Shown here: one piece after another, positions 1-64,000 of the stretch
How the letters are laid out: the number at the start of each line of letters is the position of its first letter
How positions within the stretch are numbered: the stretch's first letter is position 1
Source: Sarea resinae
Taxonomy: Eukaryota
Reading direction: 5' to 3'
Length of the DNA: 64,000 nucleotides
NCBI GenBank assembly: GCA_026026165.1
Contig: JAPEUD010000040.1
Location: 1-64,000 of the forward strand
Program-made: the position numbers and the translations under genes
Notes under the pieces: generated by a model
What the model was told of the DNA's origin: nothing
The model's database searches: none
What the model saw: only the letters and a program-made list of their open reading frames with translations

Positions 1-123
1 CCCTAACCCTAACCCTAACCCTAACCCTAACCCTAACCCTAACCCTAACCCTAACCCTAACCCTAACCCTAACCCTAACCCTAACCCTAACCCTAACCCT
101 AACCCTAACCCTAACCCTAACCC
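1..123. repeat. Telomeric repeat (CCCTAA)n, chromosome end
   Basis: 20 perfect CCCTAA units plus CCC starting at base 1; canonical TTAGGG telomere of filamentous ascomycetes. Confidence 0.99.
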
Positions 124-1955
124 TTGATGACAGAAGTGATGAAGTTGATGAGAAATAGCACTTCTCCTTATGTAGAAGAAAGTTGCTGATGATGTAGGTG
201 GTAAGTTTGAATTGCATGGCGGAACCAGGCACGCAAGATTCAGGCGGAAGGTACGTACCTTATTGAACAGTCAATAACATTCACCGCAAGGTACGTACCT
301 TATTGACCAGCCAATAACACTGACCGAGGTACGTACCTTACAGTGAATGTTTACCTTAATATCACACAGGTCTACTACTCAATTCAACCTTACCACCTAT
401 ATCATCAGCAACCTTCTCCTATAGCAGGAGGATTGCTCTCTCTTATCAACTTTGTCACTTCTGTCATTAAACTAACAAGACTTAATAAACTTTATCACTT
501 CTATCATTAGCATCATTAAGATTTCTCTCTTAGTGCTCTTTAAGTTTTTAGGTTAAGGTGAGTTTAAGAACTACTGCTTAGTAGTAACACATTTAGGTAA
601 CATTTGAGACTGCAAAGGCACGCAGCTAATTCTTCCTAAATACAGACAACTCTCTAGATTCTTTCTTTAATATCAGCTATAGATTCTCCTTCAGCACTCT
701 CTACACTACACTCTCACTCTCTTAACATAATCATAGTCACTTATACAGTAATTTATGCTTTCCTACCTCTACTAGTAACACTTAATAGTAACATTTTACT
801 AGACAATAGCTTGTACTAACTGTACTACCTGCAAGACTGTCCCTAGTACTAGTAGGAAAGGAAAAGGAAAAGGCAAGGGAATGTCTGCTGCTAAGGCTTA
901 TCGTGTTACTAGTGGCAAATCCCTACGCAAGAACTTAGCTAGTATAGCAGCACGCAAAGGTCGTCTTGCTACTAGATAACGCTTCACTACTAGCACATAT
1001 GCTTAACGCTAAAAGGCCTACAAAGATGCTATAAAATCATAGGTTTGTAAGGATACTGCATTTCGTGGTTGTAGTGAGGTTTATAGTGTGCCTAAACTAA
1101 TCCAACCCTGTCGCACTTGTCTAGGCAGTAAGTCTTAGTCTCTAAACTCTAAGGGTAACACATTATAGTAACATTTTAACACTACAGCATCTGCACTCTG
1201 TGAAATCAAGAGATTGCAAAAGTCTTTTGATTTAGTCATTCTAAAGCTCCCTTTCTAGCGCCTGGTCCGCGAGGTTACATCTTATCACTACTACCTCTCT
1301 AGAGAGCTCTGTTTCTAGTTATCAGCTATGCATGCCTTATAAGAAGCCACTGAGGCTTTTATAGTTAGGTTCTTTAAAAGTGAGTTTTTCTATCTTGTCT
1401 TCTATCCTATACTTATTATTTCTAGATGTGCTTTAGGCCTGCATTTATCAGAACTGTGTGACTATCAATCACAAAGACACTTAGTTTATTAAGGCCTTAA
1501 TAAAGGGCTTTAGTATCTAGATCTCTAGTAACATATAGGTCAAGTTTCTATAGCATTAGCTCTAAGGTTTTACTAGTCCTAGTAGTGCAATTAGGGATGC
1601 AATTAGAGATGCAGTCAGGGATGCAATTAGGGCTTTTCTAGTCTTCTAGTCTAGTTTTTCTCTGCCTTTTAGCATTTTCACTCTCTACTTTACTTAGTCT
1701 ACAATAAAGACTTAATAGACTTAGTAACACATATAGGTAACATTCCTAGAGTAATAGCGGCTTTTTAATGCTCTATAAAACATGCCCTGCAATCTATGCT
1801 ATTTTAGCCACTATTTTCATGTCATGTGACAGGTACCTAGGCCTACCTACTAGGTCCTATTAGGCAGGTTGATTAGGGCATAGGTACCTAATACCTATGC
1901 CTAGGCAGGTTCTTCTACCCCTACCCGCCTAGTAGGTACCTAAGTAGACAGCCTA
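124..1955 (-). mobile_element. Telomere-truncated inverted copy of the H3-carrying hAT transposon (left 1,832 bp only)
   Basis: Reverse complement of 5093-6924 (matched positions sum to 7048 at both ends). TIR ACCTAAGTAGACAGCCTA at 1938-1955. The differences I checked between copies are C/T or G/A transitions. Confidence 0.95.
806..1520 (+). pseudogene. Histone H3-like gene, RIP-inactivated (copy 1), 3 exons
   Basis: Exons 806-1127, 1188-1379 and 1426-~1520; introns gtaagt..ctacag (1128-1187) and gtgagt..ttctag (1380-1425). Literal translation includes ALCEIKRLQKS, KLPF*RLVRE, LCF*LSAMHAL*EATEAF and NCVTINHKDT, matching the H3 histone fold after reversing C>T/G>A changes. 3' end approximate. 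Confidence 0.9.
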
Positions 1956-4900
1956 AGTAGAAAGTAGCTCTAACTAAAGCCTAGCAACTTAGAAAGGTTA
2001 AGCAAGCTAGAGTAGTACTAACTATAGAAGATAATTTATTAAGTAGTATAGAAAGGCAACTACCTAAGGGTTAGAGAGTTAGAGGTCAAGCTATATAGTA
2101 TAAGATATAATCTTTTACTACTATTATATAGGCTTAATCTTACTCTCTAGAGACCTAACTATAACTGTATACTTTCTACTAGCTAGGCTAGCTAATTAGC
2201 AATATATACACACTAGGTAGTTAGTATACACCTCTTTAGAGTTTTACTAGCCTAGCTAGCTAAATAGCTAGCAAGTAAAGCAAGTGCAATATCTAAAGAG
2301 TCTTATCTTCTTAGACTATCTAGAAGTTTAATTATTAAATAGCTGTATTATTAAGGATTGTAACTAGTAATACAGTTAGAGTGCTTACTACTATAGCCTA
2401 CTTAGAGGTGCTACTAGAGGTTACCTAGGGCGCGCTTAATTAGTCTGTTAGTAGCGCTTCTATAGTAGGGCCTAACTCTAAGTAGGTAGAAAAAAAGTAG
2501 CTATACTACTATTAGTTACCTAGAGGTTGTATAATGCAAGTAGAGTTACTTAAAGAGAGAGAGAGAGAGAGCGCACTTGCTTAGTAGCTAGGTCGCTTGC
2601 TTAGTCAGTCGCTTAGTCGCGATACAGTTAGAGTATAAGTTAAAAGTAGCTCTAACTACTATTAAGCGACTCTAAAGAGGTTTAGCAAGCTAGAACAGTA
2701 TTAATAGTAAGAGATAATTAATTAAGTTATATAGAAAGGTAGCTTTCTAGAGGTTAGAGGTTAGGCTAGCAGTATTAGAAGGCGATTTCAATAGTTTTCT
2801 AGCTTGCTTAATCCTACTACCTTAATCCTGCTATGCTTTTTCGTTCTGCTAGCTAGGCTAGCTAATTATAAGGTAAGTAGTTAGAGTATATACTTAGTAT
2901 ATCTCTTTAATCCTAGCAGGATTACAGCCTGCAATACAGTTAGGAATATTTATTTAAGAAGTTATTTAAATACATAGCATCCTAGATTTAATAGTCTTAG
3001 ACTATAGATTGCTGTTTACCTCTTAATTCTAGACTTCTTTCTACTTTTACCTATAAGTTTAGTAAGACCTTAGTATAGCGTTCTACTTGTAAATAGATAG
3101 ACAAACTAAACAATAAAATTAAATATTAGAAGCATACCTTTAAGCGTTTATAAATAGAGCATAGGATAATTAGGCCTAATTACTCTTACTTACTAAATTT
3201 ACATATAATAATTCTAAATATTTAGCGACTAAAATAACTCTCTTTATAGCAACAAATAAGAGACACCTGCAAATAGAATTCTAAATGCAAAACCACCTAT
3301 ATAAATCAGCAATAGAGACAGCCTATACTGCTAAAATAAATAACATATATAAACACTTAAAACAAAGAATAAAAAAGGTTAACAAATAGTACACTAAATA
3401 ATACAACAAAGGTTACAAATTATACAAATACAAACTAGGTAAATATATTTAGCTAGATATATAAAACATATAGATATAACAACTAGCTATAAAATTACAA
3501 GCAAGGCAAATAGGACTATATATTATTACTAAGAAAATTAGCAAACAGGCTTATAAACTACAGTTACTTAAATAGTTCTAAATCTATAATGTCTTTAATA
3601 TATAACTGCTTAAACTATATATAAGTAGACTAAACTAGAATTATACAGATAAATAGCAGTAGAATAAAGAAGATACTGCTAACTCTAACAAACTATTTAA
3701 CATTAAAGCTATACTAAATAGCTGCATTTAAAAAAACATCTTAGAATACTAAGTAAAATAGCTTAATTACTCTAAATAAAAAAGCATATAAAAAGAGGCT
3801 AGAAGTGTAAACTACCTTAAAGAACTACTCTATAAATTTCACTATAAACACTCTATAAAAGCATTAAAATCTATAAACCTAAGACAAATAAAAAAACCTA
3901 GTTAAGCCTAACTACCTATATAAAAGAAGAAAAACAGGAACAAACTATATAAAGAAGTAACTACTAGCGTGTATACTAATAGAGAATTAACTTTACATTA
4001 TAATTAATCTAATAAACCCTAGCCTAGTGCTTAACAAATATAAGGTTAGTGTGTATATCTTACACAAACTTAATAAGATTATAAACATTGTCTTACACTA
4101 TATTAATAGCGCTCTAAACAATCTCTAACTTAACTTAGGCAGCTAACTAATCCTAAACAATCTGCTTATAAAGGCTCTTAATCTTATCTCTTAAAAGCCT
4201 AATTTTAGCAAACAGCTATAAGTTGTTATAACTTATATAGTAATTTGCACTAGTAATAGAATTAGTAACAAGCACAACTAAACTATATAGAGAAGAGGTG
4301 TAAGATAAAGAGTTAGATAATATAAGAGATAAAAAAGACAGATCCTATAAAAAGAGCAGAGGTAAACTAGTAAGACTTAACTATAGTAGTAAAGCTGTAA
4401 AAACCCTAGGAGAATTAGGTAGAGGCAACTAAGGCGAATCACTAGCAGGCAAATACAGTAGTAATAATAATAAAGAAAACAATCTAACTATAATAGCTAA
4501 TAGCCTATTAGTAAAGCGCTAACTAATAAGTAGATTGTTTAGATCTAAGTTAATATAATTTAGACTAAAAGAGTCTAGCAAAGGCACTAGCACACTACAC
4601 CTACTACTTATAACAATTAATAAAGCTATATAAAAAAAGAAAGTAAGAAAAACATATAGAGAAAATAAGAGATACTTAAATAGGCTAACTTAGAAACAAA
4701 ACAAGCAAATAAACAGATCCTAGCTATAATAACAGAAAAAAGAAAGAGAACTTATAATCTACACTACCTAAGAACAACTTAGCCTATAGCTATACACTAG
4801 GCGAATTTAAACAAAGAGAGCAATAAATATAACAAGCTAAATAGTAAAGCAATAGACTAGAAAGTAAAGAGTCTAAATCTATATTGCTATAGCAACTAGT

Positions 4901-5092
4901 ATAAACATAACTATAAATAAGCCTAAGCAACAATAAAATATCTAATAAACTAGTCACTTACTATTTAGACTTCTAACTAGTTTAGATAATTAGCTAGTTT
5001 AGTGTAATAAGGAGCGCAACTATAGGACTAGGTGTAGAAAGAGCAGTAAGAATAGCAAGTAGTATAATAATAGTAGAGGTAGTAGGTAAAGC
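1956..5092 (+). mobile_element. RIP-degraded Ty3/Gypsy (chromovirus) LTR retrotransposon relic; integrase, GPY/F and chromodomain at ~3050-3870
   Basis: After de-RIP, ~3075-3150 reads like the integrase core motif AFHPQTDGQTERQNQ.LE.YLR; ~3510-3570 reads IGPY.I...IGKQAYKLQLP; ~3695-3800 reads like a chromodomain (F.IEAILDSR..LEY.VKW). Extreme TpA enrichment. LTRs not resolved, and flanking parts may belong to other repeats. Confidence 0.75.
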
Positions 5093-5110
5093 TAGGCTGT
5101 CTACTTAGGT
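5085..5110. repeat. Left 8-bp TSD (5085-5092) and left 18-bp TIR (5093-5110)
   Basis: GGTAAAGC followed by TAGGCTGTCTACTTAGGT. Confidence 0.95.
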
Positions 5111-5527
5111 ACCTACTAGGCAGGTAGGGGTAGAAGAACCTGCCTAGGCATAGGTATTAGGTACCTATGCCCTAATCAACCTGCCTGACAGGACCTAGTA
5201 GGTAGGCCTAGGTACCTGTCACGTGACATGAAAATAGTGGCTAAAATAGCATAGATTGCAGGGCATGTTTCATAGAGCATTAAAAAGCCGCTATTACTCT
5301 AGGAATGTTACCTATATGTGTTACTAAGTCTATTAAGTCTTTATTGTAGACTAAGTAAAGTAGAGAGTGAAAATGCTAAAAGGCAGAGAAAAACTAGACT
5401 AGAAGACTAGAAAAGCCCTAATTGCATCCCTGACTGCATCTCTAATTGCATCCCTAATTGCACTACTAGGACTAGTAAAACCTTAGAGCTAATGCTATAG
5501 AAACTTGACCTATATGTTACTAGAGAT

Positions 5528-6242
5528 CTAGATACTAAAGCCCTTTATTAAGGCCTTAATAAACTAAGTGTCTTTGTGATTGATAGTCACACAGTTCTGA
5601 TAAATGCAGGCCTAAAGCACATCTAGAAATAATAAGTATAGGATAGAAGATAAGATAGAAAAACTCACTTTTAAAGAACCTAACTATAAAAGCCTTAGTG
5701 GCTTCTTGCAAGGCATGCATAGCTAATGACTAGAAACAGAGCTCTCTAAGGAGGTAGCAGTGATAAGATGTAACCTCGCGGACCAGGCGCTAGAAAGGGA
5801 GCTTTAGAATGACTAAATCAAAAGACTTTTGCAATCTCTTGATTTCACAGAGTGCAGATGCTGTGGTGTTAAAATGTTACTATAATGTGTTACCCTTAGA
5901 GTTTAGAGACTAAGACTTACTGCCTAGACAAGTGCAACAGGGTTGGATTAGTTTAGGCACACTATAAACCTTACTACAACCACGAAATGCAGTATCCTCA
6001 CGAACCTATGATTTCATAGCATCTTTATAGGCCTTTTAGCGTTAAGCATATGTGCTAGTAGTGAAGCGTTGTCTAGTAGCAAGACGACCTTTGCGTGCTG
6101 CTATGCTAGCTAAGTTCTTGCGTGGGGATTTGCCACTAGTAACACAATAAGCCTTAGCAGCAGACATTCCCTTGCCTTTTCCTTTTCCTTTCCTACTAGT
6201 ACTAGAGACAGTCTTGCAGGCGGTACAGTTAGTACAAGCTAT
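5528..6242 (-). pseudogene. Histone H3-like gene, RIP-inactivated (copy 2, inside the full element)
   Basis: Mirror of 806-1520. Retains ancestral codons lost in copy 1 (ACC GCC = T-A of TARK; TTG CAA = L-Q of ALQEA), which supports the de-RIP reading. Confidence 0.9.
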
Positions 6243-6523
6243 TGTCTAGTAAAATGTTACTATTAAGTGTTACTAGTAGAGGTAGGAAAGCATAAATTAC
6301 TGTATAAGTGACTATAATTATGTTAAGAGAGTGAGAGTGTAGTGTAGAGAGTGCTGAAGGAGAATCTGTAGCTGATATTAAAGAAAGAATCTAGAGAGTT
6401 GTCTGTATTTAGGAAGAATTAGCTGCGTGCCTTTGCAGTCTCAAATGTTACCTAAATGTGTTACTACTAAGCAGTAGTTCTTAAACTCACCTTAACCTAA
6501 AAACTCAAAGAGCACTAAGAGAG

Positions 6524-6938
6524 AAATCTTGATGATGCTAATAACAGAAGTGATAAAGTTCATTAAGTCTTGTCAGTTTAATAACAGAAGTGACAAAGTT
6601 AATAAGAGAGAGCAATCCTCCTGCTATAGGAGAAGGTTGCTAATAATGTAGGTGGTAAGGTTGAATTAAGTAGTAGACCTATGTGATATTAAGGTAAACA
6701 TTCACTGTAAGGTATATACCTTAGTCAGTGTTATTAGCTGGTCAATAAGGTACGTACCTTGCAGTGAATGTTATTGACTGTTTAATAAGGTACGTACCTT
6801 CCGCCTGAATCTTGCGTGCCTAGTTCTGCTATGCAATTCAAACTTACTACCTATATTATCAGCAACTTTCTTCTACATAAGGAGAAGTGCTATTTCTTAT
6901 CAACTTTATCACTTCTGTTATTAATATCATTAAGATTT
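6524..6938. promoter_or_regulatory. Imperfect palindrome enclosing ~40-bp tandem units with AAGGTACGTACCTT palindromes; probable bidirectional promoter between the H3-like gene and cargo gene 2
   Basis: 91-bp inverted arms at 6578-6668 and 6834-6924 (124-214 and 380-470 in copy 1). Palindromes at 248-261, 288-301 and 327-338 in copy 1. Promoter role inferred from position only. Confidence 0.55.
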
Positions 6939-6996
6939 CATTAATTTCATTAATCCTATCAACTTCCTAACTGTTTAGGCAGTAGAAAGTGATAAG

Positions 6997-8807
6997 ATAG
7001 CTGGCTAATTACTCTCTAAATCACTTACATCCTCTATAAGCTCCTCTTAGGACAAGGTAGCTATAGAGAATACTGTTATTATAAAGAAGAGGTGAGTTTT
7101 AAACCTCTAAGTGAGATAACAATGAGGTGAAACTGACTTCTTCCTAGAAACTATAGTCTAAGGGCTTAGACTTAAGGGTAACACATTTAGGTAACATTAG
7201 TACTACAAAAGGCTTATATTAGTGCAGAAAACGCTAAAAGCTTAAGAAAGCTAAATCAACTACAACTGATCTAAATCTAGGGCTAGAAAAACACAAAGAC
7301 AATAGCTAACTGCGTATAGATCTTAACAATAGTATTAACAACTCTATATATAGAAGCAACAATTAGAAAGGAAGTGATTATGAGCAGACAGCTAGTGAGG
7401 CTAGGTAACACATTTAGGTAACACTTTTTCTCTCTAAATATCTGCTGACAGTGCTACTATAGTGATAAGAGCAGTGATAAGGTAGAAATAGTGTCTGTAG
7501 CAAAGAAGACAAAGGCAAAGTTCTTACACAAGGTTAGAAACAAATATAAGAAGCAGAAGCAGTAACACATTTCAGTAACAATTCTAAACACAGAGCTAAT
7601 AAAGCAATAGGACTATATCTTAGGCACAGAAGAAAAAGAGGACTGACCTTAATGATAAGGTAGAGAGCTCAGACTCACCTGCTCTAAGAAAGAGACAGCC
7701 TAAGAGAGCATTTGACACAGAGATAGCTAGCCTAGTAGAACGTGTAAAAGCCTGCCTACAAAGACGTTATGCTAGTGAGTTAAGGCCTAGGATAGTTCCC
7801 TACAGCAAACAACAACAGATTGCTAGAGCGCAGCTTAAAGAGGCAAAGTCTAAAGCATTAGAGTTAGAGCTAGATAGCAAACTCAGCGATACTAAGTTTA
7901 AGAAGACACTGAAAAAAGCAGATAGAGCAGATAGGAAAGCAAAATCCACTCTAAGAGGCAAACTCTGTCGCGAGAATAGTTATGCTAGTATAACAGCAGC
8001 ATAACAGCAAGACTTTAAGGAGACTGTTATAGACCCTAAAATAGACAAACTAATAGAACGCCGCTTTTTCCTCTACTAGTCTGCTAAGTGGGTTACTATA
8101 CAGCAGCAAAAGGCTATTAAGGCAGAGAAAGCAAAGGCTAAGGACAACAAGCAGACAGTTAAGGATGTTGTTAATATCTTGCTACTTAAAGACAATAGAG
8201 ATAGCTAACCTAATAGTGGTGCTAATCCTAAGGTAACACTTTTAGGTAACATTTCTTTGCAGCATCTGTCTAATTAGTTTAGCAAGGACAAAATTCAGAT
8301 GAGCCTAACTTGTTATTTAGAGCATAGGGCAAACGCATTAGAAGTCGCTTGCTAAAAGTGGTTCGCCGCTATAAGAGAGACATCTACCGCTATAGCTATA
8401 ATGATCTAGTAGAAGCTAGTGATCTCTATCTAACAGAAGCGATGTTAGAGTTTGTAGAGCAGGTTAAGGACCGCGCAACACTCTCTAACAGTGACACAGA
8501 GGCTAGGACTGATTTTGCTAGGTTTAGCAATTTAGAAGCAGAAGTGTTTCTATTATCTAATAAGGATATTGACCTAATCTCAAGTGATAAGGAAGACTTT
8601 GTGCTGCTGACTATAGGAGAGAAAACTCAGCTAGAGGACATTTCTAAAGGAGAGGACTCTGCTATTGCTAGGTCTGCTATAGAGAAGGCTCTGCTAACAA
8701 CAGCTAAGAATGTTCCTATCAATGCAGAGAGGAGTAAGGATGACTCTGCTAACAATGCTAAAGAGAAGGACTTAAGTTCTAGTGCTGCTAAGGATAGCAA
8801 TAAGTAG
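6997..8807 (+). pseudogene. Cargo gene 2 of the hAT element: multi-intron, charged/acidic protein of unknown family, RIP-inactivated
   Basis: Purine-rich coding-like sequence; intron-like segments starting at 7093 (gtgagt), 7405, 7562 and 8233 (gtaaca) with branch sites and AG ends; residual open 152-aa ORF at 8349-8807; start inferred from ATA (ex-ATG) at 6997. Confidence 0.6.
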
Positions 8808-9191
8808 AGGGCAGTTATAGCCGAGTGGCTTTTCCTTATTAGTCTGTGTCTGCCTAAGGGTAGGTTTTCACTTTTTCTCTAGAATTTAGTTTACTAAAAA
8901 GGTAACACTTACTAGTAACATTGCGTACTTTAATCACGTTAGGAATGCACATTCTCTTAATTAAATTTTAGCTGTATAAACTCTCTGCTATAACTCTAGT
9001 AGACAGCTGTATTGTATTACTCTCTATGTAGTCTCCCTGCTGTGTTTCTTTAGCGATACTAAACCTAGCAACCTTTGATGTCGACATTTAAGCAAATACT
9101 TCTCTAGTTAAGGGCACTTCTAACGTCTTCACTCTGCTGTACGTTCTAAGGCCTTCTGCACTTTCTTATCACTCTAAATTTCTTCTTTACA

Positions 9192-12000
9192 ATGTCTAAT
9201 TCGTTTCAAACATCAGACTATAAGGAACTTAAGGATAGTACACAAAGATCTACAGCTATTGAGTCTAAACCTACAACTATTACTTTAACTTTGATTCACT
9301 ATGTTCTAGAGGTGTTACAAAGGGATCCTACACAGCGAATAGTTATCTAGCAGCAATTATATCATGCTACTTTTATCTTCTAGTAGGAGCAGACCGCCTA
9401 TGCAGATATAGGTCAATATAGAAGCCCTTAATAGGATTCTAGGACGCAGAAAAGCACAACCTAGTCTTTCTTCTACTAAGTTGCTGATGTTGCAACTAGC
9501 TGCCTAGAGATAATGTGTTAGCGATGCAGACGTCAGCAAGAGCATCCTAGTCTTAAGAGGACTAGCACTTCTTTAATGAAACAGCACTATAGCTCTCTAG
9601 AGTGTGCTTAGTCTCTTGCAGCAGGCACAATGCGCACACTTAAGGCTCTTTAGACTATAGTAAGATATCGCTATATGTAATAGATCTCTTAAACTAATAC
9701 CTCTATCCTTGGTGCTAGCAACGTACTTTAGCAATAAAGGCTCTCTAAACCTCAGAGCTATTCTCTTAGTTAAGCTAGCAACGCCTTCTCCTTAAGATAA
9801 TTCTATCAGCAAATCTTCTATAGCGGATTATAGAAAACCACTGGTTCTAACAATGCTTCCTTCTTTGCTAGCTAGGCCTTCGAATTCCAGGGCGACAATA
9901 GGTTTATAATAGCATTTATAATCGATATACAGAGATCTTACTAAGGATCCTACAGAGACTAGGCCTAGAAACTAAAATTTCTATCGCACTAGATGCATAG
10001 CAGAGTCTAAATAAGATCTCCTTTCTTTCTATAATAGGGTATTTCATTGACAAGGACTAGAATTACTAGGAAGTCCTCCTAGGGTTTGAAAAGATAACTA
10101 GAGAGCACTCTAGTCGCAATATAGCTACGTTACTACTTGATCGACTTTAGTGTTTCAATATTTAGGTTTGTCTTTAACCTTTATAGTAACGCTTTTAGGT
10201 AACATTACATTGTAGGATCGCATATTAGCTGTGACAACAGATAACGCAGGCAACAACAACACAATGCGTTAAGAGCTAATAAGCCTACTTGCTAATCACT
10301 ATCAGATTGTATAGGATCATAAGGTTGCTTGTGTGCCTTGCCTTGCGTATGTCATTCAGCTTGCAGTCGTTGCTTTTAATAAGTGCCTAAGAATTACTGC
10401 TTTGAACAAGTCTATACAAGATACCTAGTCAGATGCAGACTAAGAGCTTCTTTAGCAGCTTCCTTCTGAAGACTCCTTTAGCAGCACGCTGCAAAAGGTA
10501 AGTTCTAACAGCCCTTGTCTATTACTACCTCTAAAGTTTCTAGATTCGTGCACTTGCTGTCTATATCGCTGCTTTATCACAGCGAACTGCGCGCTTTTGT
10601 GATCTGCAGCTAACGCTAGTCAATATGATCTAAGATGTTAAAACTCAATAGAACTCAACATATAATATGCTGAAGCAGGCCTAGCAGCTGCGAGATGCCC
10701 TTTAGATGTTTCTTGTTAGTGAAACTAGTCCTGCAATACGTAGAGCTTGTGTCTCTCCTACTAGTTAGGACTATATTCGCTATCTGATTGTCTTACTAAA
10801 GCTATTTAATGATTAGACAAGAGCTATGTCTTAGACTAAAGGCGTAACTATCTACAAGACCTAGTTTGTATACTCTTAGATTTTTAAGCACTTAGAGAAG
10901 CATCTAACTAAGATGCGGCCTAAGCAGACACCCTAGAAACAGGAGCTTACTTCTGCTATAGAAGCAGCAAAGACAAAGCTCTCTAAGTACTACTAAGATA
11001 CTAAAGGCGTACGTAGGAGAATGTTCAATCTAGTATGCATCCTTAATCCCTTAACAAGGCTTAATCTATATAAAGTATGTTACCTAAATCTGTTACTCTT
11101 ACCTTGTCCCCTAGGAATATTTTGCTAATTGCTAAGAAGTCTAATGACTAGGGCCATGAATATTTGCGAAAGTACCGGCGCGAATTTAAGGACTATTATT
11201 AATTGCATTATGCAAGAACTAAAGTTGCCTCCTTAGATGTTGCTGCACTCTCTGTATTAGCATTAGATGTCAATTCACTTGCATAGGCTAAGACGCTTTA
11301 GAAACAATATCGCTCTGTTACAGATCTAGTCTGTTAGTATCTATCTTCGCTAGCTACAGACTACAAAGATCTCTTGCAGGTAACACTTTCAGGTAACATT
11401 TCTGTGTGCAGATGCTGACCTTCTACTAGTTCTAGCGATCACACTACTAGCCCTCGCTTAAACAAATAGCAAAAGACATTCTTGCTATACCTAGAGCTGC
11501 TGTTAGTGTTAAAAGGACTTTCAATAAGGCACAAGACCTTATTACCTTTTGTCGAAGCCGCCTTTCAGCAGAAACCGTTTAGAACACTATAGTTGTGAAG
11601 CACTTTGATCGCGATAAACTCTGCTTACATATAGGTGAAGGTGAATCTAAGAGTATTTCTAAGGACAGTGATTATTAACACACGCTATCAGCTGAATTTA
11701 ATGATTATTTACTTGTTATTAGTGATAATGATAAGCTAATCTTAGTCAATAGTGAGCCTGCGCTACAGGATGATACAGACCTGTATAGGTTTTCTAGTGA
11801 TAAGCACTCTTTACTGCTTCTACCTCTACCTACAGTGCAGCGAGATACACCTGCTCTATAGCAGCAGTCTTTGCTTTAACGCTCTAGGCACGACAATTCT
11901 CAATCTATATTGTCTTAAAGAAAGCGCCCGCGTTCAACTGTGGATGATTTATTTGTCAGGTTAAAGGCACAGAGGTACTCTTCTAGAACTAGTCTATTTC
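9192..12000 (+). pseudogene. hAT transposase (BED-type finger, DDE domain, C-terminal dimerization domain), RIP-inactivated
   Basis: De-RIP motifs: CxxC..H finger at ~9515-9605; IALDAWQS at ~9985; GYFIDKDWNYREVLLGF at ~10040; VTTDNAGNN at 10231; CLAHVIQL at ~10340; DVKTRWNSTY at 10634; AIPG..VSVERTF and RSRLSAETV at ~11485-11580. Ends approximate. Confidence 0.93.
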
Positions 12001-12439
12001 CTTCTTAATTGCGTAAATAACTACACCTGTAGTAGTTCTCTTTGTACGTGCTACAGCATATATTTATCTCTGTTAGAGTAGAGTTAGTTTTAGTAAAACA
12101 TACTAGGTTATAAAGGTTTAGAGGATGATTTAGCGGATTTAATATAGTGCAGAGTATGTAGGACTCTCTAAAGTAAACATATAGAGTATATTGTCATACT
12201 ATTATTCTTATTCTACAACTCTTATAGTCTTATCGCATCTAACCCCTAAATGTTACCTCTATGTGTTACCTTTCAATGATCTTATCTTATCAATCTATCC
12301 CTTATCTTATCAATCAACCTGCATATACCTAGTAGGTAGGCTGTAGGCCCTACAGCCAATTGAGCCTGCCTAAACCCAACCCGATTATGTAATCAGGCGG
12401 GCTAACCCGCCTAAAGCTTAATTTAGGCCGAGTACCTAA

Positions 12440-12465
12440 ACCTAAGTAGACAGCCTAGGTAAAGC
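12440..12465. repeat. Right 18-bp TIR (12440-12457) and right 8-bp TSD (12458-12465)
   Basis: ACCTAAGTAGACAGCCTA followed by GGTAAAGC. Confidence 0.95.
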
Positions 12466-14930
12466 AATAGGTAGTGTAATAATAGCAAGTGTAATAGGCT
12501 AAAAGCAATTACAAACACTTAGCAAACAATACTATAAAGCATATAATAAGAATATATACTAAGACCTTTCTAAGCCTATATTTATTAATAGACTTGCTTT
12601 AAAAGATATATAATAGGTAGTAATTAGTCTTCTATATCTAAAGGCATATAACTATATAATAATAACAAGTGTTACACCTTAGGTTTACTACCTTATAGTC
12701 ACTAGCATTTTAAATAGCCTAAGCCTATATCTTATACTTATTTAACTAATTAGTAATATAAACAAGCATAACTAATATATAAGCTAAATAAGTATAATAA
12801 CTTAAATAATAAGTTATAAAAGAGCTACTAAAGGCCTAACCTTTATAGCCTTTCCTAGATTAAGTTAGAGTAGTAGTAGGTAGTAAAGGCGCAGCAATAA
12901 CTATCTTACTCTAAGAAGCTAGTTTATACTAATAATAAACATTAGCTACTATAGTAACAGATAATATTAGTATAACAATAAGTAAAAACAATATCTAATA
13001 GGTAAAGACTATAAACACTAAATAAACTACTCTAGTTATTACTATAAACAATATAAATAACCTATAATAAGATAACTAAACAAGCTAATTATAATAGCAC
13101 TATAAGAATTATTGCATTAAATATAAAAGAGATAGTAAATAATACACTTACTAGCTAGCTAAATATAGTGCAATATATAAAGGATAAAAACAAAGAGATA
13201 ATATAATAATATAAAGCAACTAAAACAACCTTTAAATTATAGCTTAAGGTTTGTTAATAAGGTAAGAAGACTGTTTATAAGGCTCTACTAATTTATCTAC
13301 TAAGCTAACTAGATATTTACCTCTACTAACACCTAATAAAAACATAAATTATATAATTACAACTAGTTACAAAGTATAAAGAATTAGTATAAACACTAAG
13401 ACAGCTAATATAAGGTTATAAGGTATACTATAGCTAAACCTTATAAATAAGTATAAAACAATTACTGCAATAACTAATAGGTGTATAATATAAAGAAATC
13501 TATATAAGTAAAATATAAAGATATAATTAGTAAATAAGCACAATATAAATAGCTAAAATCTATAGATATATAAGCCTAATTACAAACACAGAACTATAAA
13601 AATAGAAAACACTAATAGAAGGTTATAACCTACTTAACACTGTCTCCTACGTTATAAAACAAAGGATACTAAAAAGCCTAAATAAGGGAAATAATAAGGC
13701 GACTACAAACAGCGATCAGTAAAATTCGCTCTAAACTAGAATAAAGAAGTTAAACAAAGGAAAAACTAAGAGCGATCCTAGGTAGTGTAACGCCTAGACC
13801 TACTAATTCTAAAACAAAGAAATAATAATAAAGATAAACATATAAAAAAAACAACTAAAAAGGGCGATAAACAGCAACAGGCTAAATTACTAACAGCTTA
13901 AACAAAGTATACTAAGCAATAAAAATTAGAGATAACTATAAGAGGCACACTAACTAAAGCCTACTAGTGTTAAGAATAAAGAAACACAATAAAGAAATAA
14001 TAAACAAAGAAATAACTAGTATAACTATAAACAGCAATTAGTAAAATTCGCTCTAACTTAGAACAAAGAAGTTAAATAAAAAGAAGATATAAAGACAACT
14101 ACAAGCAGTGAAAACGCTTAGAACCTCTAAAACTACAAACTAAAAGAACAATTATTACTATAAGAACACTAGAACTACCTAACCTATAATAAATATATAA
14201 GTATAAAGCACTTGCCTCTAGCTACAGTCTATAAATAGATACAAAGCTAAATAATAGAAAAACAACAACAATAAACATACAAACCTATAAATAGTACTAG
14301 CGTTATAGACAACACTATATAAAAAAGAGAGAACTATATTAAGAAGTAGGTAACTCTTTACTAAGTATACTAAGTAGTGTTTAAGGCCTACAAACCTTAG
14401 AGGTTTATTAGTTTAAGAGTTTAGTATAACTAGTCTCTTTTTATTTAACTATTTAGGAGTTTAGCACAAACAGCACTCTTTTATCTAGCTGTTTAGCCTT
14501 TAGAGCACTATATATATTCTATCTCTATAAAGTAGCTAGCAAAGTAGTTGCTAATACTATCCTATTATAAATCATTGTTTGTACTCTATTTATAAGTTTA
14601 TAGATTTGTACAAACCTTACGCATATTCTTTGCATGTATAAACTAAGTTAGCCTAGCTACTTACACCTTTAAAGCACTATATATACTCTCTTTCTATAGA
14701 GTAGTTAGTAGAGTAGTTACTAATTCTATATTATTATAAGTTATTTTTTGCCTTTTGTTAAGAAACTAAGTTAGTCTAGCTACTTATTTAAAGGTAAAAG
14801 AAAGCTAGTCTCTTTATTACTACCTATAAAGATTAATTAATATAACTTAGCATAGAAAGAGAAAGAGAGGATAATAGAATAAGGCTCTAACTAAGTCTCT
14901 AACCAAGTCTCTAACTAAGTACACACTCTT
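12466..14930. mobile_element. Heavily RIP-degraded repeat DNA, continuation of the sequence interrupted by the hAT insertion
   Basis: Very AT/TpA-rich; contiguous with 5092 through the TSD; internal diverged direct repeats (~13700-13830 vs ~14020-14140; ~14480-14570 vs ~14645-14740); abrupt switch to normal GC at ~14930. Confidence 0.65.
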
Positions 14931-15156
14931 TATCTACTCGCCGTTCGACCCATTCGATCTCAGTCGATTGTCTTTGATGACCACTGACTACCGCACGTCA
15001 GCTCGACCAGATCATCATCATCACGCCTAATTACGCAACGGCTTTCGCGGCACAGCCTTTGTTTGTACGTCAGAGCTAATGTACTCTGGCTCATCTCGAT
15101 TGGTTAATCTCGAAAAAAAAAACACTCCGATTTCTCCGAAGTCCCTCATCGCAGCT

Positions 15157-16772
15157 TCAAATGGTCAAATCGAGGTCCAGCCCTGTCTTCGCCTTGATGT
15201 CGGCCATGACCGTTTCCATAGGAGTGAAGATGGTCAGGTCCGCGAAAATGTTCGCCTCGGTGCCGCCGATCAGCAGCCCACACACGGTCGCGGGCCCAGG
15301 CCCAGTGTTCGTCACGATCCAGCTTCCAGAGTCACCGCGACTCGAAAAAAACTCTCGGCGGCTGCGTCGGCCCTTCGTACGCAATCGCGTACTCACGCGT
15401 CACAACCCGTCGCCGGATCCCCTTTGCATCCACCATTCGATTACCTTCTAGGCTCGCAAAGACGCGATGACGGAGAATGCGTCCGGTCGTCCTCGCCGTC
15501 GTGCGTCCAACTTTCCGAACCAGCCCTCCTGGGACCACGGCGGATATATCGCTGATGGGGACCCCATCAATCATGTTGCGGCCCTCTCGGGTGCTGCGGA
15601 CCAGCGCCCAATCCACGGTTAAGTGGTTTTGTTCGAGAGACACCGACTTTTCCTGGAGCCCTTCCCTTGTCTCAGCATCGAGTACGGCGTTCTCGATGTC
15701 ACGATCGCCGTTGTCTTGTTTACCAAATGATACAGGTGCTCGGAAAAAGTACGCCACTGTACCTAGATGTCGTCGATCAACAGAGGTCGTTATCAGATAC
15801 TCCTCTAGCTTGCTCGCAATGCTCGTCACAGTCTGCTGAGCCTCGGCCGCTCGCTCTTCAAGCCGTTGAATGTTGTGGTCACTTTCAACGCCTAGCACTA
15901 TCCGGCGTTCGGCGGCTTTCTCTTGGTAGAAATCGATGGTCGCTCGCTGGTTCTCCACATCTCTCTCAAGCTCCTCCTGTCTCAAACGAGAATCTTCATT
16001 CGAGGGTTGGCAGATAGGTGTCCAGGGCGACTGGACGACTGAATCTGTATCTACTACACCTGCACCAACATGCCCTGCTGTCATCACATACGTCTCCGCT
16101 CTACTAGAATCTTCGAGGTATCCTCCGAGCGATCCCGTGCCTTCGTATAGCGAGGCCAGTCCCAGAGATGATCCGAGCGGTGGATGCAGGTGGCAGCAGC
16201 CAGCAATACCCGGGTCGAACGAGCTTCCTACAGCTCCTGCGACAATAATAAACGATCCTCCGTGAAACAAGGAATGGGGAATCATATGGCTCTCAGGAAA
16301 GACGAGAACCATTACGACGGCTTCCTGGTCCGTTTCTTCAGTAACAAGACGGGCAGGGAACAAGACCCAACCGTCGTCGACCGCTTGCGCCTCTGCGACT
16401 TCAGCCACGCCAAGGGCAACTTGGCGCATCCTATTAATATCCCAGTCGCTGTCGCCAAGGTCGTGCCTGGTGGAAAGTCTTCCATTCCAGCGCTCGAAAA
16501 AGGGCGCCAGGTCCGGCGAAAATGTTATGGCCGGAGAGGATGTAGAGAGGGTTTCAGCTGATCGTGGTGACATGCTGGGTGAGAGCGACAGGCGTTGCAA
16601 CGATGTCTTCCGGCGCGGCGGCGTTACTACTGTCTCTCTCGATGGCTGGGCTATCCTTGCATTGTCGCTTATCGGAACAAGGGCATTTGTCTTGTCGGGC
16701 TATCTTCGCGGCACGAGCGGGCGGGTTCAGGCTACTGTCACTCCTGGATCGCTTATGCGCTGATTCCGCCAT
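15157..16772 (-). pseudogene. Trypsin-like (PA clan) serine protease-domain gene with apparent frameshifts
   Basis: GSLGGYL, TAGHV (His), DWALV (Asp), KVGRTT and GDSGS (Ser). The GDSGS segment is out of frame at a 7-base homopolymer (15345-15351), and the N-terminal ORF is in another frame near 16690. Confidence 0.7.
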
Positions 16773-17441
16773 GATAGCGACACTAATCTTATAAGAATTC
16801 GAGATGGGGAAGAGAGGTCATGAAACGGTCTGGGAGGAAGACGAAAACAAGACAGGTCTACGGACTGTCTACGAGAGGCCACTTTGTTCAAAACAGACAA
16901 GGCCGGAGAAAGATATCAGTTTACTACACTAGAACCGATTGATCGATTTTTAGAAGGCACCACGGACGCCAGCCCAGCTCACAACGATTACACTGTCGCC
17001 AGTGCTCTCCCAAGCTACTCCGCCGGGGGACGAGCTGGAAGCGTCGTGGCCAAGCGATAGCCATCCAGGTTAGCCATCCAGGTTCAGTTTTCCGTCGCTC
17101 GATTTCCAATCGAACGGGAATTGATCTGAACGAAGACACTTTTGAGAAGATATTAAAAATATCTGAGTCTCATTATCTCTGATGACAAACTCGATCCTTT
17201 TTGCTGTCATCACTCTCTAATTCAATCCAACGCACTAGTAGAGACAGCACGCAGCTATCGTTCTCGTAGCAAATAATTGTCCGCGAAGTTGTCGCGTCTT
17301 TCCCCTAGCTCTTCGTCTGTGCTATTGTTGCAGCGACTTCAGTTAAAGCTCTATTTTTTGTCATCGTGATCTACTCTATATTAATTCTATTACAAGGTTC
17401 TTAGTGACTAAAGAGATACATTACTAGCTGTACTAAGAAGC

Positions 17442-19712
17442 TTAGAAAGCTCTATTAATCACGGAGCTATATGCCTCTTCTAGGTATCTTATACAGAACG
17501 CATGTTGTCGGTAATAATCAAGGTCAAAGGAATCCCAGCTTGGCCCAAATCTCCGGCCGAATTCTTGAACGGAGTAACACCCCGTCTCGTTGAAAATAGG
17601 AGAGTCAAACCACATATTGCCCGACACCCGACATGACGTCCACGCAGGGTTATGTACAACATCACAATCGTCGCCATTCGGTTCGGTCCATCCCCAAGCT
17701 CGTTTATCGACGAGGAATTCTGCCATTGCTCTGTCTTGGTCTCCCAGATGACTAGAAGTATGCGCGGAAAACTTGTGTTCTTCAGCTTTGAATCTCGCAA
17801 GATTGATAAATGTAGCACTGAGATCGGCGGTGGTGAATATAGGCCTGGCCGAGTGGCATATCTTTGGGTTTGGCTACCGACCCACAAGGTTAGAAAATAG
17901 GACGTTTCTTGGGTGATGAAAACATGAACTTACAACGTCCAGTCGAACGCAGCGATCCTGCCAAGACCCCTCTTTCGTTTGATTATAGTTCCAGACCGTC
18001 CAAGGTGACTCGACTTTCAAACCGACGAGATCCTGCAGGAGTTCCCCACTGCTGAATACACCACTAAAAGCTGTCGATTCGTATGTATTGCCACCTTCGG
18101 TGATGAGCAGATACCTTGCCGATGCGCATTTTGGATCCAGATCGGCCAATTGACCAACAACCCAGTCGATCGCTCGATATTTCGAATCGGCCGCAGGATT
18201 GCTAGAGCGAATGTCTTCTGGAATACCAACAAGCTTAATGCGTGGATCGAGCGTACGGGAAACGATCTCCTCCAGGGTCGAGGTGAGACCTAAGAACTCG
18301 GAGGTTCCATCTGCCAGGAACACAAGAGCTCTCCAGTTATTATTGTCTTGTGTCTGGAGGGAGCGCAACATATCTGCGAGCTTGAAGATTTCGTCATCCT
18401 TGTGCTTTTCCGAGGTTGGAATGACTACGCAAACATCCGTCCTCTCATCTGCTACCAGCTCTAGTCGAGCGCTGCGGTCCAGCTCAATCTGGGTTGAGAT
18501 ATCTGGCCAGACGTGGAGTTCCTCCGATAGATCCAGAGCATTTCTCATCGCTATTCCGTAACCATCACCAAATTGTACACTTGGTTCCATCGCATTACCT
18601 TCGCCCCATTCGTTCAGGGCATTGATGAAGAAAAAGTTCTCTGATCCAATAGGGTTAGGATCTGACTTGATTTTTCGAAGCATCTCCACTACGTGGTATT
18701 GCCAAGTTTTGGGGTGACAGGCAGGCTGGGGACTGCCTAATCCGTCAGTGGCATGTCGAGGAGTGCTATCCCAACAGACAAGAGTGCCACGATGATAGAT
18801 GCGTGCAATCCGCTTCGTAAACGGATGTCGCTGGTGTTCGAAGCCGGCACAGTGTGGTTGAAACTCACTGACGGCATCAGGTATAGCGTCATTCCATTTT
18901 TCTGAACCCCAGCGAGTCTCAATGATGTCCATACCGCCCAGCCCTTCCTCGACGGCCCACTGCCGCCATGCGGCAAACATATGCACCCCAAGCTCTCCCA
19001 TATGTGATGGCTTGTAAATCATGAATTGAACGCGTCCCTCCGAGCGAATGTATTGCGAGTGGCGGAAGAACGGCAAAAGCCAATCAAAATGCGCTCTCCA
19101 ATCCCGAATCGAGCCATAATGCTGGGCGATGAAGACATTCTTTGAGTCGACGCCGTCCCACCTTGGGCTCCATGGTTCATTTGCCCAGCTCAGCATAAAC
19201 GGCGTGTTCGGTTCGCCATCATCTAACATGGCCTGGATGACACCGTCCATCACCGGTTTACCCGCAAACCAGTAGTGGTGATACACAGCGCCATGAATGC
19301 CACTGTCTCGCAAGAACCGACCTTGACGCTGCCTTGTGTGAAAGTCGAGGCCATTGTAATAGCCTACCGACTCGTGAGGCCTGATGGTCTCCAGACCGTG
19401 TACGTTGTGTGTCACCTTGCGAACATTATCCCATTCGGTGAAATTCACACCCCAGATTTGGTCATTTTCGGGGAAAGGATAGTATTGCGGAAAAATATAG
19501 ACAATCGATTTCACGGAGTATCCAGGGCGGCCATGAGATGTGTGAGACTTATGGGCGCAAAACTGTTCAGGGGCCTGGAGGAGGATGTTGAGCTGTCTCT
19601 GCAGCTTGTCTGTCGGAATTCGTCGTTGCTGAAAGAGTAGGGCCAGAGCACCTAATAGGACAAGAGTCGCGGCGACTTTCGACAAACGACGACTAATCGG
19701 TAGCAGGACCAT
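17442..19712 (-). CDS. WbsX-family / GH99-like glycoside hydrolase-fold protein with N-terminal membrane anchor and C-terminal extension
   Basis: FPQYYPFPEND..WG..FTEW.NV, HYWF.GK, WANEPW and INALNEWGEG motifs; hydrophobic N-terminus; intron starting gtaagt at 17933; last exon in the frame of ORF 17442-17726. Confidence 0.8.
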
Positions 19713-19883
19713 GATGTCGCCACGCAAATATGTTTTTGCAAAGAGTACATTAAGTTCACACGAAGTTCACTTAGAGTTCGAAATTTGGATATAGAAGAGG
19801 AGAAAAAGGGTGCCGGATGGGAGGGGAAGATGAAGCCCTCCCATGAGGTCGCCATACCACACTGAAAGTAGGGGTGCCAGGTA

Positions 19884-19916
19884 GGGGGGGGGGGGGGGGG
19901 GGGGCAGGGGGGGGGA
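19884..19916. repeat. Poly-G tract
   Basis: Interrupted G homopolymer upstream of the WbsX-like gene. Confidence 0.9.
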
Positions 19917-20555
19917 ATGCAAGGCATTCCTTCGTAGGAATTCTGCAGTGGTGCACAACCAGTGCTTCGTACCACGCGATGGGATGCAATGCGTGCAGAG
20001 GGGTTTAAATCTAGATGTAGATGCCACGTTCTCTCCCTATCGTGGGCGCATTCTTTGCGCAAGCTCTACTCGGTTCGGCTTGGTTCTACAGTTGTACAAG
20101 GCGCATTCTAAAGCTATCTCTGCTGCCACTGTTCTACCGTAGGTAGGTAGGTAGGTAGTAAAGACTCCTACTAGCATTAAGACAGACAGGCGAATAATAG
20201 ATACAACCACCCAGCGAAGCCGTATTGCAGCCCTTACAACACACTGTCTTTATATTTAGTCCCAGCTTAGTCATGATAGGAGGGAATTGACAGTGAAATA
20301 AGAGCTTGTACGAGGGAGAGGTAGAAAAATAGAGCTGGTAGAGATTATAGACTGAAAATAGGCAATGTTACTACCTTTCCTCGGCCTTGTATCCTTTCCT
20401 ATACTAATTCTATTCTATAACTGCGACGCGAGACTCTGTGCGCTTAGCAGATTTTCTAAAAGATCCAGGGCCTAGCAGATAGTAATAGAGATTATCTGCT
20501 CTTCTGCATGGTCTTTTCTGTCCTTCTATCCCAAGTAATCTAGGTGCAACCTGCC

Positions 20556-21389
20556 TCATGTAACGCGCCGCCCATCCAAATCAGTTAGTACGCCAGTCTG
20601 TCTTGCCACATCAACAATTTGATCCACAACAGCCACAACATCCTTGCTCTTTATCGGCAGCCTATGTTCGCCATCCCACTCAACGATCCTCGTACTCCCC
20701 TCCTCACAATACTCTTCGAGCAGGCATCTATGCAACTCGATGCCAGGGTCCCTCAACCCATGCACGTGGACTGTCGGCAGGCGCAAGACTTGGTCGTGGG
20801 TCCTGAAGCTCGACTCTGGATAAGAGAGGTTTGTCGTGATTTGCGAGGCGTCTGGCATTGCGGAGCTCACGACGAGATCTGGATCGAACGAGATTAGGGG
20901 TGCGCGTCCAGCGAGCAGCACCGCGAAGCCGTAGTTCGACCCGGCGTTCTGCTTTCCGAGCCTCTCAGCGCGTAGTTGTTGCCGGAATAAAAGACTCGCG
21001 GCCACCTTGGCGCCCTGGCTAAAGCCCAACAGGGCGACCCACTCGCCCGTAGCGCCGTGGCAGTCGTCCTCGGCCATTGCGGTCTGCAAGGAGCGTTGAA
21101 TGTCGTCGAACACGGTCGTGGCGTCAAGTTCGGGTTGCTGGAGCGACCATCGCAGCCAGCACCGGAAAGGTCCGTGATCTTGGAAGATAGGAATCATGGC
21201 GGGGTGCGGCGGCGAGACAAAAGGCGCGTTAGCGAAGCAGAGCCTGAAGTGTGGTTTCAGTTGCGCTATTAGGGCTCGGCATTGGATACGGAAGATTTCT
21301 GCGTTTGTGCCGCCGCCGTGGAGGCAGAGTATGCGCGGTAGGTGGAGAGTAGAGTCCGAGGCTTCTTTGTAGGCTCTACTGGGTGCCAT
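20556..21389 (-). CDS. FSH1-family serine hydrolase/esterase (LovG/CtnB-like)
   Basis: RILCLHGGGTN, GFSQG nucleophile elbow, HVHGLRDP and WDGEHRLP; intronless, 277 aa. Confidence 0.92.
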   Translation of the reverse strand: MAPSRAYKEASDSTLHLPRILCLHGGGTNAEIFRIQCRALIAQLKPHFRLCFANAPFVSPPHPAMIPIFQDHGPFRCWLRWSLQQPELDATTVFDDIQRSLQTAMAEDDCHGATGEWVALLGFSQGAKVAASLLFRQQLRAERLGKQNAGSNYGFAVLLAGRAPLISFDPDLVVSSAMPDASQITTNLSYPESSFRTHDQVLRLPTVHVHGLRDPGIELHRCLLEEYCEEGSTRIVEWDGEHRLPIKSKDVVAVVDQIVDVARQTGVLTDLDGRRVT

Positions 21390-22143
21390 TTTCGAGGCTT
21401 GCGACGAATGTCGAGATCAGACTTGATTTGGAAGGAAGCCGTGAGAGGTAGTCTCGGCCTGCACAGCGTCAACAGCCCGGTGATGTGACACCGTGTCGAG
21501 AGTTCTGTGTTTGAGCTTGAAATAGATCTGGCTCTCCGTTTTCTGATTTATCAGATTTCTGAAGAATTCGTCCTCTCCACAAAAGAAGTCCTCCGTAATT
21601 TTAGAGACTGTAGAAGTAGACAGTTGTTTCGATCGGAATAGATAAAAGATGCAAGACAGCTGGAGGCTAGTTGGGGTATGACATACTTTTCAGACGATAA
21701 GCAATTGCTCACTCGGGTCCTGGCAGAGCCTGATCTTATCTGAGATCTCGGCGGGTAGCAGTTTCTGCACGGACCAGCCTACTCCGGAGTACACCAACTC
21801 GTCACGCCCCACACACACCGATCATCACGAATTCCAGCCTTATCTGAACGGCTACTCATCTTTCGTTATCTCATCTCACCACCGTAGGAGAGCGATCCTG
21901 ACGATGTTTGCTGGGGCCAAGCAGCAGGTTGTTTTCGTAGCTATAGTTTCACAGATGAATTTTCTTTCTTGACTTACTCTGACAACATTATGGCCTTGCT
22001 CGGAGAAAACCACTGCAGAAGGGATTGAGCTACGTGTATCTTGCAACCTAGTGTCCTGAATAAACAGAGCTCTTGAGAAGCGAAATCTTCTCATCGGCTA
22101 AGCTATATATAGCTGCACAACCGGGGTCCAACCGTTTTCTAGA

Positions 22144-24200
22144 TCAAGCAACGGTCCCCTGGCTCACGCCGCTGCCAAACACCCTGTCGATCCTTGTTTT
22201 CCTCTCCCAGACAACCTCGCCTGCGCCGCCCTCGCCTTTTTTCTTGAAATACAAAATCCGGTGTTGTGGAATGAATTCCTCATCCGTCTGCTCCGTCTTC
22301 CATCTTTCCAGCGTCATCTCCCTGGCGCCCACGAATCGATCCTCATAGCCGACGATGTAGGTGCTCGGATCGAGGTTTGGATCCCAGCGCAAGCGGTTCA
22401 GGACATCGGAAGCGGGGCGAAGCTTGGACCTCGCTACGGGGGTGGATGAACGGACGAGTGTGGCGGGGCGGATAGGTAATTTATGAGGGGAACTCTGGAG
22501 CTCAAGGGTAGGAGAATGGTCGTCCTCATCATCGTCCGAGCCTTCTTCCTCGAGGTCTGTCGGAAAGTCACCCCATTCACGGTTGTCGAGGACAAGATAT
22601 TGCACTTCATCAGGCTTCACCAGCGAAATACCCACCCAGCTAGAGGTCTCGTCGTAGTGCTTTCGATCGCCCTGCATTTTGCTTAGGAATCGATCGAGGC
22701 ATTTGTCGAGCGTCTGCTGTGCGAAGATTTTGTCTTCTCTTTTTGCATCGGAGTGTGCGTCCTCGGTCTTGGATAGCCCGATAAGGTAGCACCCGTGGTA
22801 GTCGGCCTCGGAGGTATTGTCCGTGTCTCGGTCGGCGAAGCGTGCTGGCCATATCCTTATTGCCAGGCTGGGAAGACTTTTATAGAGATCTTACGTACTT
22901 AACAGATGGAGCAGAATAATGAAAAGGACTCACTTACCAGCAACAAGCAACGAGCATTGTGATTCTACCCAATTTACAAGGCGTTTGCCGTTGGAGGGCG
23001 AGCGGCCCCAGTATTTGGTGTCAAGCTTGGCATAGCTTTTATATGAATTTAGAAATCTCGAAACGCCAGGATTGGGAGTCGAGTTCTCGAACGAGCCAAA
23101 GAAGTCACCCCAACTGATATCGGGAACAGACAGGCGATCGATGGCCAGCTTGAATTCTCGGACTACTGTCTGTAAACCGGCGGCTGTCGTCGTGCGTGCG
23201 ACACTAGCGTTCGGGGGAGAAAAGCCTAGTATAACCATTGGATCTCTTGCGGTTCGATTATAGCGCGGCTTCCCCTGGTGGAAAAAAGCATCGAAGACCA
23301 TTGCATTTGCCCAATCGAATTTGGCGTAATAGTAAAAGAATGTCGTGACTAGATCAGCTGCTGTGACTGACCCTATATCATACGCAAGGCGCCTGCAAAC
23401 CCATGACAACATAAACGTTATTTGAGTACTGTCCATATATCCGAATTTGGAAGAGTAGACACCACGTTGGATCGCCCACAGTTTGATGCAACGATATGCT
23501 AAGCGGAAGGCCGAGAGAGAGGGAAGCGTGCGTAGGATATACGCAATGTCGCGGTAGGGCTTCAGTCGGCGGAGCGAGAGCAGGGGCAAATTGAACACGG
23601 GATCATTCGCCGGGAGATCATGAAACTCAGACCATCTAAACCATGTCAGTACAGATTTCGAACAGGACCTTGCTGTTAGTGTCATCGTAGAAATCTCGAT
23701 TCTTCTTACCTTTCGATCACCTTGGCCGCAGAACAATACTGAACCACCATGTGTACTCCCTTGACCAATAGTTCGAGCATCGTTCCTGTACTTGCTTCAA
23801 TCTTCCCCGTCCGAAGCAAATGAATACCTTGTCCTTCTGCTCGGCGTATCCGTTGTCGTGCCAGCATCCGAAACGTCTTCGAACTGATCGAGCCGATGCA
23901 GAGGCAATCCACGACCGACGCCGAAGTCCAGACACCGAGTGCATAGGACCCGACGGGGATGGTGACCATGGGAATGTCAAACGTGCTGGCGTCGCTGTTT
24001 GAAGAGGATCCTTGTAGGGCTGTCTTGAGCAAGTGAAAAGCCTCTCGTCGACGTTCTACCTCGTCATGGGTCGGAAACATTCCATGAGCGGACAACGTCG
24101 ACACAAGACTCGGATCCGAGAGCTGTCGGGATGCCTCCACATGCTTCATGGGATGCTGATGGAGAGCATCTACAATCACATCATCTCGCTGCATCATCAC
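22144..24200 (-). CDS. Poly(A) polymerase-like plus C-terminal MJ1316/DUF504 domain protein (N-terminus uncertain, possibly 5'-truncated)
   Basis: PVGSYALGV nucleotidyltransferase motif, IKLWAIQRGVYSSKFGY (PAP central), RIWPARF..YHGCYLIGL, and RPASDVLNRLRWD..VGYEDRF..IPQHRILYFK (MJ1316); introns near 23640-23710 and 22890-22937. Confidence 0.8.
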
Positions 24201-24765
24201 TGTAAGAGGTCGTTCAGATTATTACGGTCTTCGATGTTCCGATACCACGATAAAAGATCGCTGGCAATGATTGAAGAACACTTTTGTTTGATATTCGGAG
24301 TAATCTATGGGTCTAAGATATCTACCTATGATATCCAGGCATCTCAATGTCGCTGAGTCATTCTGATCGGGATGACTCTGCAGGATTGACTCCCACCGTG
24401 ACTCATAGGCCATCCATTACACCTGAGACTTGACACTTTGGCTTACTCGAGACGTGTGACAGTCTTCAAAGGGTCAATATGCCGACGCATATCATGTGTT
24501 GGCTTTGGCAGTCGCAAGTTCAAGACGCCTGAAATCTTGGGGTAGGTCAATTGCGCCTAACTGCAGGCATTTTATAAGGTAATATAAGGTAAGTGTAATA
24601 ACTACCGAGTAAGCTTCCTACCTTAGTAAATATGTATTCCCTAAGCCTATTTAGAGAAGCGGGAATAACAACATCTACACACGTCTGTAAGCACACTATC
24701 ATGAAATCTAACATCCAATTCTCTATCACACTTTCCCCTCCCCTTGCCAACACGACATCAATCAA

Positions 24766-26773
24766 TTAATCGAAATAGTGCGCGCACGTTGGCCAGCTTG
24801 TCGCATTCCCGTACGCCTCCCCCCCATACTCTAAATACCCCGCCGGCCCATACGGCTCCCTGCCCACCACAATATCCTCTCTCTCACCCATGACGAAAAC
24901 CGTCTGCATGCCCATCAGCATATGCTGCAGCACATGACAATGGACCATCTAAACGCCCGGGTCTGAGACCCTGAGCCTCCAAGCGCGCCACCCCAACTCA
25001 GTACCAGGCGCCTCCACCCGCGGAATATACCGATACACGACAGTGGTATCGCGTTTTACGGGCTGCGCGTTTTGGGCAGCGAGACGGGCTTCGTTGGCGA
25101 CGGCGTCGTAGGTGCCGTTGCCACCACCCAGATCAAAGTAGTGCCCGCCGTGCGCGTGGAAGGGGTGCGTGTCCAGCCCGCCGTTGGTGGCGGCGGCATT
25201 CTGGAGCACGATCTCGAGCACTTCGTTCATCTTGCAGGGGTAGGTGCGTGTGGTCGTGTCTAGGCCCGCGTTGGCGAGAGCAGCGTTGTAGGCCGCCGCG
25301 AAGGGGTACGTGGATTCGTAGATGGAGACGAGGTAGGGTGTTGAGGGGAAGGAGGCCGTCCAGGGGACGCCTTCGCCTGAGTTGCTGCTTGTATTCGGCG
25401 AGAGACCGCCTTGTAGCCATACGAGGTAGTCTGGGTCCGTGGCCGTTTTCGTTATGTTTTGGTGCATGCGGATCGTGATGCGCCGGGTTACTTCGCTGAG
25501 GGTGGGGAAGTCGGGGGACGGTGTTAGGGGCTGGAGAGCGTAGTCTAGCCAGCCGGGGACGGTGGAGGCGATAGGGAGGGGGGGTGGGGAGGGGACCGTG
25601 ATGAGGTCCGGGCTGGTTGTGCTGGTATTGTAGGTGAGGGCGGCGAAGAAGGTGCTCGTGATAGGGCGCTCGAGCGTCGTGAGTTGAAAGTAGAACTGCG
25701 TGGTCCCATTCAATTCGTCCAGGGTTCGGGTTTGCAGCAAGACGTCGAAGCGCTGCCCCGATGCAATTTGCAGGATGCTGGTGTTGTACGGCTGCGTGTA
25801 TTTCCCGTCTGCGGCAATGATCGCGAACGCGTGGTCTTGCAGCGCGAGCGACACGAACGACAGCGCTGTCGCGCCAATAAACCGCAGTCGATATACCTTC
25901 CCTGGATCCACATCGATGGAAGCGAGTTGGCATTCTCCGGTGGCGTTGCTGGCGGTCCGTCCTTGGCCGTTTACTAGCACGGCGTCTGTCTCGCCGCTCC
26001 ACGAGAAGTTGGTTGAAGTGAGCCCTCGCTCGATCTCGGCATCTGTTTTGGCGAAGAAGTCGGAGAGGTAGATGATGCGCTCGTCGTCGTACTCGTGAGG
26101 GATCGTATTGGTGGTGGTGGTAGCGGTGGCGTTGGTAGATGGCGGTTCAGAGATGATGAGCGGGCCCGAGGCAGACACGGCTTGGAACCCGACGTGCGAG
26201 TGGTAGAAGTATGTCCCTGCGTAGCCCTCCTCGGCGTGGATCTCGTAGTCGAAGAAATGCGAGGGGGGAATGGGCCATTGGCTTGCGAGGGGAGTTCCGT
26301 CGGAGAAGGGGGCCACCATCATCGTGAGACCATGCCAGTGCTGTTTCGATGATCAGTCTTTCTCCTCAAAATTTTCGCGCGCATTGTACGTGGTCCAGAT
26401 CAAGGATGTTAAAAAAAAGAGAAGTCAGAGTAATTGACTCGTTCAAAACGTCTAATGAGATCTAGATTTAAATTACCATCGTCAGATTCAGGTCCTCCAT
26501 GTCGTTGTACACGCGAATCCACGACGTTGTGCCTTCTTGCAGCCGGATTTCGGGTCCGGGTGACGAGCCATTGATAATGGTCGAGTAGCGCTCGTAACAT
26601 GCTTGGCTGAAATTTTGCGCCGTCACACGCAGGACGAAATCGGGGGTGAAGGATGCGTCGTGCGTGTGGATAGAGGTGTCTGCTGCCGCGAAGCCCAGCA
26701 GTAGCAGCGCCAGCAGCAGCATCAGCAGCAGCAGCGCGAAGGGGGCGTTTGCGGTGAGAGACGGGCAAATCAT
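24766..26773 (-). pseudogene. Secreted multicopper oxidase (fungal ascorbate oxidase-like, AA1) with an in-frame stop before the last Cu motif
   Basis: Signal peptide; HWH (after intron), YFYHSH, HPFHAHGGH and HCHVLQHM; PGV-TAG-MVHCH at 24949-24951 where W is expected. Confidence 0.85.
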
Positions 26774-27687
26774 GGTGCGAACGAAGAGGATGATGAGGTT
26801 CCCCGCCGGCGTTGTCGTTGTCGATATGCAGCCATCTTCGGGGCATTGAAAGCTTCTCGAAGCAGGCCAGCCCCAGATGCTTCATCCCCAACCCGATTCG
26901 ACTTTTGCTTGCGGCCGGAAAGGTCCCCTGTCGTTTGCACCCTGCTCATTCTGTCAAGGAACGCCCCAACGTCACGATCTCACCCCTGGTGGGTAGCCAC
27001 TAACGCGATCGAGTCAATAAAAGCCGAAAGAGTCGAAGAGGCTGAAAAGCTTCGAGTACTCTAGTGCTGCCAACACGCGAGACTAGGCTAGGGCTGACTG
27101 CACTTCAGGGATGGGTCTCCCTCGGTTCCCCGTCGGCCCTCCCTTGAAGCGTGTCGCTTGGAGATTTGATTCGGTTTGATGCCGATTCCAAGTCGATGAG
27201 GCCGAATGGGCGGGGGAGATCCCACACGTGCATCCAACTTGTTTCCATACGGAGTACGAAGTAATGGGGTGCGTTCAGGTCGCTCGCTCGTAACTTCGTA
27301 CTCCGTAATACGGTACCTGCCTTATCCATTTATTCGGGTTCGGATCGGGTAGGGGCCTCGGCCCTCAGCTGCATGACGTACAGGGTAGTACAGGGTAACA
27401 GATTGGATTGACCATCATTATTGATCCGAGATTGGAGAAATATCACCCAGCATTTATCAACCACCGGCCATCGATTTTTCCGACGATCACGGTATCCACG
27501 ATCGACTGCACTGGGCTTCGGCATCACGCGTACGGCAGCGAGAGATTCTGATCGTGGTCCAATCTCCCAGCGTCCACGGTGCTCTCTCCTCACGATCCCG
27601 ACAACCGCTCGCGTATGAGTCGGGCCATCCTGGGGTCAGTGCCCAGGATAACAGCTTCATAGTCCTATCGCGTCCTCCAACCGCCGA

Positions 27688-29495
27688 ATGAGGGTTTGCG
27701 AAGCCCGCGCTCTTCTTCGACGATGGAAAGCCCCGTACCACTCCGATCGAGGCACACGATCGTATGGTATGCAGCGGAGGACGGGCTCGAGGGACTGGAT
27801 GTCGGCCAATTGTAAGTGCATTGCCACTATCGTTGTTGCTTCGACTATAAGGATAGAGGTCTCGATCCCCACAAATATACGAGCGGTCGATGGCTTTGCC
27901 AGGACGGATTGCAACGGAACTCGAGATACATCGCATTTGATTTCGACGCGCTAGGTCGGAGGGTCATCGAACTTTGTCCCGGCGCAAAGGCCATCACCAG
28001 CTATGACAAGAAGGAAGGGGGTTTCAATCGGGTTTTTATAATAGCCACAGACAATGGAAAACGTGTCGTGGCGAGAGTACCCTTCGCGATGTCTGGGCCG
28101 CCGAGGTTGACAACCCATTCCGAAGTGGCCACCATCAAATATCGTGAGTCCGAGTAAAAATCCCATTCTGTAAGCACAGCTCGAGGTCTGACAGAACATG
28201 ACGATACCAGTACAGGCGAACACCAGCATACCCATCCCACAGATCCTTGACTGGAGTGACGATCGCGCAAATGCTATTGGGACCGAATACATCATTATGG
28301 AGCATGCCGCGGGTGTCCATCTGCACCAGCGATGGCCGACGATGACGGGAGACCAACGGATCAAATTTATGGACTCGATCTACCGGAAGATGAGAGAGAC
28401 GGTCGACTTCAAATTGCCCGCGTACGGGAGCATATATCAAAACAACGGGCCTATTGAATCTTCTCTTAGAATACCTCTGGACGGGCTATTTTGCATCGGA
28501 CCTCATATTGGAACGAGGTATTGGGACTGTAATACTGGAGAATCCCGATACCACCACATTAAGAGCCCAGACCCTGGACCTTGTAAGGCTACTCCACCTA
28601 CTGACCCTGCGAAGTCTGCTAAAAGCCGGCTTGAGAGACTAACCTTGCGGTGTTTTGTGATATTTTAATCGATACTGGTCTGTCGAGGATACCCTCCAAC
28701 GATCGTATCACACACAAGCGACCTGCGTATCAAGGGGCCATCGAGGACCATATCCAACTGCTCGAGTCCGGTCGCGATGTACTAAAGAAGATGGCTCAAG
28801 CAGCTCAGATCCAAGGAGCGGCAGCGCCTGTGTTGTTTCACCCGGATCTGCATAAGAGGAATATTTTTGTCTCTGAGGATGACCCCACCGTTATCACAGC
28901 TACCATCGATTGGCAGTCATCAAGTATTGAACCGGAGTTCTGATATGCGGATGAAATACCAGACTTCGTGCCTCACAATCCCCACTCATCCGTGGAAAAT
29001 GAGCTCGAGCCAGATGAGCAGCACTATGTGAAAGCATTCAACGTTTGCTCTCTGTACCTTGTCCCCAAAGTCACAAAACCGAGATTGCTCGATGAAGGCC
29101 TGCTGCGTCCGTTCCGCTATTGCCATCGGACATGGAGGGATGGCGCTGTGGCCTTTCGTCACGAGCTCATCGAAACCTCCAAGCACTGGTCGGATCTCGG
29201 TCTCGAAGGCTCGTGTCCTTTTCCCTTACCCACGGCTTCAGATCTAGCTGCCCACCAGAAGGAGTACCGAATGTTTGAGGCCGCACAGGAGCTGAAAAGC
29301 AATGTGTCGATCTTGTTAAACACTGCTTCTGATGGGTGGGTTCCAGTGGAAGACTTTGAAGCAACTGAGATTGCGCACAAGGAGTTATTTGAGGCAATGC
29401 TGGAAGCGGTTTTAACGAACGAAAATCCCGGAGACGATGAGCCGATACAATCGGAGGGAGATCTCAAGGCAATCTGGCCTTTTGATCTCTCATGA
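27688..29495 (+). pseudogene. APH/choline kinase-like phosphotransferase (Aim9-like) with an in-frame TGA
   Basis: YTSGRWL, EGGFNRVF, SEVATI, IGTEYIIMEHA, LFHPDLHKRNIFV and IDWQ; EF-TGA-YADE at 28941-28943; start uncertain. Confidence 0.75.
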
Positions 29496-30140
29496 TGTCC
29501 GCCACGATGGCAATAGGACTCCCAGCAAATCTTTCCTAACAGCACGACCAGAAGTGTATATCTATCTCAGGACAGCCTCAAGCTGAAACCGCCCTAGAAC
29601 TGTCACGCTGTCCAAAAACCAGACTTGGTATTAAAGACTTCTGTCAGCCTTGACAGAATGCGTCAGATGCTCTAAGAGTGTTAGACCCAAGCTGCGAATT
29701 ACAATCTTATGCCACTCAATAATAGCAGCCTATCTGCTTCTCTTAAGATTCTCTCCGGAGGTCGCGGTAAAGCTAGATCTAAAGCGCCTGTCTACCAGCA
29801 GCTGATTGGTCTCCGAGAGTATATAAGGCATTTAATTATCTATCTAGATAGTCTAATATAAGAGACTAGATCTAATATTTAAACCCTGAAATTCTATAAG
29901 AGGGTCTTACTCAAAACGACTTAAAATCCTCAAACGTCATGCTAGAAGCATATGACATTCCAGTTCTCATTAATTTTGACTCGTGTCCCAGGGATAGGGA
30001 TGAAATGGGTCCAAAGCAGGAAGAAGAGACTGGACTGTGAAGAATAGCGAGCGTGCAGATAGGGGTCTCTCAGTGACTGAACAGTCTTGCATCCACCTGC
30101 TCTTACTACTCTTCAAGCTTGGAAAAGGACGTCAAAAGTG

Positions 30141-30615
30141 CTATCCATTTGGCGGAAGACAGTGGCTCGTTGTACTCGGCTCGTCTTCTAGATAGATCTT
30201 TTCACCACGAACGATTATGTACTTTCTGATCGTGTCATTTTTAACAAAGGCATCCAACCTTCTCTCGGCATCCGTCATCAAAGCATACACGGCCTGCAAC
30301 GACGTTGGCAAAACGCTTCGGCTCTTCGTAAATATCAAATCCTTCCGGACCATAAGGACCTGATCGATCAAACACCCAGAGCCAGATCAGAATTACGCAG
30401 ATCGTGAACGCGTGGAAAAATTGACGTCCCGGTTGACTCCCGAATACTTCGCGCACATAGCCAGCCAGCTGTACGGTGTTATAATGTGTTCGGCGATCGG
30501 TCTTCATCCGGATTTGATCTGTATGCTCTGTTGATAAACACATTGGACCAGTCGTATTCGTTACTAGACAGAGTGGCATCGGTGGAAGAAAGGAAGTGAT
30601 CAAGCTTCCGACCAC
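30141..30615 (-). pseudogene. Fungal-type protein kinase (FunK1) relic
   Basis: QLAGYVREVFGSQPGRQFFHAFTIC and LWVFDRSG are typical of the N-terminal part of this family; frameshifted; no kinase core visible. Confidence 0.7.
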
Positions 30616-31022
30616 CTCAGAGCCACCGCTGAGCCACTAGAACCCCGCCAAACCCGCCAAAACCCGCCAAAAACCACTAGACTCCACTAACCTCCACGAG
30701 ACATCACTACCTAATCCCCATCGACAGCGAGCGGCGCAGGGTCAAGATAGAAGCGGCTAGTAAAGGCGAGAATACGAGAGGCCAGGCCACATTCACTAAG
30801 GCTCGCCCGGGGCCCAGATCGGACACCTGTGTGTCAGGCACCCACCAGCCCACCAGCCCGCCATGTCAGCCTTGCTAGGCACCCGCCCGCCTGCAATTCT
30901 CCACACGTGTCTACGCGCAGATAAGAGCGCGCGACACCGACTCTTCCGATGCTGCTCTAAGAACAACAAGCATAGGCTCCGTTCGTCGTATTCAACAAAA
31001 ACACATCACGATTTGATCCAGG

Positions 31023-33149
31023 ATGGATCAGACCGATCAGATGACGGATAGGCCTCACAAGATGGGTCGTTTCGATCTGCCAGGCTTTACATTACCTCTC
31101 AATTGGGCTCCACATGAGTCGTTCAAGACTTTTGAATACGAGTATGACAAAAACGACATCATCGGGATCATCGAGATCGATCATCCTGCGGTAGGCGGCG
31201 GCTGCAACTTGCTCCCCAATGCACTCCACAGAGACGACGCTCTGAGGCATGCATGACGCACTGAATCCTAACGCATAACCTTTACTAAGTGTTTCAGTCT
31301 GCCTCTCACGACCCTTCGCGAGCTCAGCATGTTACAGCTGATGAATTCGATTACCGACAAGCCTGATTGGGATCGAAAGGTAGATTGTCTCTTCTTTCTG
31401 AGGCCAGCAACTGACAAACCAGGTGTTTGACGAAGAGATCACCAGCAAGTGGAAAACTGAGGCACTCGCCTTGGAAGATTACGACTTCACGCAGGCCATG
31501 GTCGACTGGGTTGTAGAAGAGCTCAAGTACAAAGCAGAAATCTTCCGGGCCACTGGCGCTGTTCCCGTCTATAATGGAGACGTAGTCAAGTCTGACTCGG
31601 CCGTCTCGGAGTCAATCAAGATAATGCTCAAGGCTGCGGCTGCGAAGCTCGAGAACATCCCGGAACCGTATAAGGATTACCACCCAGGCTCTGACGGAAA
31701 AGTCCTTGATCTGGTTCATCCTTCCCTATGCCCACTTGTCTACGGTCGAAGCAGAATACTCCCCAACAGCCTCGTTGATCTGGACAATTGCATCGAATTG
31801 TCCGGAACGGGCAGTATCATCTCGGTACCGCGCGACGAAGACGCCGAAGCTACAACGAAGTCGGATCTTTATAATACGAGAGGGAGTTCTGCCGCTCCGT
31901 ATAGCAAGAAATTCCAATGGCTGCCCTGCGACGTTCAAATCAAAGACGGAAGGTCAGATGCACACATGAATTCGACGCACGAAGCCTCAACAGGACCTGC
32001 GGAGATGCAGAATTTTCATTGCCGCATCACCAGCTACATCAACAACCTACATCCGGAGAAGCACAAAGACCTTTACGTAGCAATCGAACATCTAATTGCT
32101 CGAGCGATTCCCCTGTGGGATATGGCGCTCAGCCCGCTGATCGACCAGACTTACTCAACCAGGATCAAGTATGATTCATGTGAATATGACCGGGAGCTCG
32201 AGGACTATCCCGACGACCAAAAACCTCAACGACAACCGAATGAGACGGAAGATGAGTATGAGGAGAGGCTGGAACACTGGTACGAAAGCGTCAGACAAGT
32301 GAAACAACCGGAGCCCGAAGAGTTCACGCCAGACGGTCAGATCGAGTACTTTCACCAGCGGTACTGCGAGATTGACAACTATCCGACGGATGGATCAGAC
32401 ATGAACCTTCGAGAACAATATCGCGAAAGTGGGTTGCAGGTAATCGTCAAGCTTGCAAACATACATCTGACCCCTGAGAAGCCCGAGTATGAGGGCGGTA
32501 CTTGGCACGTCGAGGGCCAACTGGTAAGTCATGTTTGAGCGATTTTTGAATCAAGACTGAGGTGCGGTAGAATGAGCACATCTGCGCTACGGCCTTGTAC
32601 TATTACGATAGCCATAACATCACCGAAAGTCGGCTGGCATTCCGTCAGATGAGCAAGGAATCGGATGCTTCGGGTGTCGACTACATGCAGGAACAACACG
32701 ACTGGCTGGATGAGGTTTTTGGCTGCAGCCAAAACGAGCCGGCCGTCCAGTCAGTCGGAGATGTGCTTTGTAGAGAAGGCCGCCTCCTTACCTTCCCCAA
32801 CATTTTGCAGCATCGCGTCAGCCCGTTTCGGCTCGAAGATGCAACAAAACCAGGCCACCGCAAGATCGTCGCGCTGTTCCTTGTCGATCCAAACATTCGT
32901 GTCATCTCTACGGCGAACGTCCCACCACAGCAGCGCGAGTGGTGGAGCGAGCACATTCGTTCAACTGGGAGATTCCAGCAACTGTCTCCCGAGCTTCAGG
33001 ACGAGGTCTTCAAGGCTGTCGAGGACTTTCCGATCGGCATGGACGAGGCGAAGGAGCTCCGTCTCGAATTGATGGAGGAACGGAAGAAGTTTGTCGTCAA
33101 CCAGGATCAGAATTTCACCTCGCAGACTTTCTCGCTGTGCGAGCATTAG
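31023..33149 (+). CDS. DUF4246 family protein (2OG-Fe(II) oxygenase-like fold)
   Basis: DYHPGSDGKVLDLVHPSL, FQWLP, SYINNLHP, LQVIVKLANIHLTPEKPEY.GG.WHVEG, GRLLTFPNILQHRV and GHRKIVALFLVDP; 3 probable introns. Confidence 0.88.
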
Positions 33150-33390
33150 CTTTCTCGGGTCGAAATTGTTCTCGTAGTGGTGTGTCTATGGTCGTTCTAG
33201 ATCCGCCGTTTTTGGCCTTCTAGATCGGCTTTAGCTACAGCATGCGAGTCCATCAAATAATAAATATCGTTGGAACGGATCGTGAGATCAGAAATAGCAG
33301 ATACAGAATTGGCTTGTACCTACCGCGCAGGACTTCACCTCAAGACGAATCAAGACGCAATCAAAGACTAGTGCATTGAGTAATTCGAGC

Positions 33391-34434
33391 TCATAGATGG
33401 TGCCCAATCCACTCCCACCAATTCGCCACATCCGGCCCCTCAGCCCCCGTGACATTCCCCCCCACAACCTGCACAGAGACATTGACTTCTTCCATCTGCG
33501 AGAAATCAAATTTCCCCTCCCCACCATCCCCAAGCCACTCCTTTTCTTCCTCGACATCGGCATCTCCCATGCCAATGCCTGAATCCAGCAGCCCCTTTGC
33601 ACGTGAGCTCCGCACCCTAGTGATCTCCGCCTCCAATGCCGTCTTCACCAACGGGGCGGGCAACGCCGTGAAGAGGTCCAGCTTGTTGGCAGCAATCAGC
33701 ACGGGCATCTCCACTGGGGCGCGTGATGCCTTCGAGCTCGAGGCGCGTTGCTGTAGAAGCAGTAAGACGTCGTGCAGGTATTCGGCCGCTTCTCGCAGCC
33801 CCTCATCCGCCTTGCTACTTGATCCGCCAGACGACAGACTCGCAGCGTCAACAACGAAGATGATTCCTTTGAGGTGCTGGGGCTGCACTATGCTGTCCAG
33901 CGCATGATGTCGTAGTTTGCCATGCCCGGGGGTATCGACGAGCAGAAATTTCTTGTGGACGAGTAGCGCGGGGTCATTATCGGAGCGGTATTTTGACGAC
34001 GCAGTCGCATTGACGGAGAGAGAGACTTCGACGCTCAGGGGCGTTTGGGAAGTATGCGTCGCTGCAGGGGTACCACGTTCAAACTGTGATGTAACATGGG
34101 TCGTCAGCAATTGGGAAAGCCTTGCGCGATTGCGCTATAGTCGTTGAGAGATCCGGCTCACCAAGGTTAGAAGAGCGGTCTTTCCTGCACCTTTGGGACC
34201 GATCAGAAGAAATGAAGGCAGGTTCGTGGAGGTTGTAGAGCGGAAGATGAAGTGGTGCAAGAAGATGGGGAGGAAGAGAACGACGCAGGTGGTCAAGAGA
34301 ATGATGGTGGGGGATGGGTGGAGAAGCCCCGTTAGCCAGTGTTCGGGGTGATGCCAATCCATCCTGGAGGAGGGAATCGAGGAGGTGAACAGGGGCAATG
34401 TGGTGGTGGTGATGGCGACGGAGATGGCACTCAT
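33391..34434 (-). CDS. SRP102: Signal recognition particle receptor beta subunit
   Basis: N-terminal TM helix, P-loop GPKGAGKT, DTPGHGKLR, IIFVVDA and LIAANKLDLF; one intron at ~34087-34162. Confidence 0.92.
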
Positions 34435-34791
34435 CGTTGCGTTGCGTTGTCGTGTCGTGTGGAGTTGAGAGGTATATATTATTGATGGCTGCGATATGTA
34501 CGAAGTTACGAAGATGTCGTCGCAGGCAATATGGTTGTCGATGTACCCGTACTTTGTACTTGGAGCTGCATGGGTATAGTGGCTTAGTATCGTGGCGGAG
34601 CTGTCGGTACATGTACTTCGTACTTAGCTTCATACTCGATCCATGAAGCTCGAACCTCTCTCTCTATCTCCGTCTCTGTCTGTACTTTAGAGGAGAGATC
34701 TCCCCAACCCTCTACGACTCCACAACTCCAGTCCTAGCTACTGTCTCGTCTCGCTCCATGATGGCACCAGCATAATCGAGTCTCCCGTGCC

Positions 34792-37353
34792 ATGTCCCTG
34801 GAGCCTTCGAGCACAACCGGTCTCGGCGCTTCAGCCGTCAGCGAGAACACGACCGAGGCACATGCGAAAGAGCACGATCAAGATCCAGGTCAAGACCAGA
34901 TGGAGCTTCAGAACATGCAGCCGAATACTGCGGCTCCCGCTCAAGAGGACGATATATCTCTTCACGCTCGCATGGGAGATGTGGGCGCCGTCCAGCGCTT
35001 GTTCGAGAGCGGCAAGTTCGACGCCAGCTACAGAGATGAGACCGGACTTACTCCATTACACGTATGACCCTCTGCGTCCGTGTCTTCACATTCACGAACA
35101 TCACGGCCAACTGACTGACTGTCGCTACGTAGTGGGCCGCCGGCAACAATCACTATGCGCTCTGCAAGTTCCTCATCGACTCGGGCGCTGATGTCAACGC
35201 CGTCGGCGGAGAGCTGGAATCGACCCCGGCCATGTGGGCGACCAAGAGGTGCCATTGCTATGTCGTCAATCTGCTCCTGCAACATGGGGCAGATCCTCTT
35301 CTCATGGACTCGCAAGGCTTCAACATGCTTCACATTGCGACCTTTGATGGCAACGTCTTCCTCATGACTATCCTCCTACATCAGAACATCCCCGTCGACG
35401 TGCCGGATACACATAGTCACACGTGTCTGATGTGGGCTGCTTACAACAGATACCCTCTGATCGTTGATCTTCTCCTGCGATGGGGCGCCAACGTCTATGC
35501 GCGGGACGACAAGGGATTTACCGCTCTCCATTGGGCTCTTGTGAGAGGCTCGCATGGCTGTATACAGAAGTTGATCGAATACGGATCCGATCGGTTTGCC
35601 GAGACTACGGACGGCAAGACCCCTGCCATCACAGCTCAGGAGATGGGTACGGTCCGAGTATGGCATCGCGCTCTTTCGGAATCGGGTTTCAATTCGGACG
35701 GAACGATCAAGACGTTCAAGTTCCCGCTTGCGTCTGTGGTCAAGAATAAAAGGACGTTCATGTCGAGGATATACTTCTTGGGACCTTTCCTGCTTATCTT
35801 TTGGGTCATTATGATATTGAGTCACATGTTTGTGTATGCGGCGGTGCCCTTGGTGCTTTTCTTGTCATATTCCATGCAATGGGCCGCTCAGTGGGGTTTG
35901 AAGTGGGCTCCTTCAGATATGCGTCAATTGCATCGGACGGTATGTTGCCTCTGCAGTCTACTTGCGCAATACAGCTGACAGGATCGCAGCCCTGGCTCGC
36001 TGGCATATTTGCGGGAACTTGCTTCTGGGTGGGAGTAACCTGGCTGACGACACTATCACGAAGTATGTGCCTGCCTCCATGTCTGAGTCTTTGCTCACAT
36101 TTGCCAGATACATTTTCCACGAATCCCATCTATAATGTAATATTCGGTATTTCCTATTCACTGTGCGCGTACTTTTACGGCTGCAGCATCTTAGAAGACC
36201 CAGGCTACGTGCCCAAGTCGGGGAGTCGAAGTCAGCAAAAGGCCGTAGTCGAGGAGCTCCTTAGCCAATGGAGATATGACGAGCATAATTTCTGTACTCA
36301 CTGCATGGTTCGCATGCCCCTACGAAGCAAGCACTGCAAGAGATGTGCCCGATGCATCGCCAAGCATGATCAGTACGCTCTTATTCCCTCCCCCATACCC
36401 ATCCCCTGCTTCTTCCCTTGCTGACCTTCCCAGTCACTGCCCATGGATTCACAATTGTGTTGGTGTCAATAATCACCGCCATTTCTTCCTCTACATAGTA
36501 TTCTTGGAGATCGGCATCATTCTTTTCGTACGACTCGTCCTTGCGCGTGAGCCGCTCCCTCTTCTTATCTTCAAGACCAATCCAATAATTAACGCCGATA
36601 GATCTCGAGAACATCCCCGATCCCCCCATAGCCGAGTGCAACATCCTTGAGGGCTTCGCCTGCACTCAATACCTAAAGGACCCCTTCACCATCATCCTTG
36701 CCATATGGAGCATCCTCCAACTCACATGGGTGACGATGCTTCTGTTCGTCCAGCTCGTCCAGATCTCCCGCGCCCAGACCACCTACGAGAATGTCCACCA
36801 CAATCTCCATCCTGAAGACTCCATGCGCACCTCCAAACCGACCGACCATCTCGCTTCCCTGATAACGTCCGGCACCACCTCCCTCGACGACGCGCAGCTT
36901 ATGGGCCCCGGTGCAAGTCCTGGCCCTACCAACACTACCACCTCGGCCACAGGACCCAGCACAACTCCACACAACAGCCGGCGCGAATCCTGTCTCTCGC
37001 GCTGGAAGAAACTCCTCGGTCTCGACACCTTCATCGAAACGGCCTTTTATGGCTACAAGGGTCGACAGGCGCGCCAAGCCGCCCACCGCGCCGGCCGCGG
37101 CGGCGTTCGCACCAACCCCTTCTCGCGTGGCATCCTGACCAATTGCAAGGACTTCTGGTGTGATCCCGCGCCCGTGTTCGGCAAGCGAGAGAGCGGCAAT
37201 GCGATGCTGGATGGCGAGGTGGTCAATTATGCTCGCATGTACGATGCGCCGATGCGCATGTCGAGAGGTCGTGCGAGACGGACGGGCGATGGTGGGGCCG
37301 TGTATTCATGCATAGCAGGCGACGGGACAGGCGAGGGCGATGATGCTGTTTGA
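34792..37353 (+). CDS. AKR1: Ankyrin-repeat DHHC palmitoyltransferase
   Basis: Ankyrin repeats (TPLHWAA, TALHWA), TM segments, [28 protein letters not shown] (DHHC split by an intron), TTYE and NPFSRG..NCKDFW. Confidence 0.95.
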
Positions 37354-38551
37354 GCCCGAGGACTTTGGCATGAAGTGACCGCAGATTCGAAACGCTCCTA
37401 TTGAGTATTTCGCTTCCATGTTTCACGGGACGAGCGGAGTATATATACAAGAGTTCATGCCTTGGCCGTATGTGTAATGATAATGAAGAAGCGTTCTTTA
37501 TGCATCGAAGTGAGCTAGCGGAGAGCTTCACTACATGGGCGATGACCCTACATTTATATCGACAGCAAATACGGCTGTTCGATTTAGCTACTTTAGCTTC
37601 CGTGATAGGCTCGTATACCGGTCTCCGAACGACGAAAAAGATTCGTGGCGAGGAAATCTCCAAGCTTAAAAAAATCAGTCAGCTCAGAAATTGGCGCCTT
37701 TTGATCAACATGTCCAGTCATCTGATTGCCTTATCGGGGTTGCTGTCCACGGCCGATGCTGTCGACTTGCTGCGGCTTGATCTAGTGGTTGTCCAAGCAG
37801 AAGACTCTCTACGCCATTCTCAAATTGCTTGTGCAGGACGGTAAAAAGTCCTGGCCGCTCCATCAATAACGGTTACTTGACTATCTACTATATCGAGAGC
37901 TCAGTCTCCTAATTGAACAAAGTCATGTATATATACGAGGCATGTAATCACTCCCGAAACGGCCAAAGCTCGCAGATTTCATTAGCCGTCATTTGTACTC
38001 GTGGCTATAGTTCATAATCTTCCGCAGCAACTCTATTACTTGCTGATCCTTTGACCCGAAGGGAAGTTGCGGAGCAAGCTAGCTTTCCAAGTCCATGTCC
38101 AGAGATTCCTTGGCAAGATCGTGAACCAATTACAGCTTACGATAGTCTTTAAATTTCCGTTCGTGTTCGTATATATCAATCCGCTTGTGAAAGTGGAAGA
38201 CAAAGGCCTCCAGGAGATCAAGGTTCTGCTGGCACGCTTACTTCTCCCTTCACAATGTGAACCTTTTACTGTTTTTCGGGAATATAACTAATCATCAATT
38301 TTGGGTCGAAGGAAGGGCAGGTATACGGTCCTCACAGGACGTAACGGAGGCCTTTCAGACCGGCAAAGGGGTCAATTGGTTCTATTTCTTCGTCTTCTAA
38401 CAGCGTAAACCTCTAGTTCCGCTTCGGTAGTCCTTTCGCAGGAGTATGTACAGTCAGCTTCCCCTTTCCCCGCGTTTTGTAGCCATAGCTCCAGACAATT
38501 ACGAAACAAGCAACAGTCGCGGTATTGCTGATGCAGGCCCACATGAAAAGC

Positions 38552-41500
38552 TCAGTACTCGAAATCGTCATCGACAGCCGGACCTTTGTTCTTCGCTACG
38601 CTCTCCTGCTTGCGATACATCTCCGCCACCTGGCTACTGGCGGTCGCCATATCCGGCTTCTTATCGTCTCTCTGCCGGACAAACCTCGGAAAGCGCAGAC
38701 TGACGCCTCTACCCGCCCCGCTGGGGTCGCTGACCTCGGCACTAGCAGCTTTGTATCTCGGGCTGAGCGTCAGATCGGCCGTCTTGACCTCCCATACAAA
38801 GCGCGGCTCGAACCAGACGTCCGGTTGATCTTTTGGGACACTGGAGTGCGCGTAGAATGGTTTAGGGCGCTCGATGACGTGTGCGGAGAGCGACGTGTGC
38901 AATTCTTCGAGAATGGCCTCGGAAAATCCAGTGCCGATGTTGCAGACAGATTCATACTTTTCCGAGTTCGGGTTGTAGCAGGCCAGGAGAAAAGCACCGT
39001 AGACCGAGGTACGTTTGCCGCGGCCGTAATAGGCGCCCAGAACGACGAGATCGAGGGAATCACCCACGCCGGAAAGGTAGTCCTTCTTGATCTACAAAAG
39101 GGGCATGTCAGAAAATGTCTGGTGGGCCAGGCATTCGGAAGATGGAGACGGCATACCTTGAGCCAATTACGACTCCGCTTGCTTGGTTCGTAGCCGCTTT
39201 CTTCGCCATCCAGCATCTTCACCATCAAGCCCTCGCAAGAAAATTTCACGCTCTCGTCCAATAGGTTTTGGATCTCTTCAAGTTCGTTCGTATCACCATA
39301 TTTAGCAAACGTGAATTCGCCCTCGACCTCTTCGAATGCACCTCTCATGAGCTCTCGGCGCTCTCGGAGCGACTTTTTTACCACGCTCTGTGATATCCGA
39401 TTAGTGAGTGATGAGTAAACAGACGAAAAGGTCATACCTCGCCATTTAGGAAGAGCAGATCAAAGGCAAACACGCAGACCTTGACTTTTACGTCCTCAAC
39501 TTTCACGTCCTTACGTTTTCGGGTCATCAGCTGCTGAAATGGGAGTACTTTTTTCTCAACGAGATCCCAAGCCACCGTCTCGCAGTCGAGAACGAAACTC
39601 TGCGTGCCCTCTTTGACCCAGCTATCAAGCTTAGCCAGTATGTCCGGATACTTCTTTGAAAGATCCTCGGAATTGCGAGAGAATATGGCGGCAAGCCCAT
39701 TTTCACCCTTGCCCGGTAATTTGACGTTGCCAGAGTATTGCTGAGGAGAATCAGGAGAGACGTAGTGTATTTGAGCACGTTCGCCATCGTATTTGTATTC
39801 GCATGTGAAGCTCTTTCCTTCAAAACGATCCAGGACTTCGGTGATGGCTTTGGTAGGCTTAGCAAGCATAGGCTTCAATGGGACGCCAGGCTGCAAGTTG
39901 CAGGTGTCTCGGAGATTGAAGATGCCGTGTTCGAGCATGGCTGGAATGACAACTTCGTAACTCGGGAGTTCACTATGATGTATTAGCAGGTGAAAATAGC
40001 CCAAGATTACCCAAGGCGAACCTATATACGGCTTTCAAAATAGCTTCGCCTTTGGCTAGCTGCTCCGTGCTTGGCAACTTGTTCCCCGCTTGCCCCGTCT
40101 CATGTATGACCATTGCCTGAGCCAGAGCTACCAGTACGGTCTTCTCAGCCAAGCCCAGCCTCATTTTACCCTCCAGCGTTCTCACGATGAACTTGGCTTC
40201 ACTCGGCCCACCTTTGTCTTTATAGATATCAACACCTTTACTGCCCTTGCCAGCAAGATTGGCGTCTGCAGCTGAGAGCAATTTCTTGATACCACCGACC
40301 TTTCTAGCTTGTGCACCTTGGCCTTCAATAGTAGCAATAGCCATCAATCCTTCATGGACTCCACGAACGGTCAATGGTCTGGGTTTGAACATGGTAGGCT
40401 GATTCGATCGGCTTTTGGCGGCCACCAAACCCAAATCGCCAATTTCGTGCTGATCGGACTTTATGATCGCCAGGTTCCTTCCAGTGGTCTCTCCAATAGC
40501 TTTCATGATCAATGATTCGCCGATACCTAGCTCAATACCTGCATAATCCGGCGCGAGCTTGTTGATCATCAACTGTACCGTAGGTAGCAGATCGGTGGGT
40601 GTCAGACGGAGAACTTGGCGGAGAAATAGCGAGCAATGCGCAAGTATGATCAGTCGCTTTGTCGTCAGCTCGATCAGAGAAAACGTGGTACACAATGCCG
40701 CGTAAGGAACCGGCTCCCCAGCTTTCCAATCGGGATAAGGGTCATTTCTGCTGCTCTGAAGAGTTGACTGGACCTTCTCTCGAGCCTTTTCGACAATCTC
40801 TGGCTTCTCCTCATCGTCTGATTCGGTCACCTCTCCGTCTTTCTCAGCTGCGGACTCTTCGGCGGACGAGCTCTGCTCAACTGCTGGCATTTTCCCTTTC
40901 CCCTTCGGACCGGACTTTGACGTTGATTCGCTTTCGGATTCCGCTCCAGGCTCCTTCTTTATCCCTTTCTTGCCCTTGCTTTTTGGAGAATGGGGCTTTG
41001 AGGCCGACTTAGGCTGTCGAGCTTTGGGACTGCGCCTCCGCTTCTTGCTTACTGGCTCCTCATCCTCTTCGTCTTCCGCCTCCTCCGTCGACTCCTCCTT
41101 GGTGGTCTTAGGGGATGGCGATGATGAGCGCTGACGTTTTATTGCGGTTTCTAATTGCTCAGACGTGGATTAGCTGTACGGTAGTATGTCGGTTGGGGAG
41201 CCAGGGCTCACCCGACTTCGCGTTCGCTTTCGGAGATTTCATGCCATTGAGGCCATGACTTTCGTCCTTTGGTGTATTGGTTGTGGACATCTCCATATCA
41301 GCTTCGGCAGATGTCAATCCTGACTTCTCTTCCCCTTCATTACCCGTCATAGGAATATCATCTTCATGTTTGGGTGCGGAGGCTTTGGAAGAGAAAGCGA
41401 GTCTTGATTGCTGAGGTTTCGGGGGTTTTGATCCATTCGGGTTGCCAAAGAACTTCCTGCAACGATAAGTTCGTAAGTCAAGACTGTGAAAGACAAAGAT

Positions 41501-41578
41501 CTTCGAAAACGAGATGGCGCACCCCAAAGTGGTCTGAGCGGGTTTGACATACCCCAATGTGGCTTGCTTTGGAGCCAT
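38552..41578 (-). CDS. CDC9: DNA ligase I
   Basis: EYKYDGERAQ (adenylation Lys), FVLDCE, AFDLL, EGLMVK, WLK..KKDY and SLRFPRF; multiple introns; in-frame upstream extension to 41941. Confidence 0.97.
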
Positions 41579-42334
41579 GGTCAATCTCTGCGAAATGATC
41601 CCGCCTCCTGTCCGCAGAGCGCCGAAAGCTGTGACACCGTTGGGGATTCGTCGTAATATTGAGTAAGGCGACGTTGGCGATGGTGGTTTGCGAGGTGGTT
41701 TCCAACTGCGCAAGATCACTCGAGAAGCGGGAAAAGGTGTCCGGCAGGAAGCCACGACTTTGACGGTATACGGAGAATGCACTTTGAAGACGGTCGCCGA
41801 GTCATTGCCCGCGGGAGTTGAAGTCAATAGCAAAGGATGGAGAGAACCACGGAGATGTTGATATTGATGCAGATGAACATATCCATCACAATGCTGCCTG
41901 GGCTGTTTCCACCTCAGGTCGTCGTCAAAACGGGCAATCATGACGCGCTACTTTCAGGCAGACGCGAGGATCGTGTAGATCGCGTTATGGGCCTAGCGAG
42001 GTACACGAACCACCCAATCTGTATTCAGTAGGTACTTCGTACTCGGTGGCTCCTCCTCTGCCAGCCGTTGCCAATCGTCGAGGCAATTCATAAACCCATC
42101 AGTCAAGACAAGTCACAATCTTGATTCACGATAAGATTATTCATGTTCGCATTCGATTTGGGGTAGGTTCCCCTCTATTTCGCATCACTCTTCTATCGTC
42201 AAAATCATCCTGGCCGTGGGCAGCATCGCCGAAGAAAAAGAACTTGCAAAACGAGCAATGGCAATCGCTTCAAAGTAGAAAGGCTCTGAGGCAGTAGTCC
42301 GACTTCATATTTGAGGCGCTTGGTCGCCACCTGA

Positions 42335-44147
42335 TCAAGGCGTGCATCTCCCCGTAAAGCGAGGATACAAGGAGCACTCTCGGACGGTCCACCGCCCGCA
42401 CATCCAGGCCAAAATTCGCTCAAGTCCAAGACCGTAGCCACCATGGGGCGAGGTTCCGTATCTATATACACATCCGTTAGTATATCTGCTCATACTCTGC
42501 GTGATGTGGGAGACGAATTGCTTACTTTCGCTGGTCTGTATACCAGTAGTAAGGAGCCGGATCGATGCCCTCTCTCGTGTATGCGGCCATGAGTTCTTCG
42601 TAATCGTACATCCTCATGCTTCCGCCTACAATCTCTCCGACACCCGGCACCAAGCAGTCGACACTCTCCGTCACTCGAGGGTCTGTCTTGTCTTTCTGCA
42701 TGTAGAAGGCCTTGATCTCCACGGGAAAATGCGTCAAAAAGATGGGTCGGTTGATTTCGTCCGTCATCTTCCTCTCTGCAGCCTCGGCAATATCATCACC
42801 AAAGGTATGGGGCTGCCCTTCTTCGTTGGGAATACCTTTTTCACGGAGCCAGTCAATAGCTTCGGAGTATCGCATCCGCATAAATGGACGCTCCGGAGCC
42901 TTGAAGTCGGGGTTAAGCTCTTTAATCATCTTCGCTGTTAAGGGATCCTCGAGGATGAGATCGACGACACGGCACATGACAGTCTCGAGATGGACCAGCA
43001 AGTCATCAAAGGCGATAAAGTCGAGTTCTGCCTCGATGTGGGTATATTCAGAAAGATGTCTTCGGGTCAGGGACTTCTCTGCTCGGAAAGATGGTGCAAT
43101 GCAAAACACGTCACCAAGTGATGGTAGGCAGGTCTCCAGGTACAGCTGGGAGGATTGAGTAAGATATGCCTTCTCGCCATAGTAATCAAAAGCGAAGAGT
43201 GTGGCACCGCCTTCCACTTGGGTTTGCACCATACACGGTGGGGTGACTTCGAGGAGAGATGTCTCCTCGTAGGTCTTCCGGAAAGCCCGCAGCACGGCAG
43301 CGCGTACTTTCATCACCGAAGACGAGGTTTCTCCACGAAGAACAAGGTGGCGTAAGTCCAGGAGTGTCTGAGGGTCTGCGTCAGGGGCCACACGCGTGGT
43401 GATGGCTTCCTTGTCGCCTGCGGCCTTCCCAATGACCTCGAAATAGTCGGCGTGGAGCTCGCGGTTGTCCGGGGCATGCTGCTTAGATGGTACCTCCCAC
43501 ATCTCGCCGCGAATATCCATCGAGGTTTCCAACGTCAGAGTCAACGCATCGAAGGTCTTGGCCAGATCGCCCGTAAGAACGCACTGCAAGAAGCCATATC
43601 CATCTTGCAAGGTGATGAACATGACATCCTTCTGCGATCGTACTCGATGTGCGCGGCCCAGCACACGTACCCGTGTTCCGCGCTCTTCGTCGGCGCCGGT
43701 ACCCTTTCGTAGCTTGACCACCTCTGGGTTTTTTTCGTTCAATCGAATCTTGGTCGCCTTGGGCAGGGTCGCGTCCTCCTTGATGACGATCTTCTTTGCC
43801 TCCTCGAGCGCTTGGCTCCGCTTCTCGGCTTCCTTCTCGCGGGCAATGACCAATTCTTGTTCACGAGCGGCCTTCTTCTTGTGCTGTTCGTAGAGGTTGG
43901 CGACCTTCTTCAGTGCGGATTTGGTGGCGGGCTTCCACTCCGATCGGGCGGCCGGATCGCCATCTTCGCTCACGGGACCGGTGACGGATTTGCGGGTCAC
44001 GTAGGAGATGCCTTCGGGGGCAATGGCGTGCCGGATGTGGGCGTAGAGGAGGGTCTTGTAGGGCGCATCTTCGGTGCCGGTGGCCTGTTCGGTGTCGCTG
44101 CCGACATCCTCGTCGATGTGGATGGTGCTCGGGGCGATGGTCGCCAT
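42335..44147 (-). CDS. DED81: Cytoplasmic asparaginyl-tRNA synthetase
   Basis: VEGGATLF, YLTQSSQLYLE, FRAEKSLTRRHLSEY and GEIVGGSMR; last exon YGTSPHGGYGLGLER..YPRFTGRCTP after an intron at ~42459-42524. Confidence 0.97.
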
Positions 44148-45570
44148 GTCGAGCGGTCAATGGCGGGAGGAAGGAGGATGGGAGCGGTGAGCGGGGGAGT
44201 AGAGGGGTTGCAATTATTTCGTGAGGCAAGTGTTGACAATGATCCAGGATTTGGATGATGGATGGGGGATCTAGACGGGAATAATGGGGAATTTTGACGG
44301 TCACAGGCGCACTACCGTAACCTAATTATCTTCCGATCTGAATGAGTCAAGCGCGAAATTGCATTGTGTCGCATGGTAAGTCGGGATGAGAAGTGAGTCA
44401 AGCGAGGTTCTTTCGGGGATGTACCGATGCACTAGATCTGTGTGGGCGAGTACTTCAGCCCACCAGATCAGATCGATCCTCTTTGAGAGAGAACTTTGAA
44501 GCAACTGAAGGGAACGAACGCAGCAAGGGAAAAGGCCAATTACGGTACGGTGTTCATTTTACGCGCCGAAAAAGAAAAGAAGCCGCTGATCGAGGAGGTC
44601 TCATGGCGAGCTGTGGCTTGACTTCATCTTGCCCCTTTGGTCGTTCCTGCTACGGCCTTGGCGTGAAGCTAACTTTGATTGCGCCGACGTCAGCGACGAG
44701 AGCTTCGCAAGACTCTCGACAGGCAATCCCCGTCTTCGAGACGTAAGTACTTCGTAGCTGTTGAGCACCTCATGCAATAAGAGAAAGGACTTCTCCGACT
44801 GGGAGCTGAGAAGGCCGACGCCCTCAGGAGAGCCATGGTCAAGGGTGATCCTTCGGTAAGGTCCTCATGGAGTCGACAGGGAGGATGATAATCATGGGGG
44901 AACACAAGCACAAAGTACGAGATACTGCGTACTTCAGTACAGGACAGAATCTGTTACGCACTGTCAGGTATTTGTCGTAGCCAGTACCCGGTGGACGTGC
45001 AGAGTACGGAGTACTACGTAGTAGAGTCGATGTACTGGGTACCCCACTGCGGTCTCAGATCGGTGGCTTTGATGGCTTTGATGGCTTCAATGGCTTCGAT
45101 GTTATTCGACTTCCTTACATTGGTCAGTCTGTCGTCTTCAGCATTACGAGCAATGATCAGATACTACTGACGGTTGATTGATATTTCCCAAGTGAACGAA
45201 TCGATTGACCTGGGGGTTACGGGTAATCAGCGGGGCAGCCTTGTTTACCATTGGATTCGGCTCCCTTTTGCCTTGTCCCTGAGTTGCAGTCCCCTGAGGT
45301 AGTTAGTGCCCTTAGTACCCTCACCACCTCTGAAGTACCTACCTAAGTAGTTAGTTACCCTTTACTACCTACCTCCCTACCTTAGGCAGTACCTTGCCTA
45401 CCTGCTTTGGGTACCTGTAGCCTGCGGTGCCTGAGCCTCCAGGCCTGTTCCTGAACGTTGACGGTTCATGGCCGTGTCTCTCTGCCCGGACTAGGCTAGT
45501 CCCGACAACAACACAACAGCTGCAGCTCCGTCGCTCCTCCTTTAACTGGACTGCCAATCCCTGTACCTTC

Positions 45571-45571
45571 C

Positions 45572-45611
<40 letters not shown>

Positions 45612-45630
45612 CCCCCCCCCCCCCCCCCCC
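45571..45630. repeat. ~60-bp poly-C tract, followed by short microsatellites (ATTTCC, CTA) to ~45800
   Basis: Direct inspection. Confidence 0.92.
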
Positions 45631-46515
45631 TAACTGCCTGGCTGCCCTCAATTCTACCGCCGCGACGAACAAAACAACACTGAGTCCTATCCCTTTCGGG
45701 ACGTCGGGCGTTTCTTTCATTTCCATTTCCATTTCCCACTCCACCTCGACCTCGACCACAGTACCACTACTGCTACTACTACCACTACTACCTACTACTA
45801 CGCTCATTCAATTAATCTCCTGCCTTTGCTTTGCATTGCATTCATTCTTCTTTTTCCCTTCCTACCTAATTCTCTCACGATCGTTCACTGCGACACCTCC
45901 CGTCGATCCAGTGCTTTCTCGCTTCAGCCGCTGCTATTCTTCATCATCCTCTTCTTTCTTCCATTCACTCTTTCGTCGACTCGCTCCTTGTTTTGGATCG
46001 GGTGAAGTGCGGCCACTTTCATCGCGTCAGACGGCAACACTCCATTCTTTATTCCTTGTCCTATCCTTTCGACCCGGCCGTGAAAGATCGACTTGAACCA
46101 GCCTCGATATCGACCTTGATCATCATCGCTCCTATCTGTACACCTACGACAATTGTAATCCACCAGAACCCTTCACTGGCATCGCATCCGACGGCTCTCC
46201 CCGACTTTGCATTCATTGTCTGCCCTCTTTGAGCGAGTGGACGACGTCCGAGGGTACATACATATCTCTTCAGGTGCGTGCGTCGAGCGAGCTTCGTGGG
46301 CTCAGATCGCATGAGCGGAGGTTGATGTGTCTCACGACAGGTGCTTCGGCATTTCCAACGAATACATCGCCGTAATCCTTCACTGGACTCGCAGCATTGC
46401 TATCTGTTCTGTCTTGGTCCATTTCTCGGGGACCCGGACACCTTTATTACTCACAACGGCTGTTCTATCTCCCAACCGTCAGGACAGTTTCGTCCTGCCG
46501 CCGCATCTTCTCGGT

Positions 46516-49128
46516 ATGCAACAATCAGACAACGCTACCAACGGCTCGAGCATGGCATCAGGAAATCGGCACCCTCATCCCTTGTCGAAGTCATCGAACA
46601 TCAACGGGGAGCATACCGGATTTTCTCACGGGGCGTGGAACTCGAATCAGCAATCCCTTGGCGGCTATGGCGATCGACACCCTCGGAGAGCGAACCTATC
46701 GTCAATCAATACGGGTTCCTCGATGACGCAGGGCGGCCAGCAGAATATAAACGACATGGCCAGCCCTGGTACCGCGTTTGATATGCAATTCACGCCTCTC
46801 TTGCCCTCGCAGTTGCTGATGGGAAGCCCATTTCAGCCCGGTAGCCCTTCGACGTTTACCTCGCCCCAATTTTCCAACTTTGCCAACTTCCCTCAGTCCA
46901 ACAACAATGCTGCACAACAACAGAGTCAGCAAGGACAGATGAGCAGTCCCATCCAAGGACAGCAAAATTCCATCTCTCCTCAAATGTACCAGAGCCTTGT
47001 CTCGCCCCAGGGATACGGCGCTCCGCAATACTATGCTGCACCCCAGTCGCCAACGGGTGGCTTTGGAAATCTTGGAAATCAGACGCTTGGTGGACCGGGT
47101 CCGACAATGCAGATGGGTCCGGCCATGATGTCGGGTACGAGTCGAACCGTCTATTTGGGTAACATTCCACCGGAAACATCTGCGGAGGAAATTTTGAATC
47201 ATGTGCGGAGCGGACAGATTGAGTCTGTGAGACTGCTTCCGGATAAGAATTGCGCCTTCATCTCTTTCTTGGATGGCAGCTCTGCTACGCACTTCCATTC
47301 GGACGCTATCCTCAAGAAGCTATCAATCCGTGGCCAAGACATCAAGATTGGTTGGGGAAAGCCTTCTCAGGTGCCCACTTCGGTCGCCCTTGCGGTCCAG
47401 CAATCGGGTGCTTCCCGGAATGTGTACCTCGGAAACCTTCAGGAGGATGTGACCGAGGAAGAGCTTCGCGAAGATCTTGGAAAATTTGGGCCGATCGACA
47501 CGGTGAAGATCGTTAGAGAAAAGGCGATCGGTTTTGTTCACTTTCTATCCGTTGGAAACGCGATCAAGGCTGTATCTCAACTCCCTCAGGAGGCCAAATG
47601 GCAGGCTCCTCGGAGGGTCTATTACGGAAAGGATCGGTGTGCTTATGTCTCGAAGACTCAGCAACAGAATGCGGCACAGTACCTAGGTATTGCCCCAGGA
47701 TATGCCCACGTTTTGAACAGCGCCGATAGGGACCTTATCTCGAATGCCCTGGCACAGCAATCGGTTGCTGCTGCAGCCGTTGCTACATCAGCTGGCGGTG
47801 TAAACAACTTGGGTAATCGGACAGTCTACCTTGGAAACATCCATCCAGAGACAACCATTGAAGAGATCTGTAATGTCGTCAGAGGAGGCCTTTTGCATCA
47901 TATCCGTTACATACCCGACAAGCACATCTGCTTTGTTACATTCATTGACCCTACTTCCGCGGCCTCTTTCTACGCTCTAAGCAATCTGCAAGGTCTCATG
48001 ATCCACAACAGACGACTGAAGATTGGTTGGGGCAAGCATTCAGGGGCTCTGCCGCCGGCAATTGCTTTGGCCGTCAGTGGTGGCGCTTCCCGAAACGTCT
48101 ACATCGGTAATTTGGACGAGTCGTGGAGTGAAGAACGCTTGAGGCAAGACTTCTCCGAGTATGGTGAGATTGAACTTGTCAACACTCTTCGAGAGAAGAG
48201 CTGTGCCTTCGTGAACTTTACCAACATCGCGAACGCGATCAAGGCCATCGAGGCTATTAGAGGCCGTGACGAGTATAAGAGATTCAAGATCAACTTTGGT
48301 AAAGACCGTTGCGGCAACCAACCCCGCCAAGTCAACAATAGTCAACAACAGCAGCAGCAGCAGCAACAGCAGCAAGCTGGTACTCCTAATGGAAGAGATG
48401 GTATGGCCTCTCCTCCACCAATGAGCGGAGGACTTCAACCATCTCTTAGCCAGAACGGATCTGCCCCCAGCCCCACTGGTTCCGCCCTTTCTCCGGCTCC
48501 CGGTTCAACCGGCGCAGCCTCCAATGGGAGCCACCAGCAACAGCAATCACAGCATGCCCCGACCGCATCAGCGATCCTCAATGCCGGCAACAACAATCCT
48601 TTGACCCTATATCTCAGTCAAGTCTCTGGACAGCAAGCCCAACAGCAGCAGCAGCAACAGCAGCAACAGCAGCAGCAACAGTCACAGTCTCCTGATCCGT
48701 ACTCTGTTGCCGCTCTGCAACAACAGCAACAGCAAGTTCTGGCTGCTCAGCAAGCCGCCCTATACGGTGGAGCAGGCGGTGATCTGGCCAGCAACTCTGC
48801 GTTCGATGCAATTCAACAGCACGGTCAGGCCAACGGTAATGGCATCAACGTCTCGTCGGGTGCCTCAACAATTGGTGGCCTGTTGGCTCCTACAAACATG
48901 AATCTCAATGCCGCCCGTGGATCCCATGCACGTGCCGTCAGTCTGCCCGTCTTCTCCCAGGGACCTTTTGCTCAACAACCGCAGCCGCAACAACAGTCGG
49001 CACATCAGAGCAACTTCGGTAGCATGAGCTCTGCTTTTGGTGGATTCGGCGCTGGCGGATACGGCTTGGCTATTCAGGGGGACAGCGGGCTTCCTGGATG
49101 GGCGGAAGAAGAAATAGGAGCGCAGTAG
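46516..49128 (+). CDS. MRN1: Four-RRM RNA-binding protein (S. pombe Nrd1 / S. cerevisiae Mrn1 type) with Q-rich low-complexity tails
   Basis: Four RNP2 motifs ([32 protein letters not shown]), KIGWGK and YGKDRC/FGKDRC; intronless; first ATG at 46516. Confidence 0.9.
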
Positions 49129-50458
49129 TAGAGGCGTACTGCTTCCATTCTCCTTTTTGTTTTTTCTTGTTATAGCCTCTATCCCGGCCAAAAGACTTCT
49201 GTGTTTTTACTTTTTTACATCCGTTTAATATTTGTTCCTTTCCGTTAACCCTTTTAGCCATCCAGTGCAGCTTGAACTTGTCACAGGGTTCTTCCTTCCT
49301 TTGCCCCTGTCTTAGTAAGTAATGTAACCTTAATATTCGCCCAGCTTGACGCGGAGAAAACCCCTCTTTCTCTTCCTTTTCTTGTCTGTCTTCACTATCT
49401 TTTGAAAATCTTTCTTGTTTATATGTCCTATATTCGGCCCCTTTTTCTTTTTCTTTCTTTTTTCTTTTCGTTTCAAACTTCAGAATAGTAGCAGACGTGG
49501 GCCGTATGGCTGGCAGGAGGTCCGTCCGGCTCGGGAGATGGATTCACCCACCGTCTTTCCAATTGTGGGCGACGGGGTGTACGCATGTACGTATGAGCTC
49601 GAGGACGGTGGCACTCGGGGAGAGAGCGAGAGAGGTAGAAATCTATATGATGAAAAACCCTTGAGTGTAATTGTGTCCTATCAATTCCTTGCATGTGTTT
49701 TGAAATCTTGAGGCCGAAGTATGGTACCCCGACGGGGATCATCGTTTCGAAGGGTACTTTGCTTTGTGTTTAGCGGTGAGGTGTAGAAAGTGCCTGGTGA
49801 GGGCCGATCTCACCTTCGATACAAAGAAGCCATCAATCGCTCGTCATCAGTCAGGATCGCATTCAGAGATGACTATCGGTGCAACTCCCGTTTATATCTC
49901 GACGACTCTTCTCTCTGGGCTACACGTTACACTGATTATCGAATGAGGGGATGGGTGTACTAATCCGCCTGACTCACTTCCATCCACACATACCACAGGA
50001 GAGATGATGGGTAGGTAGATGGATGCATGCATGCATGAAAAGGATGAAATGATAACTTCGATTCGGCGGGACAAGACAGAATTAGAGTTATCGATTAATC
50101 GATCGCTAAACTCGCTGGGGTAGATAAGCTAAGGTAAGGTAGCCCTGGAGGTATGTAAGAACCTTGTGTAAGAAGTAACGCGCACCTTGCATATGCAACT
50201 GTGCGATGATGCGGACGGGCTGGGCTTACGTGAGGAGAGGAGGGGAGGGGCAGGAAGCTGCGAGCAAGAGCGGATGGATAAATCGGATTATCGACAACAT
50301 TTTTTTGCCCATCAGCCTTCTGCTGCTCCACGTGCTTAGTACGACTATTCTGCTTCCTCGTTTTCATCAGGATTGACACTGACACTGACCGACACAGGAT
50401 CAAGCAGCACTCAACCTTGCATCCTCAAGCACCGCGGGAAACGGCATCACTGTTCACT

Positions 50459-51463
50459 ATGGCAGCATCAGCAACAGCAGCGAAAGCGCGCACCATGACA
50501 GCAGCCGTGATCCACAAAGCCGGCGGGCCCGAAGCTCTCGTGCTGGAATCGCTGCCGATCCCGACCCCGTCCAAGGGCCAGGCGCTGATCCGCGTCAAGG
50601 CATTCGGGCTCAACCGGTCCGAGCTCTTCACGCGCCAGGGCCACTCTCCCGGCGTCGAGTTCCCGCGCGTGCTCGGCATCGAAGCCGTCGGCGTCATCGA
50701 GGAGGCGCCCGGCGGCGAGTTCAAGCCAGGCGATGTCGTCGCCACCGCCATGGGCGGCATAGGCCGGGCGTTCGATGGCGGCTACGCCGAATACACCTGC
50801 GTGCCCGCTCCTCAGATCCAGGTCGTCAAAACTAAGCTGCCGTGGGAGACGCTGGGGGCCATCCCGGAGATGTTGCAGACGGCGTGGGGGGCGCTGTTTC
50901 AATCCCTATGCCTGGAAAAGGGCGACCGGCTGTTGATTCGGGGCGGTACGACGAGTGTGGGGCTAGCGGCGGCCGCGATCGCGAAGAATCACGGCGCCTT
51001 TGTCGCCTCGACCACGCGCAGCGAAAAGAGGGCCGATCTGCTGAGGACGAGCGGCGCGATCCACGTCTTTGTCGACGATGGCGCGATCGCGAAACAGATA
51101 CAGAACAAGTCCGTCGAGCCGTTCGACAAGGTGCTGGAGCTCATCGGGGTCACGTCCCTCGAGGACTCGTTGCGCTGCGTTAAGAAGAGGGGCGTCGTGT
51201 GCATGACGGGCATCGTTGGGAATAAATGGTCCTTTGACAATTTCGGCCCGATGGACACCATTCCCACTTCGGTCCGGTTGACGACGTATGCGGGTGGGAG
51301 CGAGGATTTCATGTCGATGCCCTTCGAGGAGCTGGCCCAGCAGGTCGCTCGGGGCGACCTGCATGTGCAGATCGGCAAGGTGTTTAAACTTAATCAGATT
51401 GTCGAGGCCCATCGGCTCATGGAGGAGAATAAGGCGGGAGGGAAGATTGTTGTGTTGACTTGA
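50459..51463 (+). CDS. MDR-superfamily NADPH:quinone oxidoreductase-like protein
   Basis: LIRVKAFGLNRSEL, PRVLGIEAVG, FDGGYAEY, LLIRGGTTSVGLAA and AHRLMEEN.AGGKIVV; intronless. Confidence 0.93.
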   Translation: MAASATAAKARTMTAAVIHKAGGPEALVLESLPIPTPSKGQALIRVKAFGLNRSELFTRQGHSPGVEFPRVLGIEAVGVIEEAPGGEFKPGDVVATAMGGIGRAFDGGYAEYTCVPAPQIQVVKTKLPWETLGAIPEMLQTAWGALFQSLCLEKGDRLLIRGGTTSVGLAAAAIAKNHGAFVASTTRSEKRADLLRTSGAIHVFVDDGAIAKQIQNKSVEPFDKVLELIGVTSLEDSLRCVKKRGVVCMTGIVGNKWSFDNFGPMDTIPTSVRLTTYAGGSEDFMSMPFEELAQQVARGDLHVQIGKVFKLNQIVEAHRLMEENKAGGKIVVLT

Positions 51464-51784
51464 TGAATGAATAAGTAGGAGAGACGATAGTGATGAATGT
51501 TATGACTGGTTGTCACCATTGTTTGTTTAATGTGTTTACTGATATTGGGATTATATGTCGATGCTGCAAAAGGGTAAAAAAGAATATTAGAGAGGTTCTG
51601 CAACTGCACTAGTAATCCTGTTCTGTTACAATAGGTAACTCTATGCTAATCTATGCTGATCTGTAATAAACCAAGCTTATACCTCTGTCTGCAATAGGAA
51701 ATACTATTTTATTATTAAGAACTTATTTTATATAATATAATACACTTGGTGCTAATTACCTTAATTAGAACTAGCTACAGTATA

Positions 51785-52545
51785 ATGGCAAGCACATCAA
51801 GGGAGTCAGTGACATCCCCCGCCCCGGAAGATATCAAGACGCATGTCGTCATCGCCGAGCATGTCGCTATCAACTAATACGCCGTCAGCGTCTTCTCCAG
51901 CAATCACCTTCTCGACGGACCTTACACCATTCTTCGATCGCGGCACTCATAGGCCCTATGCGCGACCTGATCTGGAGGAGCGCGATTGGGACGTGGAGAC
52001 ATTGCGCTTGCAGAGCTGTCAATAATTCACCCGTCCAGTGGTCTAAATAGTCCAAATATTCCAGAGGTCTTGGACCACCTATTTCGACTATCGACAGCCC
52101 TGGCTCTCTCGATCCCGACGTTGTTGGGTGCTACCACCCACATCTACCACTTGGCTTGTCGCTAGGACCAGTCTCCTTGTCATCTCACGGCAGCGGATCG
52201 CTGGAGCGGTGTCTCGAAGATACCAGAGGTCTGAATACGTTTGTCATGACAGCAGGGTATGTTGGTGCTGATAGAGTAGACACTGTTTCAGCTCTCCAGT
52301 CGCTGTCTACGTCCATCTGTCAGCCCCCAACTGAGGATTCGCGTTCTAAAGAGGAACTCAAGAGAGATATCAAGAACTGCCAAGGCAACATCTCTCTCTA
52401 TAAGAAAAAGGCTGCTGAACGGCGAACAGCTCTGTGTTGCGAGAGTGACTTCTCAGACGAGGAATTTGCAGATGACGTGGATTGGGATGATTGGGATGAT
52501 GTCGTGCATACGCTTGAAGAAAATGTGTCGGAATACAATATGTAG
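51785..52545 (+). pseudogene. Degenerate paralog fragment of the 15.2-16.8 kb protease-like gene
   Basis: SPSMS..SSPAITFSTDLTPFF vs SPSMS..SSPAITFSPDLAPFF; VMTAGYVGA vs VMTAGHVGA; ICQPPTED vs ICQPSNED; stops, deletions and no GDSG. Confidence 0.85.
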
Positions 52546-53357
52546 ACGAATTACAAGCAAGTCCTTCAAGGGGCGCTACCCTTTTGGCTTGTTGTCCGAC
52601 AAAATGACTGAACTGCCTCAGCCCCTAAGCAAACGCAGTCAATTCCCGTGTCAGTGCCAGACCAACCCGACAGAGACATCACCGTTCGCAATCCAATATC
52701 AGTCTACAAGTAGTTGAGAAAAGAGCACCCGCCAGTCTTCCCTGAAGGCAACGACATCGCCTTGGAGGGGCTCGCTTCGCGCGCTCCTACAGATAACAGA
52801 AGATCCAAAGACTCGAAGACCTAGCAGACAAAGCTCGGCAGACTAAGCAGAGGATTGAGAGCGACACCGTCAACTGATCACCGACATATTGGAACTGTGA
52901 GGTTCTTTGGGTTGTCTGATGGTGTTGTCCAGAGGGTTCAACGGGGGATGGGGAGGAGAAGGGCGAAGGTCGAAGGTCTTCCAATTCGTCCTGCTGGTTT
53001 GTCGAGGCCCCTCGGCTCATAGAGGAATATAAGGCGCGGGGAGGGGAAGACTGCTCTTTTGACTTGAAAGGATAGGTAGGAGATGTGTCGAAATACAACA
53101 TGTAGACGAAATAGAGCAAGTCCTTTCGGGGGCGCCATCCTTTTGGCTTGGTTTCCGACAAGATGTGATAGTGATATATTTATTGTACATGAATGTCATG
53201 AGTGGGCATTACTGTTACTCATTTGATATGATGACTGATATTGGATTCACATGTCGATGCTGCAAAAAGTAAAAAGGGTATTGCTCCGAGCATTTAGGTT
53301 ATCTTTCTACGTTCTAGCTCCAATGTGCTACTAAGCCCATCAAACACTCTTATGATC

Positions 53358-56300
53358 TTATCCCGCAATATCATGTTCAGGGACTATATCAGATCCATAG
53401 TTCGCCGCGGATTCAGCTTCATGCCGCAATTTCTGAGCCCCTCGACGAATAGGCATCGGGGTGTCGAAATAACCCTTGCGCGTGTGTGATGGCTTTTCGA
53501 GAAATAGCGGAAGGTCCAGCGTAAGTGGAGCTACGCCTCCTTTCTCCTTTCCTGGTGGGCACATTTCCATATATTGGGCTGTATCTAGGAGCGTGTAATG
53601 ACCGTCCTGCTCATCGTCCCGCTCATCGTCCCTTGTGCAACAAGCCGAGCGGCTGTATTCCTCTTCATCGGAGGGCCTAGGTCTCTTGCCGTTGTACTGT
53701 AGAGTATCCGCATCCGTCCCGGGCGCCATAGATATGGGCTCCTCTTCTGAAGCCACTGCGCTGCAGCCAATACCACTATCATGAAATCTCGATGCCGTGG
53801 ATGAAGAGTCCGAGCCTACGGACTCTGGCGAACATACGTCGTTATCATCGGCAGGAAGCGTTATGTTTGGTTGACCAAAAAGCCCGGGCTCCTTTTTCGA
53901 ATCCATTTTCACGCTCCTGCACAAGCCACCTCTCCCAAAGATCACAGCTCCAGGAGCTCCTTTCACTTCAAAGGCTGTAGGAAAATGCCCCTTACCGATG
54001 GCGTTCAGCGGAGTAAGCTCCTGAATTCTGTTGCAATTACAATCGAATGCAAATGGCTTCGTGCATCTCTCAAAGAGTTGAGGGCCTCGATGCCACTTTA
54101 TACCGGTAGTCGTAAGGTTTTCACGAGTCAATCGGTGCCCGGCTCTCTCGTATAGCATATCTAGTATCTCGACGCTAGCAGCCAGGTAGTCTTTCTCTTT
54201 GGGCATCCTTTTCCACTTGTGACAAAGACCATCTGTGCATGACGCTGGCCTGATGATATCCTCAAACCCGCTCGCGAAAAGTACTACAGCGTCAATATCG
54301 CGAGCTAATGTCGTCCAGCCCCCGCCTGTCTTGAGAATCTCCGTTTCACGAGGTCTCAACGGGGATATGTCGTCCACCAAATCCATGAATTCCCAGCCGA
54401 GCAGGCGATCTTGCATCGTCGCTGACAGCGCCACTCCTTGTGCAGGAGACTTATTGACGTCTTGGTCGAGTAAACCTTCTATCTTGGACCAAGTATCCAG
54501 GAAGAGGTCCCTAAAACAGTAGTCTCGTCCTCGAAACGGGCTGCCTGGATCATCGACGAAGATCTTCAATTTAGAATTTCTGTCAGCTTTGTCCAGACGG
54601 AAGATAAATCATGAGTTCTTGGATCCATGGGCAGATAGGCCTGTGACAACCCAATGAAATGCGAGCAAGTCGAGTACGGCATATATGCAAAGCTACACTT
54701 GCCGCATCAACGAGCCATGCTCGCTTCTCCCCCGCATCATATAGGACCACGGGTGTTTTGCTAGCGGCAGTGATGACGCTCTGGAACGGGCCTTGACGAC
54801 TCAGGTGAAGCTTGCTATCCTTCCTTCCAAAAGCAAAGTCTAGTTCTCCCACGCCAAATTGCTGAAAGCCGACGGATCCACCGACAATTCTGAACGTTTT
54901 CCCAGCTCCTGGGGTCGCTGACCAGTCAATATTATCATATTTAGCATCCTTGGTCCCTAGATTCTGTCAATTATCTGCCCGGAGATTTACAGTAAAAAGT
55001 GGCCTTGAGACTTATACTTACCGAGATGCTGCTCTGCAATCCGACACCAGCCTAAGAAGGCCCGCCCAGACTTCATTGACTGCTCGAATCTGTGCTCCTC
55101 CTTATTTTTCGATAAGACTCAATAAGGGCAGCCCTCTCGGACTGCCCCATAAGGCATACGCTCCTCGTTCTCGTGACGTAGGAGGTGCCACTGAATCGAA
55201 TCTTCAAAATGCGCTGTAGGGACATACATAGCCGAAAACCCCTTCAGTAAAATAGCCACCCTAAAATTGGACCGCTTGCCTTGCACCTCCCAGAGCAGCC
55301 ATGATCTCGAGAGGGAGCTCTAAGCCGACTTCTCCGTGGAATCGCTTCTGGATAGGGAAACCTCGAGCTATGGTAGGACTCTCGAATAAGGGATGCCAAC
55401 AGCTTCGGGACTCGATCTCTCTAGCGTCTGTTTTCAATGTTCTCAAATCGAAAGAAAGGCGATCGGGATCATCCTGACTAATTTGGGCGTCCGAGTAGGC
55501 GACTCCTCCATTTGGAGACTCCTGACACGCTGCACATATCCATCCTAATTGTTGGGCACATTCAACGATATCAATCTCGGTACCAATAATTCCAACCTTT
55601 AGGCTATTCCCATCTATTTCGATGGATAACGGAGGATTGCCAGGCAGTGAATCTGTCAAGTGTAAGCTAGATCTTCATCGAAGCCACCCAATATGGAGGG
55701 TTTGATCATCAAAGATTGTTGACGTACTATGCGAATTTTGATATTCTTTTCTATCGGCTACCAAGCTAGTCTGTATGCCTCGGAGGAGCCGCGGTCCACT
55801 GACAGGCCAGATTTGCCGCATGTATGCAGCGCAAGTTGTTGCTTGAGCGTTAATGGCAGAACCTGTCACTGCCAGCACAGCATCAAGTGGCTGCAATACT
55901 CCATCTTCGTATTGGCTTTTGAGAAATTTTACGGGAATCCAATGCAAATGATATTCTGCGTCCAATTTTGTTGTTGGGCGCGCCAGGTCATTCGTCCTGG
56001 GCTTATATCTCTTAATAGCAGCTGAGACTGTCCTCGAGATCATCTCCATCTTGTCGTCCTTCGCGAGCTCAAGTTGTTCTCTCAACTTCTCGATTAAACG
56101 ATGGAAAGGTGCACCGCCGATTAGAAATGTCTTGACTTCTTGAAACTGCAACTTATATCCGTCCAGCTCGAGTTCGGATGTTGTGTCATTTTCTTCAATC
56201 GGAGCGGATGGTAATTCAGGCCTGCTTCCCGCCTCTAGATACAATGTATCCACGATATCTTGCAGTGAGATATCATTTGCTAAGTGGCGCGAATGATGAG

Positions 56301-57955
56301 CTTTTATATTCGATGTTTTCTGGTCATTAGAAGCCAACGAGTTTGCGAAGCAGGCGGTAATGCGATTTCGATAAGAACGAACAAGCTTCACCGCATCCCT
56401 CTCCAATCCTGGCTTTGCCATACATGCCAACTCAATGGCATACTCCTTTAAAAAGCTTTCTGTATTACCCAGCAGATTTCTCTCGTCCTTGGCATTGTTA
56501 ATAAAACCTTGAAGATGACCGTTAAGATGATCTACGAGTGAGTCCGCAAACACGGATATGAACTCCTGCATGGCATCTTTCGAAAGACCCACAGATTTAG
56601 TCGAGGAGTCGAAAGAGCAAACTGAAGCACTGGCAGCTGGCTGTGCTGAATAGTATGCCGAATCCGACCCAGAGTCATTGTCGTAGAGGACTTCCAGATA
56701 TGCAGGCGTCTCAGCTAAACAAGGTTGTATTAAGTTAGATTCTGGGATCCTGTCAATCTCACTGGCTTGTGACTGCGCTTGATTTACTAGCCCAGCCTCC
56801 CTATTTTGGCGCAACAAGAGCACTTGTGCTGAGTGTTCTTCCTTCGCATCAATCTTGCACAGATCAGGCCTATTCGTCTTAGTCGCCCTTTTTTGACCGA
56901 GGTCTGTAAACCCTGGCCTATGGGCGTCGATCTTTTCGGCTGACGTATGCATGGCATCCGGGTTCAACAGCTTGGTAGCAGCCGTACTGGGTTTATCGTC
57001 AATCTCCGTAGGTCCTACATGTCCCCAGGATTCATCGACGCTAAGCAGCCGTCCTTGTTCCGGTACCGAAGACCCACTCGGCCATTCCAAGAACCCTTGG
57101 GAATACATTCCATTCAAGGAGGGACCGCTGATATTAGGAACAAAAGGTGAAGTATTCGAGCCAAAAGGTCCACCACTTAATTCAGAGGGGGGTGAAAATG
57201 TATTTTCGAAGAAGTCAGGGTCGGAAGGGGTAGAAAAGGTAGTTTGGAAAAGTCCAGGGTCAGAGGGGGTAGAAGATGTATTTTGGAAGAAGTTAGGGCC
57301 AGAGGCATAATGGATAATGGGAGCCTCTGTACCTCTCGTCAGGCTGCCAGCATTTTGTAAATGTGTGGGAAAAGAGTCAACGTTGTGTAACCATGCAGGA
57401 GAAGGGTAAGCATTTTGATATCCTGCGGCAGAAGGGTGAACAGGGAGATACGGCCGCTGGAAATGACTTTGAGGAATCATGTATGGGTCCTCAGTGAAGC
57501 GGCTGTCATAGTCCGACCCTGACACTTCAGATTGCGGTTGAGCATCTACTTGAAGCAGACCCATATTATCAGCGTCGGCACTCCAACACATTACGACTGC
57601 CATATCTCATCAACGCGAGGGGCATACCCGACCGAGGCTCTGATACTGTCACATTAGCATCCTCTGGTCCATTCTTGGTCATATCTTCATAATATGAGCA
57701 ACCCTCCCACACTCTGTAGCAAGGTCCACAGCTTGGAAGTTGCCCATCACATCGAATCCTCCGGTTGTGACACCTAAGACACTGTTCTTGTTGTCGTCTA
57801 GGATCCAAAAGATCAGAGGTCCTTCCAAGAACAGGGTTTGGGGGTTCGCCATGATTATCCGTACCAGTACTCCGAGTACACTCGAGCTTGTGTAACCAGA
57901 GATCAATTGGACGCAGGATACTCCGCCTCCATGCATGCTGCGCTTGACAGCACAC
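53358..57955 (-). pseudogene. Large gene with an N-terminal Zn2Cys6 cluster and a fungal uncharacterised C-terminal region; apparently disrupted
   Basis: CLRCHNRRIRCDGQLPSCGPCYRVWEGC (Zn2Cys6); QLGWICAAC, SCWHPLF..IARGFPI, LYDAGEKRAWLVD, GWEFMDLV and LFASGFEDIIRP; in-frame TAG at 55261-55263 and frame breaks near 54570-54650. Confidence 0.6.
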
Positions 57956-58249
57956 ATATTGTCTTCAAGATCGCCTCTCATGCTTGCTTCAGGTCCAAGC
58001 AAAAGCTATGAATCCAAGGCCGACGGAGGAGTGCGAGATTCATCTTCGTACGACATACGGTAGATCGTCCAGTACGGACTAGATAACGTCAACCAGGCCT
58101 CGGCAAACGACAGTGAGCTCCAGGGTTGCCTGATACGGATACGTTAGCCGATGATCTCATGCGGGACATGCGGGACATGCTCTCGTCCTGCGCCGAGTTT
58201 CAATCTAGATTACCTACTTACCTGCTTCATCAATCCCAAAGCTTTCGCA

Positions 58250-59189
58250 ATGGCAGAAGTCAATCACAGGAATAAAGGTGCGAAGATCACGCTGCATTGG
58301 TAAGTAGATGATGGCACCTTCCTGGCACCTTCGCTCCTCAATTGAGTGAGGTGACTATTCCTGACCGGACCCCTCATTGATTGCGCCTTGCTTGGTGGTG
58401 TAGGCTCAACCAGTCACGCTCGCAGCGAATCCTCTGGCTCCTCGAGGAACTCGGAATCGATTATGACATCAAAGTTTATCATCGTCTGGAGACCAAGATG
58501 GCTCCGCCCGAGCTCAAGGGCGTCCATCCATTAGGCAAATCTCCCGTCATCACCGTCGTGACACCGGCTAGCCCGGAACCGAAAGTCATCGCCGAGTCGG
58601 CTTTGATAATAGAATATCTGTCCAAGTATTTTGGAAAATGGCTGATTCCGAAGGAATATCCTGAGGGAAGGGAGGACGAGATTGGAGGCGAGACGGACGA
58701 GTACATGCGCTATCGATACTTCATGCACTATGCCGAAGGGAGTCTGATGACACTGATGCTGGCCGCACTGATCGTTCTCTGTGAGTTTTGGTTTTCGCAA
58801 GGCCAGATCAGAGAGAGAGCTTGCTGACAGGAGCTCGCACAGCAATCCGCAATTCTCCTGCGCCCGTGAGACCTGTCGCTAATATTATCGCCGACGGCAT
58901 CTCTTCGCTGTTGGTGGAGCCGAATCTTAAGACTCATTACGATTTCCTCGAGGGACAGCTGGCCACCTCTCCTGGCGGCGGAGAGTACCTATGTGGCAAA
59001 GAGCTCACCGGTGCCGATATTCTGATGTCTTTCCCTCTCGAGAAAGCACAGGAGCGAGGTGGAATGAGCGCGGCCAGCTACCCGAAGCTCACCGCATATG
59101 TTGAGAGACTCCACGAGCGGGACGCGTACAAAAGAGCGGTTCAGAAGATCATAGACGTCGACGGATCGTATGAATCTAATCTGAAGTAG
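58250..59189 (+). CDS. GTT1: Glutathione S-transferase (Gtt1-like)
   Basis: ITLHW/LNQSRSQRILWLLEEL, HPLGKSPV, AESALIIEYL, HYAEGSLM and LTGADILMSFPL; two introns. Confidence 0.93.
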
Positions 59190-59615
59190 TAGAACAGCAA
59201 TCGTGGTAGAAAACAGGATCCGTATACCTCTGAACTCATCCAACTCGATTCACAACGTTGGAGCTTTCCTAATTAGGCGGTCGTTCTGCCTACGTGACAT
59301 ATCTTTATATCTCTGGAATACCAAGCACAATACTAGATAGCACCTACCACCTTAGAATTCCAGTGTTTACCTAGAGGCTAGTGGTTACAAGCACTATCAC
59401 GAGGACGAGGAAGGAACAGCTCCCAACTAACAGCTCACATCAGCACAAGCAGTTGATACCTTGCTAATCCCTTTCTACCGTCTCCCGGACAGAGCCGAGA
59501 TCGATCGTTTCTGTTCAGGACAGCTGTCCACACACCTTGATACCTAGTCTGTACGTCCGAGAGCTTCTCTCACGTCAAAGATATCGACTCGAGAACCTTC
59601 AATCAGCTCGCAACA

Positions 59616-60593
59616 ATGCTACCGCGGTCCGTCGTATCGGAAGACGTCCACGTGGAGACGGCGGTCTTCCACAATATCACGGACATATTTCACAACCCAA
59701 ATCCGATCGCTAACGGGAGACGGGGACGCATCGAGTGGCCGACGCTCAATCGCCCTCTAATGAGTCTTTTCAGGGGGAACCGCTCACCATCAGCTACAGA
59801 CCCCTTAGCTTATTCACGTGCTGAAGCGGTCATACGAGCGGAGATGGCCAAATCCAATACGAGGAAGCCGTCGATATCCGAAATCGGTATCCAGCATGAG
59901 CTCCTTCAGTCGCGACGGAGGCCTGACATAGGTAGCCTGATCAAAGTTCTTTACTTCCGAGCGAGAGTCCAGAGCGCAATCTGGGACCTTTTTGAGCTAT
60001 TGCATTCGAAGAGTATTGTCAATCTCGAAAGCCTCAAGGTCCCGCTGAACCTAGAGGGTGGATTTTCGAGAGAAGCCTACTCGCTGGCAGCCCTGCTTTG
60101 CTGCTTTAAAGGACCCCTGCAAATGCACGAGTTGATCTCCGAATGTCCTCGTCATATGCGATTCCTATCGCCATTCATAGCTCCGTTACACTGGTTGACG
60201 ACTATGATAGTCAGGTCTAGCGCAGATGACAGATTGGTGGATGTCCTCGAGGCGATCCACGAGAGCGGCTTCCTCGGAGATGTTGATGGACGGGCATTGT
60301 ATGAGTTCGTAGAGGAAATAGAAGAGGTGGAATACTTGCGTGAGCCGAGAGAAGCAATGGCATCGGCCGAAACGGCCCAGGCCCAGCAAAACGTGTGGGG
60401 ATTTTGGCTTCCTCACGGAATTGGACCCAGAGACAACAGGGATGGGTCTCCAGAAGATTTAGCCAAGGAAATTCAAAAGCAGATCGGGGTCTTCAACGAG
60501 ATAGAAGAGGCGTATAAAGCATTCTTTAACATCTCAGACGAAATTCTCCTAGAGCGGCATCAAGCCAGTTGCCAAAGGAGTACAGCTGAGTGA
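59616..60593 (+). CDS. Hypothetical protein, 325 aa, intronless
   Basis: Long ATG-initiated ORF with plausible composition; no motif recognised. Confidence 0.6.
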   Translation: MLPRSVVSEDVHVETAVFHNITDIFHNPNPIANGRRGRIEWPTLNRPLMSLFRGNRSPSATDPLAYSRAEAVIRAEMAKSNTRKPSISEIGIQHELLQSRRRPDIGSLIKVLYFRARVQSAIWDLFELLHSKSIVNLESLKVPLNLEGGFSREAYSLAALLCCFKGPLQMHELISECPRHMRFLSPFIAPLHWLTTMIVRSSADDRLVDVLEAIHESGFLGDVDGRALYEFVEEIEEVEYLREPREAMASAETAQAQQNVWGFWLPHGIGPRDNRDGSPEDLAKEIQKQIGVFNEIEEAYKAFFNISDEILLERHQASCQRSTAE

Positions 60594-61433
60594 CGGACAG
60601 CACGATTGAGCGAAGAGCACTCGAACAGGATGAAGCCATAATCAACAAAGAGCATAATCTATGCACTGAATAGTATTGTGCCGCCGCCGCTTCAGCAGCT
60701 TTCCAGTTGTCATTCGTGCTATCTCGTTGCTCTGGTGTCCAATCCCAACGCTACGCCAATGCTTGAGCTGCCTTCTGCAGGAGTCGACTGACTCCTTCTG
60801 CGAATAAAGTTTGACTGCGGCCTGTGAGACGCAATTTATGGTATAAGTACGTCTCATCAATCATCAGATCTCCACGGGCAGGGGCACAATCATGGGCTTA
60901 GTTGCTCCATGCTGAAATCAATGTCTGGAGAATATGAGAAGAGGTGTCGGTCTTTCCAGACAAAAATGACCGCCTTTAGCCGCTGGTACAGGATATTGCG
61001 CATAGAAAGCGCAGCGATCGCCAGCCAATCTTCATACTGGGATCAAAGGGCGCTTCAAAGCATGGAGCTGGCCGGGAATTCGCTGAGATTATTCAAGGTC
61101 TCTTTGGGATCTCCGTATTGAGGCGATGCAGGGTATCCACTCTCTCCATGTGCCTCAATATCCTAGAGCTGAACACCCATGGAGTGTTGTTTGTTTAGAG
61201 AGCCATAGAAAGCAATAAAATGCAGTGGGACGTTTGTCAAACGCCTCGAAGAATGCTACGGAGAAGCTACCTTATCTATGTGAGGCTATAGGAAGCGATG
61301 GCTTAGAGAGTTCTGCCAGAGGCCAGATGGAAGGCCACGATGGCCTTTCAAAGACGGCGTAATGAATGCAGCGACCTAGATCAAAATTGACTAAGCAAAC
61401 AATTAAGAAACGTTTAAATAACATTTCGCAGTC

Positions 61434-62211
61434 TGAGACGTTCGACGATAATGGTTCAAAAACTCCCAGAATCTAACCAACGTCTGGCTTCCTGTCGTAA
61501 TATGCCGATCCGATCATGTGACTAGGCCGGATTAGGAAATCAGGGGATATCCGTATGATCGTCGTTTTCTCCTAATTATGCAGCAGAATTATGCGTTCGA
61601 TTGCATCATATCTACCAGGTAGTTATATAAACGCGTTCTAGCCGTTGAGTAGTGGAGGGTAGATGAATCGATAGCCACATAGCCGAATATTTCAACACTT
61701 CCGCTCCAGGATTTGACTACCGTGGGACCATGAGACGTTCGACGGAATAATGAGAACTCCAAATCTCGCCTGACCCGGAGTTCAAGCAATTTTCGTCGAA
61801 CGTCTCAGCCTTCCGGTCCCGGAACCGCCATTACGGGTTTTGCTCTTCAGCTAATCTGGGTAAGGCATGCATGCTTCAAAGAGAGAGACTGGCTGGACCT
61901 GGACTGCTTCGGAACCGCCCCGCTGCGGAATGGCCCTGATCTACTGGCTGTGCAGCCAGGGCCGGGGCCGTTTGGGGGAGACGTGATCGCACGACGGGCC
62001 CGAATGGGGGCTGGGCTGGGCCGCTGGATGGATGGATGGATGGTCGAAACGAGAGCGGATCGACTCCGAGCACAACGAATTCCGCTGCTCGCAAAGGGTT
62101 CCGAAACATGTCCCAATCGATTCCGAGATTGAGACGTTCGACGATAAAAGTCCCAAAACTCGCTTGCGTCTCCCCATCGGGCGTTCCGGCCAACTTTCGT
62201 CGAACGTCCTC
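61434..62211. repeat. Three dispersed short units beginning TGAGACGTTCGACG, two of them (~80 bp) closed by an inverted copy of the motif
   Basis: Motif at 61434, 61731 and 62130; reverse complement at 61794-61807 and 62198-62208. Confidence 0.75.
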
Positions 62212-62708
62212 GAGCGGAAGGCGAGCGCGCCGCCCGAAGCAGCATTATTGCTGTACCTTGGTTGCTGTCTGGTCCGTCTACCCCGAACATTCGGCTCTAT
62301 CGATTGACATGAGGACTCTATATATCATTCTATGAGAACACGCAATAGTTTACGAAATTATATTTGCATTTTCGGCTGTACCTGCATGGATTTATACAAG
62401 ATTGTTGAAAGTCTCCGAGCATATTATGCCCTCTCCGCGCTACGAATGAAAGGAGGGGCATTTCGGCGGGATAGCGTAGAACGACAAGTCCCTAGCCGGA
62501 ATTCGAGAGGCGCCATCTAAGAACGGGACCAGACGTGTATACAGAGAAGATGAAAGACATTGCACCAGAACGCCGGTTTTCTTTCCCCTTCGCTTTCCTG
62601 TCCTGTTGGACCCGACCAGATGAAGCCCTCTCTCCACCTCCAAAAAAAAGCTAATTGTAAACGCGCGTGTATTCCATTGTGGTAGGCACAGTGAACCGCC
62701 AACCATTT

Positions 62709-64000
62709 TTATGCTGCCTCAGGCTCTTCCTCCATCTTTCGCTTGGCGGGAACATGTCCATTAGATAGAGCCCCATGTGTAGGTTGAGAGTCTTGAGAGG
62801 GCGCCTGCGCGCTTGCAGCTGCAGCTCTATGGCGCTCCTTCGTCGCCTGCATTTCCCTCTCTCGCTCAGCAGCCTGCCTGCTCTTCCAAGCATCGCGGAT
62901 CTTCTTCGCAGCACGGATGAGATCGGCCTCCGTAACACGGTCTCTGATGCTCTCAATGACGCTCTCAACAACGCTGATGTGGTTGGCATCTTTCTTGTCG
63001 CCACGGAAGCGCAGGAAGCGCCATCGGTGCTGCGAATCTTGATAGCATTCGACGATCCGGTCGTCGAGTGGCTCGCCCATGCCTTTCATCCGCTCCCATT
63101 CGTCGTCGGCCATGTACATCTGTCCGTAGATCTGCGATTTGTTATTGCCCAGATTCACGGATAAGTTGAAAGTTGGCTTCGCGTCCCAATCCGGATACGG
63201 GCTTGTCATCCCTTCTGCCTCGTCCTCCGAGTCTGGTTCTCGAAGAGGAAACTGGAGGTTGAGTCGAAAGTCGATGGAATTTTCGTTCTCGGGTTTCCAT
63301 TTCAATATGTGCTCGTCCGTGCCAAATTTGTAGGGTGTGTTGCGACAGGTAAAGATAAGTCCATCATTGCCATGAGGCAGATTGGGCAGGATGTCCCGAA
63401 ACATCATCTCGATGCCGTAACTAAACTCCATCTTCTTGAATTCCACCACATATGGAAGATACTGTATCTCCTCCGGGTACTTCTTGTAGAGCGCCCTGTA
63501 GGGGTTGTATACCCTGTCCCTAAAATACGCCAACCGTTTATCCAACGTCCGATGCATGAGGCTATTTCCGTCCAAAACCAAACAGTCGAAGACCAAGTAT
63601 TTGAGCTGTTGGGACCCGTTTGGCATCGTGTCAAGCACCAGCTCGCCGTCAATGACAGTGCCAATGTGGAAGTTCTGGAAGGATTCGTCATCAGGTACCG
63701 GGAAGTGCAAGCCCATGACGAAGTAGTAGTCGTTCTTCCGATCGATCAGGTAGTGAATCTCTTCGCCGTTGTCGCCTTCAGCAAAGTACATCAAACAGCG
63801 GATGCCATCCGACTTCTCACAGACGTAGTAGCTGTTGCACACCACATTTCAACGTCAGCAGAAGCTCATTTCTACCGGAAAGAAGGGAATCTGGCGGATA
63901 TAATATACGCACTCTTGCCTCTGGAGCTCAACGATATGGCGCGCCGCAAAGCTGACTGGCTGAGCGCCCGGGAAATGTAATGAGTTGCGACCCAGCAGGT
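62709..64000 (-). CDS. CEG1: mRNA capping enzyme alpha subunit (guanylyltransferase), 5' end outside the window
   Basis: FPGAQPVSF, YYVCEKSDGIR (KxDG), IDGELV, LVFDCL, DGLIFT, LKWKP and RFRGDKKDAN. Confidence 0.97.

Follow-up and report, generated by a model that had tools for sequence, protein, structure and literature searches.

A RIP-inactivated histone H3-like gene as cargo of a hAT transposon, with probable kinship to H3L of Pyrenophora

A histone H3-like gene that lies in a transposon next to a telomere, and whose N-terminal tail lacks several otherwise near-invariant lysines, raises the question of whether the tail belonged to the living gene or is a product of RIP, and what such a protein might have done for the element that carried it. 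The window, i.e. the whole stretch of 64,000 nucleotides that was analysed, harbors two H3-like loci only (tblastn), each inside a copy of the element. A sequence-only reading had described the gene, here called H3L, as a transposon-borne H3 with a re-engineered tail, which may be a decoy or inhibitor for silencing enzymes or a novel nucleosome variant. In our joint reading, which we hold to be probable, H3L is the RIP-killed cargo of a hAT transposon, is kin to the H3L of Pyrenophora, has an odd tail that was not made by RIP, and would have had a histone-fold role.

The two loci are part of an inverted repeat (124-1955 and 5093-6924, 1832 nt each) formed by one truncated and one complete copy of the element, the terminal 25-mer of which is found at 1931-1955 and 5093-5117. 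The element and its setting comprise the following features:

1-123, no strand: (CCCTAA)n telomere repeat, immediately abutting the truncated copy of the transposon
124-1955, plus strand: hAT-H3L copy 1, H3L-bearing end only; the telomere cuts at 124, the true terminus is 1955
5093-12457, plus strand: hAT-H3L copy 2, complete, 7365 bp, with 18-bp TIRs at 5093-5110 and 12440-12457
5085-5092, no strand: left target-site duplication GGTAAAGC, 8 bp
12458-12465, no strand: right target-site duplication GGTAAAGC, 8 bp
11439-11600, plus strand: hAT C-terminal dimerisation domain (Pfam PF05699, E 2e-4, 21.5 bits vs cut-off 21.4, in 1 of 3 frames)

The TIRs of copy 2 match at 18/18 bases (5093-5110 against the reverse complement of 12440-12457). 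The ends of hAT elements follow a YARNG rule, with which the 5' end of this element, TAGGC, agrees at 4/5 bases. A degraded transposase gene would occupy roughly 8900-11950, limits that we infer. It is identified as such solely by the dimerisation domain, a match at the Pfam threshold whose score is marginal because of RIP; with regard to an RNase-H-like core, BED or DUF659, no further Pfam family was detected at E<=0.01 in the three plus-strand frames of 8800-12400, where the gene is heavily RIPped. H3L is a cargo gene of a hAT-superfamily DNA transposon, and since it sits between the TIRs of the element, the earlier designation as a transposon H3 is correct. The family is high-copy, as 2063 contig pieces of sequencing run X1 match the element at >=80% likeness; sequencing runs X2 and X3 gave no matching pieces.

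Reading exons and introns from the window yielded a gene of three exons at 806-1520 on the plus strand, together with its counterpart in copy 2:

806-1127, plus strand: exon 1, N-terminal tail with start ATA (from ATG), N4, K9, G-K-rich insert, K14, K18, I23, K27, 42-codon insert and I36
1128-1187, plus strand: intron 1, 60 nt, GTAAGT..CAG, phase 1 in the Thr45 codon, with a double motif at 1155-1175
1188-1379, plus strand: exon 2, histone fold from alpha-N to alpha-2; loop 1 with three additional residues and without K79
1380-1425, plus strand: intron 2, 46 nt, GTGAGT..TAG, phase 1 in the Asp106 codon
1426-1520, plus strand: exon 3, completing alpha-2, followed by alpha-3 and a divergent C-terminus, with the stop codon TAG at 1518-1520
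5528-6242, minus strand: H3L of copy 2 (exons 5921-6242, 5669-5860 and 5528-5622), reverse complement of copy 1

That this region encodes an H3-like protein, as proposed from the sequence, is borne out by Pfam PF00125 (Histone), which both copies match (E 2.9e-11 and 3.2e-11, 44 bits vs cut-off 26.4), as well as by a PDB search, in which 164 distinct sequences match at E<=1e-5; the 60 matches listed are labelled H3, H3 variant or Cse4. After reversal of obvious C>T changes, the residues through which the helices contact H4 and DNA prove by eye to be largely retained: R49, K64-L-P-F67, R69, R72, R83, R116-V-T-I119 and K122-D123.

H3L is, however, an H3 variant and not canonical H3. The near-invariant canonical tail (K4, K9, K14, K18, K23, K27, K36) is absent, and N4, I23, I36 and two inserts are found instead. 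The tail begins A-R-T, and A-R-K is present at both K9 and K27. Position 4 is AAC (818-820), K9 is AAG (833-835), the K23 position is ATA (944-946), K27 is AAA (956-958), and the K36 position is ATC (1100-1102). The assignments of K14, K18, Ile for K23, and K27 are supported by phmmer, because it aligns H3 residues 10-33 with the stretch that begins V-T-S-G-K and ends A-A-R-K-G-R. The K36 position was assigned by eye from a right-anchored alignment; around it, the G-G-V-K-K-P context is altered too, and P38 alone remains. The first insert contains the G-K run (AGG AAA GGA AAA GGA AAA GGC AAG GGA) and ends A-K-A-(H)-R-V, reminiscent of the H4 tail. The second comprises 42 codons (965-1090) with four stops in copy 1 and three in copy 2, all TAA or TAG, and reading by eye revealed no frame-keeping GT..AG pair that would make it an intron. 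Loop 1 shows a three-residue gap against H3.3 and contains no Lys. When the two copies were merged with preference for C or G, the string given by the sequence-only reading was reproduced, and its account of the protein holds: Asn at position 4, Ile at the K36 and ATA at the K23 position, the retained equivalents of K9, K14, K18, K27 and K56, the GKGKGKGKG run, the large tail insertions, the longer loop 1 without K79, and H3-like residues at Q68 (TAG at 1256-1258, compatible with CAG as origin) and F84 (retained).

Loop 1 brings up the idea that H3L derives from the centromeric H3 (CenH3) of the host rather than from H3, because CenH3/Cse4 proteins likewise have a loop 1 three residues longer than H3, and the best PDB match, without a gap, is a chain named Cse4 (52.5 bits vs 50.9 for H3.3). 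The score difference is trivial, however, and the Cse4-named chain itself has an H3-type tail. CenH3 is furthermore a single host gene, the tail of which is not alignable with that of H3, whereas H3L is multi-copy and transposon-borne, begins A-R-T, aligns with H3 10-33 and is H3-like at Q68 and F84. Loop 1 of Pyrenophora H3L is, by eye, of normal length in the published supplements. We regard a centromeric ancestry as extremely improbable.

Both copies of H3L are RIP-inactivated pseudogenes without present function. Both copies start with ATA; 9 internal stops interrupt the one and 7 the other, 7 being common to both. Between the arms of the element (124-1955 vs 5093-6924, 1832 bases) there are 60 differences; every one of them is a transition and 46 lie in a CpA/TpG context, and TpA/ApT is 1.68-1.73 in the element vs 0.65 in 15001-64000. 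Since the H3L copies differ at only 21/611 coding bases and have 7 stops and the ATA start in common, they are not independent witnesses; N4, accordingly, is read from two copies of common ancestry.

RIP does not account for the absence of the lysines, a point made earlier for position 4, because C>T or G>A never turns AAA or AAG into a codon for another amino acid. They may instead reflect the state before RIP or ordinary mutation in a dead copy. The latter has to be considered, since transversions make up 121 of the 787 variable places listed for copies of the family (the others being 258 C>T, 232 G>A, 102 A>G and 74 T>C). Among 40 of these 787 places, those within H3L (5999, 6002, 6015 and 6134) are all C>T or G>A.

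Could selection have remodelled the tail against chromatin-marking enzymes, as the proposed decoy or inhibitor function implies? K36M/I inhibits SET-domain enzymes. Ile at K36 and K23 would resemble such K-to-M/I oncohistones, with K4, K36 and K79 removed and A-R-K kept intact at K9 and K27. Indeed, neither ATC (1100-1102) nor ATA (944-946) can be reached from a Lys codon by RIP, and the context of the ATC is not typical of RIP. On the other hand, the ATA may have come from ATG by RIP, the surroundings of K36 are altered as well, with only P38 left, and both gene copies are dead and not independent. Furthermore, the intact Pyrenophora relative keeps K4, K36 and K79, as far as can be judged by eye from the published supplements (PMC3538342), so that the pattern of active marks lost and silencing marks kept would be specific to this lineage and not a conserved design. 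Taken together, we consider a dedicated decoy very unlikely.

Intact H3L of this family was detected neither among the 47 candidates of a word-index protein search nor among the best 150 of 2105 matches of an exhaustive HMMER search (E<=1e-3), the top ones being concatenated canonical H3; the same 150 contain no close relative. In 151 proteins, i.e. these 150 and P0002, the G-K run is absent, and the H3L tail found no match better than E 2e-4 (15.4 bits). The single match of the word-index search with the RIPped H3L was an irrelevant CENP-A-like protein, which was discarded.

Between H3L and the transposase region lies a further open reading frame, and a double motif recurs throughout the element:

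7723-8804, plus strand: central ORF, exons 7723-8166 and 8328-8804, modelled on P0153; N-terminal half basic, C-terminal half acidic
584-604, plus strand: double motif GTAACAC-N6-GTAACAT, one of 17 sites
775, 1155, 1724, 5304, 5873, 6253, 6444, 7178, 7405, 7562, 8233, 8902, 10186, 11076, 11380 and 12249: starts of the remaining double-motif sites

The central ORF is 85% and 81% identical to P0153 (tblastn), and its longest stretches free of stops measure 126 and 159 codons. P0153 is a nearly un-RIPped copy of it that is located elsewhere. No Pfam family was detected in three frames of the central ORF, and a protein search with P0153 returned only itself (1 match among 5293 candidates). The double motif has 14 sites at <=3 mismatches, where 0 are expected in 100 shuffles. 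A metagenome motif scan gave one locus (L001), which was rejected since it is an unrelated, bacterial-looking contig. The motif is unmentioned in the portions of text from Manning et al. 2013 (PMC3538342) and Dhillon et al. 2019 (PMC6710886) that were at hand; a conserved double motif in introns of the element is therefore presented here as new.

In the preferred reading, the course of events was as follows. The complete element (5093-12457) inserted with an 8-bp target duplication, and its inverted second copy lost the far end when a telomere capped the chromosome end at base 124. N4, I23 and I36, the two tail inserts and the lengthened loop 1 without K79 were present in the gene before RIP or go back to ordinary mutation, RIP being unable to produce them. 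Most likely, ancestral H3L would have acted as a histone-fold protein, pairing with H4 and entering nucleosomes in a way that benefited the transposon, rather than as a dedicated enzyme decoy.

The closest known system is the hAT element of Pyrenophora tritici-repentis, which carries the H3-like gene H3L (Manning et al. 2013, PMC3538342). According to the available parts of that paper, Pyrenophora H3L is neither H3 nor CenH3, has an N-terminal tail with insertions, and is intact and represented by ESTs. In 26 copies, 13 silent changes stand against 3 missense and 2 frameshift changes, an excess that is a hint of selection. The portion of a later preprint that was at hand names the element hAT-1_Ptr, gives it a 6-bp TSD and reads a 5.6-kb form as a nested pair (bioRxiv 10.1101/2025.11.13.688278). 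Beyond these two reports and Dhillon et al. 2019, our literature search on H3L function or H3-bearing hAT elements yielded nothing. The gene described here is thus roughly of the published H3L kind, so that the earlier term "novel nucleosome variant" is apt for the nature of the protein but not for its novelty as a kind. What is new is a further diverged member of hAT-H3L, probably from outside the Dothideomycetes.

We compared the two H3L genes and their elements by eye, using the supplements of the papers (Table S10, Figure S3). Both introns are identical in position and phase, the tail insert is at the same site and is followed by V-T-G-G-K, and five derived residues (K52, F58, H78, T96 and F99) are in common. 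The Pyrenophora element (Ptr_cons) has the same gene order, with central ORF and transposase divergent from H3L, 7/9 first bases of its TIR are identical, and it has an analogous double motif with 13-nt spacing both inside intron 1 and 5' of the ATG, although the motif reads TTATCACAG there and GTAACAC here. In contrast, Pyrenophora H3L keeps K4, V-K36-K37 and K79 as well as a loop 1 of normal length, where H3L here has N4, I36, no K79 and three extra residues; I23 and the 42-codon second insert are likewise confined to the latter. The copies here are RIP-dead while those of Pyrenophora are intact and expressed, the TSD measures 8 bp here vs 6 bp reported for hAT-1_Ptr, and the host probably belongs to another fungal class. 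From these correspondences we infer common descent from one transposon-borne gene; the intron positions in common could also go back to host H3 genes, if host introns sit there.

It has to be weighed whether H3L is a neutral passenger, i.e. a host H3 that a hAT lineage captured once, independently of Pyrenophora, and that drifted without function, its altered tail, inserts and loop being degeneration upon which RIP followed. Such a course would fit Dhillon et al. 2019 (PMC6710886), the consulted part of which explains elements of this kind by transduplication of a housekeeping gene, regards the event in Pyrenophora as a separate one and reports that the families lack similarity at the nucleotide level. 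It would also fit the frequent transversions among family copies (121/787) and the lysine pattern, which by eye differs between the two H3L genes. Chance capture does not readily account for the introns, tail-insert site, five derived residues and gene order in common, nor for the retained H4- and DNA-contacting helix residues (after C>T reversal) or the ratio of 13 silent to 3 missense changes in Pyrenophora. We therefore judge a neutral passenger to be unlikely and prefer the reading of H3L as kin to Pyrenophora H3L. The match in gene structure with that intact gene, seen by eye, would favour a single, long-lived gene of the transposon over a series of accidental captures. A more far-reaching reading, in our estimate unlikely, would make H3L an old selected gene of one hAT lineage across at least two Pezizomycotina classes (Dothideomycetes and, to judge from the sole named relative, Sareomycetes), with the basic/acidic central ORF as a partner (possibly a chaperone), an intron motif that controls expression, and a tail remodelled (N4, I36, no K79, G-K insert) such that nucleosomes or free H3L alter how the host marks the chromatin of the element.

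RIP-inactivated, high-copy hAT-H3 elements are also known from Mycosphaerellaceae (Dhillon et al. 2019, PMC6710886). As described in the part of the paper at hand, they resemble the element here in having 18-20-bp TIRs and 8-bp TSDs, and in their restriction to AT-rich blocks affected by RIP, every H3-like copy having premature stops. Their H3 copies, however, are described as retrocopies without introns, of which a 9.5-kb element carries one or two, unlike the one H3L with two introns per 7.4 kb found here. Their termini differ as well, and four TIR/motif probes (TIR core, 9-mer motif) found 0 matches in the seven Dhillon consensus sequences (45 kb), where sites split by line breaks could escape. 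In carrying and multiplying a cellular-type gene between TIRs, the element is comparable to Pack-MULE-type transduplication, a concept cited in PMC3538342. Unlike in that type of capture, what is carried here is a whole gene, introns included, which is kept beside the transposase in distant fungal relatives and for this reason suggests a resident transposon gene rather than a chance fragment. If H3L was indeed a selected gene of the transposon, this would be a mobile element that brings its own nucleosome subunit.

The window opens with a fungal chromosome end that is composed of mutated repeats. About 20 CCCTAA telomere repeats (1-123) lead into AT-rich DNA, with a GC content of 0.25-0.40 in the first 15 kb versus 0.46-0.62 in the remainder. 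These first 15 kb show the signature of repeat-induced point mutation (RIP), with TpA/ApT being 1.68-1.99 versus 0.65 in 15001-64000, and (CpA+TpG)/(ApC+GpT) 0.47-0.93 versus 1.22.

Two inverted repeat arms, 124-1955 and 5093-6924, hold the two copies of a transposon-borne histone H3-like gene (H3L). The repeat is 1832 nt long; its arms differ at 60 positions, every difference being a transition and 46 lying in CpA/TpG context. The repeat stops at 124 only because the telomere begins there, and at its inner ends, 1955 and 5093, the element truly terminates. The terminal 18 bases of these ends, TAGGCTGTCTACTTAGGT, recur inverted at 12440-12457; GGTAAAGC is found on each side of 5093-12457; and a hAT C-terminal dimerisation domain is matched at 11439-11600 (E 2e-4, right at the Pfam threshold). 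On the strength of the inverted termini, the flanking GGTAAAGC and this domain, 5093-12457 is a complete hAT element of 7365 bp. Its H3L gene (-) lies near the left terminus, pointing outward, followed by a central ORF and the transposase (+). A second copy, inverted and cut by the telomere, is represented by its H3L-bearing end at 124-1955. The chromosome end appears to have healed inside a copy of the transposon, perhaps where the DNA is prone to form hairpins.

At base 124, the telomere repeat abuts a 347-bp foldback of the element at its outer edge; the foldback has arms at 124-214 and 380-470 with 84% complementarity, and its mirror unit lies at 6578-6924. RIP is stronger in the blocks around the complete element, 1956-5092 and 12466-15000 (GC 0.27-0.29; CpA index 0.47-0.49), which have weak direct repeats in common, about 9.36 kb apart (repeat families D11 and D12). 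Contigs of the public sequencing run X1 supply 2063 pieces that match the element with a likeness of at least 80% (572 reach 99% or more, 567 lie at 95-99%, 689 at 90-95% and 235 below 90%), and the differences are mostly transitions. Two further runs gave no matching pieces.

When 781-1560 is translated, an H3-like reading appears in two frames. Copy 1 is laid out as follows.

806-1127, 1188-1379 and 1426-1520, plus strand: exons of H3L copy 1, set by splice sites
Intron 1: 60 nt, GTAAGT...CAG, phase 1
Intron 2: 46 nt, GTGAGT...TAG, phase 1

Both copies match Pfam Histone (E about 3e-11) as well as 164 distinct PDB sequences (E<=1e-5); the 60 of these matches that were listed are labelled H3, H3 variant or Cse4. 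Beyond the two copies, the window holds no further H3-like sequence. The start codon is ATA, and there are nine internal stops in copy 1 and seven in copy 2, all TAA or TAG. Since only 21 of 611 coding bases differ and most stops are common to both, the copies represent one lineage seen twice. By reading, with obvious C>T changes reversed, most histone-fold residues in contact with H4 and DNA are retained.

The sequence-only reading had described an H3 tail that lost K4, K36 and K79 while keeping K9 and K27, and its sequence facts for 806-1520 (an H3-like gene, the named codons, loop 1) were borne out. Position 4 is AAC (818-820), hence Asn, the K23 equivalent is ATA (944-946) and the K36 equivalent, as assigned from a right-anchored by-eye alignment, is ATC (1100-1102). 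The K9 and K27 equivalents are retained as AAG (833-835) and AAA (956-958), and the Q68 position is a TAG codon. phmmer aligned the tail stretch from V-T-S-G-K to A-A-R-K-G-R with H3 residues 10-33; in loop 1 it opened a gap of three residues against H3.3 and none against a chain named Cse4, in agreement with a longer loop. We also concur that the missing lysines are not products of RIP. Because AAA and AAG contain no C, and G>A converts AAG to AAA, RIP cannot remove a lysine, and therefore the lack of lysine at positions 4, 23, 36 and 79 does not stem from RIP. The retained lysine codons (K9, K14, K18, K27, K56) are, by reading, never preceded by T, so none looks like a TpG>TpA product. Ordinary mutation in a dead copy is a possible source of the lysine absence; transversions make up 121 of the 787 change-places among element-family copies; of these 787 places, 40 were listed individually, four of them in H3L.

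The central ORF has two long stop-free stretches (126 and 159 codons).

7723-8166 and 8328-8804, plus strand: central ORF, by its match to the database protein P0153

It is far less damaged than its neighbours. A protein search with the second stretch returned one match, P0153 (307 aa), an intact hypothetical protein labelled as coming from a metagenome-assembled genome of Sarea resinae (class Sareomycetes). Identity is 85% at 7723-8166 and 81% at 8328-8804, and the changes from P0153 to the window are, by eye, mostly of RIP type (M>I, R>C, H>Y, E>K, D>N, Q>stop). P0153 is a nearly un-mutated copy of the central ORF, located elsewhere; from this one source label, the fungus of the window is probably that species or a close relation, which would put the element outside Dothideomycetes. 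Neither the ORF in the window nor P0153 has a Pfam family, and a search with P0153 returned only itself. P0153 is basic in its N half (net +11) and acidic in its C half (net -18); that the ORF product is a histone-chaperone-like partner of H3L is only a guess.

The element is further marked by a double motif, GTAACACATTTAGGTAACATT (GTAACAC-N6-GTAACAT, 13-nt spacing), with 14 sites at up to 3 mismatches versus 0 expected (100 shuffles) and 17 at up to 5. The sites are confined to the element, all inside 1-12300.

584-604, 775-795, 1155-1175, 1724-1744, and others within 5304-12269: double-motif sites (17)

Of the 13 sites in the complete element, 11 are oriented as the neighbouring gene. Most sites lie within intron-like GT..AG units. 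One is inside H3L intron 1, one in the intron that the P0153 model gives the central ORF (8167-8327), and one just before the H3L ATG, within a 56-nt GT..AG unit (746-803). The latter is 74% identical to intron 1 (1126-1187; repeat family D8), which suggests a 5'-UTR intron paralogous to H3L intron 1. The likeness of the two recalls introner-like multiplication. Splicing control, protein binding and intron multiplication are candidate roles of the motif. The only exact match in the metagenome collection, at 804-824 of a 1370-bp contig (L001) that looks bacterial and coding, was taken as chance.

The hAT element of Pyrenophora tritici-repentis, which also bears an H3L gene (Manning 2013, PMC3538342), has a counterpart with the same spacing: TTATCACAG twice, 13 nt apart. 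This pair is found within H3L intron 1, ahead of the ATG and in additional places, where it often abuts GTAAGT. All 12 matches of the TTATCACAG 8-mer in a 45-kb consensus file fall in the consensus of that element (Ptr_cons). The double motif is not described in the accessible text of that article, where "intron" is used once, or in that of Dhillon et al. 2019 (PMC6710886).

Compared by eye, the two H3L genes have introns in the same places and phases, splitting Thr45 (...GGC A/CT GTC...) and Asp106 (...GAG G/AC TGC...) after the first base in Pyrenophora, and GGC A/CA TCT and AAA A/AT GTG in the window. In both, a tail insert directly follows K9-(T)-V, before V-T-G-G-K; K52, F58, H78, T96 and F99 replace the canonical R, T, F, S and Y; and M120-P121 and the I-R-G-E-R-A end are lost. 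Moreover, H3L in Ptr_cons likewise lies at one end pointing outward, opposite to the other genes, and 7 of the first 9 TIR bases are identical. Introns, insert site, residues, C-terminal losses, gene order and TIR bases together make a good, if informal, case for descent of both genes from one transposon-borne ancestor. Against common ancestry, host H3 genes may themselves have an intron at codon 45, at which the remark of Dhillon et al. hints that most Mycosphaerellaceae copies match only the third exon (71-100 residues); in addition, the accessible part of their paper reports no nucleotide-level similarity between hAT-H3 families (PMC6710886).

The tails differ. By the same alignment, the intact, expressed Pyrenophora gene keeps K4, V35-K36-K37 and K79 and a loop 1 of normal length, whereas the window gene lacks these lysines and has a longer loop. 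Since Pyrenophora H3L keeps them, loss of the "active" lysines is a feature of the window lineage only, and may be adaptive or drift. H3 with K36M/I inhibits SET-domain enzymes, which makes the Ile at this position intriguing. However, the G-G-V-K-K-P context is also gone, and H3L is dead in both window copies. The proposed role as a decoy for silencing enzymes is unsupported. Our literature searches on H3L function found no paper. As far as the accessible text of PMC3538342 goes, the 26 Pyrenophora copies are nearly identical, ESTs exist, and the protein, with its tail insertions, is "neither" H3 nor CenH3. The changes given there (13 silent, 3 missense, 2 frameshift) suggest purifying selection on H3L as such, these events not being independent as the copies share ancestry. 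From these counts and the retained H4- and DNA-holding residues, our best guess for the ancestral role is a nucleosomal H3 variant serving the element.

Related elements are documented in the available portions of two reports. Dhillon et al. (PMC6710886) described hAT elements in six Mycosphaerellaceae, with TIRs of 18-20 bp, TSDs of 8 bp and hundreds of H3-like copies inactivated by RIP. They interpret these copies as stemming from the capture of an intronless retrocopy about 100 million years ago, separate from the capture in Pyrenophora. A 2025 preprint (10.1101/2025.11.13.688278) interprets the 5.6-kb Pyrenophora form as the 2.6-kb hAT-1_Ptr (17-bp TIRs, 6-bp TSD) harbouring a second, nested hAT. 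The window element is a RIP-dead representative of the hAT transposons with an H3-like gene that are already known, probably from a host class new for such elements; its H3L tail is unusually altered, and it lies at a telomere-healed chromosome end.

What the first reader, a model, noticed from the sequence alone, without database searches (positions are those of the whole stretch)
5093..12457. A three-gene hAT transposon carrying its own histone H3-like gene: candidate chromatin-manipulating mobile element
Seen: exact TIRs and an 8-bp TSD enclose a hAT transposase, a divergently transcribed spliced H3-like gene (5528-6242) and a second cargo gene. The H3-like gene is missing from the ORF track because RIP filled it with stops. 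Established: hAT elements normally need only a transposase. From memory, hAT-borne H3-like genes were reported in Pyrenophora tritici-repentis, so H3 capture itself is not unprecedented and this should be verified. Inference: the cargo H3 has a remodelled tail and introns carrying the element's signature motif, which suggests long residence and a function for the element rather than recent passive capture. Possible roles are anti-silencing, a decoy for histone modifiers, or target-site tethering.
Basis: partly seen in the sequence, partly recalled or inferred. Interest (0 to 1): 0.88.

Follow-up and report, generated by a model that had tools for sequence, protein, structure and literature searches.

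The report
Dead histone-carrying hAT transposon copy
This is a mutation-riddled copy of a jumping gene that carries its own histone H3-like gene, a kind already described in two groups of plant-pathogenic fungi and here found in an unrelated fungal lineage.

Summary
Window 5093-12457 is a complete hAT DNA transposon with 18-bp exact terminal inverted repeats and an 8-bp target duplication. It carries three genes: a divergently transcribed, two-intron H3-like gene at exactly 5528-6242, an orphan central ORF, and a hAT transposase. All three are riddled with RIP-type stop codons. A second copy, cut short and capped by the telomere, lies at 125-1955. One DNA run of the organism lays 2063 contig pieces on the element, so it is a multi-copy family.

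The kind is already in print. Pyrenophora tritici-repentis has the same three-gene layout (Manning 2013), and Mycosphaerellaceae have RIPped H3-carrying hATs (Dhillon 2019).

- **New here, host:** its AsnRS is closest to Xylonomycetes, Lecanoromycetes and Eurotiomycetes, not Dothideomycetes.
- **New here, family:** the end sequence and motif words are absent from the published consensus elements.
- **New here, H3-like gene:** it keeps introns.
- **New here, motif:** a 21-nt motif (GTAACA-N7-GTAACA) occurs 13 times, always outside exons.

In-frame tail and loop insertions suggest the H3-like gene was once a maintained coding gene. Nothing here shows what it did, and the copies examined here carry RIP damage (both window copies fully read; the other copies show RIP-type changes). 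I rate it a new member of a known kind, of moderate interest.

The parts
5085..5092 (.). left target-site duplication GGTAAAGC
5093..5110 (+). left terminal inverted repeat TAGGCTGTCTACTTAGGT
   Evidence: homology to copy B starts here
5528..6242 (-). H3-like gene (H3L). Exons 6242-5921, 5860-5669 and 5622-5528. Intron 1 is 5920-5861 (60 nt, GTAAGT..CAG, holds the motif). Intron 2 is 5668-5623 (46 nt, GTGAGT..TAG, no motif). There are 202 codons, 7 internal stops, and the start codon reads ATA.
6523..6939 (.). 417-bp palindrome between H3L and the central ORF. It is a possible shared promoter region or a nested foldback.
   Evidence: I1, I2; DNA fold -97.9 kcal/mol, z -13.3
7624..8807 (+). central orphan ORF. 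Model: exon 7624-8232, intron 8233-8282 (50 nt, begins with the motif), exon 8283-8807. About 378 codons with 4 internal stops. The start codon was not identified.
   Evidence: no relatives
9192..12008 (+). hAT transposase gene. Exons about 9192-9659, 9719-10165, 10216-10497, 10544-11074, 11115-11379 (one frameshift near 11130) and 11430-12008. About 857 codons and about 50 internal stops. The third catalytic acid (E) reads K.
5306..5324 (-). motif GTAACA-N7-GTAACA, downstream of the H3L stop
5875..5893 (-). motif, 3' part of H3L intron 1
6255..6273 (-). motif, just upstream of the H3L start
6446..6464 (-). motif, upstream of H3L
7178..7196 (+). motif, upstream of the central ORF
7405..7423 (+). 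motif, upstream of the central ORF
7562..7580 (+). motif, upstream of the central ORF
8233..8251 (+). motif, 5' end of the 50-nt intron of the central ORF
8902..8920 (+). motif, between the central ORF and the transposase
10186..10204 (+). motif (one mismatch), 3' part of transposase intron 10166-10215
11078..11096 (-). motif in reverse orientation inside transposase intron 11075-11114
11380..11398 (+). motif, 5' end of transposase intron 11380-11429
12251..12269 (-). motif in reverse orientation, downstream of the transposase
12440..12457 (-). right terminal inverted repeat
12458..12465 (.). right target-site duplication GGTAAAGC
125..1955 (-). copy B of the same element. It holds the left TIR (1938-1955), H3L and part of the palindrome. 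It is cut at the equivalent of about 6925 and capped by telomere repeats. It is 96.7% identical to copy A.

Best explanation
Window 5093-12457 is a complete but dead copy of a multi-copy hAT cut-and-paste DNA transposon. Besides its transposase, the family carries a histone H3-derived gene (H3L) and an orphan ORF.

**Shown.**
- The ends, the 8-bp target duplication and the hAT transposase are present.
- The H3L gene is intact in structure, with two introns.
- All three genes carry heavy RIP damage.
- The same genome holds further copies.

**Inferred.**
- The family moved by ordinary hAT transposition. This copy landed in an already RIP-degraded retrotransposon relic near a chromosome end.
- The H3L gene came from a genomic (intron-bearing) H3 gene, not from a retrocopy.
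- Before RIP it evolved as a maintained coding gene. All its length changes against H3 are in frame, its splice sites are intact, and every stop is of RIP type.

What H3L did for the element is not shown. My preferred guess, at about 1 in 3, is an element-encoded H3 variant that enters nucleosomes or soaks up H3-tail modifiers. The alternative is a tolerated passenger.

This is the same kind of element as the published H3L-hAT of Pyrenophora tritici-repentis, found in a different fungal lineage.
For: **Transposon identity.**
- TIR and TSD are exact.
- The copy A/B homology boundary falls exactly at the TIR.
- The hAT dimerisation domain is present.
- P0004 aligns colinearly at E 2.4e-32. The residues D (ISIALDA) and D (TTDNA) are present, and E reads K in SVKRTFN.

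**H3L.**
- Pfam Histone matches at E 1.1e-9, and PDB H3 chains match.
- The 609-nt spliced CDS is in frame and colinear with H3 across both introns.
- The N-terminus reads M(ATA) A C T N C T A C K T, against H3's M A R T K Q T A R K S (query line).

**RIP.** The indices and 60 of 60 transitions between the copies point to RIP. The context preference is CCA/TCA.

**Family size.** 2063 contig pieces of run X1 lie on the element at 80% identity or more. Summed depth is 8,000-15,000 against about 400 for single contigs. Changes are mostly C>T (213) and G>A (189).

**Flanks.** The left flank holds a Tf2-1-like integrase SH3 domain. The flanks have lower GC and a stronger RIP index than the element.

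**Precedent.** Manning 2013 and Dhillon 2019.
Against: - No intact copy and no transcript was seen, so the gene models rest on frame continuity and on one distant transposase homologue (27% identity).
- The central ORF has no relatives at all, so it may not be a real gene.
- The TIR starts TAGGC, which fits the recalled hAT consensus YARNG at 4 of 5 positions.
- Homology of this family to the Pyrenophora element could not be tested, because no Pyrenophora sequence was reachable.
- The argument that in-frame indels imply past selection rests on only about 3 indels.
- The summed-depth copy estimate is rough, and the tool itself warns it is not a copy number.
Confidence: 0.85

Rival explanations
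1. Functional cargo. In live copies H3L is an element-serving chromatin protein. It would work as an anti-silencing histone, a decoy for H3K9/K27 modifiers, or a tether for target choice. That would explain why hATs carry it repeatedly.
For: - All length differences from H3 are in frame: the tail insertions and 3 extra residues in loop 1. Splice sites are intact and all 7 stops are RIP-type.
- The tail keeps the K9 and K27 contexts but has N at K4, by a transversion that RIP cannot make.
- The same three-gene layout occurs in Pyrenophora, where the text reports ESTs and far more silent than missense differences among 26 copies.
- H3-carrying hATs are now known in three fungal lineages.
Against: - No functional data exist anywhere. 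Manning 2013 calls an effect possible but undetermined.
- Both window copies are dead.
- In P. fijiensis the H3 part is described as an intron-less, mostly truncated retrocopy, which fits passive capture.
- The central ORF, which should be co-selected, has no detectable relatives.
Confidence: 0.3
2. Passive passenger. A host H3 gene was picked up once between the hAT ends (transduplication) and has merely been copied along with the element. Its divergence would be drift plus RIP.
For: - This is the published interpretation for both known cases.
- Elements in Pyrenophora also exist in a short form that recombined its ORFs.
- RIP explains many substitutions, such as R to C and Q or W to stop.
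Against: RIP makes only transitions, so it cannot explain the in-frame insertions or K4N. Drift long enough to add about 60 tail residues should also have produced frameshifts, and none is seen in 609 nt in two copies.
Confidence: 0.45
3. The repeated GTAACA-N7-GTAACA motif is a cis-acting protein-binding site. It could bind, for example, the transposase's DNA-binding domain or the central ORF product. On this reading it can only survive in non-coding parts of a compact element, and it is not a splicing signal.
For: - 13 copies in copy A and 4 in copy B, none convincing in the other 49 kb. The search gave 24 hits at 2 mismatches or fewer against 3.4 expected, and 17 of them are true copies.
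- Only a 21-24-nt core is conserved.
- Its place inside introns varies between the 5' end and the 3' end.
- Two copies are antisense to the transposase gene.
Against: - 11 of 13 copies are in the sense orientation of the nearest gene (binomial 0.011).
- The core starts with GT, is often preceded by AG, and holds a TAAC branch-like site. That fits a reusable splice-signal cassette.
- hAT transposase sites are, from recall, usually subterminal, and these are spread over 7 kb.
- The apparent protection from RIP vanished once RIP context was checked.
Confidence: 0.35
4. This is not one element. Two unrelated hAT ends would happen to bracket a host H3 pseudogene and other debris.
For: The region is repeat-rich and subtelomeric, and nested insertions are common in such DNA.
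Against: - The 8-bp TSD is exact and the 18-bp TIRs are identical.
- Copy B carries the same TIR-to-H3L-to-palindrome sequence in a different flank.
- Contig depth is even across H3L, the central ORF and the transposase.
- The signature motif runs through all three genes.
Confidence: 0.03

Closest known systems
H3L-carrying hAT 'transduplication' element of Pyrenophora tritici-repentis (Manning et al. 2013, G3, PMC3538342; passages and section 20 part 1 read)
   Same: - A hAT element with TIRs.
- Three genes in the same set: histone H3-like, central ORF of unknown function, and transposase with a hAT dimerisation domain.
- H3L has insertions in the N-terminal tail and fits neither H3 nor CenH3.
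- It is multi-copy.
   Different: - The Pyrenophora element is about 5.6 kb, nearly identical between copies, not RIPped and has ESTs. This one is 7.4 kb and RIP-killed.
- The host is not a Dothideomycete.
- Sequence homology between the two families could not be tested. The central ORF C-terminus found no relative in 1.84 billion representatives.
RIP-inactivated H3-carrying hAT family of Pseudocercospora fijiensis, Cercospora zeae-maydis and Sphaerulina (Dhillon et al. 2019, Mobile DNA, PMC6710886; abstract, Results, Discussion part 1, and supplement 2 part 1 of 5 read)
   Same: - A hAT with an 8-bp TSD and 18-20-bp TIRs.
- An H3-like sequence inside the element.
- All copies are RIPped and sit in AT-rich blocks.
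- Tens to hundreds of copies.
   Different: - Those H3 parts are reported as intron-less retrocopies, often truncated, with one or two per 9.5-kb element. Here there is one full-length H3L with two introns in a 7.4-kb element.
- Five words from our TIR and motif, 9 to 12 nt long, occur nowhere in their consensus file.
- The C. zeae-maydis consensus starts with a different end sequence.
Ordinary fungal hAT transposons (e.g. the Penicillium angulare protein P0004 family)
   Same: Transposase colinear over the catalytic core and C-terminal dimerisation region. 8-bp TSD.
   Different: Ordinary hATs carry only the transposase. Identity to the best hit is only 27%. Whether P0004 elements carry a histone gene is unknown, because no genomic context was available.
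Canonical histone H3 and centromeric CenH3 (Cse4/CENP-A)
   Same: - H3-type N-terminus (ARTK..TARKS-like, GKxPRKxLAxxAARK).
- A histone fold with KLPF-Q-RLVRE and ALQEA.
- About 55-60% identity to H3.3 over alpha-N to alpha-2, counted by eye from the alignment.
   Different: - About 66 extra residues: 202 codons against 136 quoted for H3. Most are in the tail.
- K4 is replaced by N.
- Loop 1 is 3 residues longer and reads REVT as in Cse4. The best PDB hit is an H3-tail/Cse4-fold chain, 7k78_A, though only about tenfold better than H3.3.
- The positions of Q68 and F84 are H3-like, not CenH3-like.

Membership tests
hAT superfamily DNA transposon | 8-bp target-site duplication | tested here: met
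   GGTAAAGC on both sides, 8 of 8 identical
hAT superfamily DNA transposon | short terminal inverted repeats (consensus start YARNG, recalled) | tested here: met
   18 of 18 exact TIR. The start TAGGC fits 4 of 5 recalled consensus positions, and the first T could be a RIP-hit C.
hAT superfamily DNA transposon | transposase with an RNase-H-like DDE core and a C-terminal hAT dimerisation domain | tested here: met
   PF05699 at E 1.8e-4, 21.7 bits against a cut-off of 21.4. tblastn of P0004 gives E 2.4e-32 over three exons. D and D are present, and the E position reads K in this copy.
hAT superfamily DNA transposon | N-terminal BED-type zinc finger | tested here: inconclusive
   Only a weak tblastn match (E 0.10) at 9510-9605 to the Cys/His region of P0004. 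No Pfam hit.
Pyrenophora-type H3L-hAT (Manning 2013) | H3-like gene + central ORF + hAT transposase between one pair of TIRs | tested here: met
   compared with the text
Pyrenophora-type H3L-hAT (Manning 2013) | H3L with N-tail insertions that is neither H3 nor CenH3 | tested here: met
Pyrenophora-type H3L-hAT (Manning 2013) | sequence homology of the transposase, central ORF and H3L to the Pyrenophora proteins | not testable with these tools
   No Pyrenophora sequence could be fetched. Word-indexed searches fail on RIP-mutated queries (29 candidates, none scored). The central ORF C-terminus matched only itself.
Mycosphaerellaceae H3-hAT (Dhillon 2019) | intron-less H3 retrocopy inside the element | tested here: not met
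   H3L here has two introns of 60 and 46 nt, each needed for colinearity with H3
Mycosphaerellaceae H3-hAT (Dhillon 2019) | sequence likeness to the published consensus elements | tested here: not met
   0 occurrences of five 9-12-nt words from our TIR and motif in the supplementary files. This is a word search only, with no alignment, and line breaks every 72 letters could hide some matches. The Czm consensus starts differently.
Centromeric histone CenH3 | divergent non-H3 N-tail and longer loop 1 | tested here: not met
   Loop 1 is longer by 3 residues, but the tail is H3-type and the alpha-1 and alpha-2 signature residues are H3-like.
RIP-mutated repeat | C-to-T and G-to-A transitions at CpA/TpG, with TpA/ApT high and (CpA+TpG)/(ApC+GpT) low | tested here: met
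   1.68 and 0.93 in the element against 0.65 and 1.22 in genic DNA. 60 of 60 differences between the copies are transitions. CCA is almost gone, at 4% against 64%.

The most novel reading that the evidence does not exclude
H3-carrying hATs would be not three accidents but one old, possibly horizontally moving, three-gene transposon lineage spread across classes of Pezizomycotina. Its histone variant has lost K4, kept the K9 and K27 contexts, gained a tail about 60 residues longer and a longer loop 1. It would have been selected because it acts on chromatin for the element. The 13-fold intron-borne GTAACA-N7-GTAACA motif would be part of the element's own control of splicing or of transposase binding.
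Probability: 0.2. Interest if true: 0.75.

Novelty: new member of a known kind. Interest (0 to 1): 0.4.

Why it matters
Histone H3 is among the most conserved proteins. A transposon that carries its own variant invites the idea of mobile DNA tampering with the chromatin that silences it.

That idea has stood untested since 2013. The two published cases were treated as independent accidents within one fungal class.

A third case, in a host outside that class and with the same three-gene layout as Pyrenophora, makes chance capture less comfortable. It also gives a concrete comparison set for testing shared descent, selection and horizontal transfer.

The copy itself is a dead relic and does nothing today. 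The intron-borne motif and the strongly context-dependent RIP (CCA and TCA hit, ACA and GCA spared) are small new observations.

Tried and rejected

- No whole genome is held for this window. Genome-wide copy collection, a de-RIP consensus and dN/dS were therefore impossible.
- The search for homologous proteins with H3L gave 29 candidates, none scored. With the transposase it gave only 3 weak hits. The word index does not cope with RIP-mutated queries.
- The central ORF found nothing usable:
  - phmmer over 1.84 billion representatives found only the genome's own 121-aa prediction.
  - The ESM Atlas gave no usable hit for either half.
  - The AlphaFold2 single-sequence model had pLDDT 40.5 and was not searched further.
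  - PDB sequence searches gave only chance-level hits, E 0.05 and 0.41, or none.
  - Pfam found nothing in any frame.
- A metagenome scan for the 21-nt motif returned one hit, a bacterial-looking contig where the words fall inside a coding region. I take it as a chance match.
- No RNA holder was listed. Runs X2 and X3 laid nothing.
- Rfam found no family in 1-15000.
- Earlier-findings look-ups gave nothing.
- One search used the wrong reading frame, my slip, and was repeated.

**Ideas rejected**
- *The motif is protected from RIP.* All its CpA sites are intact in 26 of 26 hexamers and no degraded copy exists. But RIP here barely touches ACA and does not deplete TAACA, so no protection is needed.
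- *A and B share over 100 RIP hits, so dead copies kept transposing.* A naive independence test expected about 3 shared hits. But CCA sites are about 94% saturated, which produces shared hits without shared descent. This is left open, not claimed.
- *The motif is a whole mini-intron of 30-32 nt.* The 50-nt models restore frame and give better colinearity.

**Limits of the literature check.** I found no report of an H3-carrying hAT outside Dothideomycetes in search listings 10, 48 and 71. Those are listings only, and subscription journals are not covered. Parts 2-5 of Dhillon's supplementary file 2 were searched by words but not read.

Full report

Yes. TAGGCTGTCTACTTAGGT lies at 5093-5110 and its exact reverse complement at 12440-12457. 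Both are flanked by the 8-bp direct repeat GGTAAAGC, at 5085-5092 and 12458-12465.

With the local base composition, about 0.002 exact 18-nt inverted pairs are expected in this 8.5-kb stretch. About 5e-8 are expected with a matching 8-bp flank. In 200 shuffles the mean was 0.02 and the maximum 1.

Independent proof of the boundary comes from a second copy in the same window. Copy B (125-1955, opposite orientation) is 96.7% identical to copy A over 1833 nt. The likeness begins exactly at the first base of the TIR, and the flanks are unrelated.

**2. Surroundings**

- The window begins with 20 CCCTAA telomere repeats at 1-120.
- Bases 1-15000 are an AT-rich block of 25-40% GC. The remaining 49 kb is ordinary genic DNA of about 52% GC. 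It holds, among others, an asparaginyl-tRNA synthetase, a DNA ligase domain and a multicopper oxidase.
- Copy B is cut off at the equivalent of about 6925 of copy A and joined directly to the telomere repeats.
- The DNA between the two copies holds a Tf2-1-like integrase SH3 domain, at about 3474-3620, E 2e-8. This is a retrotransposon relic.
- Both flanks of copy A are more degraded than the element itself, with GC 27-29% and (CpA+TpG)/(ApC+GpT) of 0.47-0.49 against 0.93.

**3. RIP**

- In the element TpA/ApT is 1.68 and (CpA+TpG)/(ApC+GpT) is 0.93. In the genic part they are 0.65 and 1.22.
- All 60 differences between A and B inside the element are transitions. 44 of them lie in CpA/TpG context in the unmutated copy.
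- RIP here depends strongly on context:
  - CCA is almost gone, at 4% of CCA+CTA against 64% in genic DNA.
  - TCA is reduced, at 26% against 69%.
  - GCA is untouched, and ACA is only mildly lowered.
  - TAACA is not lowered at all.

**4. The three genes**

*(a) H3L, minus strand, 6242-5528.*
- The exons are 6242-5921, 5860-5669 and 5622-5528. The introns are 60 nt (GTAAGT..CAG) and 46 nt (GTGAGT..TAG).
- The spliced CDS is 609 nt and in frame. It has 7 internal stops in A and 9 in B, 7 of them shared. All are TAA or TAG.
- The start codon reads ATA, the expected RIP product of ATG followed by G.
- Removing the two introns gives perfect colinearity with H3: LGT|SALCEIKRLQKS against PGT|VALREIRRYQKS, and FFKNVLQACIYQNCVTI against LFEDTNLCAIHAKRVTI. 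I made this comparison using the H3 sequences shown and recalled H3 numbering.
- Pfam Histone matches at E 1.1e-9. PDB H3 chains match at about 1e-10. The best hit is an H3-tail/Cse4-fold chain (7k78_A, 2.5e-11), because loop 1 is 3 residues longer and reads REVT.
- The tail starts like H3: A-C-T-N-C-T-A-C-K-T against ARTKQTARKS. The C residues are explained by CGT to TGT. Further on it holds GKSPRKNLASIAARK.
- It has insertions that make the protein 202 residues, against the 136 quoted for H3.
- K4 is N, through a transversion that RIP cannot make.

*(b) Central ORF, plus strand.*
- The long open stretches are 7624-8001, 8080-8205 and 8328-8804.
- A 50-nt intron at 8233-8282 joins them into about 378 codons with 4 internal stops.
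- It has no Pfam hit. It has no relative among 1.84 billion representatives except the genome's own 121-aa prediction, P0007. The Atlas gave no hit, and PDB sequence searches gave nothing significant.
- Its C-terminal half gives only a low-confidence fold, pLDDT 40.5, of helices plus disorder.

*(c) Transposase, plus strand, about 9192-12008.*
- The best database hit is a Penicillium angulare protein of 875 aa (P0004, E 2.8e-25, 27% identity).
- Laid on the DNA by tblastn, it defines colinear exons at a summed E of 2.4e-32.
- My model has six exons, about 857 codons, about 50 internal stops and one frameshift near 11130.
- The hAT dimerisation domain is found, at E 1.8e-4 and 21.7 bits against a cut-off of 21.4.
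- The first two catalytic acids are present (ISIALDA, TTDNA). The third reads K (SVKRTFN against GVERLFN), a TpG to TpA change.

**5. A family, not a single insertion**

One DNA run holds 65% of the element's sampled words. Its contigs lay 2063 pieces on the element at 80% identity or more. Of these, 572 are at 99% or more, 567 at 95-99%, 689 at 90-95% and 235 below 90%.

Summed depth is 8,000-15,000 over most bins, against about 400 for single contigs. The H3L bins (8,000-11,700) match the transposase bins. The tool warns that this is not a copy number, and I read it only as "tens of copies".

Differences from copy A are mostly C>T (213) and G>A (189), against T>C (54) and A>G (56). So copy A is among the less mutated copies, and no sign of an intact copy was seen. 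A dip at 7061-7798 marks a variable stretch upstream of the central ORF.

**6. The signature motif**

GTAACA-N7-GTAACA occurs 13 times in copy A and 4 times in copy B. Of these 17, 16 are exact and one has a single mismatch. There is no convincing copy in the rest of the window. In all there were 24 hits at 2 mismatches or fewer against 3.4 expected, and the other 7 are offsets or chance.

Only a 21-24-nt core, (A)G|GTAACAC-TTTAG-GTAACATTT, is shared. All 13 copies lie outside my exon models. This is partly circular for two of them, which I used to define introns. Eleven of 13 are in the sense orientation of the nearest gene (binomial 0.011).

Where frames can be checked, the motif takes two positions:
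- **At the 3' end of an intron:** H3L intron 1, and transposase intron 10166-10215. The latter is supported by 20-for-20 residue colinearity with P0004.
- **At the 5' end of an intron:** here the first GTAACA would serve as donor. These are central ORF 8233-8282 and transposase 11380-11429, both 50 nt. The latter restores the D..L..FW..P..L..IAKDIL spacing seen in P0004.

Two validated introns lack the motif: H3L intron 2 and transposase intron 10498-10543.

I cannot decide between two readings: a reusable splice-signal cassette, or a protein-binding site that can only sit in non-coding DNA.

My first impression that the motif is shielded from RIP did not survive. All its CpA sites are in the ACA context, which RIP spares here.

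**7. Host and literature**

The window's asparaginyl-tRNA synthetase is at most 79% identical to any other protein. The nearest named hits are:
- Xylona heveae, at 79%;
- lichen-forming Lecanoromycetes (Pleopsidium, Acarospora, Toensbergia and others), at 73-78%;
- Eurotiomycetes such as Coccidioides, at 75%.

No Dothideomycete is among the named rows of the 120 listed. I infer a Pezizomycotina host outside the Dothideomycetes with no close sequenced relative.

The kind of element is in print.
- **Manning et al. [quoted passage not shown] It has 10 long and 16 short copies that are nearly identical, with ESTs. H3L has tail insertions and is neither H3 nor CenH3.
- **Dhillon et al. 2019** describe RIP-killed hATs of about 9.5 kb with one or two intron-less H3 retrocopies in Pseudocercospora fijiensis and five relatives. 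They have 8-bp TSDs and 18-20-bp TIRs, and were judged independent of the Pyrenophora event.

Five 9-12-nt words from our TIR and motif occur nowhere in their supplementary files. Their Cercospora consensus begins with a different end sequence.

A broad survey of chromatin genes captured by transposons mentions hAT fusions with chromodomain readers. The passages I saw mention no histones.

My three searches listed no report of an H3-carrying hAT outside Dothideomycetes.

**8. What it most likely is and how it works**

*Shown.* It is a complete, RIP-inactivated hAT element of a multi-copy family. Its standard structure includes an intron-bearing H3-derived gene and an orphan ORF.

*Inferred.*
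- The family moved by ordinary hAT cut-and-paste with an 8-bp target duplication.
- This copy inserted into an already degraded retrotransposon relic about 5 kb from a telomere.
- H3L came from a genomic H3 gene, not a retrocopy.
- H3L was a maintained coding gene before RIP. At least three length changes against H3 are all in frame, the splice sites are canonical, there are no frameshifts in 609 nt in two copies, and every stop is of RIP type.

I put it at about 0.3. Nothing here says what the function would be. The passive-passenger reading of both published papers remains at least as likely, at about 0.45.

**9. Verdict**

The finding is a new member of a known kind: a third host lineage, a distinct family, an H3L gene that keeps introns, and a new repeated motif.

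I score interest at 0.4. The most novel reading still open is an old, class-spanning, functional H3L-hAT lineage with its own intron-borne control motif. I give it a probability of 0.2 and an interest of 0.75 if true.

Noticed in passing
window 1-124 and 125-1955: The window starts with 20 CCCTAA telomere repeats joined directly to a truncated second copy of the element. The break lies inside the element's 417-bp palindrome, at the equivalent of about 6925. It looks like a chromosome break at a palindrome healed by telomere addition.
   Followed up: partly
window 6523-6939: A long palindrome lies between the divergent H3L and central genes, with arms of 41 and 104 nt at 81-90% complementarity. 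It folds at -97.9 kcal/mol, z -13.3. One contig of run X1 shows a strand-switch joint there (6668/6822), and summed depth is highest in these bins.
   Followed up: partly
whole element against window 15001-64000: RIP in this genome is strongly context-dependent. CCA is nearly eliminated (24 CCA against 591 CTA) and TCA is reduced, while GCA is untouched and ACA only mildly lowered.
   Followed up: yes
window 1956-5084 (domain at about 3474-3620): A heavily RIPped relic of a Ty3/Gypsy-type retrotransposon (Tf2-1-like integrase SH3 domain, E 2e-8) forms the DNA into which copy A inserted.
   Followed up: partly
window 5418-5462: Four tandem 12-nt units (CTAATTGCATCC-like) lie just downstream of the H3L stop codon.
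   Followed up: no
window 9691; 7061-7798; 8657: Compared with other copies in run X1, copy A has one extra base at 9691 (5 contigs lack it). It has a poorly shared stretch at 7061-7798, and one other copy carries a 27-nt insertion after 8657.
   Followed up: no
window 8442-8804 (protein P0007): The public annotation of this genome predicts a 121-aa protein from the C-terminal part of the RIP-damaged central ORF. This is probably an annotation artefact on a dead transposon.
   Followed up: partly
L001:804-824: The only metagenome match to the 21-nt motif lies inside what looks like a bacterial secreted-protein gene, where it encodes VTLLGNI. I take it as a chance match.
   Followed up: yes

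Follow-up and report, generated by a model that had tools for sequence, protein, structure and literature searches.

A donor-like sequence doublet in predicted introns and spacers of a hAT transposon from Sarea resinae

Organization of the element and its genes

The window analyzed here, a 64,000-base stretch of Sarea resinae DNA, begins at a chromosome end, with the telomere repeat (CCCTAA)n at positions 1-123 (period 6, 20.7 copies, 100% matches). A complete, RIP-mutated hAT transposon of 7,365 bp lies on the plus strand at 5093-12457. It is flanked by an 8-bp target-site duplication, GGTAAAGC (5085-5092), repeated at 12458-12465, and its terminal inverted repeats at 5093-5110 and 12440-12457 (TAGGCTGTCTACTTAGGT) are identical at 18 of 18 positions. 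The ends also carry repeats of their own, TAGGTACC three times at the left end plus CCTGCC / AGGCAGG. A truncated, telomere-capped inverted copy of the left 1.8 kb, comprising the H3-like gene and half of an intergenic palindrome, occupies 124-1955 on the minus strand; it matches 5093-6924 over 1,832 nt at 97%, with 60 differences that are all transitions, 46 of them in CpA context. The transposon at 5093-12457 is dead.

The element contains three genes: one H3-like, one for the transposase and, between the two, an orphan ORF, here called the central ORF. All introns were inferred from reading frames alone, and the frame arithmetic was checked. The H3-like gene (5527-6167, minus strand) has three predicted exons separated by introns at 5861-5920 (60 nt), which holds one of the doublets described below, and at 5623-5668 (46 nt), which does not. 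Its product matches Pfam Histone (E 4e-11), and the top solved-structure matches are histone H3. The central ORF (7380-8808, plus strand) has four predicted exons and 428 codons, five of them internal stops, with introns at 7418-7462, 7562-7610 and 8233-8282. Its nearest named match, at 85% identity, is P0001, a hypothetical protein of a metagenome-assembled genome labelled Sarea resinae; its detectable relatives are limited to copies 80-85% identical and one weak repeat-like match. No Pfam family was found for it, and its Atlas model (mean pLDDT 0.50) gave no fold match. These properties lend no support to the suggestion of a first-pass annotation that this ORF, there called cargo gene 2, may encode a doublet-binding protein.

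The heavily RIP-mutated transposase gene (9192-12010, plus strand) has predicted introns at 10166-10215, 10498-10543, 11075-11136 and 11380-11429, and its reading frame shifts near 9600-9900 in the N-terminal part. The dimerization domain was detected at 11412-11660 (Dimer_Tnp_hAT PF05699, E 3.9e-06; score 27 bits, cut-off 21.4). With Pfam, neither the transposase N-terminus, damaged by RIP, nor the central ORF showed a BED finger or any other domain that binds DNA; by eye a C-x2-C ... H-x5-C pattern can be seen in that N-terminus near 9480-9600. The H3-like gene and the central ORF are divergent, and the spacer separating them contains an imperfect palindrome with AAGGTACGTACCTT boxes (6523-6939), which has a 40-nt period at 6708-6801 and is not a member of the doublet family.

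A doublet of fixed register

The first-pass annotation had listed 13 pairs of GTAAC(A) words at constant spacing within this element. Each of them was recovered when the pattern GTAAC-N8-GTAAC (GTAACNNNNNNNNGTAAC) was sought on both strands of the window. The 17 matches obtained all lie at 584-12269, whereas 100 dinucleotide shuffles of the whole window averaged 0.08 matches, with at most 1 in any of them. Restriction of the doublet to the two copies of the element, as noticed at first pass, thus holds within this stretch. Thirteen doublets are in the complete transposon, where local dinucleotide shuffling, repeated 2,000 times, yielded 0.019 on average and never more than 1, and four are in the telomere-truncated copy. 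The latter (584, 775, 1155 and 1724, plus strand) mirror the doublets at 6447, 6256, 5876 and 5307 and, since they lie within an inverted duplicate, leave 13 independent sites. The start positions first given agree with these on the plus strand and are one lower on the minus strand, only because they were counted from the 6-mer TGTTAC.

Among same-strand GTAAC pairs at most 40 nt apart in the element, the spacing is 13 in 13 of 13. No pair at spacing 13 was found in 5.6 kb of other RIP-mutated DNA or in 49 kb of host DNA, which have one pair each, at spacings of 30 and 29, respectively. In a weight-matrix scan the 17 sites scored 31-40 bits, with zero matches between 12 and 31 bits and hence no degenerate doublets, and a search for RIP-degraded forms found none. 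The doublet looks like a private signal of one transposon family.

The real unit is a core of ~22 nt, RGTAACAC-WTTTAG-GTAACATT, made of two tandem copies of a 13-nt unit; Tandem Repeats Finder reports 2.1-2.4 copies of this unit at 7402-7428 and 11373-11402. The fixed 13-nt spacing noted earlier was present in 13 of 13 pairs, but the spacer, which had been taken to vary, is semi-conserved as C-W-T-T-T-A-G. In a 114-column alignment with a mean column identity of 48%, the core stands out as 12 invariant and 4 nearly invariant columns with sharp borders to the background. The half-site, YAG|GTAAC, is donor-like: the base before each half-site is R, mostly as AG, and the core consensus of splice donors is AG|GTAA. 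RIP here turned ~83% of TCAG into TTAG, and TCAG is still present in 2 of the 13 spacers, so that CAG|GTAACA, a fit to the donor core, is the probable ancestral unit. The doublet survived RIP because all CpA sites of the motif are in an ACA context, which is spared by RIP here.

Locations relative to genes, exons and introns

None of the 13 doublets lies wholly in an exon, though 60% of the element is exonic. The avoidance of coding exons proposed at first pass is therefore borne out, only half of the copy at 7405 being coding. That copy, with its midpoint in exon 1 of the central ORF, is the one exception among the midpoints (12 of 13 outside exons in the model; the chance of all 13 missing exons is 6e-06). 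Six midpoints fall in coding-region introns, which total 458 nt (P = 6.8e-05 relative to the element as a whole and 0.009 relative only to its non-coding DNA), and 7 of the 9 inferred coding-region introns have a doublet if the copy straddling 7417/7418 is counted. Eleven doublets have the orientation of the gene closest to them (one-sided P = 0.011). Doublet-bearing introns are 45-62 nt long, and the two doublet-free introns are 46 nt.

Three doublets on the plus strand, at 7562-7579, 8233-8250 and 11380-11397, form the first 18 nt of introns of 49, 50 and 50 nt (7562-7610, 8233-8282 and 11380-11429). Removal of any of them restores the frame, and all three carry a CTRAY box near the intron end, at a distance of 9-11 nt (CTAAT at 11, CTAAT at 9 and CTGAC at 11 nt, respectively). 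In the last of these predicted splices ...DYKDLLQ is followed directly by FW.., where the hAT dimerization domain starts. The doublet at 7405-7422 (plus strand) straddles the junction of exon 1 and intron 1 of the central ORF (7417/7418), and an in-frame intron of 45 nt (7418-7462) is obtained only from the second half-site, the first then being coding. Three, perhaps four, in-frame introns of ~50 nt are thus headed by a doublet. The earlier proposal that doublets supply the 5' GT of introns therefore stands for 8233 and 11380 and fails for the first half-site at 7405, while 7562, absent from that list, also supplies it.

Two further introns combine a sense doublet with another donor (GTAAGT, GTTTGT). 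In H3-like intron 1 (5861-5920) the doublet at 5876-5893 (minus strand) lies in the 3' half, where its second half-site has the A 16 nt before the end of the intron; in the 50-nt transposase intron 10166-10215 the doublet at 10186-10203 (plus strand) is likewise in the 3' half, with this A 13 nt from the end. No CTRAY box was found in either intron, and in both the second half-site is at branch-point distance. In intron 11075-11136 the antisense doublet, 11079-11096 (minus strand), is located at +5, and positions +3 to +6 of the donor, GTATGT, are provided by the reverse complement of the doublet.

The other copies are in spacers and subterminal DNA. On the minus strand, the copy at 5307-5324 follows the H3-like stop at ~200 nt and is 214 nt away from the left end, and those at 6256-6273 and 6447-6464 precede the H3-like ATG by 106 and ~300 nt. 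The doublet at 7178-7195 (plus strand) is 202 nt upstream of the central-ORF ATG, and that at 8902-8919 (plus strand) is ~100 nt past the central-ORF stop and 290 nt before the transposase ATG. The last, at 12252-12269 (minus strand), is antisense; the transposase stop lies ~240 nt before it, and the right end is 188 nt away. In some pairs the similarity extends beyond the core, which favors the copying of intron-sized pieces: 6256 with its flanks is 74% identical over 53 nt to the copy in H3-like intron 1, 6447 and its mirror partner 7178 match over 44 nt at 77% as palindrome arms, and 6447 matches 11380 over 36 nt at 78%.

Possible roles of the doublet

The half-site resembles a splice donor, 11 of 13 doublets are sense, and introns are enriched in doublets. 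These features, to which the first pass gave too little weight, speak for an intron origin or an action at the RNA level no less strongly than for the DNA 'self barcode' first proposed. We tentatively favor a donor-derived, intron-borne module acting at the RNA level, a reading that leads the others while falling short of probable. The doublet would be a duplicated weak splice donor, YAG|GTAACA twice in 13-nt register. It would stand at the head of introns of ~50 nt, and of leader or trailer segments, that form a private family in the three genes of one hAT / H3-like transposon family. We infer that it arose at the 5' end of an intron and later spread through the element by intron duplication, with intron-sized pieces in sense orientation; doublet introns are barely longer than doublet-free ones, which suggests that the doublet makes up the intron and was not added to it. 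At present it would act mainly on pre-mRNA. If the introns are spliced as predicted and the core is read as RNA, the first half-site would serve as donor where another donor is missing and the second as branch region where a CTRAY box is missing, and the 22-nt core would be one suboptimal splicing signal common to three genes, by which their expression may be limited or co-regulated. Such a role is compatible with a protein also binding the doublets as DNA.

Several observations count against an action in RNA. Two of the 13 copies (11079 and 12252) are antisense, and six are outside any inferred coding-region intron, where splicing is conjecture. Fungal donors usually keep a G at +5, which GTAACA lacks. 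The frame fits the second half-site at 7405 and the first at the other three introns, so that no single rule applies, and the branch-region argument is weakened because the doublet-free intron 5623-5668 also has no CTRAY box. Introns of 50 nt are so cramped that any 22-nt site would overlap a splice signal, and no mechanism has been demonstrated by which intron duplication would spread a sequence within a DNA transposon. Ordinary splice signals need only 5-8 nt, which leaves the invariant half-sites, the 13-nt register and the spacer unexplained across 13 contexts. This invariance, which extends to introns with their own donor, argues for a reader spanning ~22 nt.

The main rival, which we rank second and regard as possible though doubtful, takes that reader to be a sequence-specific DNA-binding protein of the element. 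The doublets would be its binding-site array, through which it would control transcription of its own copies or oppose their silencing, in the manner of VANC. Introns and spacers would be used because 22 bp can be kept only there, and the donor look would arise because only donor- or branch-compatible words fit 50-nt introns. The family-private motif is sharply bounded at 22 bp, with two 8-bp half-sites RGTAACAY in rigid 13-bp register, and is kept in all 13 contexts in both orientations, as a protein dimer or tandem reader would select; each gene also has a doublet 100-300 nt upstream of its ATG. As presented in the available text of PMC5735166, VANC21 has a similar distribution over introns, spacers and, here, the ~200-bp subterminal zones of both ends, but VANDAL21 has dense tandem arrays in place of single doublets. 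Within the core, TTAGGTAAC resembles TTAGGTACC of the inner terminal repeat, and TAGGTACC is present three times at the left end; the likeness to the terminal repeat is weak, since TAGGTA occurs 3-5 times per kb in all RIP-mutated DNA here. The sole candidate protein with a recognizable DNA-binding feature is the transposase, through the cysteine-histidine pattern of its N-terminus, yet Pfam did not support such a domain there, and for the central ORF, an orphan, the structural model is of low confidence. AGGTAA is rare among arbitrary binding words, yet present in both half-sites; the sense bias and the exact donor positions require an extra assumption; and none of the analyses links the doublet sites to the H3-like protein, whose recruitment had been suggested at first pass.

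The other explanations are each improbable in our estimate. Neutral, functionless relics of old internal duplications would account for the larger duplications behind some pairs (the palindrome arms 6447/7178; the H3-like leader and intron-1 copies), but should decay evenly, whereas identity falls from the invariant columns at sharp borders, half-decayed doublets are absent, and the RIP-spared context explains survival of RIP but not of ordinary mutation amid diverged flanks. Still less probable is a genome-wide, introner-like family of host introns that has also colonized the element genes. A head is indeed common to several introns of three unrelated genes; as in fungal introner-like elements, a sequence common to spliceosomal introns of different genes suggests gain by copying, and a family in 1-2% of host introns could be missed in only 49 kb of host DNA. 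However, that DNA has 0 doublets against 13 in 7.4 kb, and doublets also occur antisense and in spacers. The introner-like elements described in the available parts of PMC3609843 and PMC4457414 are hundreds of near-identical, longer-than-normal, stably folding host-gene introns that decay into ordinary ones; here 22 nt and not whole introns are common, the introns are no longer than motif-free ones and have no stable fold (z -0.24 to +1.57 for seven doublet introns; +0.44 and +1.37 for two motif-free introns), and in the window they are confined to the transposon. Least probable are ordinary hAT subterminal transposase-binding repeats for excision or synapsis, some lying further inside by chance. 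Ac has AAACGG hexamers as subterminal repeats, and as in Ac and Hermes the repeats of this hAT element may be readable by its own protein, with one doublet ~200 bp from each end. In the available text of PMC10368747, hAT mobility needs ~100-250 bp per end and BED fingers bind short repeats; the Hermes sites, however, are not 22-bp doublets but AAG(T/C) words of 4 bp that cluster at the tips, in the ~220 bp on which mobility depends. Here 11 of the 13 doublets are deep inside, >700 nt from either end and in introns of all three genes, the two subterminal ones have the same orientation and are not mirrored, and the ends have their own repeats.

Comparison with known transposon systems

An element with hAT transposase, H3-like gene and central ORF has already been published (PMC3538342, PMC6710886), the three-gene layout being that of Pyrenophora tritici-repentis, and the available text of these reports mentions no such doublet in hAT / H3-like elements. 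Like the P. fijiensis elements described in part of PMC6710886, the Sarea resinae element is RIP-mutated and located in AT-rich blocks. Six published Mycosphaerellaceae consensus sequences (45 kb) have different termini and contain GTAACAC and GGTAACA 0 times each, with one match per reverse complement. Sarea resinae is not classified among the Dothideomycetes. The intron placement of the doublet, its donor-likeness, its sense bias and its survival of RIP through the ACA context are newly described here.

The likeness to VANDAL elements drawn at first pass had a sound basis, VANC21 being located on a family-specific motif in introns, intergenic and terminal non-coding DNA, as the accessible portion of PMC5735166 describes. 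VANDAL21, a Mutator-like element of Arabidopsis, likewise has a short, family-private, mainly non-coding motif in one orientation, and accessory genes beside the transposase (PMC5735166, in the part available). Unlike the 13 dispersed 22-nt doublets, however, VANC21 motifs are 9-bp words whose arrays grow by repeat expansion (same source and extent). The fungal element has no VANC-like protein, and its half-site resembles a splice donor; the host defense is RIP in the fungus and RNA-directed methylation for VANDAL21.

Regulation of a transposon by its own repeated short cis-words also has precedents at both levels. In the P element, pseudo-5'-splice sites control splicing of the third intron, as donor-like words on RNA, and in maize En/Spm the 12-bp motifs of TnpA are subterminal protein-binding words. 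Those words are local, in one exon or at the ends, whereas the doublets extend over all genes of the element.

Identification and distribution of the doublet

The pattern GTAAC-N8-GTAAC was found 17 times in the 64-kb window, against 0.08 matches in whole-window shuffles, and all of these matches fall within 584-12269; the series reported in the first-pass annotation is thus borne out. Since 124-1955 duplicates 5093-6924 in inverted orientation, four plus-strand sites (584-1741) mirror four minus-strand sites (5307-6464), and the matches therefore represent 13 independent sites. When the element alone (the complete hAT transposon at 5093-12457) was subjected to 2,000 local dinucleotide-preserving shuffles, the mean was 0.019 and the maximum 1, against the 13 observed. 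Same-strand GTAAC pairs no more than 40 nt apart in the element are spaced by 13 nt in 13 of 13 cases, with no other spacing found. Elsewhere in the window, no pair at this spacing was present in 5.6 kb of other RIP-mutated DNA (which has a single pair, at 30 nt) or in 49 kb of host DNA (a single pair, at 29 nt). Within this window the doublet is therefore private to the element copies, as had been proposed, with 13 sites in 7.4 kb against none in host and other RIP-mutated DNA.

Alignment of the 13 sites gave 12 invariant and 4 nearly invariant columns between unconserved flanks, defining a core of about 22 nt, RGTAACAC-(A/T)TTTAG-GTAACATT. The sites and fixed spacing of the first-pass annotation hold, whereas the conserved unit is larger than the doublet it described. 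Tandem Repeats Finder resolves two sites into 2.1-2.4 copies of a 13-nt unit, and neighbouring sites lie 157-1,284 nt apart. A weight-matrix scan found no sequence scoring between 12 and 31 bits, and a search for RIP-degraded versions found none, so that the doublet family is all-or-none. No Rfam family matched at the doublet sites; a group II match below threshold at 6967-7114 (E 0.56) was all that the comparison gave. Among metagenome contigs, the pattern GTAACACNTTTAGGTAACAT occurs at five loci, with one match apiece. Related elements at these loci were rejected, since in BLAST comparison with window 1-15000 the likeness is limited to the 20-22 nt of the motif, and the matches were treated as chance. 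We conclude that the doublet is a real cis-module, statistically extreme and private to its family, in a transposon of an already known kind.

The element and its genes

The element is 7,365 bp long, has identical terminal inverted repeats of 18 nt and is flanked by an 8-bp target-site duplication, GGTAAAGC, at 5085-5092 and 12458-12465. Its transposase, read through stop codons with X, matches the hAT C-terminal dimerisation domain PF05699 at 11412-11660 (E 3.9e-06; 27 bits against a cut-off of 21.4 bits). The N-terminal part at 9192-10164, which is full of RIP stop codons, matched no Pfam family; a C-x2-C ... H-x5-C pattern was noted in this stop-ridden region by eye only. Also between the terminal repeats, on the minus strand, is a histone H3-like gene (Pfam Histone, E 4e-11), whose protein finds its best solved-structure matches in histone H3, residues 47-104. 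A central ORF separates this gene from the transposase. Neither the central ORF nor its close protein relative (P0001) matched a Pfam family. That relative, the only close one, is a hypothetical protein of 85% identity from a metagenome-assembled genome labelled Sarea resinae; an exhaustive profile-free search with the central ORF yielded just one further fragment (80% identity) and one weak repeat-like match, and P0001 found no relatives in the genome_contigs and viral_contigs sets. No homologues of a RIP-damaged transposase exon or of an H3-like exon were found by a search that needs exact short words, which makes this weak evidence. Stop codons abound in all three genes.

The N-terminal part of the transposase (ATG at 9192) is in a different reading frame from the catalytic core, the change lying in window 9600-9900, and one base at 9691 is absent from most other copies (5 contigs); the present copy may carry a frameshifting insertion at 9691, or a further intron may lie there. 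Several repeats were noted near the ends of the element. Three occurrences of TAGGTACC (core AGGTACCT) lie within 125 nt of the left end (window 5106-5217), TAGGTAC occurs once in the right terminal repeat (12432-12438), and a box of about 33 nt, AATCAACCTGC...CCTAGTAGGTAGGC, is found near both ends in the same, not mirrored, orientation. These end repeats are candidates for the true subterminal transposase sites. The H3-like gene and the central ORF, which are divergent, are separated by an imperfect palindrome of about 400 bp (6523-6939, and 124-525) that holds 40-nt repeats with a 14-nt palindromic box, AAGGTACGTACCTT, in which CpG is retained. This spacer looks like a symmetric bidirectional promoter.

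In one DNA sequencing run, 2,063 contig pieces matched the element at 80-100% identity (572, 567, 689 and 235 by identity class); no contig pieces from runs X2 and X3 were placed on it. These pieces vary at 603 places, among them 213 C>T and 189 G>A changes, a preponderance indicating that the family has many RIP-diverged copies. Among the 40 of these 603 places that were listed, none falls in a doublet against about 1.3 expected, a difference with no bearing on conservation. The flanks of the element, 1956-5092 and 12458-14930, consist of other, more heavily RIP-mutated repeat DNA with a GC content of 26-29%, a (CpA+TpG)/(ApC+GpT) ratio of about 0.47-0.49 and internal repeats of its own, without the doublet.

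Location of the doublet relative to genes

Splice models were built by frame logic and checked by script, and the introns discussed here are those so inferred. The central ORF has plus-strand exons at 7380-7417, 7463-7561, 7611-8232 and 8283-8808, giving 428 codons with 5 internal stops. The transposase core, also on the plus strand, has exons at 9902-10165, 10216-10497, 10544-11074, 11137-11379 and 11430-12010, and the H3-like gene has exons at 881-1127, 1188-1379 and 1426-1521 in the coordinates of copy 1 (the truncated inverted copy at 124-1955). Exons make up 60% of the element. On these frame-inferred models no doublet is wholly exonic and 12 of the 13 midpoints lie outside exons, in agreement with the earlier proposal that the doublet is concentrated in non-coding DNA. 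The link to introns is stronger than had been seen at first pass: six of the 13 midpoints fall within the 458 nt of inferred coding-region introns (P = 6.8e-05 against the whole element; P = 0.009 against its non-coding DNA alone), and a seventh doublet spans the exon-intron junction at 7417/7418.

In the inferred introns 7562-7610, 8233-8282 and 11380-11429 (49-50 nt), the doublet lies exactly at the start, removal restores the frame, and a CTRAY box is found 9-11 nt from the end. Removal of the last of these joins ...DYKDLLQ to FW.., the start of the hAT dimerisation domain. At the doublet at 7405, an in-frame intron is obtained from the second half-site only. The four predicted introns 7418-7462, 7562-7610, 8233-8282 and 11380-11429 are bordered by GT...AG, carry a branch box at 8-20 nt from the 3' end and restore the frame on removal. 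Two others, with donors GTAAGT and GTTTGT, have no CTRAY box, and in these the A of the second half-site is 16 and 13 nt from the end. An antisense doublet stands at the head of intron 11075-11136. In total, seven of the nine inferred introns, from three genes, have the 22-nt doublet in common; the two without it are of 46 nt. The remaining six doublets lie upstream of each ATG, at 100-300 nt, or downstream of stop codons; they include one doublet at about 200 nt from each end of the element. Relative to the nearest gene, 11 of the 13 doublets are in the sense orientation (one-sided P = 0.011).

RIP and the integrity of the motif

The dinucleotide indices are typical of RIP, with a TpA/ApT ratio of 1.68 for the element and 0.65 for host DNA. 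Copy 1 (124-1955) and the corresponding left part of the complete element (5093-6924) differ at 60 of 1,832 nt, all of them transitions, with 46 in CpA context; CpG is also mutated, accounting for 11 of the 60 differences. When 5093-12457 was compared with 14931-64000, RIP was found to be almost limited to CpA after a pyrimidine, with about 98% of CCAN and 80% of TCAN converted and with ACAN and GCAN near the host background. Between the two copies, ACAC was mutated in 0 of 13 cases and ACAT in 2 of 20. In the core, CpA occurs only as ACAC or ACAT, contexts that are spared here, and for this reason the motif is intact in mutated DNA and no special protection from RIP is needed; such protection was rejected as an explanation. 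Also rejected was an origin of GTAAC as the RIP product of GTGAC or GCAAC, since all 26 of the 26 half-sites are GTAAC. TCAG is about 83% converted and is still present in 2 of the 13 spacers. The spacer pattern suggests that TTTAG was formerly TTCAG; a TTCAG-type ancestral spacer would give an ancestral 13-nt unit that was CAG/GTAACA-like.

Spread of the motif

Twenty-two identical letters occurring 13 times cannot arise by point mutation, and a copying process is therefore needed. In some pairs the likeness extends beyond the core: the leader and intron-1 copies in the H3-like gene match over 53 nt (74%), both arms of the divergent promoter over 44 nt (77%), and sites 6447 and 11380 over 36 nt (78%). 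The doublet-bearing introns (45-62 nt) are no longer than the doublet-free ones, so that the doublet makes up the introns rather than being added to them. Taken with the strand bias, the larger shared pieces and the intron lengths suggest copying of pieces the size of an intron, in the sense orientation.

Possible readers of the doublet

The doublet could be read in RNA or in DNA, and the two are not mutually exclusive. It is quite possible, if somewhat short of probable, that it acts at the RNA level with the splicing machinery as its reader. This reading is favoured by the likeness of the half-site to a donor, by the doublets placed exactly as donors or at branch distance, by their enrichment in introns and by the strand bias; on it, the three genes would stand under one common weak splicing signal. 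Against it are the two antisense copies, the copies beyond known introns, and the invariance of the half-sites and their register even beside a normal donor. Two equal 8-bp half-sites, held in a rigid register in every context and in both orientations, are fit for a dimeric or tandem DNA-binding protein, and the distribution matches that described for VANC21 on VANDAL21 (PMC5735166). The proposal of the first-pass annotation, that the doublet is a 'self' barcode read as DNA, is accordingly a possible reading but a rather doubtful one: no DNA-binding domain was detected in the transposase N-terminus or the central protein, the sites do not form dense arrays, and the likeness to splice donors is left as coincidence or needs an argument from intron compatibility. 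It is improbable that the transposon goes further and carries its own address label, whereby an element protein reads the doublet, placed in introns and spacers throughout the three genes, as DNA and H3-variant chromatin is steered to the element's own copies, shielding them from H3K9-based silencing. The candidate reader would then be either the central protein, an orphan, or the N-terminus of the transposase as a BED-type domain.

Ordinary subterminal transposase sites fit poorly, as 11 of the 13 copies are deep inside the element and only 2 lie less than 250 bp from an end. The subterminal repeats of hAT elements are short words concentrated within about 100-300 bp of both ends; the Hermes BED sites are described as 4-bp words at the tips (PMC10368747). 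Membership in a host-wide introner family is unlikely as judged from this window, the host DNA of which lacks the doublet. Introner-like elements are many near-identical whole introns in unrelated host genes; here the 22-nt head is common to seven of nine inferred introns, and only some pairs share 36-53 nt. By published description, introner-like elements are also longer than regular introns and stably folded, unlike the doublet introns, which compare in length with the motif-free 46 nt and have fold z-scores of -0.24 to +1.57 (7 folded). A stwintron with the 13-nt GT..AG piece as its inner intron was rejected, this piece being far too short.

Comparison with known systems

The combination of a hAT transposon with an H3-like gene has already been published (PMC3538342, PMC6710886), and RIP-mutated hAT elements with H3-like sequences are described in six Mycosphaerellaceae (PMC6710886). 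In the six Mycosphaerellaceae consensus sequences (45 kb), GTAACAC and GGTAACA were not found and each reverse complement had one match; the termini and motif of the present element are absent there. Compared by gene layout, the P. tritici-repentis element has the three-gene arrangement in common with the present one. The available text of the two descriptions (PMC3538342, PMC6710886) does not mention a repeated motif of the doublet kind. The sequence GACTAT opens exon 3 of the central ORF (7611), directly after a doublet intron, and occurs again near the transposase start (9226). In P. tritici-repentis, a short derivative element is reported to have formed by recombination at 'gactat' in both ORFs (PMC3538342); the parallel may be a coincidence.

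As with VANC-type targets, the motif in this window is family-specific and enriched in the non-coding parts of its element. VANC-type targets are dense tandem arrays in the same orientation, whereas here each site has 2.1-2.4 units of 13 nt, and VANC systems encode a motif-binding, silencing-removing VANC protein, whereas the central ORF here is without a Pfam family or distant relatives. A sharply conserved private word that marks the non-coding parts of all three genes offers the first concrete handle on self-regulation or recognition of the element, and on either reading the doublet is a testable 22-nt probe. Action on RNA would make this a DNA transposon that runs all of its genes through one common, weak splicing signal, and also a case of intron multiplication within a mobile element. 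Action on DNA would make the doublet the first analogue of plant VANC self-recognition in a fungus; the address label, if true, would be the counterpart in fungi of the plant VANC system, with a histone as its basis.

The H3-like tail and the chromosome end

The tail of the H3-like protein (5922-6167 on the minus strand; 881-1126 on the plus strand) aligns weakly to H3 residues 10-32 (E 0.13-0.4) and keeps K14, R17, K18 and the ARK of K27. It appears to have arginine in place of lysine 9; by extrapolated register, the arginine falls one residue before the aligned block, and the codon is CGT in copy 1 and TGT in copy 2 (the left part of the complete element). CGT cannot be obtained from a lysine codon by RIP. 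With regard to silencing, an H3 unable to take methylation at position 9 would be interesting.

Telomere repeats occupy the start of the window (1-123) and abut base 124, the counterpart of 6924 at the outer edge of the intergenic palindrome of the element. With the telomere joined at this edge, the chromosome end looks like the healed breakpoint of a second transposon copy, in inverted orientation.
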